From an uncultured virus (IMG/VR IMGVR_UViG_3300044647_000866) (taxonomy: Duplodnaviria > Heunggongvirae > Uroviricota > Caudoviricetes): a stretch of 20,000 bases of DNA. Shown piece after piece: positions 1-20,000 of the stretch. The DNA lies in the IMG/VR virus record IMGVR_UViG_3300044647_000866; one strand, 5' to 3'. Numbering within the stretch: position 1 is the first letter of the stretch; every line of letters starts with the position of its first letter. The notes below the pieces were generated by a model, which saw nothing but the letters and a program-made list of their open reading frames with translations, searched no databases and was not told the origin of the DNA. A program made the position numbers and the translations under genes.

Positions 1-1642
1 AGTGATGAGGGACTTGGCCAGCACGATCCTCGAAGCGCTTGGCGACCACGAGGACGCCGGCACGGGACGAGTCTCTATCATTGCCGCCCAGCAGATTCCC
101 GAACATGTCGCGACCGCCGCCGTACTGGACGTGGTCGTAGGTGCTGGGTGATCGGAAGCCAACCACCTCACACTCAGCGCCAGCCGTCTCTGCGGCCTGA
201 GCGATCGTCCAAGCAAGTTGGGCGGCGTTCTTGGCGTTCTGTCCGGCCATCGAGCCAGACATGTCGACCATGATGGACACCGAAGTCTCGATGCCCTCGC
301 TGACCCAGCGGCGCTTGAAGACCGACTCGCTACCGCTCAGCATGCGCGGCGCACGGCGGCCATCGAACCGGCCACTGACCGACCCGCTGTCCCAGCCGCA
401 ACGCTCAGGAGCCTTGAGGATCTGGTACAGACGCGATTTCAGCGCCGGCAACACCGTCTTCGACAGCGTACGCGCTGCTCGACGCAGTCCGGCATCGTCC
501 TTCTGCATCGATGTCCAGCGGCGCATTTCACTGCGGCCCGGAGGCGGGGCAGACGCCAACGAGATCGGCACCATCGTGCGCTCACGGATACGCTTGAACA
601 CGTCATCGATGTCAGGCTCAGGCGACTTGCACAACTGTTCGTCGTACTGTTCCTGCCTGTCCTCGTACGGCTCATCGCCGCCGTTGTTGGTGACAGCCTC
701 GCCGTCCTCGCCTTCGTCGTCTCCGGACTCGATAGGCATAGGAGCGCTGTCGGCCTCGCCGGCTTCAGTCGTCTCAGACATCTCAGCCTCAGCCTGAGCG
801 AGTTCAGCAGCATCGCTGTCGCCGTCTTCGGAACCGAACGACTCGTCGGAGTCTCCCGACTCAGAGTCGTCGTCTTCCGACTGTTGTGGCTGTTGTGACT
901 GTTGCTGCTCCCACGGCTGCCGGCTGTCGGCACTCTGGTCGACAGGCTCGATGGCCTTCCAGCCTTCGAGGAACTGCATCGCCAGCCCCAGCGCTTGGCC
1001 AGTGCCGTCGCGATCCAGCGACAGGCTTGGCATCGCGTCAGCGACCGCCTTGTACAGGCTGCGCTTCGGCTCCGGGATTCGGTCGAGCAGTTTCTTGGCG
1101 AAACCGTTGCCGTCACCCAGCGCGGCCCGACTGATCAGCGCGAGCGCGAATGGCGCACTGTTGATCGATGTCGGGTTGAACTTGTCATCGAGTTTGGACG
1201 TGAACTGCGACATCAGTCGCTTGAACCCAGACCGCGCACCGTTTGCGCGACCGGACGCAATCACCGCATGCTCGATGCGACCGTCCTCGATTCCGTTCCA
1301 CAGATTCCGCAGCAGAGAATACTCCGGGCCTGAGTACCGGAGTAGGCTGCTTTGGTCGGTGTACGCGACGTGCCCGACCTCGTGGCTGGTGTAGGCCGCG
1401 ATCAGGTCTGCCTCGATGCGCGACACGAACGAGTTGTCGGGCATGCTGGGGTAGTTGATGCGGTAGGTCATCACCCTGCTACGGTCGGAAGTGAGCGCCC
1501 ACTGGGCGAAGGCAATCTCGCCGCCGAAGGTGACAGTGCCGGCCCCTGAGAACACGGCATCGCTGCCCAGCAGCGCTCGCAGTTGCTTCTGCGAGTGGAC
1601 AAGTGCCGCGGCCTTGACGGTCGCCGATTTAATCTTTTGCAT
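1..1642 (-). CDS. CobT-like protein: N-terminal HExxH metallopeptidase-like domain, acidic linker and C-terminal VWA domain (3' end truncated by the window edge)
   Basis: Missing from the ORF track because it has no stop in the window. ATG at 1642 with GAGGAA RBS at 1648-1653. Manual translation gives MQKIKSATVKAAALVHSQKQ...AAYTSHEVGHVAYTD...NLWNGIEDGRIE..., a D/E/S-rich linker, then VSIMVDMSGSMAG (MIDAS DxSxS motif). It directly follows a MoxR-type ATPase, the usual partner. Confidence 0.88.
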   Translation of the reverse strand, partial: MQKIKSATVKAAALVHSQKQLRALLGSDAVFSGAGTVTFGGEIAFAQWALTSDRSRVMTYRINYPSMPDNSFVSRIEADLIAAYTSHEVGHVAYTDQSSLLRYSGPEYSLLRNLWNGIEDGRIEHAVIASGRANGARSGFKRLMSQFTSKLDDKFNPTSINSAPFALALISRAALGDGNGFAKKLLDRIPEPKRSLYKAVADAMPSLSLDRDGTGQALGLAMQFLEGWKAIEPVDQSADSRQPWEQQQSQQPQQSEDDDSESGDSDESFGSEDGDSDAAELAQAEAEMSETTEAGEADSAPMPIESGDDEGEDGEAVTNNGGDEPYEDRQEQYDEQLCKSPEPDIDDVFKRIRERTMVPISLASAPPPGRSEMRRWTSMQKDDAGLRRAARTLSKTVLPALKSRLYQILKAPERCGWDSGSVSGRFDGRRAPRMLSGSESVFKRRWVSEGIETSVSIMVDMSGSMAGQNAKNAAQLAWTIAQAAETAGAECEVVGFRSPSTYDHVQYGGGRDMFGNLLGGNDRDSSRAGVLVVAKRFEDRAGQVPHH

Positions 1643-1651
1643 GACGATTCC

Positions 1652-2869
1652 TCACGCCGCTTCGGGCGCATTTGGGGAGTTGACATCGACCACGTCGGGC
1701 GTGACGACAGGCGGCGCGAGACCAGCCATCGCGGCCTCGATACCAGCGTCCGACATGTTCGCTTTCCATATCTGCTGCAGGACTTCACGCGATTCAGGCG
1801 ATGCTCGATTGACCATCGTCTGCTCGAATGCCAGTCGCGGCGGCACCTTGTCGGCCAGCGCCTCAGCAAGGTAGAACGCCTCGCGCAGCGTCGGGACATG
1901 GTCGAGTTGGCTAGACTGACCAGCCTGCCGCATGACCGACAGCATGCTCACGATCAGCGTCGACAGGTTGCTGTGGACGCCAGTGCGGCTGCTGATGACC
2001 TGCGCTTCGTCCGCCGATTGCAGGTAACTGAACTCGATCGTGCGAGCGAAGCGGTTGACGAACGCGACGTTCATCTCGCGCACCCCGGCGTACATGCCGG
2101 TGTAGTCGCCGCGACCGTTCGAGTTGTCCGCAGCCATGAACACCACGCCCGGAGCCTTGCGAATCACCTCGCCAGTCTCAGGCACCGTGACCACGCCCTC
2201 CGGCTCCAGCGGCGCATGCAGCGCCGACAGGTACTCAGGTCGAGCGAACGACACCTCGTCGAGCAGGATGACTGCACCGGGGCGCACGAAACCGCGCAGG
2301 ATGATGCCGTGCTGGTAGACGGTCGAGCCGTTCTTGACACGCTCGCCGCCGATGAACTCGTAGCGCTCAGCACCGCTGTCGAACGACACGCGGACGAAGG
2401 CGCGACCAAGGCCAGCGCACAGGTTGCGCACGAACTCCGTCTTGCCGGTGCCGGCAGGGCCAGCCAGCCACACGTTGCGGCCACGGGCAACAGCCGTCAC
2501 AGCAGTGAACAGTTGCTCCGCGTTGAACTTGTACAACGGGTCGAGCGCGGGGGCTGCAGGGTCGTTGTAAACATCGACCTCGTACGCACCGTGCTTGCCG
2601 CGGATGCCGAAGACCTCGCGCAGCGACTTGCGAGCGACCACCTCGACGTTGGGCACCTCGACCGCCGCAGAAGGCGTAGGAGCCGCGATCGGTGCGAGGG
2701 AGCCTGAGATCAGGCCCATCGAGGAAATCGCCTCAGCGACCTTCTCCTGCGGCAGAGCGGCCACTTGCTCGATGAAGTCCTGCTTGGACTTGCGAGCGTA
2801 GTCGCCAGCGGAGCCGGACACCCGGCGAACCAACTCGACGAGTTGGGCCTTGGACATTTGGTTGATCAT
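1652..2869 (-). CDS. CobS/MoxR-family AAA+ ATPase
   Basis: Walker A GPAGTGKT, Walker B ILLDE, 'AADNSNGRG...Y.G...MNVAFVNRF' sensor/arginine-finger region typical of CobS-like phage ATPases. Start reassigned to ATG 2869 (MINQMSK), with a GAGG RBS at 2875-2878. Confidence 0.9.
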   Translation of the reverse strand: MINQMSKAQLVELVRRVSGSAGDYARKSKQDFIEQVAALPQEKVAEAISSMGLISGSLAPIAAPTPSAAVEVPNVEVVARKSLREVFGIRGKHGAYEVDVYNDPAAPALDPLYKFNAEQLFTAVTAVARGRNVWLAGPAGTGKTEFVRNLCAGLGRAFVRVSFDSGAERYEFIGGERVKNGSTVYQHGIILRGFVRPGAVILLDEVSFARPEYLSALHAPLEPEGVVTVPETGEVIRKAPGVVFMAADNSNGRGDYTGMYAGVREMNVAFVNRFARTIEFSYLQSADEAQVISSRTGVHSNLSTLIVSMLSVMRQAGQSSQLDHVPTLREAFYLAEALADKVPPRLAFEQTMVNRASPESREVLQQIWKANMSDAGIEAAMAGLAPPVVTPDVVDVNSPNAPEAA

Positions 2870-2898
2870 GGGAGCCTCACAGTTGTTGTTGATTGTCT

Positions 2899-2961
2899 GA
2901 CCATCGTCAGGCAGCGCATCACGCTGCGACAGGGACGCCTCACGGCGAGCCTGTTTCGGTC
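2899..2961 (-). ncRNA. Type II hammerhead ribozyme (HH-B)
   Basis: Minus strand reads GACC-GAAAC-AGG CUC GCC GUGA GGC GUC CCU-GUC^GCAGCG UGAUG CGCUGC-CUGACGA-U-GGUC. It has the CUGANGA and GAAA core, a GUC cleavage triplet (cut between 2928 and 2927) and stems I, II and III, with one extra U after the CUGACGA core. Confidence 0.88.
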
Positions 2962-3140
2962 TATCGGGCCATCTCCTTGATGCCCTTGATCCGGCCATCG
3001 AAGTGGCCGAGTTGGTAGACGTAGGTGATCTGCGATCGAACGCAGGATTCAGACACCACGTAGCCATCTTTCGATGCCTGCTCGATGTACTTGAACAGTC
3101 GCTCGACAATCCGATCGACTTCTTCGTTTTCGTGTTTCAT
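2961..3140 (-). CDS. Hypothetical protein, 59 aa
   Basis: Missing from the ORF track. MKHENEEVDRIVERLFKYIEQASKDGYVVSESCVRSQITYVYQLGHFDGRIKGIKEMAR*. Strong GAGGAGG RBS at about 3148-3154 and an ATGA overlap with the upstream ORF. Confidence 0.8.
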   Translation of the reverse strand: MKHENEEVDRIVERLFKYIEQASKDGYVVSESCVRSQITYVYQLGHFDGRIKGIKEMAR

Positions 3141-3244
3141 TGCGAATCCTCCTCATCCAGCCAACCGAAAGCGATGTATCCGGCCAGTGCGAACACGGCC
3201 AGTGCGAGCGCCATGCGTGGCGCGTAGAACAGGAATGCGTCCAT
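3137..3244 (-). CDS. Small single-pass membrane protein, 35 aa
   Basis: Missing from the ORF track. MDAFLFYAPRMALALAVFALAGYIAFGWLDEEDSQ*. GAGGTG RBS at 3249-3254; the stop overlaps the next start (ATGA). Confidence 0.7.
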   Translation of the reverse strand: MDAFLFYAPRMALALAVFALAGYIAFGWLDEEDSQ

Positions 3245-3252
3245 CGATCACC

Positions 3253-3507
3253 TCACAGGTCGAACAGCGAGACGCTGGTGGAGCGCACTTCCGACACGAC
3301 TTCGGCGAGTTGCTCGTCGGTCAGAATCTTGCGCACCTTGGTCGAATCGATTCGGCTCGAAGCGCGTTCAGAGACGACGGCGCGGAAGACCTCGCCGCGG
3401 TACTCGCCAGCGCCAGAGTCGCGCAGGATTTTCTTGATGGCCTCAGCCTGCTGGTTGAGGGCGGAGATTTGTGCGTTGAGCGCACCCAGTTGGTCGACGA
3501 TCTGCAT
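3253..3507 (-). CDS. Hypothetical phage protein, 84 aa (N-terminal coiled coil)
   Basis: GAGG RBS at 3512-3515, codon usage matching the operon, tight packing with neighbours. Confidence 0.8.
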   Translation of the reverse strand: MQIVDQLGALNAQISALNQQAEAIKKILRDSGAGEYRGEVFRAVVSERASSRIDSTKVRKILTDEQLAEVVSEVRSTSVSLFDL

Positions 3508-3535
3508 ATAGCCTCACAGTTGTGTTGATGTTGTT

Positions 3536-3587
3536 GGTCTCGTCAGTGGCAGCATCACTGCCAGACCGGCTCACGCCGGTTTCGACC
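3536..3587 (-). ncRNA. Type II hammerhead ribozyme (HH-A)
   Basis: Minus strand reads GGUC-GAAAC-CGGC GUGA GCCG-GUC^UGGCAG UGAUG CUGCCA-CUGACGA-GACC. The core is canonical and all three stems are perfect Watson-Crick. Predicted cut between 3564 and 3563. Loop I UGAUG is complementary to the downstream CAUCA (3530-3526). Confidence 0.95.
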
Positions 3588-3589
3588 TG

Positions 3590-3904
3590 TCAGAAGTTGT
3601 AGTCGTAGAACTTGACCGGCTCGTCGGACAGGCCATAGCGCCGCTTCGCGGCATCCTTCCAGCCGTGCTTGCCAAGGCGGATGCGGACAACGCGACCGTC
3701 CGGGTCGCTCTTGATCAGCCACTGCTGGCTGCTCTGGTTGACCACCGTGCCGAAGAAGCCGCCGGGGACAAAGTCAGGCTTCCACGAGGGGTCGCGCTCA
3801 GCCTTCATGGCGCGTATTTCGAGCGTCTTGTCGCTCACGCGCCGCACGATCTCGAAAGGGTTCACGTCGCTGTAGCCGTAGTGGTTGGCGTAGTTCATGT
3901 TCAT
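3590..3904 (-). CDS. Hypothetical phage protein, ~104 aa
   Basis: Protein-like ORF. A GGAG at 3905-3908 directly abuts ATG 3904, so its spacing fits the second ATG (3898) better. First gene after the leftward promoter. Confidence 0.8.
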   Translation of the reverse strand: MNMNYANHYGYSDVNPFEIVRRVSDKTLEIRAMKAERDPSWKPDFVPGGFFGTVVNQSSQQWLIKSDPDGRVVRIRLGKHGWKDAAKRRYGLSDEPVKFYDYNF

Positions 3905-3925
3905 CTCCAGTTGTTGTTAACAGTT

Positions 3926-3970
3926 GTGACTCAGTGCAGCGTCCTAAGCGAGGGCGCTCTACTCAGTCGC
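3926..3970. other. Long imperfect hairpin in the early leader
   Basis: GTGACTCAGTGCAGCGTCCT-aagcg-AGGGCGCTCTACTCAGTCGC: 20-position arms with two C-C mismatches and three G-T pairs as read on the + strand. Confidence 0.7.
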
Positions 3971-3984
3971 GAGATTGATTCTCC

Positions 3985-4156
3985 GGTTCGTTGGGCATCG
4001 TCAGACTTTCGGGCGGCTGCTGTACTTGCAGGTCATTGCCTTCAACCCTACGGCTTCACCGATGCTTTAGGCCGGACTCCGTCTCAGGGAGCCGCCGGGC
4101 TGCTTGCGCTCATCCGGCACCAGAACCTTTGTTTGGGTGGCCCGTCTGGGAGGCCA
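3985..4156 (-). ncRNA. Putative multi-stem structured RNA of unassigned family in the early leader
   Basis: 5' hairpin UGGCCU/GGGCCA, then a domain closed by GGUUC (4127-4123)/GAACC (3989-3985). It contains GCCGG/CCGGC, GGCUCC-CUGAGAC-GGAGUC and GCAUCG/CGAUGC helices. No credible ORF with an RBS. Confidence 0.6.
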
Positions 4157-4165
4157 GTGGTGCGT

Positions 4166-4194
4166 ATCCTGAACAGTTCCACAGTTGTTGTCAA
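4166..4194 (-). promoter_or_regulatory. Sigma70-like early promoter (leftward)
   Basis: Minus strand TTGACA (4194-4189), 17-bp spacer, CAGGAT (4171-4166). Perfect -35, weaker -10. Predicted TSS near 4159. Confidence 0.7.
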
Positions 4195-4254
4195 CACTTG
4201 TTTCTGACAAATGTCGAAATAGGTGATTTCCCCTAGGAAAATAGGAGTTCCGAG

Positions 4255-4449
4255 ATGATGAAGGGCAAAATGCACGGCAAGAAGCACGGTTCGAAGCACG
4301 GGCGCAGCGAGATGCGAGCGCTGAAGCGTGGCGGTGCGAGCAAGGCTGTTGTGGCCGAAGAGGCCGCGGAGTACGGCATGAAGCATGGCGGCATGGTCGG
4401 CAGCGGCTGCGGTGGATACCGCGGCAAGCAGGACTACGGCAAGCGCTGA
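4255..4449 (+). CDS. Small basic (K/G/H-rich) hypothetical protein
   Basis: AGGAG RBS at 4243-4247; first gene of the rightward operon; stop overlaps the next start (TGATG). Confidence 0.75.
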   Translation: MMKGKMHGKKHGSKHGRSEMRALKRGGASKAVVAEEAAEYGMKHGGMVGSGCGGYRGKQDYGKR

Positions 4450-4598
4450 TGCCCGGACTGTACGAGAACATTTGGAAAAAGCGCCGCCGCATCGCCGCAG
4501 GAAGCGGGGAATCGATGCGCAAGCCCGGAACTAAGAGCGCACCCAGCGCTGCAGACTTCCGGAAGGCCTCTAAGACAGCGAAGCGCGGCAAGAAGTGA
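4449..4598 (+). CDS. Small basic hypothetical protein, 49 aa
   Basis: Missing from the ORF track. MPGLYENIWKKRRRIAAGSGESMRKPGTKSAPSAADFRKASKTAKRGKK*. Overlaps both neighbours. Confidence 0.75.
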   Translation: MPGLYENIWKKRRRIAAGSGESMRKPGTKSAPSAADFRKASKTAKRGKK

Positions 4599-5215
4599 GC
4601 GAGGGTGAGGCAGTGAGTCAGACCAAGCGTGAGGAAAAACGCCGCGCCGCAAGGGAGCGGAAGGACGCGATCCAGCAGCAGGAGTTGTCCATCGAGAGGG
4701 AGAGAGAGCAGGCAGCCTTCAAGGCACTGCAGGAGTCCAGACAGAAGGGAATCATGGGGAGACCCAGTTCCTACACAGACGAGAGGGCAGACGAACTCTG
4801 CACATGGATCGCACAGGGGAACAGCCTGCGCAGTTTCTGCAAGATCCACGGGATGGAAGCCCAGACGGTGTACCGGTGGATGCGGGAGCGCCCCGACTTC
4901 CAGCAACGCTACGCCCGCGCACACGAGGATCGTGCCGACAGTCTGGCCGACGAGATGTGCGACATCGCCGACGAGGTGGCCGCCAACGGGGGCAGCATCG
5001 AGGCCGTACAGGCCGCCCGACTGCGGATCGACACCCGCAAGTGGATTGCCGCCAAGTTGCGACCGGGCAGGTGGGGGGAGGTGCAGGCACCCAAGGCGCA
5101 GACCGCCGTCACGTTCAAGATCGGACTGCCCCTCATGGACAGGGGTGGGGGTGGAATCACAATAGACGCTACCCCTGTTGCTGAGGCGCTCCCAGACGGG
5201 GCAGAGGCGGCCTAA
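4595..5215 (+). CDS. terS: Terminase small subunit (Sf6/P22-like)
   Basis: GRPSSYTDERADELCTWIAQGNSLRSFCK HTH, 'TVYRWM...FQQRYARA' and 'ARLRIDTRKWIAAKL.P' match the Sf6-type TerS pattern. The start may be a downstream GTG. Confidence 0.88.
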   Translation: MSEGEAVSQTKREEKRRAARERKDAIQQQELSIEREREQAAFKALQESRQKGIMGRPSSYTDERADELCTWIAQGNSLRSFCKIHGMEAQTVYRWMRERPDFQQRYARAHEDRADSLADEMCDIADEVAANGGSIEAVQAARLRIDTRKWIAAKLRPGRWGEVQAPKAQTAVTFKIGLPLMDRGGGGITIDATPVAEALPDGAEAA

Positions 5216-5569
5216 TAGCGGATCGCGCACTCCTTTAATGGCATGGCAGACCCCCCTCCGGCCTGCCGTCCAGCGGCGGCATCCGGCCCCCGCCAGCGGC
5301 CCATCGAGCGCGACGGGGGGTGGCTTTGGTTCCACCACACATACCTACTCACACGCACTGGTCGACTCCGGTCGTGACCCCCTGCTGGCCACTGAGCTGC
5401 AGGCCGGGGGGCTATGTTGGCCGGCTACAAAATTTTTTTGCGGCTGCCCTTTAGGCGGTCGATGTACCCAATCGGTCACTGGGCACCCTCCTCATCGCCC
5501 AAAGTCAGGTCGCCTCCCCTGACGGTAGTGACGCGGGATGTCGTAACCCGCACTTACTAGGGGGTTCGC

Positions 5570-5872
5570 ATGATTCCGAAAGAGTTCTCGATCATGGGCT
5601 GCACGGTGACTGTCGAGATCCTCAGTGACGAGGAGTGGCAGCACGAGGGGGCGGTCGGGTTGTATGACCCGTCCCGTCACAGCATCAAGCTGTTGAAGTC
5701 AAATCAGCAGATGATGGAACACACGTACTTTCATGAGCTGGTGCATTGCATCCTGCATACGATCGGCAGAACAAAGCTGTCTGATGATGAGGAGCTGGTG
5801 GACATGGTCGCAGGACTGTTACATCAGTCTGTTAAGACAGCTGTGTATCCGAACAACAAAAAGGGCAAATGA
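5570..5872 (+). CDS. Small HExxH zinc-metallopeptidase-like protein
   Basis: 'GLYDPSRHSIKL...HTYFHELVHCIL...EELVD' is a minimal zincin pattern (HExxH plus a downstream E). Confidence 0.75.
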   Translation: MIPKEFSIMGCTVTVEILSDEEWQHEGAVGLYDPSRHSIKLLKSNQQMMEHTYFHELVHCILHTIGRTKLSDDEELVDMVAGLLHQSVKTAVYPNNKKGK

Positions 5873-5875
5873 GGC

Positions 5876-6952
5876 ATGGTTAGAAAATTTAGTGATGAGG
5901 AGCTGTTGGCTTCTCTTGAGCGCAACCGGTATGTGAGATCTGAGACTGCTCTTGAGCTGGGGATCTCTGTCAGGAACCTGATCATGCATATCGGCAGGCT
6001 GAAGGCGGCTGGGGTAAAAATCCCTGACACGTCTTACCCGATCGGGCATCAGACCCGCAGCTTCGAGGACAAGAAGCAGCAGTTCGAGATCAAGGAGCTG
6101 CCGGACGACGACGTCTCCGTCGAGGAGCTGGTTCAGATCCGCAAGCGGCAGTTCGCTGCCAAGAAGAGCCATGAAGAGGCGGCCAAGCTCATCCCGGTCA
6201 AGATCAAGATTGATGGCGCTGTAGGCCTCCTGCACTTCGGTGACCCGCACGTCGACGACGACGGCACGGACATTGCCGCCTTGGAGCGCCACACCAAGCT
6301 GGTGTCGGACACGCCGGGGTTGTTTGCCTGCAACGTGGGCGACACCCTGAACAACTGGACGGGCCGGTTGGCCCGGTTGTACGGCGAGCAGGCTACGTCA
6401 GCGGCGCAGGCATGGCGTCTGGCGGAATGGTTCGTCGGACGCTGCGACTGGCTGTACATGATTGGGGGAAACCACGACCTGTGGTCTGGCGCTGGAGACC
6501 CGCTGAAGTGGATCGCAAAGCAGCAAAACGCCTTGTACAAATCCTCAGAGGCACGCATAGCCTTGAGGTTTCCAAATGGGCAAGAGGTGCGTGTGAACGC
6601 ACGCCACGATCATGTCGGCTCCTCGATATGGAACCCAGCCCACGGGCCGATGAAGGCCGCGATCATGGGCACGCGAGATCACCTGTACGTCGCCGGACAT
6701 AAACACGAGTCGGCGTACTCAGTGCTGAAAGACCCCATCAGCGGGATCACGATGCATGCACTGAAGGTTTCGAGCTACAAGATCTACGACCGTTTCGCAA
6801 AGGAGCGCGGGTTCAGGGACAATACGCTCAGTCCTTGTGCGCTGACTGTGATTAACCCATCCCTTCCGAATTCGCACCCAGACCTGATCAAGGTCTTCTG
6901 GGAACCGGAGGAAGGCGTCAACTATCTTAACTTCTTGCGGAAGAAGAAATAA
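5876..6952 (+). CDS. Calcineurin-like metallophosphoesterase with an N-terminal HTH
   Basis: Motifs GDPH, GD, GNHD, H and GHKH. The N-terminal 'VRSETALELGISVRNL' is HTH-like. GAGG RBS. Confidence 0.85.
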   Translation: MVRKFSDEELLASLERNRYVRSETALELGISVRNLIMHIGRLKAAGVKIPDTSYPIGHQTRSFEDKKQQFEIKELPDDDVSVEELVQIRKRQFAAKKSHEEAAKLIPVKIKIDGAVGLLHFGDPHVDDDGTDIAALERHTKLVSDTPGLFACNVGDTLNNWTGRLARLYGEQATSAAQAWRLAEWFVGRCDWLYMIGGNHDLWSGAGDPLKWIAKQQNALYKSSEARIALRFPNGQEVRVNARHDHVGSSIWNPAHGPMKAAIMGTRDHLYVAGHKHESAYSVLKDPISGITMHALKVSSYKIYDRFAKERGFRDNTLSPCALTVINPSLPNSHPDLIKVFWEPEEGVNYLNFLRKKK

Positions 6953-7185
6953 TGGAACTTCAAGCTGTCTTTAACGTAGTCCTTGGCCTGTCAGCAACAG
7001 GCTTGGGATGGTTCGCTAGAGAACTCTGGTCTGCGGTAAGTGGTCTTAAATCGGACATCGCGAAACTGAGGGAAGACATCCCAAGATATTACGTCTCGAA
7101 AGATGACTACCGCGAAGACATCCGTGAATTGAAAGGCATGTTAGAAAAGATCTTCGACCGGCTAGAGAACAAGGCAGACAAGTGA
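6952..7185 (+). CDS. Small membrane-anchored coiled-coil protein (lysis-region)
   Basis: N-terminal hydrophobic helix followed by a charged coiled coil; TAATG coupling with the upstream gene. Confidence 0.75.
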   Translation: MELQAVFNVVLGLSATGLGWFARELWSAVSGLKSDIAKLREDIPRYYVSKDDYREDIRELKGMLEKIFDRLENKADK

Positions 7186-7192
7186 GGCAATC

Positions 7193-7606
7193 ATGAGCGA
7201 GGCAAGCGAAATTGAAATGTTCAAGGCAAAGGTTCAGGCAGAACTGAATCGCCTTGAAGCTGGCTCTTCTGCAAAAGATGTGGCAGGCAAGGCTATTGGA
7301 AAGGATGGCCTGAAATACATAACGGTCATTGTTGTGATCGGAGTTGTATCTAGCCTTGCATTGGACTCCGACAAGATCGCCGCCGTAATGGGACTTCTTG
7401 GCGCTTCCCTTACCGCATTGATTTCAATGCTGAATGGGATTGCAGGCGCGAATGAAAAAGAAGAGAAGCCTGAGTTTGGCGTTATCAAAGAGCTGATATC
7501 GAAGCTTGATAAGCTGGATCGCAAAGAGATGCCAATGCGTGTTGACGTGGAAGGCGATCATGTGACCGTCACCAAAGGCGAAGATGTAGTGAGGGCAAGC
7601 AAATGA
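7193..7606 (+). CDS. Membrane protein with two predicted TM helices
   Basis: Hydrophobic segments YITVIVVIGVVSSLAL and IAAVMGLLGASLTALISML; GAGG RBS. Confidence 0.7.
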   Translation: MSEASEIEMFKAKVQAELNRLEAGSSAKDVAGKAIGKDGLKYITVIVVIGVVSSLALDSDKIAAVMGLLGASLTALISMLNGIAGANEKEEKPEFGVIKELISKLDKLDRKEMPMRVDVEGDHVTVTKGEDVVRASK

Positions 7607-8088
7607 TGACTCTGATTTCTACGCTGACTTCGTTCTTGGCCGGCGGCCTTCCGAAGTTGCTGGCCATTTTCCAAGATCGTCAGGACAAGAAGCACGAGCT
7701 TGCGATGATGAACGCTCAGAAAGAGAAAGAGCTTGCGCTTGTCGAGCGCGGGTATCTTGCTCAGGCAAAGGTCGAGGAGATCAAGCTTGAGCAAGTCTCT
7801 CTTCAGACTGCGATGGAAGAGCGCAGTGCGCTTTACCAGCACGACATGGAGATCGGCAAGGGAGCCTCGCAGTGGGTGATCAACCTGCGTGCGAGTGTTC
7901 GACCCGTGATTACTTACGGGATGTTCTTGCTGCTTGTGTTCGTTGACATCGCTGGCTTTGTGTACGCATGGCGTATGGGCACTGACTTCCAGATCATGCT
8001 CGACTACATGTGGGACGAAGACACCCAGATCATCTGGTCTAGCGTGATTGCATTCTGGTTCGGCACGCAAGCTTTCTCCAAGAAGTAA
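7603..8088 (+). CDS. Putative holin (3TM-holin-like)
   Basis: 'LRASVRPVITY' followed by a TM helix, and a C-terminal 'IAFWFG' motif; lies upstream of the endolysin. Confidence 0.65.
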   Translation: MMTLISTLTSFLAGGLPKLLAIFQDRQDKKHELAMMNAQKEKELALVERGYLAQAKVEEIKLEQVSLQTAMEERSALYQHDMEIGKGASQWVINLRASVRPVITYGMFLLLVFVDIAGFVYAWRMGTDFQIMLDYMWDEDTQIIWSSVIAFWFGTQAFSKK

Positions 8089-8090
8089 CG

Positions 8091-8180
8091 ATGCACCTCC
8101 TCCTTCTGATATGGCTGCTGCCATACTTCGAGGATTCCGACTCTGAGATCTCTGAAGAAGTCTGGAAGGACTGGCAATGA
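8091..8180 (+). CDS. Possible 29-aa peptide
   Basis: MHLLLLIWLLPYFEDSDSEISEEVWKDWQ* fills the gap between the holin and endolysin exactly, with an ATGA overlap on the endolysin start. Confidence 0.45.
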   Translation: MHLLLLIWLLPYFEDSDSEISEEVWKDWQ

Positions 8181-8692
8181 AGATCGGCCCAGCCGCAATT
8201 AAAGTCATCAAGCACCACGAGGGCGTAAAGTACAGACCGTACCTATGCCCCGCGCACTTGTGGACTGTCGGCGTTGGCCATCTCTTGTATCCGCAGCAGA
8301 CTAAGCTTCCGATGCTCAGAACGCCGGAGAACGCCGCAATGATTCTGCGTAAGGAATTTTCCTTACTGCCGGAGGACAATCGTGTCTGGAGTGCTGCTGA
8401 AGTGGACGATCTCCTCTCTCAAGACCTTATGCGTTTTGAGCGTGGAGTGGCCCGTCTTTGCCCTAACTCTCTTAGCAATCAAGGACGGTTTGAAAGTCTT
8501 GTCTCTTTTGCATTCAATGTAGGATTAGGCAATCTTCAGCGAAGTGGGCTTCGCATGAAGAATAATCGTGGGGACTTTGAGGGGGCCGCTGAAGAGTTCA
8601 TGAAATGGACTAAAGGCGGTGGTCGCGTGTTACCGGGACTTCTGAAGAGGCGCAGAGACGAACAGGCTTTGTACCTCTCATGTCCAAGCTAG
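8177..8692 (+). CDS. Endolysin, GH24 phage lysozyme
   Basis: HEG...Y.C...WTVGVGH catalytic region, 'LVSFAFNVGLGN' and 'W...GG.VLPGL..RR..E..LYL'. Confidence 0.93.
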   Translation: MKIGPAAIKVIKHHEGVKYRPYLCPAHLWTVGVGHLLYPQQTKLPMLRTPENAAMILRKEFSLLPEDNRVWSAAEVDDLLSQDLMRFERGVARLCPNSLSNQGRFESLVSFAFNVGLGNLQRSGLRMKNNRGDFEGAAEEFMKWTKGGGRVLPGLLKRRRDEQALYLSCPS

Positions 8693-9267
8693 ATAAGATC
8701 GCAGAGGCGGCCAACGCCGTATCGAACCCTCTCTCCGCCGCGAAGACTACGGTGGAGTCTGCTCGTGGCTTGATGAACGAGACCTATGGTCTTGTTGAAG
8801 ACGCCCGTGCTATTGCCGCGAAAGAAGCTGCCGTAAGGCAGAAGAAGCGCGACGAAGCAGCGCTGAAGCCGCAGCTCACAAAAGATCGTGTTACGAAAGT
8901 CGTTACAACCCGCGAAGTCAATTCGGCTGTAATCGACTACAACACAAAGACAAGCGCCGCGACTGCTGCAATGAAAGCAGCTCTCATCCGCGAGAAGCAG
9001 CGCGAAGAAGAGCATGCTATGTACTGGTCTATGTCCCAGTCTGAGCGTGCAGAATACGACCGCGCACGCAAAGAGCAGAATGAGAAGATCAAGCAAGAGC
9101 AGCTAAGAATCGTTCGAGAGAAGCGTAAGAAAGACGAAAGGAACGAAGTTATTCTTGCTGTTGTCGTGTCACTGATTATTTTCGTAGGCGGAGTTTACGG
9201 GATGCTTGCTTGGTTAGCTTATGCTTCCAACAACCAGCCCTTGAAGCAAGCACTTGGCCTTGGGTAA
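8680..9267 (+). CDS. Coiled-coil protein with a C-terminal TM helix
   Basis: Long charged helical region followed by VILAVVVSLIIFVGGVYGMLAWLAYA. Confidence 0.75.
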   Translation: MSKLDKIAEAANAVSNPLSAAKTTVESARGLMNETYGLVEDARAIAAKEAAVRQKKRDEAALKPQLTKDRVTKVVTTREVNSAVIDYNTKTSAATAAMKAALIREKQREEEHAMYWSMSQSERAEYDRARKEQNEKIKQEQLRIVREKRKKDERNEVILAVVVSLIIFVGGVYGMLAWLAYASNNQPLKQALGLG

Positions 9268-9288
9268 CGCTTTAATAAGGAGGCACTT

Positions 9289-9600
9289 ATGAAAGCCAGC
9301 GATGTGAAAAGAGAGGATGGCAAGATTGTTTATAGGGGTTACAAGTTCCCCGGATTCAACAAGCCGATCAATGCTCCTGCTGGAGCCAAAGAGAAGAAGA
9401 TGGTTCTGGCCAAGAAAGGCGAGGACGTGAAGCTTGTTCGCTTTGGCCTTCGTGGCATGCAGGACTACACGCAGCACGGCAGTGAGAAGCGACGGGATAA
9501 CTACCGCGCACGCTCTGCCGGCATCCGCGACAAGTCTGGCAACCTGACCAAGGACGACAAGTTCTCAGCGAACTACTGGGCACGAAAAGTACTCTGGTAA
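9289..9600 (+). CDS. Conserved small basic phage protein
   Basis: AGGAGG RBS. The 'KLVRFG...RR.NYRAR...SANYWARKVLW' pattern resembles a common phage DUF; family not confirmed. Confidence 0.8.
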   Translation: MKASDVKREDGKIVYRGYKFPGFNKPINAPAGAKEKKMVLAKKGEDVKLVRFGLRGMQDYTQHGSEKRRDNYRARSAGIRDKSGNLTKDDKFSANYWARKVLW

Positions 9601-11042
9601 TGGAAGTCCAGTACTACCCGCCGGGGCCGGCGTGTGAGTCCTTCCATCTGGATGGCTCATTCGTACGCGGCCTTATGGGGCCAGTAGGCTCTGGCAAGTC
9701 CACCGCATGCTGCTACGAGATCCTCATCCGCGGCGTGCAACAGCAACCGGGGCCGGACAAGATCCGCCGCTCACGATGGGCTGCGCTGCGTAACACGTAT
9801 CCTGAACTCAAGTCGACCACGATCAAAACGTGGATGGACTGGATGAAGGATATTGCTGTGATGAAGTGGGACACGCCGATCACCTCAACGATCGCCATCG
9901 ACAACATCGGTGACGGCACTGGGGTTGAGATCGAAGTTCTCTTCATCGCTATCGACAGACCTGAAGACGTGAACAAGCTTCGGTCGCTCGAACTCACAGG
10001 CGCGTGGATCAACGAAGCCTCTGAGATGGACAAGTCAGTCCTCGACATGTGTACGCAGCGTATTGGTCGTTACCCGTCCAAGCGCGTCGGCGGCCCGTCA
10101 TGGACTGGCGTGATCATGGATACCAACCCACCGGACGATGATTCTTGGTGGTATAAGCTGGCAGAAGAAGACAGGCCGAAGGGCTACAAATTCTTCCGCC
10201 AGCCGGGAGGCCTCATGCAGGATCTGGACGAAAAGTCCGATACCCACATGGAGTACATCCCAAACCCAAGAGCGGAGAACATCCAGAACCATAGCCTTGG
10301 TTACCAGTACTACCTGAATCAGGTGGCTGGCAAAACCGAAGACTGGATCAAGGTCTTCCTGCTTGGGGATTACGGCACTACGATGGACGGTAAGCCCGTC
10401 TATCCGGAGTGGAACGACAAGGATCACTTTAGTAGCAATTCGCTTATGCCGGTCGATGGTATGCCGGTAATCCTGTCGTTTGACTTTGGCTTGACCCCTG
10501 CATGTGTGTTCTTGCAGATGTCTCCGAAGGGACAGCTTCTCATCCTTGATGAGCTAGTCTCTGAGGACATGGGCATCCGCCAGTTCTACTCAGAAGTTGT
10601 CAGGCCTTTCATTCTTCAGAAGTACTCTCGCCATCGGATCGAGGCTGTGGGTGATCCGGCGGGAAACATTCGCGCACAGACTGACGAGAAGACCTGCATG
10701 CAGGAGCTTCTCTCAATGGGACTGATCTGCGAACCAGCGCCGACAAACGAGTTTTTGGCCAGACGCGAAAGCGTGGCCTTTTTTCTTCAGCGTCTCTCTT
10801 CCAGTGGGCCGGGGTTTATTCTTGGCCCTGACTGCAAGATGCTGAGAAAAGGATTCAATGGCGGCTATCGGTACGAGCGCATTCGTGCGTCAGGCACAAC
10901 GAAGTTCAAGGATCGTCCGGTTAAGGACAAGTTTTCTCACGTTCACGACGCCCTGCAATACGGATGTCTGCACATGAGGCACGAGATGAACCCCGTTCGA
11001 CGCAAACCTATCAGAGAAGCAAGCACAGGCGGTTGGGTATAA
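9600..11042 (+). CDS. terL: Terminase large subunit
   Basis: Walker A GPVGSGKS, Walker B-like AWINEA, 'DTNPP' coupling motif, nuclease motifs DFGLTPA and HVHDALQY. Confidence 0.95.
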   Translation: MEVQYYPPGPACESFHLDGSFVRGLMGPVGSGKSTACCYEILIRGVQQQPGPDKIRRSRWAALRNTYPELKSTTIKTWMDWMKDIAVMKWDTPITSTIAIDNIGDGTGVEIEVLFIAIDRPEDVNKLRSLELTGAWINEASEMDKSVLDMCTQRIGRYPSKRVGGPSWTGVIMDTNPPDDDSWWYKLAEEDRPKGYKFFRQPGGLMQDLDEKSDTHMEYIPNPRAENIQNHSLGYQYYLNQVAGKTEDWIKVFLLGDYGTTMDGKPVYPEWNDKDHFSSNSLMPVDGMPVILSFDFGLTPACVFLQMSPKGQLLILDELVSEDMGIRQFYSEVVRPFILQKYSRHRIEAVGDPAGNIRAQTDEKTCMQELLSMGLICEPAPTNEFLARRESVAFFLQRLSSSGPGFILGPDCKMLRKGFNGGYRYERIRASGTTKFKDRPVKDKFSHVHDALQYGCLHMRHEMNPVRRKPIREASTGGWV

Positions 11043-11045
11043 AAC

Positions 11046-12983
11046 ATGGCACTTAAATCGGTCAAGTTACAAAAAGCGCAAGAGGACTCGGTCATCCTTG
11101 AGGAGCCGGTCGTGTTGTCGCTTTCAGCCTACGTCCGTCGTTGCTATGAGGAAGCAAAGACCGCGAAGTCTGACGTGACGGAGCGCTTGCTCCGCGCAGA
11201 GCGTCAGCGCCGTGGCGTGTACGATCCTGACAAGCTCGCAATGATCCGCGATACCGGCGGCTCAGATATCTTTATGATGCTCACGGACATCAAGTGCCGT
11301 GCTGCTGAGAGCTGGATCAAGGACGTCATGCTTTCGACTGGCGAGAAGTCGTGGAGCCTCAAGCCCACTGCTGAGCCTGAAGTTCCGGATGTCCTGCGTA
11401 ACGAGATCATCGAGGCCGTCACTATCGAGGCCGATCAGGTTCAGAGCGCCGGCATTGGCGTGAACCCGCAGAGCATCGAGAAGCGCATGGAAGAGATCCA
11501 TGCGGAAGTGAAGAAGCGCCTGATGGAACATGCCAAGGACGCTTCGATGAAGATGGAGCGCCGCATCCTCGACAAGATGCAGGACGCCAAGTTCGACAGC
11601 ACGCTCAGCGAGATCATCTACGACTTCGTTACGTTCCCGTGCGCCTTCATCAAAGGCCCGATGATTCGTACGAAGAAGGTCATGAAGTGGGGTTCCAACT
11701 GGACGCCCAAGGTCGAGGAGACGATCGTCGAGGACTTCGAGCGCGTCTCGCCCTACGACATCTTCCCCTCGCCGAACGCGACAACCTGCCAAGACGGCTA
11801 CCTGATCCATCGCCATCAGATGACTCGTGCGGACATCGAAGTGCTGCGTAGTACTCCTTCGTTCGATCAGGGTGCCATTGATGAAGTCCTGCGCCTGTAT
11901 GGCCGCTCAGGACTTCGCGAGCTGGTGCAGTCAGACACTGAGCGCAACCTGCTCGAAGGTCGCAACAACACGCTGGTCGGTACTGAGCTGATCGAAGGCG
12001 TGGAGTTCTGGGGGTCTGTCTCCGGCTACATGCTCCGCGAGTGGGGCATGTCCGATGTTGAAGATCACCGCGAGTATGAAGTCAACGTGTGGATGGTCGG
12101 CAGCTATGTGATCAAGTGCGTCAAGAACCCTGACCCGCTTGACCGTCGCCCGTACTCGAAGGCGTCTTGGGAGTCGATCCCCGGAGCGTTCTGGGGTCTG
12201 GCCCTGCCTGAAATGATGACCGACATCCAGACTGTGTGTAACGCCGCCGCTCGTGCGCTGGCGAACAACATGGGCATTGCCTCCGGGCCGCAGGTCGAGA
12301 TCTCTGTCGACCGCCTGCCTGACGGCGAAGACCTGACCAAGATGTACCCGTGGAAGATTTGGCAGACGACGTCAGACAGAACCGGTGGCGGTCAGCCGGC
12401 TGTCCGCTTCTACCAGCCCAGCATGAATGCGGATGCATTGCTTGCGGTGTACCAGTACTTCCAGCGCATCGCTGACGAAGTGACTGGCGTGCCGAACTAC
12501 ATCTACGGAAGTGGTCAGGCTTCTGGCGCAGGACGCACTGCGTCTGGCCTTTCGATGCTGATGGAAAATGCCGCGAAGGGAATCAAGCAGGCTATCCTAT
12601 CGCTCGATGCTGCGACCACTGATGTCATCCATCGCCTGTACGATCACCTGATGATCTACGACGACGACAACTCGATTAAGGGTGACATGCAGATTGTTCC
12701 TGCCGGTGTGGTCGGAACTCTGCTCAAGGAGTCTGTCCAGCAGCGCCGGAACGAATTCCTGCAGCTGACATCCAACCCGGTAGACATTCAGATCATGGGG
12801 CCAAGTGGACGCGCAATGCTGCTCCGCGAGGCGGCCAAGGCTCTGAACATGGATGTCGACAAGATCATCCCTGACCCTGAGAAGATCATGGAAGCCCAGA
12901 AGATGCTGAGCGAGATGGCTGCGCAGCAGCAGCCTGAGCCTGCCCAGCCCGAACAACTCCCACCCCAAGGAATGATGCAATGA
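11046..12983 (+). CDS. Portal protein
   Basis: 645 aa directly after terL; 'ERVSPYDIFPSP', 'PGAFWGLALPE', 'ADEVTGVP...G...RTASGLSML' are typical of P22-like podoviral portals; Q/P-rich tail. Confidence 0.88.
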   Translation: MALKSVKLQKAQEDSVILEEPVVLSLSAYVRRCYEEAKTAKSDVTERLLRAERQRRGVYDPDKLAMIRDTGGSDIFMMLTDIKCRAAESWIKDVMLSTGEKSWSLKPTAEPEVPDVLRNEIIEAVTIEADQVQSAGIGVNPQSIEKRMEEIHAEVKKRLMEHAKDASMKMERRILDKMQDAKFDSTLSEIIYDFVTFPCAFIKGPMIRTKKVMKWGSNWTPKVEETIVEDFERVSPYDIFPSPNATTCQDGYLIHRHQMTRADIEVLRSTPSFDQGAIDEVLRLYGRSGLRELVQSDTERNLLEGRNNTLVGTELIEGVEFWGSVSGYMLREWGMSDVEDHREYEVNVWMVGSYVIKCVKNPDPLDRRPYSKASWESIPGAFWGLALPEMMTDIQTVCNAAARALANNMGIASGPQVEISVDRLPDGEDLTKMYPWKIWQTTSDRTGGGQPAVRFYQPSMNADALLAVYQYFQRIADEVTGVPNYIYGSGQASGAGRTASGLSMLMENAAKGIKQAILSLDAATTDVIHRLYDHLMIYDDDNSIKGDMQIVPAGVVGTLLKESVQQRRNEFLQLTSNPVDIQIMGPSGRAMLLREAAKALNMDVDKIIPDPEKIMEAQKMLSEMAAQQQPEPAQPEQLPPQGMMQ

Positions 12984-13351
12984 GTAAAGCAGGAAATTTC
13001 GCCGCAGGTTTGCTTGGCGGCTACGTTGGTTACAAGCAGCAGAAAGAAGCGCAGGAAGAGCGCAAAGCTGACCGCGAGATGATGCAGGCCATCCTTGGAA
13101 AGAAGAAGGATGACAGCGCAAACCAGCCTGCTGCTGTCGCCAAGACCGCGATGGCGGAAGGCGCTGCTGCTGCGGATGCAGTCTCCGTCTCTGGCGGGAA
13201 AGGCGCTGACGTGCTTGGCAATGTTGGCGTGAAAAACCCTATTGATGATCAAGCACTGGCCAACGGCGGCATGATCGGCGAGATGCCGAAGCAGTACGAC
13301 CGCTTTGGCTGGCAGCGTCAGTCCTTCAAGAAGGGCACGCCCAGCTTCTAA
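12980..13351 (+). CDS. Hypothetical protein (possible internal virion protein)
   Basis: ATGA overlap with the portal; Gly/Ala-rich N-terminus. Confidence 0.7.
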   Translation: MSKAGNFAAGLLGGYVGYKQQKEAQEERKADREMMQAILGKKKDDSANQPAAVAKTAMAEGAAAADAVSVSGGKGADVLGNVGVKNPIDDQALANGGMIGEMPKQYDRFGWQRQSFKKGTPSF

Positions 13352-13551
13352 TGGATCAAAGAACTAGAGAGGCGCTGAACCGTCTGAGTGCCGACTCAGA
13401 CTTTCAGCTTTTCGTTTCGCATCTAACGGGATTGCGCGATGCGCGGCTTGTTGAACTGGAAGACGCTACGGTGGCGCTCCAGTCTCACAAGCTGCAAGGC
13501 TACTGCCAAGCATTGCGTGATGTCGTGCAGATGTGTGCTAGGAAACCCTAG
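13351..13551 (+). CDS. Small helical head-module protein (Bbp19-like position)
   Basis: TAATG coupling; 'LQG..QAL..V' pattern; lies between portal and scaffold. Confidence 0.7.
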   Translation: MDQRTREALNRLSADSDFQLFVSHLTGLRDARLVELEDATVALQSHKLQGYCQALRDVVQMCARKP

Positions 13552-13637
13552 CGCACCGGAACCGGAGGAATCCGGATTGTTAGTAACAGCCTGAATACCA
13601 GATCGTAGGCAGAGAATACCGATAGGCTCTCTTGCGC
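13551..13637 (+). promoter_or_regulatory. Structured 5' leader of the scaffold gene with duplicated GAATACC
   Basis: GCGCA/TGCGC encloses the hairpins CCGGA/TCCGG, GCCT/AGGC and AGAG/CTCT; GAATACC occurs at 13593-13599 and 13614-13620. Confidence 0.55.
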
Positions 13638-13661
13638 GAAGGTTGGCTCATGGAGTGTTAA

Positions 13662-14627
13662 ATGGCTCGCGTTAATAGGAATGCTGAAAAGCAAGCGCAA
13701 CTTGCAGATGAGATGTACAACAAGGTCTATGGGAACACCGGTACGCCGGCTCCCGAAAACAAAGATCCGCCTCCGCAGGAAACTGCAGAAGCTCCAGTCA
13801 CGGAACCGGTTACTGATCAAGCCGCTCCCATTGACGAGGCACCAGCCGAAGTCAAAAAGGAAAACGACGAGAATCAGCCCAAGCCCAAGTTCCCTGATGC
13901 AGACCCGAACGATAAAAGTTGGGAGCAGCGGTACAAAGTTCTCGCGAACAAGTACTCAGCTGAAGTCCCACGCTATGCGGCTGAGATCCGTTCTCTGAAA
14001 GCAGAGATCGCGGAACTCAAGAAGTCTGCAGAAGCAAAGCCGGAACCAGCCAAACAGGTTGACACTCTCGTCAAGCCTGAAGAAGTTGCTGAGTACGGTG
14101 AGAAGTTCGTCGACTTCGTGAAGCGTGCAGCCAAAGAGGTTGTACCTAACGATGTCAGCGAGCTGCGTTCAACGGTCGAGGAGCTTCGCAAGACAAACTC
14201 CCAGCTGGAGCGAAAGCGGTTCTTTGAAGAGCTTGTCGGCCTCTCCCCAACATGGGAGTCGCTGAATACGGACAAGGAGTTTCTTGACTGGCTTGGGGAG
14301 CTTGATCCCTACACCGGTCAGCAGCGCCAGTCTCTGTTCGACGACGCTTATGCAAAGTTAGACGCTTGGCGTGTCGCCAACTTCTTCAACTCCTATAACG
14401 ATGGCCTTGAGAAAAAGGAACCTCCTGCGCAAAAGCCTAACCTTGCGGATCAGGTCACGCCTAAGACAACTGGCAAGACCGCACCCCCGCAAGGAAAGAA
14501 GCTTTACACGAATGCAGAAGTCGCTCGTTTTTACGACGAACTGCGCCGTGGAAAGATCACACAGGAAGATGCGCGGAGGATTGAGCAAGATATCTTCGCT
14601 GCTCAGGCAGAAGGACGCTTTCGATAA
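13662..14627 (+). CDS. Capsid scaffolding protein
   Basis: Acidic P/E-rich N-terminus, coiled coils, C-terminal 'IFAAQAEGR'; immediately upstream of the major capsid; GGAG RBS. Confidence 0.8.
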   Translation: MARVNRNAEKQAQLADEMYNKVYGNTGTPAPENKDPPPQETAEAPVTEPVTDQAAPIDEAPAEVKKENDENQPKPKFPDADPNDKSWEQRYKVLANKYSAEVPRYAAEIRSLKAEIAELKKSAEAKPEPAKQVDTLVKPEEVAEYGEKFVDFVKRAAKEVVPNDVSELRSTVEELRKTNSQLERKRFFEELVGLSPTWESLNTDKEFLDWLGELDPYTGQQRQSLFDDAYAKLDAWRVANFFNSYNDGLEKKEPPAQKPNLADQVTPKTTGKTAPPQGKKLYTNAEVARFYDELRRGKITQEDARRIEQDIFAAQAEGRFR

Positions 14628-14664
14628 GCCCCTGCCCAGTGAAGTCAACTAAAGGAAGTTCAAT

Positions 14665-15639
14665 ATGTCTCTCGCAGTAAGTGGTAACTACTATGGTGCC
14701 GGTTCGGGCGTTGATGCCTACACTGGCAAGTTCATCCCTGAGATTTGGTCTGGCAAGCTTCAGGTCAAGTTCTATCAGACGACCGTGTTGTCTGATATCA
14801 CGAACAACGACTGGGAAGGTGAGATCAAGGATCAGGGCGACAAGGTCGAGATCCGCACGGTTCCGTCGATCACTATCAACAACTACCTCAAGGGCCAGAC
14901 GCTTGCCGCGCAGGTTCCGACGAACGACGTTCTTGAGTTGTTGATCGACAAGGGCAAGTACTTCTCCGTCGTCGTTGATGACGTGGATGACGTGCAGTCG
15001 GATCTCAAGCTCATGGACATCTTCACGAACGACGCTGCTCAGCAGATGAAGATTGCCGTGGACACCGACGTGCTTGGCGCGTTGGTTGGCGCTTCGGTCG
15101 CGGCCAACGAGGGCGCGACTGCCGGTGCGATCTCTGGCGACATCAACCTCGGCGTGTCGGTCGGTGGCTCGAAGGCTGCCCGTAAGGTCACCTCGACCAA
15201 CGTGATCGACTACCTGATCGCGATGGGCCAGTGCTTGGACGAGCAGAACGCTCCGGAAGATGGCCGTTGGGTCGTCATCCCGGCGTGGATGGCGTCGAAG
15301 ATCAAGACGTCCGACCTCAAGGACGCCTCGATCACGAACGACTCCATGTCGCCGCTGCGTAATGGCCGCCTTGGCATGATCGATCGTTTCACCCTGTATG
15401 TCAGCAACCTGCTCCCGTCGCAGACTGGCATCACTGGTGAGGGTGCGGACGCCAGCGTTAAGGCGTTCAGCTGCTTCGCTGGTACCCGTGATGCGATCAC
15501 GTTCGCGTCTCAGATCACGAAGATGGAGTCGCTCCGTAGCACGACTACGTTCGGCAACATCGTCCGTGGCCTGAACGTGTACGGCTACAAGGTCGTGAAG
15601 CCGGAGGCTCTCGTCGAGGGCTTCTTCTACAAGGGCTAA
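14665..15639 (+). CDS. Major capsid protein (HK97 fold)
   Basis: 'FIPEIWSGKL', 'EGEIKDQGDKVEI', 'GRLGMIDRFTLYVSN', 'VRGLNVYGYKVVKPEAL'; strong codon bias; followed by a terminator-like hairpin. Confidence 0.92.
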   Translation: MSLAVSGNYYGAGSGVDAYTGKFIPEIWSGKLQVKFYQTTVLSDITNNDWEGEIKDQGDKVEIRTVPSITINNYLKGQTLAAQVPTNDVLELLIDKGKYFSVVVDDVDDVQSDLKLMDIFTNDAAQQMKIAVDTDVLGALVGASVAANEGATAGAISGDINLGVSVGGSKAARKVTSTNVIDYLIAMGQCLDEQNAPEDGRWVVIPAWMASKIKTSDLKDASITNDSMSPLRNGRLGMIDRFTLYVSNLLPSQTGITGEGADASVKAFSCFAGTRDAITFASQITKMESLRSTTTFGNIVRGLNVYGYKVVKPEALVEGFFYKG

Positions 15640-15655
15640 TCCCTAGTAGGTAACA

Positions 15656-15694
15656 GGGAGGGTGGTTGGGGATTCCCGGCCACCCTCTCTTCTT
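15656..15694 (+). terminator. Putative intrinsic terminator after the capsid gene
   Basis: GGGAGGGTGGTTGGG-gatt-CCCGGCCACCCTCTC followed by a short TTCTT tract. Confidence 0.7.
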
Positions 15695-15706
15695 GAGGAG
15701 GAAGGC

Positions 15707-15901
15707 ATGCTTTTACGAAACAAGCGGACAGGGTTTGTATACTCGTACTCGAAGGTTCTCGCGAACGATCCAGAGTTCGAGTTGTTTGAGGAACAGCCTG
15801 TTGCGACTGTTTCGCAAGAGCATACTGAGACGGTGACAGTTCCTGTAAGGAAGAGAAAGTCAAAGAAGTCTGGAGAATCTAATGGCACTAACGCCCAATA
15901 G
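15707..15901 (+). CDS. Small hypothetical protein, 64 aa
   Basis: Start reassigned to ATG 15707 (MLLRNKRTG), after a GAGGAGG RBS. Confidence 0.75.
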   Translation: MLLRNKRTGFVYSYSKVLANDPEFELFEEQPVATVSQEHTETVTVPVRKRKSKKSGESNGTNAQ

Positions 15902-16583
15902 TCTTTTCGATCGTGTACGCGATCTGATTCAGGACGTAGGTAAAGTCCGCTGGACTGACACCGAACTTCTGAACTATCTGAACGATGGCCGGCGCGACCT
16001 CGCTGCCGCACGTCCAGATCTCTACGCGGAGACGACGAACCACGCCCTTGTTGCCGGCACACGCCAGACAATTCCGTCAGACGGAACACGGCTGATCGAT
16101 GCCATCCGAAACGTGACTTCTGCCAACGTGATTGGCCGCGCAGTCAGGATCGTCGAGCGCGAGATTCTGGATGCGCATTCGCCTGACTGGCACACGGAGC
16201 CGGCATCAACCTCAATCAAGAACTTCATGTACGACGAGCGCGAGCCGAAGACGTTCTACGTCTACCCGCCTGCCGCCTCTGGTCACAAGATGACCATCGT
16301 CTACTCTAAGGCTCCTGCGGAGCTTATCTCTGCCGACCTCGTTTCCTCTTCAGCCCTTGAGAAGGAAGACATCTTCATCAGTGCGCTGGTGGACTATATC
16401 GTCTACCGCTGCCTGAGCAAGGATGCTGAGTTCGCCGGCAATGCCCAGCGTGCGGTTATGCACTATCAGGCATTTGCCAACCTAGTCGGCATTGGCAACA
16501 AGAAGCGGCTCACGAACTCACCCAACTTGAACAACGTCGGCGGCGCAGTCCCGCGGGTCGCTACAGTGGAGGCTGGAGGTTAA
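15882..16583 (+). CDS. Putative head-tail adaptor protein
   Basis: 'VRDLIQD...RWTDTELLNYLNDG' and 'ALVDYIVYRCLSKD' resemble podoviral adaptor families; post-capsid position. Confidence 0.75.
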   Translation: MALTPNSLFDRVRDLIQDVGKVRWTDTELLNYLNDGRRDLAAARPDLYAETTNHALVAGTRQTIPSDGTRLIDAIRNVTSANVIGRAVRIVEREILDAHSPDWHTEPASTSIKNFMYDEREPKTFYVYPPAASGHKMTIVYSKAPAELISADLVSSSALEKEDIFISALVDYIVYRCLSKDAEFAGNAQRAVMHYQAFANLVGIGNKKRLTNSPNLNNVGGAVPRVATVEAGG

Positions 16584-16586
16584 GTC

Positions 16587-17237
16587 ATGGCAACTCTCAC
16601 CAGCTTCTACCCGTACGTCCTGCCGGACGTCCCCGGCTGCCCTGAGATCTCCGTTGATCTCGCTTTGAAGGCATCGCTTATCGAGTTTTGCGAGAAGTCC
16701 CTGATCCTGCAGCGCGACCACGACCCGCTTACAGTTGTTGCGGGTGTTGTGGATTACGACTTCGAGCCGCCCACCGGCAGCCTCGTAGTCAAGATCATGA
16801 AGGCTTGGTACAAGACCAAGGAGCTTCAGCCCGTCGCCCCTGATGAGATTGACAGGGCTGAGCTGTACAACCGCACCTTCGTCGGCGCAAGCACGGACGG
16901 CGCTGAGCCGCAGTACATCCTGCAGAAGGACGAGCGCACCTTCTCGCTGTTCCCCATCCCGAAAGACACGGTCGCGAACGCCCTGACGATGCGCGTTGCC
17001 TACAAGCCGACCAGAACCGCGAACACCGTTGATGACGTCCTGTTCGAGGACTACGCGGAAACGATCGCTCACGGTGCCAAAGCGCGGCTGTTTATGTCAC
17101 CGGGAAAGACGTACACGAACCCGCAGCTTGCTGTTGCGGCGATGGATCAATTCGGTCGCGGCGTGAATACCGCCCGTCAGCGAGCCGTTCGAGGGCATGT
17201 GCGGTCTGACTTGTCCGTCCAGATGCGGAGACTCTAA
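16587..17237 (+). CDS. Putative second adaptor/connector protein
   Basis: 'VLPDVPGCP...IEFCEKS' and 'IAHGAKARL...PGK.YTNP'; GGAGG RBS. Confidence 0.7.
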   Translation: MATLTSFYPYVLPDVPGCPEISVDLALKASLIEFCEKSLILQRDHDPLTVVAGVVDYDFEPPTGSLVVKIMKAWYKTKELQPVAPDEIDRAELYNRTFVGASTDGAEPQYILQKDERTFSLFPIPKDTVANALTMRVAYKPTRTANTVDDVLFEDYAETIAHGAKARLFMSPGKTYTNPQLAVAAMDQFGRGVNTARQRAVRGHVRSDLSVQMRRL

Positions 17238-17608
17238 TGGCCTACAGCACTACTATCCCGCTGGTTGAGGGAGACACTCTCCCGATCCTGTACATGAACC
17301 TGAAGGACAGCAACGAGGCCGCCGTCGGCCAGACGCTGGACTCGACAAACCCGGCTACGTGGGCACCGATCAATCTGGCTGATGCGACTGTGCGGCTGAA
17401 GATCCGCGCTGTTGGCTCCAGCGCGATCAAGGCGACGATCACTGGGTCAGTCACTGACGCAGCCAACGGGCGTGTGGCATTTCAGTGGTCATCCGGTGCG
17501 CTCGATACCGCAGGCACTTACGAAGCAGAGGTCGAGGTCACTTACCTCAACGGCACCATCCAGACCGTGTACGACCTTCTGAAGCTGAAGGTCAGAGCTG
17601 ACTTCTAA
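17237..17608 (+). CDS. Virion protein, BppU-N-like beta-sandwich
   Basis: 'GDTLP...INLADATVRL...G.V.FQW....LDTAGTYEAEVEVTY.NG.IQTV'. Confidence 0.7.
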   Translation: MAYSTTIPLVEGDTLPILYMNLKDSNEAAVGQTLDSTNPATWAPINLADATVRLKIRAVGSSAIKATITGSVTDAANGRVAFQWSSGALDTAGTYEAEVEVTYLNGTIQTVYDLLKLKVRADF

Positions 17609-18576
17609 TGATTCGCGCAATCTTCGAGGTTGCGAGTCCAAGCCCTAGCATCCAGATAGCCGAAGCTGCGGCGGATGTTTCGTACAAGAACGTCCGCGCC
17701 CAGAGTGACTGGGTAGCACTTGGGCTAGACCCTGAATATGTAGAGCTGAAGGGACAGCTGAGCTACGTCAACCTTGTTGGCGAGCTGAGGTACATCAACC
17801 TTCAGGCCGCGAATGTCTACGCAGATCCGACCCCGCCTGACCGCTGGGTCAACGACATTCAGATCACGGTCGATAGCGTATTCATTACCTTCGAGAAGGT
17901 TCCTGCAGACATCGTAACGACGTCTGACAGGCGGACGTTTGTCTTCTTTAAGGGCAACGCCGACAGCTTCTCGACCGTCGATTCCTCTAGGTTCAGCTTC
18001 GGCAAGAGATCGACTGACTCTCAGGCTGTATCCGATCAGATACAGTCGAAGGACTTCGGCAAGGGGCTGTCTGATCTTCAGGCCGCAGCTGATGCGGTTC
18101 AGAAAAGCATGTCGCTTGCGAAGGCTGACTTCTTTTCGGCTAATGACACAAGTCGCTACAACCTATCGAAGCCGCTGAGCGATGACTTCTCTACGCTAGA
18201 CAGCAGCGTATTCACATTCTTTGCTGCAAAGGATGATTCTGTATCTACATCAGATACAACGTCTAGCTTCTTCAGCAAGCTGCTTGCAGATGTTGCGCTT
18301 GCAGATGACAGGTTCAGCATTGAAGACGAGCTGCAGCAGACAATCGGAAAATCTCTTTCTGATTCGTTTGATGTCTCAGACTCGCTGTCTTATGCCGTAA
18401 ACTTCAACAGAAGCTTTTCGGAAACTGAGTACGCTATCGACTCCCAGAACCTATCGTTCTTTAAGGGTCTTAGCGACTCTAAATCAACATCAGACTCCGG
18501 CGCTTTGCGGATGACCGACTATGCGGACATCTCCTATTTCGCCGAAGACTATGTCGGCGTTTCACGCACTTTCTAA
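17608..18576 (+). CDS. Putative virion protein with ~18-aa tandem repeats
   Basis: Repeating K-x-x-x-D-x5-D units; located in the tail module. Confidence 0.7.
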   Translation: MIRAIFEVASPSPSIQIAEAAADVSYKNVRAQSDWVALGLDPEYVELKGQLSYVNLVGELRYINLQAANVYADPTPPDRWVNDIQITVDSVFITFEKVPADIVTTSDRRTFVFFKGNADSFSTVDSSRFSFGKRSTDSQAVSDQIQSKDFGKGLSDLQAAADAVQKSMSLAKADFFSANDTSRYNLSKPLSDDFSTLDSSVFTFFAAKDDSVSTSDTTSSFFSKLLADVALADDRFSIEDELQQTIGKSLSDSFDVSDSLSYAVNFNRSFSETEYAIDSQNLSFFKGLSDSKSTSDSGALRMTDYADISYFAEDYVGVSRTF

Positions 18577-18592
18577 AACTGAGGTTCAGTAA

Positions 18593-19036
18593 ATGAAACT
18601 TGTAGAAGACATCAAGGCCACCGGCAAGCTTCAGATCCGGCTGTTCGACGAGAACGGCGGTTTGAAGGAAGAGCTGGAGTTCAACAACCTCGTCGTCACT
18701 GTCGGCAAGGACTTCATCGCTTCGCGCATGGTTGGAACCGCCTCTGCCGTTATGAGCCACATGGCGATCGGCGAAGGCTCAACCAGCCCTGTCGTTGGCA
18801 ACACGACGCTTGGCAACGAACTTGGCCGCGTTGCGCTTACGAGCGGCACGGCGAGCGGCTCTGTTGTGACGTACTTCGCGACCTTCGGTGCAGGCACTGG
18901 CACTGGCCCCATCACTGAGGCCGGCGTGTTCAATGCTGGCGCTGCTGGGACTATGCTTTGCCGCACTACGTTTGCGGTTGTGAACAAAGGCGCAGCCGAC
19001 AGCATGGCGGTGACTTGGACTGTAACGATCTCCTAA
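18593..19036 (+). CDS. Putative tail structural protein
   Basis: 'NLVVTVG...HMAIG.G...TTLGNELGR...ITEAGVFNA...GTML.RT.F.VVNK' pattern of phage tail/fiber-collar-like proteins. Confidence 0.75.
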   Translation: MKLVEDIKATGKLQIRLFDENGGLKEELEFNNLVVTVGKDFIASRMVGTASAVMSHMAIGEGSTSPVVGNTTLGNELGRVALTSGTASGSVVTYFATFGAGTGTGPITEAGVFNAGAAGTMLCRTTFAVVNKGAADSMAVTWTVTIS

Positions 19037-19048
19037 TAGGGGCAAGGC

Positions 19049-20000
19049 ATGTCGAATCTTACGACTCGCGCAGGAAAGGGAAGTCCACTCACCAACAATG
19101 AGCTGGACGCCAACTTCACTAACCTCAATGCAGACAAGGTTGAGGTTGGCGGAGACCTTTCCGGAACTTCGTCTGCTCCCAACGTAGCTAAGATCCAAGG
19201 CCGTGCCGTCTCGACTGACGCCCCGGCTGCAGGGGAGAAGCTCGTCTGGAGCGGTACGGCGTGGGAACCGTCAGTAGATCCTACCGGCGAGCCTATTGGC
19301 CATGCCGATAAGACGCAGTCCGCGATTTCATTCAATAGCGGCACTCGTACATTTACGATTGCTCCTGTTGCGTCTGAATTCGTAGTCTGGTGCAAGGGCG
19401 TAAAGTACACCTATACGTCCGCCCAGACTGTCGTTATTCCAAACACGACTGGACTGCACTACATCTACTTCAGCTCATCTGGCGTCCTCTCGACCCAGAT
19501 GTCGTTTTTCTCTTGGGCAGAACATGCTCCTACGGCATACATCTATTGGAACGCGACTACGTCGACGGCTGTCTACTTTGGCGACGAACGCCATGGTGTT
19601 GTCCTCGACTGGCAGACTCACGAGTATTTGCACCGCACACGCGGCGCTGCTATCGCGAATGGTTTCTTGGCTAGTGGCTATACGCTGAACAACTCAGCTA
19701 CCAACGCGGCTACGCAGATTGCAATTGAGTCTGGTACGTTCTTTGACGAGGACATGAAGATCGACATCGTGTCGACTGCTACGCCTACCGCTGGTACATA
19801 CCAACAGAACTTGTTGTTCCCCGCAAAGATTCCAGTCTTGCACCTGCAAGGCACTTCGTGGGTTATGGACGCCCCCACAGATTTCCCATTTAAGCAGGGC
19901 ACATCCAGACCACAGTACAACTCAGTCTCAGGTGGTGTTTGGAGTACGGCGGACGTTGGCAACAACCAACACGCTACGACATGGATTCTGGCCACAAACA
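19049..20000 (+). CDS. Tail fiber/spike protein (3' end truncated)
   Basis: Missing from the ORF track. MSNLTTRAGKGSPLTNNELDANFTNLN... is a common fiber N-terminal motif; the frame is T/S/G-rich and open to the window end. Confidence 0.8.
   Translation, partial: MSNLTTRAGKGSPLTNNELDANFTNLNADKVEVGGDLSGTSSAPNVAKIQGRAVSTDAPAAGEKLVWSGTAWEPSVDPTGEPIGHADKTQSAISFNSGTRTFTIAPVASEFVVWCKGVKYTYTSAQTVVIPNTTGLHYIYFSSSGVLSTQMSFFSWAEHAPTAYIYWNATTSTAVYFGDERHGVVLDWQTHEYLHRTRGAAIANGFLASGYTLNNSATNAATQIAIESGTFFDEDMKIDIVSTATPTAGTYQQNLLFPAKIPVLHLQGTSWVMDAPTDFPFKQGTSRPQYNSVSGGVWSTADVGNNQHATTWILATN

Follow-up and report, generated by a model that had tools for sequence, protein, structure and literature searches.

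Predicted type II hammerhead ribozymes as probable punctuation between the genes of an uncultured phage operon

Introduction

Hammerhead ribozymes clustered around genes or short gene blocks have been described by Perreault et al. in prophages of A. tumefaciens (ardA), Clostridium scindens, and Azorhizobium caulinodans (PMC3088659). According to that report (PMC3088659), these clusters cleave in vitro, and the A. tumefaciens array also does so in E. coli; the role proposed for them is to process long transcripts of the phage into mRNAs the length of an operon or a gene. The same authors describe a pseudoknot that loop I forms with the nucleotides immediately 3' of stem II, a tertiary stabiliser that is typical, but not universal, among type II hammerheads (PMC3088659). 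In Desulfovibrio vulgaris, three type II hammerheads are reported to cleave in vivo on the basis of cyPhyRNA-seq (Olzog et al. 2021, PMC8782182). The biological role of the numerous hammerheads found in phage genomes has been described as largely unresolved (PMC6765202).

The locus analysed here is closest to the prophage clusters. As in the arrays of Perreault et al. (PMC3088659), where same-strand hammerheads, including type II, stand between phage-operon genes and the enclosed genes vary, two hammerheads 636 nt apart on one strand flank a short phage block of variable content. It differs from the arrays described there in belonging to a different, uncultured phage, in involving small proteins and a cobS/cobT-like pair, and in that its activity is predicted. 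The D. vulgaris hammerheads, as described (PMC8782182), likewise have hypothetical and phage-like genes as neighbours, and their cleavage yields 5'-OH and 2',3'-cyclic phosphate termini; unlike the present pair, these hammerheads occupy three separate genome sites in that account and bracket no block (PMC8782182). Hammerhead-bracketed phage genes have been described and tested since 2011, hence the arrangement is not new, and the locus opens no new kind of system.

Two further types of system offer points of comparison. In viroids, retrozymes, other hammerhead circRNAs, and the engineered, twister-based 'Tornado' design, flanking ribozymes release a unit whose 5'-OH and 2',3'-cyclic phosphate termini tRNA ligase or RtcB can join; either the flanking ribozymes are identical repeats or the ends are kept together by engineered stems, and the resulting circles are documented. 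In contrast, the two ribozymes described here differ from each other, their chimeric stem II cannot form, and the phage encodes no ligase. RiboJ, an engineered ribozyme insulator that derives from a satellite-RNA hammerhead of type III and is used behind promoters, places a hammerhead before the ribosome-binding site; its cleavage strips off the upstream sequence context and gives the transcript a 5' hairpin and a defined leader. The hammerheads of this locus are natural, of type II, and set between cistrons; what they share with RiboJ is the layout of 5' hairpin and leader.

Results

Locus and gene content

The window, which is the whole 20,000-nt stretch of DNA that was analysed, belongs to the 55,602-bp record of an uncultured phage, and phage genes lie on all sides of the hammerhead pair, as judged by PHROG and Pfam matches. 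The nearest named phages gave just short DNA matches (68–80%), to Pseudomonas phages and to uncultured viruses. The two motifs, HH-A and HH-B, stand in a leftward non-structural operon with the order p104, HH-A, p84-p35-p59, HH-B, cobS-like-cobT-like. The genes are as follows:

3590..3904, minus strand: p104, 104 aa; stop codon at 3592-3590, 2 nt ahead of HH-A
3253..3507, minus strand: p84, ORF of 84 aa, the opening gene of the bracketed block
3137..3244, minus strand: p35, ORF for a 35-aa hydrophobic peptide, with a stop codon that overlaps the start of p59 (ATGA)
2961..3140, minus strand: p59, ORF of 59 aa; TAG stop at 2963-2961
1652..2869, minus strand: CobS-like AAA+ ATPase, 405 aa from the ATG at 2869 (phrog_249, E 1e-48; Pfam AAA_5, E 4e-15)
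2..1642, minus strand: CobT-like vWA protein (phrog_1576, phrog_5298, phrog_17276; Pfam CobT_C)

The first-pass annotation had placed the hammerheads on either side of the ORFs at 3253-3507, 3137-3244, and 2961-3140, with a predicted product of 636 nt, and both the sequence and the ORFs bear this out. No Pfam or annotated PHROG family was matched by p104, p84, p35, or p59, and the Atlas neighbours are phage hypothetical proteins. p104 matches phrog_19789 (E 5e-8), and 64 related viral loci were found. Identity to p84 is 74–100% in 12 loci and 33–37% in 5 further, more distant ones; p35 is 97–100% identical in 7 close loci, and a similar 35-aa hydrophobic ORF occupies the equivalent position in locus L084. 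Relatives of p59 fall into one set at 90–100% and another at 35–39%. Alignments with the CobS-like relatives begin at residue 1, and the CobT-like ORF extends past the left edge of the window, to a total of 659 aa in the full record.

A promoter and terminator scan of positions 1-5700 returned 0 terminator-like sites and 1 weak promoter-like site on the plus strand. A TTGACA at about 4193-4188 on the minus strand was spotted by eye only.

Two motifs with an intact type II hammerhead core

Both motifs follow the order IIb-GAAA-III-C17-I-CUGANGA-IIa, which is the type II permutation, in which loops close stems I and III and stem II is left open. Their parts are as follows:

3587-3536, minus strand: HH-A, type II hammerhead, predicted cut after C3564 (3564/3563)
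3587-3584 and 3539-3536, minus strand: HH-A stem II, 5' strand GGUC and 3' strand GACC
3583-3580, minus strand: HH-A GAAA; stem III is CCGGC/GUGA/GCCGG
3565 and 3564, minus strand: HH-A U16.1 and C17
3563-3547, minus strand: HH-A stem I hairpin
3546-3540, minus strand: HH-A core CUGACGA
2961-2899, minus strand: HH-B, type II hammerhead, predicted cut after C2928 (2928/2927)
2961-2958 and 2902-2899, minus strand: HH-B stem II, GACC with GGUC
2957-2954, minus strand: HH-B GAAA
2954-2929, minus strand: HH-B stem III, with an additional 4-bp/GUGA extension
2928, minus strand: HH-B C17
2927-2911, minus strand: HH-B stem I
2910-2904, minus strand: HH-B core CUGACGA
2903, minus strand: additional U of HH-B, between A9 and G10.1

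The proposal of two same-strand type II hammerheads with predicted cuts at 3564/3563 and 2928/2927 holds to the base on the minus-strand sequence, as does the swap of their stem II strands (GGUC...GACC in HH-A, GACC...GGUC in HH-B). The catalytic core, comprising CUGANGA, GAAA, A15.1-U16.1, and C17, is intact in both. The G10.1-C11.1 pair of HH-A immediately adjoins A9 and G12. The G of the p59 stop codon (2961) doubles as base 1 of HH-B stem II.

Folded alone, each motif adopts the three-way junction in both the MFE and the centroid structure (HH-A, -24.0 kcal/mol, z = -3.75; HH-B, -29.4 kcal/mol, z = -3.07); when 40-nt flanks are added, the MFE swaps stem II for alternative pairings. A descriptor search of the 55,602-bp record found exactly 2 motifs, HH-A and HH-B, with a descriptor composed after the motifs were known. 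The same descriptor gave 10 matches in total on 200 dinucleotide-preserving shuffles of the record, a chance expectation of about 0.05 per genome.

Scores against RF02276 (Hammerhead_II) were 26.7 bits (E 0.11) for HH-A and 20.6 bits (E 4.4) for HH-B; because both fall below the gathering score of 37 bits, neither is reported as RF02276 at gathering. The genome-wide search with this model recovered HH-B and missed HH-A, which is a filter effect. Against our own model, R1, HH-A scored 80 bits and HH-B 73.2 bits. The motifs share with RF02276 the catalytic core, the circular permutation, and full-length model matches (1-66), but stem II has 4 bp here and 2 bp in the model, the pseudoknot is unsupported, and HH-B has its extra U after A9. 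This GGUC/GACC-AACAAC hammerhead subfamily escapes standard Rfam annotation, which applies the gathering threshold. Among other ribozyme classes in Rfam, searched at E<=10 in the window and E<=1 in the remaining genome, nothing was found beyond the two hammerheads.

As a pseudoknot, loop I could form 5 pairs with the 3' tail in HH-A and 4 in HH-B. Over 27 family members, the complementarity of loop I to its own tail averaged 3.00 pairs and mismatched loop-tail combinations averaged 3.13; a pseudoknot of the RF02276 type was rejected for the subfamily because own tails do no better than mismatched ones. No tertiary stabiliser was recognisable in HH-A or HH-B. With the pseudoknot unsupported, fast cleavage at physiological Mg2+ would need some other tertiary contact.

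The missing pseudoknot, together with the sub-threshold Rfam scores, the extra U of HH-B, and the occurrence of relics within the hammerhead family, might suggest inactive look-alikes or decayed relics that act at most as intercistronic hairpins. This seems hardly credible given the canonical residues at every position of the catalytic core in both motifs, the low chance expectation, and the covariation in three stems described below. The extra U at the HH-B position also has an active precedent in the CChMVd hammerhead, for which a U inserted between A9 and G10.1 is reported to have increased the rate (PMC3705267). HH-B-type variants lacking this U are found in L004, L005, L008, L010, and L084, a natural polymorphism beside the core. 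HH-A and HH-B are genuine-looking type II hammerheads with predicted activity.

A covarying family in related phages

With model R1, the family was found in 13 of the 64 p104-linked loci (23 matches plus the window's 2) and in L084, and it gave 30 matches across 32 loci taken from a motif scan. Viral contigs hold 27 distinct family sequences, and all 27 keep the core. In alignment A2, which has 16 pairs, 97.5% of cells are paired, compared with 24–44% when the partners are slid, and both-sided changes occur in 11/16 pairs, spanning all three helices, although the hits were chosen and aligned by structure-aware methods, which biases these figures towards structure. That the core and three helices are kept through compensatory changes in 27 copies points to selection on the ribozyme fold itself.

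Relatives carry 1-3 intact hammerheads, and the genes enclosed by them differ; L084 has three and a half-relic. Close relatives always retain HH-B ahead of the cobS-like gene, while their HH-A is located downstream of p104, upstream of p104, or is absent, so the bracket is not conserved. A hammerhead ends 21-29 nt before the cobS-like start in all 12 p104-linked loci with a cobS identity of at least 78%, as well as in L084. More distant relatives are free of hammerheads, namely 51 of the 64 p104 loci and 12 of the 12 cobS loci at 66–70% identity; since the same genes occur there without them, the ribozymes are dispensable. A ribozyme scan of 20 of the 51 hammerhead-free p104 loci gave none at gathering, in a weak scan for which HH-A and HH-B are also sub-gathering. 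The locus thereby provides a natural series in which the role of the ribozymes could be tested, with the same operon carrying two, one, three plus a relic, or no hammerheads. To this the series adds the extra-U polymorphism of HH-B and a strict order of stop codon, ribozyme, leader, Shine-Dalgarno, and start codon.

Position between stop and start codons and the predicted linear mRNAs

This order is seen at both motifs, each of which is followed by a leader:

3508..3535, minus strand: leader AACAACAUCAACACAACU, C/A-rich with a GAGG Shine-Dalgarno, ahead of the p84 start
2870..2898, minus strand: leader AGACAAUCAACAACAACU, C/A-rich with a GAGG Shine-Dalgarno, ahead of the cobS-like start codon at 2869-2867

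Across the family, 22/27 members lie behind a frame of at least 30 codons and start -4 to +1 nt from where its stop codon ends. An ORF starts 41-63 nt past the cut in every distinct member (27/27), and the layout of C/A-rich leader and Shine-Dalgarno is equally general (27/27). The post-cut 5' UTR would be 56 nt long for p84, with the leader at 3508..3535 as its single-stranded part, and 58 nt long for the cobS-like gene. In the predicted fold of the 636-nt product, the p84 leader spacer is mostly unpaired, and pairing in the two terminal hairpins has a probability of about 0.9.

We consider it probable, at roughly 70%, that HH-A and HH-B are active, constitutive type II hammerheads that serve as intercistronic punctuation and cut the polycistron into three linear mRNAs. 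Protein-independent cutting into three mRNAs was one of the two readings in the first-pass annotation, and it is consistent with the whole of the comparative evidence and with published work on phage hammerhead clusters. The sequence and its comparison with relatives establish the motifs, their conservation, their covariation, and the constant place they take between stop and start codons; cleavage in vivo, with effects on stability and translation, would probably follow.

Each ribozyme would fold during transcription, with stems I and III forming as local hairpins and the 4-bp stem II closing the junction, and would then cut itself after C17. Dissociation of the weak stem II would release three linear mRNAs, and the type II topology would place hairpins at both new ends. 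The upstream pieces would keep an intact stop codon and end beyond it in the stem III hairpin, which would carry the 2',3'-cyclic phosphate. In the downstream pieces, the 5'-OH would sit right on the stem I hairpin; an unstructured C/A-rich leader, the Shine-Dalgarno, and the start codon would come next, and the third of the pieces would open with the cobS-like gene. The likely gain lies in a defined 5' UTR that is independent of context and in a stability of its own for each piece, chiefly for the cobS/cobT-like pair.

Public RNA libraries contain related sequences, with 14–16% of the sampled words of 2600-3950 present in 20 runs; the phage lineage occurs in freshwater and river samples. Logan contigs were compared for four runs of 23 (X1, X4, X5, and X2), and the relatives they contain are mostly 90–99% alike. 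Some of these RNA-library contigs span the HH-B cut site; their source may be DNA or uncleaved RNA, as contigs cannot show RNA ends. The contigs of the four runs had 0 ends at the cut sites and 0 joints between 2928 and 3563, counts to which RNA ends and rare forms are invisible. A scan of metagenome contigs for a 24-nt family motif returned 6 loci, 0 of them ending at the cut site, again in contigs only.

The tight fit to the upstream stop codon could also mean that cleavage is regulated, with its rate and the ratio of the three mRNAs depending on upstream translation, Mg2+, or other conditions. Because the hammerhead starts at the upstream stop, a terminating ribosome would cover stem II and part of stem III, and the stop codon adjoins or overlaps stem II in 22/27 members; compact genomes, however, put intergenic elements beside stop codons anyway. 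Without a recognisable tertiary stabiliser, and with the extra core-adjacent U of HH-B, the rates may be sub-maximal and tunable, and regulated cleavage of phage hammerheads was raised by Perreault et al. (PMC3088659). Against this, the motifs are minimal three-way junctions with no ligand-binding or switch element, and the isolated MFE is the active fold. Regulation is, on balance, unlikely.

A proposed but improbable circular 636-nt product

The first-pass annotation had also suggested that the ends of the 636-nt piece might be joined into a circular mRNA, with the swapped stem II strands as a design against re-cleavage. In this scheme, an RtcB-type host ligase would join the ends, for which the 5'-OH and 2',3'-cyclic phosphate of hammerhead products are established as suitable (PMC8782182), and the mismatched chimeric stem II, pairing at just 2/4 positions, would prevent re-cutting. 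The swap is better described as ordinary covariation. Among 10 distinct neighbouring same-strand pairs, the chimeric stem II would pair at 4/4 positions in 4, which are fully interchangeable, at 3/4 in 2, and at 2/4 in 4, all four of the last sharing the same cobS-linked HH-B. Non-interchangeable stem II in paired ribozymes, for which related phages were checked, is thus not a family feature.

The ends of the piece are nonetheless unusually complementary. A 28x28-nt duplex of the termini reaches -25.7 kcal/mol, against -16.1 +/- 3.4 kcal/mol in shuffles (0.9% as good), and the complementarity ranks within the best 1.5% of 729 family-member combinations, both noticed post hoc. HH-A stem I and HH-B stem III termini are in this respect more complementary than 98–99% of controls, and 21 end-to-end pairs appear in the MFE of the 636-nt product. 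It is conceivable, if very doubtful, that HH-A stem I and the extended HH-B stem III refold after cleavage into this 21-pair helix, which would set the 5'-OH beside the 2',3'-cyclic phosphate for a host RtcB, and give a circle or a tightly closed panhandle. In the ensemble, however, the end-to-end helix forms with a probability near 0.08, far below that of the two terminal hairpins, and without the chimeric stem II the ends lose the helix that draws them together in viroids and retrozymes.

Comparative and published evidence leads the same way. In close relatives, HH-A is found elsewhere or not at all and HH-B remains linked to cobS; the phage itself encodes no RtcB. Circular or spliced array products were sought by Perreault et al. 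in 2011, whose account gives none as found (PMC3088659), and a full-text literature search on hammerheads, phages, circular RNA, and RtcB returned no paper that reports a natural phage circle in its title or abstract. A circular mRNA is therefore very improbable. If true, it would be an exonuclease-proof phage mRNA, shielded from re-cleavage by its mismatched stem II, and the first natural ribozyme-made circular phage mRNA, but present evidence points the opposite way.

Possible mobility of the hammerhead and its leader

The linear-mRNA reading has also to be weighed against the possibility that hammerhead, C/A-rich leader, and Shine-Dalgarno form a portable or selfish module, whose copies aid recombination and reshuffling of cassettes between phages while the benefit of cleavage to the phage is small. 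The gene content between hammerheads varies among relatives, and unrelated contigs show almost no variation in stem II (GGUC/GACC, 4 bp) or in the AACAAC tail. The module, with a leader identical up to the ATG, stands ahead of p84 here and ahead of p104 in L011 and in the X1 and X5 contigs. Half-hammerhead relics with an intact leader exist in L084 and probably also upstream of p104 in the window. On the other side, the compensatory changes in the 27 distinct copies maintain the core and all three helices. Mobility as the main explanation is quite improbable, although the portable-module and cleavage readings are not mutually exclusive.

The probable relic in the window lies next to the following feature:

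3905..3960, minus strand: p104 leader CAACUGUUAACAACAACUGGAG, C/A-rich, of the type found after intact hammerheads in relatives

This region has no R1 match and is not a ribozyme here. Upstream of the leader is an apparent decayed 3' half of a hammerhead, as aligned with the hammerhead of L010 and the half-relic of L084. The joints 3515>3589 and 3895>3505 observed in contigs correspond to a DNA-type gene-order variant in which the HH-A module is placed upstream of p104.

Two hammerhead ribozymes within a leftward phage operon

The window corresponds to positions 17485-37484 of a 55,602-bp IMG/VR record that is complete by CheckV. The source genome is that of a tailed phage, and its DNA matches to named phages are only short and weak. 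Genes on the plus strand encode the small and large terminase subunits, an SU10-type portal with adaptors, a capsid protein, and a lysozyme; other genes encode a DnaB-like helicase and a cobS/cobT-like AAA+/vWA pair. A leftward operon occupies the minus strand from ~3904 to beyond the left end of the window.

Features of the operon and one distant gene (small proteins are named by their length in aa)
3904-3590, minus strand: p104, first gene in the operon
3587-3536, minus strand: hammerhead HH-A, 5'-GGUC GAAA CCGGC-GUGA-GCCGG U C / UGGCAG-UGAUG-CUGCCA CUGACGA GACC-3', read directly
3507-3253, minus strand: p84, second gene
3244-3137, minus strand: p35, third gene
3140-2961, minus strand: p59, fourth gene
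2961-2899, minus strand: hammerhead HH-B, 5'-GACC GAAA CAGG...CCUG U C / GCAGCG-UGAUG-CGCUGC CUGACGA U GGUC-3', read directly
2869-1652, minus strand: cobS-like gene, fifth
1642 onwards, minus strand: cobT-like gene, last in the order given
G000:C1:61-7494 (full-record coordinates, outside the window), plus strand: polyvalent protein of 2,477 aa with ART-PolyVal (ADP-ribosyltransferase) and LPD38 domains

Two same-strand type II hammerheads had been proposed in the first-pass annotation, and direct reading confirmed the full core and the type II permutation in both, the predicted cuts at 3564/3563 (HH-A) and 2928/2927 (HH-B) with 636 nt in between, and the exact swap of their stem II strands. 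HH-B has an extra U after A9; this is a natural polymorphism, missing from L004, L005, L008, L010, and L084, and a CChMVd hammerhead with an extra U there is active (PMC3705267). A descriptor composed after both motifs had been seen matched only HH-A and HH-B in the whole genome and gave 10 matches in all on 200 dinucleotide shuffles. Folded in isolation, both adopt the three-way junction as the MFE and centroid structure (z = -3.75 and -3.07). The Rfam type II model aligns with both over the full length, scoring 26.7 (HH-A) and 20.6 bits (HH-B), below its 37-bit threshold. HH-B could vanish inside a coding sequence under automatic annotation, as the cobS-like gene, when called as its longest ORF (1652-3109, minus strand, TTG start, 485 aa), spans HH-B and p59; judging from relatives and a Shine-Dalgarno site, the true start is ATG 2869 (405 aa).

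A family with compensating stems and fixed geometry

Relatives of p104 are encoded at 64 viral loci. A covariance model made from eight variants and searched at E values up to 1 found hammerheads at 13 of them (23 matches plus the window's two) and nothing beyond these hammerheads. A search with the cobS-like protein led to L084, a locus with three intact hammerheads and one half-relic. Scanning viral contigs for a 17-nt motif gave 43 loci; repeats of contigs examined before were set aside, except for L102, an L084 contig, and the remaining 32 loci yielded 30 matches to the model. The family comprises 27 distinct sequences in total.

In the first alignment, 97.5% of cells were paired, compared with 24-44% when the partners were slid, and both-sided changes were found in 11/16 pairs, across all three helices; these values are biased toward the structure, as the matches were selected and aligned by structure-aware methods. 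Despite this bias, the combination of an invariant core and stems that vary freely but compensate is what one sees in a working ribozyme. Stem II is almost always GGUC/GACC, and a G-C pair and a U-NNN-G loop are kept at the top of stem I. Most members (22/27) start -4 to +1 nt from the stop-codon end of an upstream frame that is 30 codons or longer, and an ORF starts 41-63 nt past the cut in all 27. Stem II is separated from the start codon by a C/A-rich spacer, usually beginning with AACAAC, followed by a Shine-Dalgarno site. The loop I/3'-tail pseudoknot typical of Rfam type II hammerheads lacks support in this family: it could form in HH-A (5 pairs) and HH-B (4 pairs), but across the family a loop and its own tail form a mean of 3.00 pairs, versus 3.13 for mismatched combinations.

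Probable linear processing rather than a circular mRNA

Comparative evidence gives good support to linear processing into separate mRNAs as the likeliest mechanism, in which the operon transcript would self-cleave into p104, p84-p35-p59, and cobS-cobT messages. As the stop codons stay intact, with the cuts 26 and 33 nt beyond them, non-stop messages would be avoided. The type II permutation would place a closed hairpin at both new ends: the upstream piece would end in stem III with a 2',3'-cyclic phosphate, and the downstream piece would open with stem I directly at the 5'-OH. For the 636-nt piece, the predicted ensemble gives each terminal hairpin a probability of ~0.9 and leaves most of the C/A spacer unpaired. 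On the basis of what is generally known about mRNA decay in bacteria, such ends would be expected to shield the messages against 5'-end-dependent and 3'-exonucleolytic decay; the leader would likewise be expected to standardise translation.

It had also been proposed that the 636-nt piece might be closed by RtcB and that the mismatched chimeric stem II would prevent re-cleavage. In favour of a circle, the product termini are unusually complementary (-25.7 kcal/mol, within the top 0.9% of shuffles and the top 1.5% of the 729 combinations of family members), a post hoc observation, and the MFE of the product includes a 21-pair end-to-end helix. However, this helix has a probability of only ~0.08 in the ensemble, and forcing both terminal hairpins costs just 0.3 kcal/mol. 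The stem II swap amounts to two covarying base pairs within a near-palindromic helix, and non-interchangeability as an anti-recleavage design fails: of 10 distinct neighbouring pairs on the same strand, 4 would form a fully paired chimeric stem II, 2 would pair at 3/4 positions, and 4 at 2/4, these last four all sharing the cobS-type HH-B. A mismatched chimeric stem II would also lose the fold that keeps the ends together in viroid-type circles. Moreover, the HH-A/HH-B bracket is not conserved, HH-A being moved or missing in relatives, and the phage genome encodes no RtcB. The RNA-library data consist of contigs of relatives only and speak neither for nor against a circle. The circular mRNA is unsupported.

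Association with the cobS-like gene, mobility and relics

At 12 p104-linked loci the cobS-like gene is 78% identical or more, and at every one of them a hammerhead ends 25-29 nt before its start; in the L084 contig (cobS 88% identical) the distance is 21 nt. No hammerhead was found at the 12 loci where this gene is 66-70% identical and its 5' flank intact. That HH-B stays with the cobS-like gene is the strongest comparative hint as to function.

HH-A lies downstream of p104 at 9 loci and upstream in L010 and L011, and is absent from L009 and L022. In close relatives (L011:2921-3306 and contigs of the public RNA-library runs X1 and X5 aligned to window 3505-3904), the HH-A module precedes p104 rather than p84, with a leader identical up to the ATG, and the p104-p84 gap is just 14 nt. 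At the DNA level, the unit of hammerhead and leader behaves like an intergenic cassette that can move.

The p104 leader (window 3905-3960, minus strand) contains a 17-nt C/A-rich stretch, CAACTGTTAACAACAAC, also present 3' of an intact hammerhead in L010 (617-705) and of the half-hammerhead in L084 (1283-1372). An apparent decayed stem I 3' strand and core lie 5' of it, which suggests that a third hammerhead was once present ahead of p104 and that the leader outlived the ribozyme. The half-hammerhead itself (L084:1296-1342; 22.5 bits with the family model) retains stem I, CUGAUGA, GACC, and the AACAAC leader, without GAAA and stem III; it sits at the 3' end of a 103-aa ORF, before the next small gene, with intact hammerheads on either side. 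The same operon occurs naturally with 0 to 3 intact ribozymes.

Relation to known hammerhead arrays

As in this phage operon, prophage genes or short gene blocks are often flanked by multiple hammerheads, the gene identity being variable (Perreault et al. 2011, PMC3088659). Cleavage was observed in vitro for three of these arrays and in E. coli for one; processing of long phage transcripts was proposed as the likely role, and spliced or circular products were considered, none being detected (PMC3088659). A 2019 review describes bacterial hammerhead roles as largely elusive and restates the polycistron-processing idea (PMC6765202), and in vivo cleavage is documented for D. vulgaris type II hammerheads (PMC8782182). 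A full-text literature search on hammerheads, phages, circular RNA, and RtcB turned up no paper reporting a natural phage circle in its title or abstract, and a further search, on the processing of phage operons, gave nothing newer regarding mechanism. The useful particulars here are a subfamily missed by the Rfam threshold and lacking a recognisable pseudoknot, the strict stop-codon-to-start-codon geometry, and the natural ribozyme-number variants of one operon.

Other features of the phage genome

Between the divergent operons, ~300 nt without a convincing ORF (window 3961-4254, minus strand) hold TTGACA at ~4193-4188 and a stretch of high G+C content, which may serve the leftward operon as a long, structured 5' leader; an Rfam match was sought for this region and none was found. 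Upstream of the small terminase gene, window 4255-4449 (plus strand) contains a small unannotated ORF; its 64-aa product has a high content of Lys, Gly, and His, and its ribosome-binding site, AGGAG, is a good one. Finally, the orphan structured RNA RF02932 ('Betaproteobacteria-1 RNA') strongly matches G000:C1:11696-11813 (plus strand; outside the window, L067) at 90.2 bits, against a gathering score of 49.4 bits, and a relative at L039:2287-2407 (minus strand) at 78.8 bits, which may hint at a betaproteobacterial host.

Follow-up and report, generated by a model that had tools for sequence, protein, structure and literature searches.

In lambdoid phages, the RNA elements nut and put sit behind the early promoters, and both were discovered in phage early leaders. 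A nut site of the lambda type consists of boxA and boxB, with the N protein as partner, and its boxB is a 15-nt hairpin. The put element of HK022 is a cis-acting, processive antiterminator RNA of about 70 nt that folds into two stem-loops and is present in two copies, putL and putR. The early leader of T7 holds the RNase III site R0.3, and we know of no conserved pseudoknotted domain in it. The pRNA of phi29 belongs to a phage without a small terminase. Very few RNA-only regulators of transcription are known to us, while many unassigned phage RNA motifs already exist. A survey of IMG/VR predicted 10,006 structured RNA motifs (Fremin, Bhatt, Kyrpides 2023, PMC10690425). Clusters of hammerheads have been described that flank genes in prophages and carry a pseudoknot between loop I and the 3´ tail (Perreault et al. 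2011, PMC3088659).

The element analysed here comes from an uncultured-virus record of 55.6 kb. It lies inside a 350-nt gap (3905–4254) of the window, the whole stretch of 20,000 nt that was analysed, and is very probably a real structured RNA of a new family, predicted to make up the initial ~230 nt of an early transcript of the phage. A sequence-only reading had proposed a multi-helix RNA of ~170 nt (3985–4156) at the start of this transcript. Such an RNA is real and is conserved in relatives, with the sequence and the hairpins as they had been placed, but the fold drawn for it is partly wrong and the element continues in the 3´ direction to 3928. Its features and those of its surroundings are the following.

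4166–4194, minus strand: sigma-70-like promoter, with -35 TTGACA (4194–4189), a 17-nt spacer and -10 CAGGAT (4171–4166)
4156–3928, minus strand: structured leader RNA, downstream of the TTGACA-17-CAGGAT promoter-like site
4138–4156, minus strand: P1 hairpin, with UGGCC (4156–4152), loop UCCCAGACG (4151–4143) and GGCCA (4142–4138)
4120–4124, minus strand: UCUGG within the invariant AGGUUCUGGUGCC, proposed partner of CCAGA (4149–4145) in the P1 loop
4094–4118, minus strand: P3 hairpin, GCCGG (4118–4114) with CCGGC (4098–4094), tip GC-GCAA-GC (4109–4102)
4075–4093, minus strand: P4 hairpin, with GGCUCC (4093–4088), a variable loop (4087–4081) and GGAGUC (4080–4075)
4072–4075, minus strand: 5´ strand of Px, CCGG, directly 3´ of P4, with its partner at 3986–3983, as found by RNAalifold
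4066–4071, minus strand: CCUAAA, 5´ side of the internal loop between Px and P5, near-invariant in the alignment A2
3995–4065, minus strand: P5 domain, GCAUCG (4065–4060) with CGAUGC (4000–3995), and an inner hairpin CUGC-AAGUACA-GCAG (4031–4017)
3983–3994, minus strand: CCAA, three variable nucleotides and A (3994–3987), then the 3´ strand of Px, CCGG (3986–3983)
3928–3968, minus strand: P6, a long irregular hairpin, GACUGAGU-AG-AGCGCCCU-CGCUU-AGGACGCU-GC-ACUGAGUC
3902–3927, minus strand: CA-rich spacer, GGAG (3908–3905) and the ATG of the first gene, which encodes 104 aa (3904–3590)

The fold thus runs in the order P1, the adjacent P3 and P4, Px bearing the optional P5 arm, and then P6. The transcript is predicted from the position of the promoter to start near 4160–4157, and P1 begins about 10 nt past the promoter-like site on the minus strand of the window. 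A promoter-like pattern, T[TA]G[AC][CA]N, 16–18 nt and NAnnnT, stands at the same place in 40 of the 54 family sequences; a scan with a stricter consensus did not call this promoter in the window. No terminator-like site was found by scanning 3400–4800. The operon on the minus side comprises the 104-aa gene, an 84-aa gene, an AAA_5 ATPase and a VWA/CobT-like protein. On the plus side, genes for two small basic proteins and for the small terminase open a block that goes on to the large terminase, portal and capsid genes.

The element always points away from the small terminase gene, which is of two different types, the commoner of them lying upstream in 30 of the 43 loci with enough upstream DNA. 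The small proteins encoded in the window at 4255–4449 and 4449–4598 (both plus strand) are very basic and rich in K, G and R. No family match was found for such small basic proteins (49–80 aa) beside the terminase genes of either module type. The closest cultured relatives of the capsid are from Rhizobium phages, with 51% identity. Outside the window, a 2477-aa protein (61–7494 of the genome, plus strand) matches only PHROGs of unknown function, whose profiles span 2800–3900 aa, and may be a giant virion protein or an injected protein.

The family was collected starting from a protein search with the 104-aa gene, which gave 64 viral loci, some of them with the upstream stretch in common. Members were gathered by scanning viral and metagenome contigs for patterns of conserved words and, after the removal of chance matches by eye and by script, at least 54 distinct sequences were obtained. 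Alignment A2 holds 51 of these: 49 of at least 170 nt, together with L479 and L469. The DNA runs that contain the stretch are lake-water metagenomes. A search of reference genomes from 185,579 species returned 89 pattern matches and no real copy among them, and in 50,697 deposited phage records only the coding part was matched, with no match for the leader stretch.

Further scans, each starting from a different part of the element, brought up the same contigs again, along with chance matches (40 of 47 and 52 of 62 were real). An nhmmer search for intermediate relatives found none among the loci related by the 104-aa protein (L013–L065), other than L018–L021, which bear the element outright. 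These two results indicate that the family is narrow and that the core words are truly invariant. In the nhmmer scan of the family, strong matches all had E ≤ 8e-32 and the next best had 0.029. In the 55.6-kb genome the same program found a single copy of the element, the next match having E = 0.41. As far as the searched sequences go, the family is confined to one group of lake phages, with no cultured phage or reference bacterial genome among the carriers. Relatives of the 104-aa gene that do not have the element carry a promoter and a short plain hairpin at that place. The family itself is a mosaic of alleles that differ module by module, and it is this mosaic that makes the pairing testable.

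The 172-nt stretch taken alone gives no fold signal. Its minimum free energy is -57.4 kcal/mol, against -57.14 ± 4.55 kcal/mol in shuffled sequences (z = -0.06); the energy was at least as good in 84 of 200 shuffles, and the opposite strand was no better. The signal comes from the comparison of relatives. With the revised model, 97.0% of 2133 cells in A2 can pair, against 26.9–42.6% when the 3´ partners are slid by one to three columns. Sixteen pairs are changed on both sides, a number reached by none of 500 shuffles, with the caveat that related sequences can exceed shuffles without any structure. The compensatory changes trace to a handful of alleles, and independent events are few. G-U cells outnumber A-C cells by 174 to 19, at 14 and 3 pair positions, respectively. 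This excess indicates that the fold belongs to the minus-strand RNA and that selection acts on RNA rather than on a DNA palindrome.

The stem of P1 occurs in four covarying versions (UGGCC/GGCCA, CGGCC/GGCCG, GCGC/GCGC and GCGGC/GCCGC), at least four of the five pairs being kept in 51 of 51 sequences, which bears out the 5´ hairpin UGGCCU-CCCAGAC-GGGCCA of the sequence-only reading. The loop is fixed as N-YCCAGAC-R and its core, CCAGAC, is invariant. RNAalifold paired the CCAGA and UCUGG columns without manual guidance, and the two segments can pair in all 51 sequences; neither side ever varies, so covariation offers no test of this helix. The P1 loop is proposed to pair with the invariant UCUGG as a pseudoknot, which would gather P1, P3, P4 and Px at one junction. 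Two small hairpins are optional. P0, capped by a GNRA loop, lies 5´ of P1 in 25 of 51 sequences and is absent from the window; P1a, a 3-bp mini-hairpin 3´ of P1 with five stem versions, occurs in 41 of 51, and the window is again without it. Another candidate partner of the P1 loop, the cleavage site of a hammerhead further down the operon (GUCUGG in the window), was discarded, given that stem I differs in other hammerheads.

P3 is paired in 100% of cells (51 of 51 sequences) and hardly varies, G-C changing to G-U in four; the earlier GCCGG..CCGGC helix is consistent with these data, which are little informative about it. The tip loop of P3 is GCAA, GAAA or GACA among the alleles. In P4, 98.8% of cells are paired and two pairs are changed on both sides. 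Its alleles GGCUCC/GGAGUC and GGUUCC/GGAACC compensate each other (U-A in 26, C-G in 22), which upholds the helix that had been drawn there. The loop of this hairpin had been called T-loop-like, a description that does not survive, as the loop is not conserved (CUGAGAC, CGGAGG, ACAAG, CGAAAG, UCAAG or GAA). C4075 is more likely part of the next helix, Px, than of P4.

Px is paired in 99.0% of cells. Columns 131 and 223 hold C-G in 44 sequences, U-A in three and A-U in two, and columns 133 and 221 hold G-C in 48 and A-U in three. Px was accepted because it explains the only changes in the ACCGG segment. The competing helix UUCUGGU/ACCGGRR is 97.5% paired, but the changes at position 223 are mismatched there and compensated in Px; it may be an alternative fold. 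The CCUAAA that follows the 5´ strand of Px has one variant, CAUAAA, in L479 and L469. A GCC/GGC helix around UAGGGUUGAA was also considered and rejected, since it is broken by the hybrid alleles GAC/GGC, ACC/GAC and GCC/GAC.

The closing helix of P5 is 100% paired and has two pairs changed on both sides. Its alleles, GCAUCG/CGAUGC and GCAGCG/CGCUGC, are compensatory (U-A in 22, G-C in 16), as expected from the GCAUCG/CGAUGC pairing of the earlier drawing. P5 exists as long form A in 21 sequences, long form B in 16, a 16-nt hairpin in 13, and one deletion form. The inner hairpins were parsed by hand, as MAFFT misaligns that segment. They are CUGC/GCAG in 21 sequences and CGAC/GUCG in 16, with three of the four pairs different, so the proposed UGC-AAGUACA-GCA hairpin holds as well. 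The GGUU..GACC element inside P5 never varies; it agrees with the alignment, which carries no information on its pairing. The variation of P5, down to a short hairpin, marks it as a peripheral, optional arm. In one relative (L324, 92–331), 17 nt of P5 are missing, including the inner hairpin, and the remainder can form GGC-ACA-GCC; this could be a minimal form that exists in nature or an artefact of assembly.

The covariation check on 51 homologs therefore kept most of the proposed helices and removed two elements of the drawing. The domain-closing helix GGUUC/GAACC is 85.9% paired, with two of its five positions unpaired in 18 of 51 sequences. The pseudoknot between CGGC (4074–4071) and GCCG (4054–4051) loses its GCCG side, which becomes GUC, GUCG, GACG, UCCG or ACC without compensation.

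P6, at the border between the leader and the first message, has 16 pairs, eight on either side of a 2 x 2 loop, with 94.4% of cells paired and both partners altered in 10 pairs; 31 of 50 sequences retain a G-G mismatch. No U tract follows it on the 3´ side, and its lower stem is almost a DNA palindrome. Its geometry fits that of RNase III hairpins of the T7 R-site type, namely an irregular helix of about two turns, interrupted by an internal loop, at the border of leader and message, and P6 is a candidate processing site. In the 43 of 54 sequences with a readable first ORF, the ribosome-binding site follows P6 by 6–40 nt, and the first ORFs have 24 different six-residue N-termini, of about 19 unrelated types. 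A further word is listed here for its repeated occurrence.

3905–3927, 3510–3545, about 2870–2895 and 4172–4194, minus strand: the word CAACAACUG(U)G

Besides standing ahead of the ribosome-binding site downstream of P6 and of the two hammerhead-like elements, this word runs into the -35 region of the promoter. It resembles a context shared by translation starts, or a joint between cassettes, more than an operator.

Known RNA families do not account for the element. With 4227 models of Rfam 15, no match reached the gathering score anywhere in the window, in line with the earlier statement that no known family was recognised. A scan with all of Rfam at E ≤ 10 left the element without a match, in the window as well as in 16 loci of the family; the two matches in the window at that threshold lie on the opposite strand and are chance snoRNA matches. 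The core words, to our eyes, resemble those of the c-di-GMP-II riboswitch. This likeness was not sustained beyond the level of words, the model (RF01786) giving no match at E ≤ 10 in the genome among six candidates scored. A cobalamin switch, suggested by the CobS/CobT-like genes, was set aside as well: the AAA and VWA pair stands behind the leader in no more than 10 of 52 loci, and none of the cobalamin models gave a match. The phi29 pRNA model (RF00044) gave no match either, and both terminase genes, small and large, are present in this phage.

The operon behind the leader contains RNA elements of a known kind.

3529–3587, minus strand: type II hammerhead-like element (RF02276, 26.7 bits, E = 0.023; gathering score 37)
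2961–2891, minus strand: second, weaker Hammerhead_II match (20.6 bits)

The element at 3587–3529 begins directly after the stop codon of the first gene, within the operon and outside the leader. It has CUGACGA, CGAAAC, a GUC triplet and three stems, and its loop I (UGAUG) pairs with the 3´ tail (CAUCA). Judged by eye, it has the features of type II hammerheads, with a CUGANGA and GAAA core, an NUH site, an open stem II and a pseudoknot. Among relatives, Hammerhead_II matches of 27.1–30.9 bits were found, five in 16 short loci and five in eight longer loci, all hammerhead matches being below the gathering score of 37. Besides the window, the loci with such elements are L233, L195, L324, L189, L190, L450 (two), L487, L465 and L474. 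All lie between genes on the same strand, with a stop codon directly in front of them, and are followed by a CA-rich spacer and a ribosome-binding site. The same cassette of spacer, ribosome-binding site and gene stands after P6 in L193 and after a hammerhead in L189, which indicates that P6 occupies the place that a cleavage site has elsewhere in these operons.

Further downstream, an ORF of ~372 aa is present in 15 of the 16 loci examined, and in the remaining one its place is taken by an ArdC-like protein. In the single locus where this ORF was scanned, its product is an AAA_5 ATPase and a DUF7192 protein comes next. The ORF of the AAA ATPase of the window (1652–3109, minus strand) is listed with 485 aa. 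The stretch upstream of ~2870 is of low complexity and holds the second hammerhead-like match, and the protein probably starts later, near 2870 (MINQMSKAQL). In L446, the operon behind the leader encodes an ArdC-like anti-restriction protein with a zincin peptidase domain (5321–6202, minus strand), which fits an early anti-defence gene set. In 7 of 20 loci, a strong terminator-like hairpin stands ~2.8–4.0 kb from the start of the operon and is followed by further ORFs on the same strand. This hairpin, GGCGGC..GCCGCC with a C run and UUUU, follows the DUF7192 gene (L453, L459, L465, L473, L447, L496 and L486) and could be an internal terminator or attenuator. The operon of the window has an end terminator and no internal intrinsic terminator.

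Parts of a 901-nt stretch around the element are contained in six metatranscriptome runs. Four of them were mapped and gave five contigs of 151–172 nt at a depth of 2–3.9. On the leader and promoter there are two 151-nt contigs of depth 2 (3989–4139 and 4152–4300), both from run X15 only. The contig at 4152–4300 spans the predicted start site, and DNA carry-over is possible; as it crosses that site, the library contigs do not show this transcript, its ends or its processing. No abundant short RNA species was found in the four mapped libraries.

The favoured reading of the function, to which a probability of roughly 0.3 is given, is that the leader works in cis, as HK022 put does, and thereby protects the early transcription unit. 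Host RNA polymerase would make the leader as the first ~230 nt of the early transcript, the folded core would bind the elongating polymerase in cis or block Rho, the whole early operon would then be transcribed, and a later cut at P6 would part the leader from the first message. The cis role is favoured because the position behind an early promoter is the place of nut and put, because one and the same core precedes genes that change, and because ORFs lie beyond the terminator-like hairpin in 7 of 20 loci. It is opposed by the operon of the window, which has no internal terminator, by the single copy per genome and by a size far larger than that of put. An invariant core in front of changing genes would also suit a stand-alone early RNA that is cut off at P6, for example by RNase III, and acts in trans on a host protein as the earliest phage product in the cell. 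This is possible, if doubtful; the target could be a defence factor, a nuclease or the polymerase, blocked or hijacked by the RNA. The nature of P6 argues for it, as a covarying two-part hairpin with no U tract between the conserved core and the ribosome-binding site, and so do the use of the same cassettes after P6 or a hammerhead with a similar CA-rich spacer (L193 and L189) and the ArdC-like gene in at least one operon. However, both the cleavage at P6 and the partner are putative, the mapped libraries hold no abundant short RNA, and few trans-acting phage RNAs of such a size are known to us. A more modest role, in which the 5´ helices guard the triphosphate end and P6 sets the 5´ end of the first cassette, would agree with a first helix placed within a few nucleotides of the predicted start site, with the plain 5´ hairpin of relatives that lack the element and with hammerheads supplying the ends of the later cassettes. 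A leader that served only for stabilisation and processing, and bound neither polymerase nor ligand, is nevertheless unlikely, as it would have no need for ~60 invariant nucleotides, an invariant loop and a junction that is kept while the stems drift.

The proposed pseudoknot, the packed junction, the conserved unpaired purines and the dispensable arm together recall the design of an aptamer, and the pairing of ACCGGRR with either CCGG (Px) or UUCUGGU (97.5% of cells) offers exclusive folds on paper. A riboswitch-like sensor, in which the pseudoknotted junction would bind a small molecule or an ion and tune the early genes, is still rather unlikely: no expression platform is seen, with P6 lacking a U tract and the ribosome-binding site lying unpaired 6–40 nt beyond it, the downstream genes are varied and not metabolic, no model matches, and it is Px, not the alternative helix, that compensates for the changes at position 223. 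The sequence-only reading had listed a further ribozyme as a candidate, next to a cis antiterminator and a protein-binding or anti-defence RNA. The ribozyme suggestion agrees with the hammerhead-like elements downstream, since the operon already has hammerheads between genes and the leader stands at the sole cassette border without one; an invariant, putatively pseudoknotted core would also suit a new self-cleaving or catalytic RNA that trims itself off the first cassette. But no known ribozyme model matches, the leader has no hammerhead core, and CUGACGA, present in the A allele of P5, is found in neither the B allele nor the short one, which makes catalysis improbable. Least of all is a DNA-level element to be expected (a cos or pac site, an origin or an operator between packaging and early genes). 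In its favour are the constant position beside the small terminase gene and a lower P6 stem that is nearly a DNA palindrome; against this very remote reading, the G-U over A-C ratio of 174 to 19 and the compensation in seven helices point to RNA pairing on one strand.

The leader may tentatively be regarded as a new class of functional RNA and the first product of the phage once its DNA has entered, be it a large put-like RNA that travels with the host polymerase, a decoy for a host defence or nuclease, or a self-processing ribozyme that would complete an operon punctuated by ribozymes; in any of these three cases, its putatively pseudoknotted core of ~120 nt would be an undescribed fold. As a compact, strongly conserved and putatively pseudoknotted RNA at a fixed place ahead of changing genes, it is a clean object for probing. 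Its scope is limited by a narrow family from one lake-phage group with no cultured host. By the design of the operon, every gene cassette has an RNA element at its border, at first the leader hairpin and then hammerheads, and this bears on the processing and protection of early messages in uncultured phages.

Of the described systems, the motifs predicted from IMG/VR share with the leader the source of the data and the type of object, a covarying motif upstream of phage genes (Fremin et al. 2023, PMC10690425). Four core words are absent from those supplementary tables of that work in which they were looked for, and six contig numbers are absent from file 4; the motif may already be listed in its alignment archives. 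The type II hammerhead-like elements between the operon genes, with their pseudoknot between loop I and tail, resemble the prophage clusters of Perreault et al. (PMC3088659), whereas the leader itself is not a hammerhead and the operon matches are below the gathering score. Like the R0.3 leader of T7, the leader of the lake phages is untranslated, lies at the start of the early region behind a predicted host-type promoter and places a long irregular hairpin before the first gene, but its cutting by RNase III at P6 is putative.

With lambda nut the leader shares a place behind an early promoter and GNRA-type loops, on P0, P1a and the tip of P3. It differs in that 10 of 51 sequences, the window among them, have no small hairpin P1a, that the conserved part is a large fold, and that the first gene of the operons is not conserved, which leaves no constant N-like partner. 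The comparison with HK022 put was made by sequence rather than by fold, the put sites being unannotated in the HK022 record, and gave no similarity: in the stretch at 24,000–32,000, which we take to hold the early region, the best nhmmer match had 7.2 bits and lay inside a replication gene. The leader is also longer, at ~120–230 nt, has a putative pseudoknotted junction and is present once per genome instead of twice. Both are nonetheless structured RNAs in the 5´ part of an early transcript, just downstream of the (here predicted) early promoter and, as with put, a fixed phage protein partner would be unneeded for the leader, since the first genes vary.
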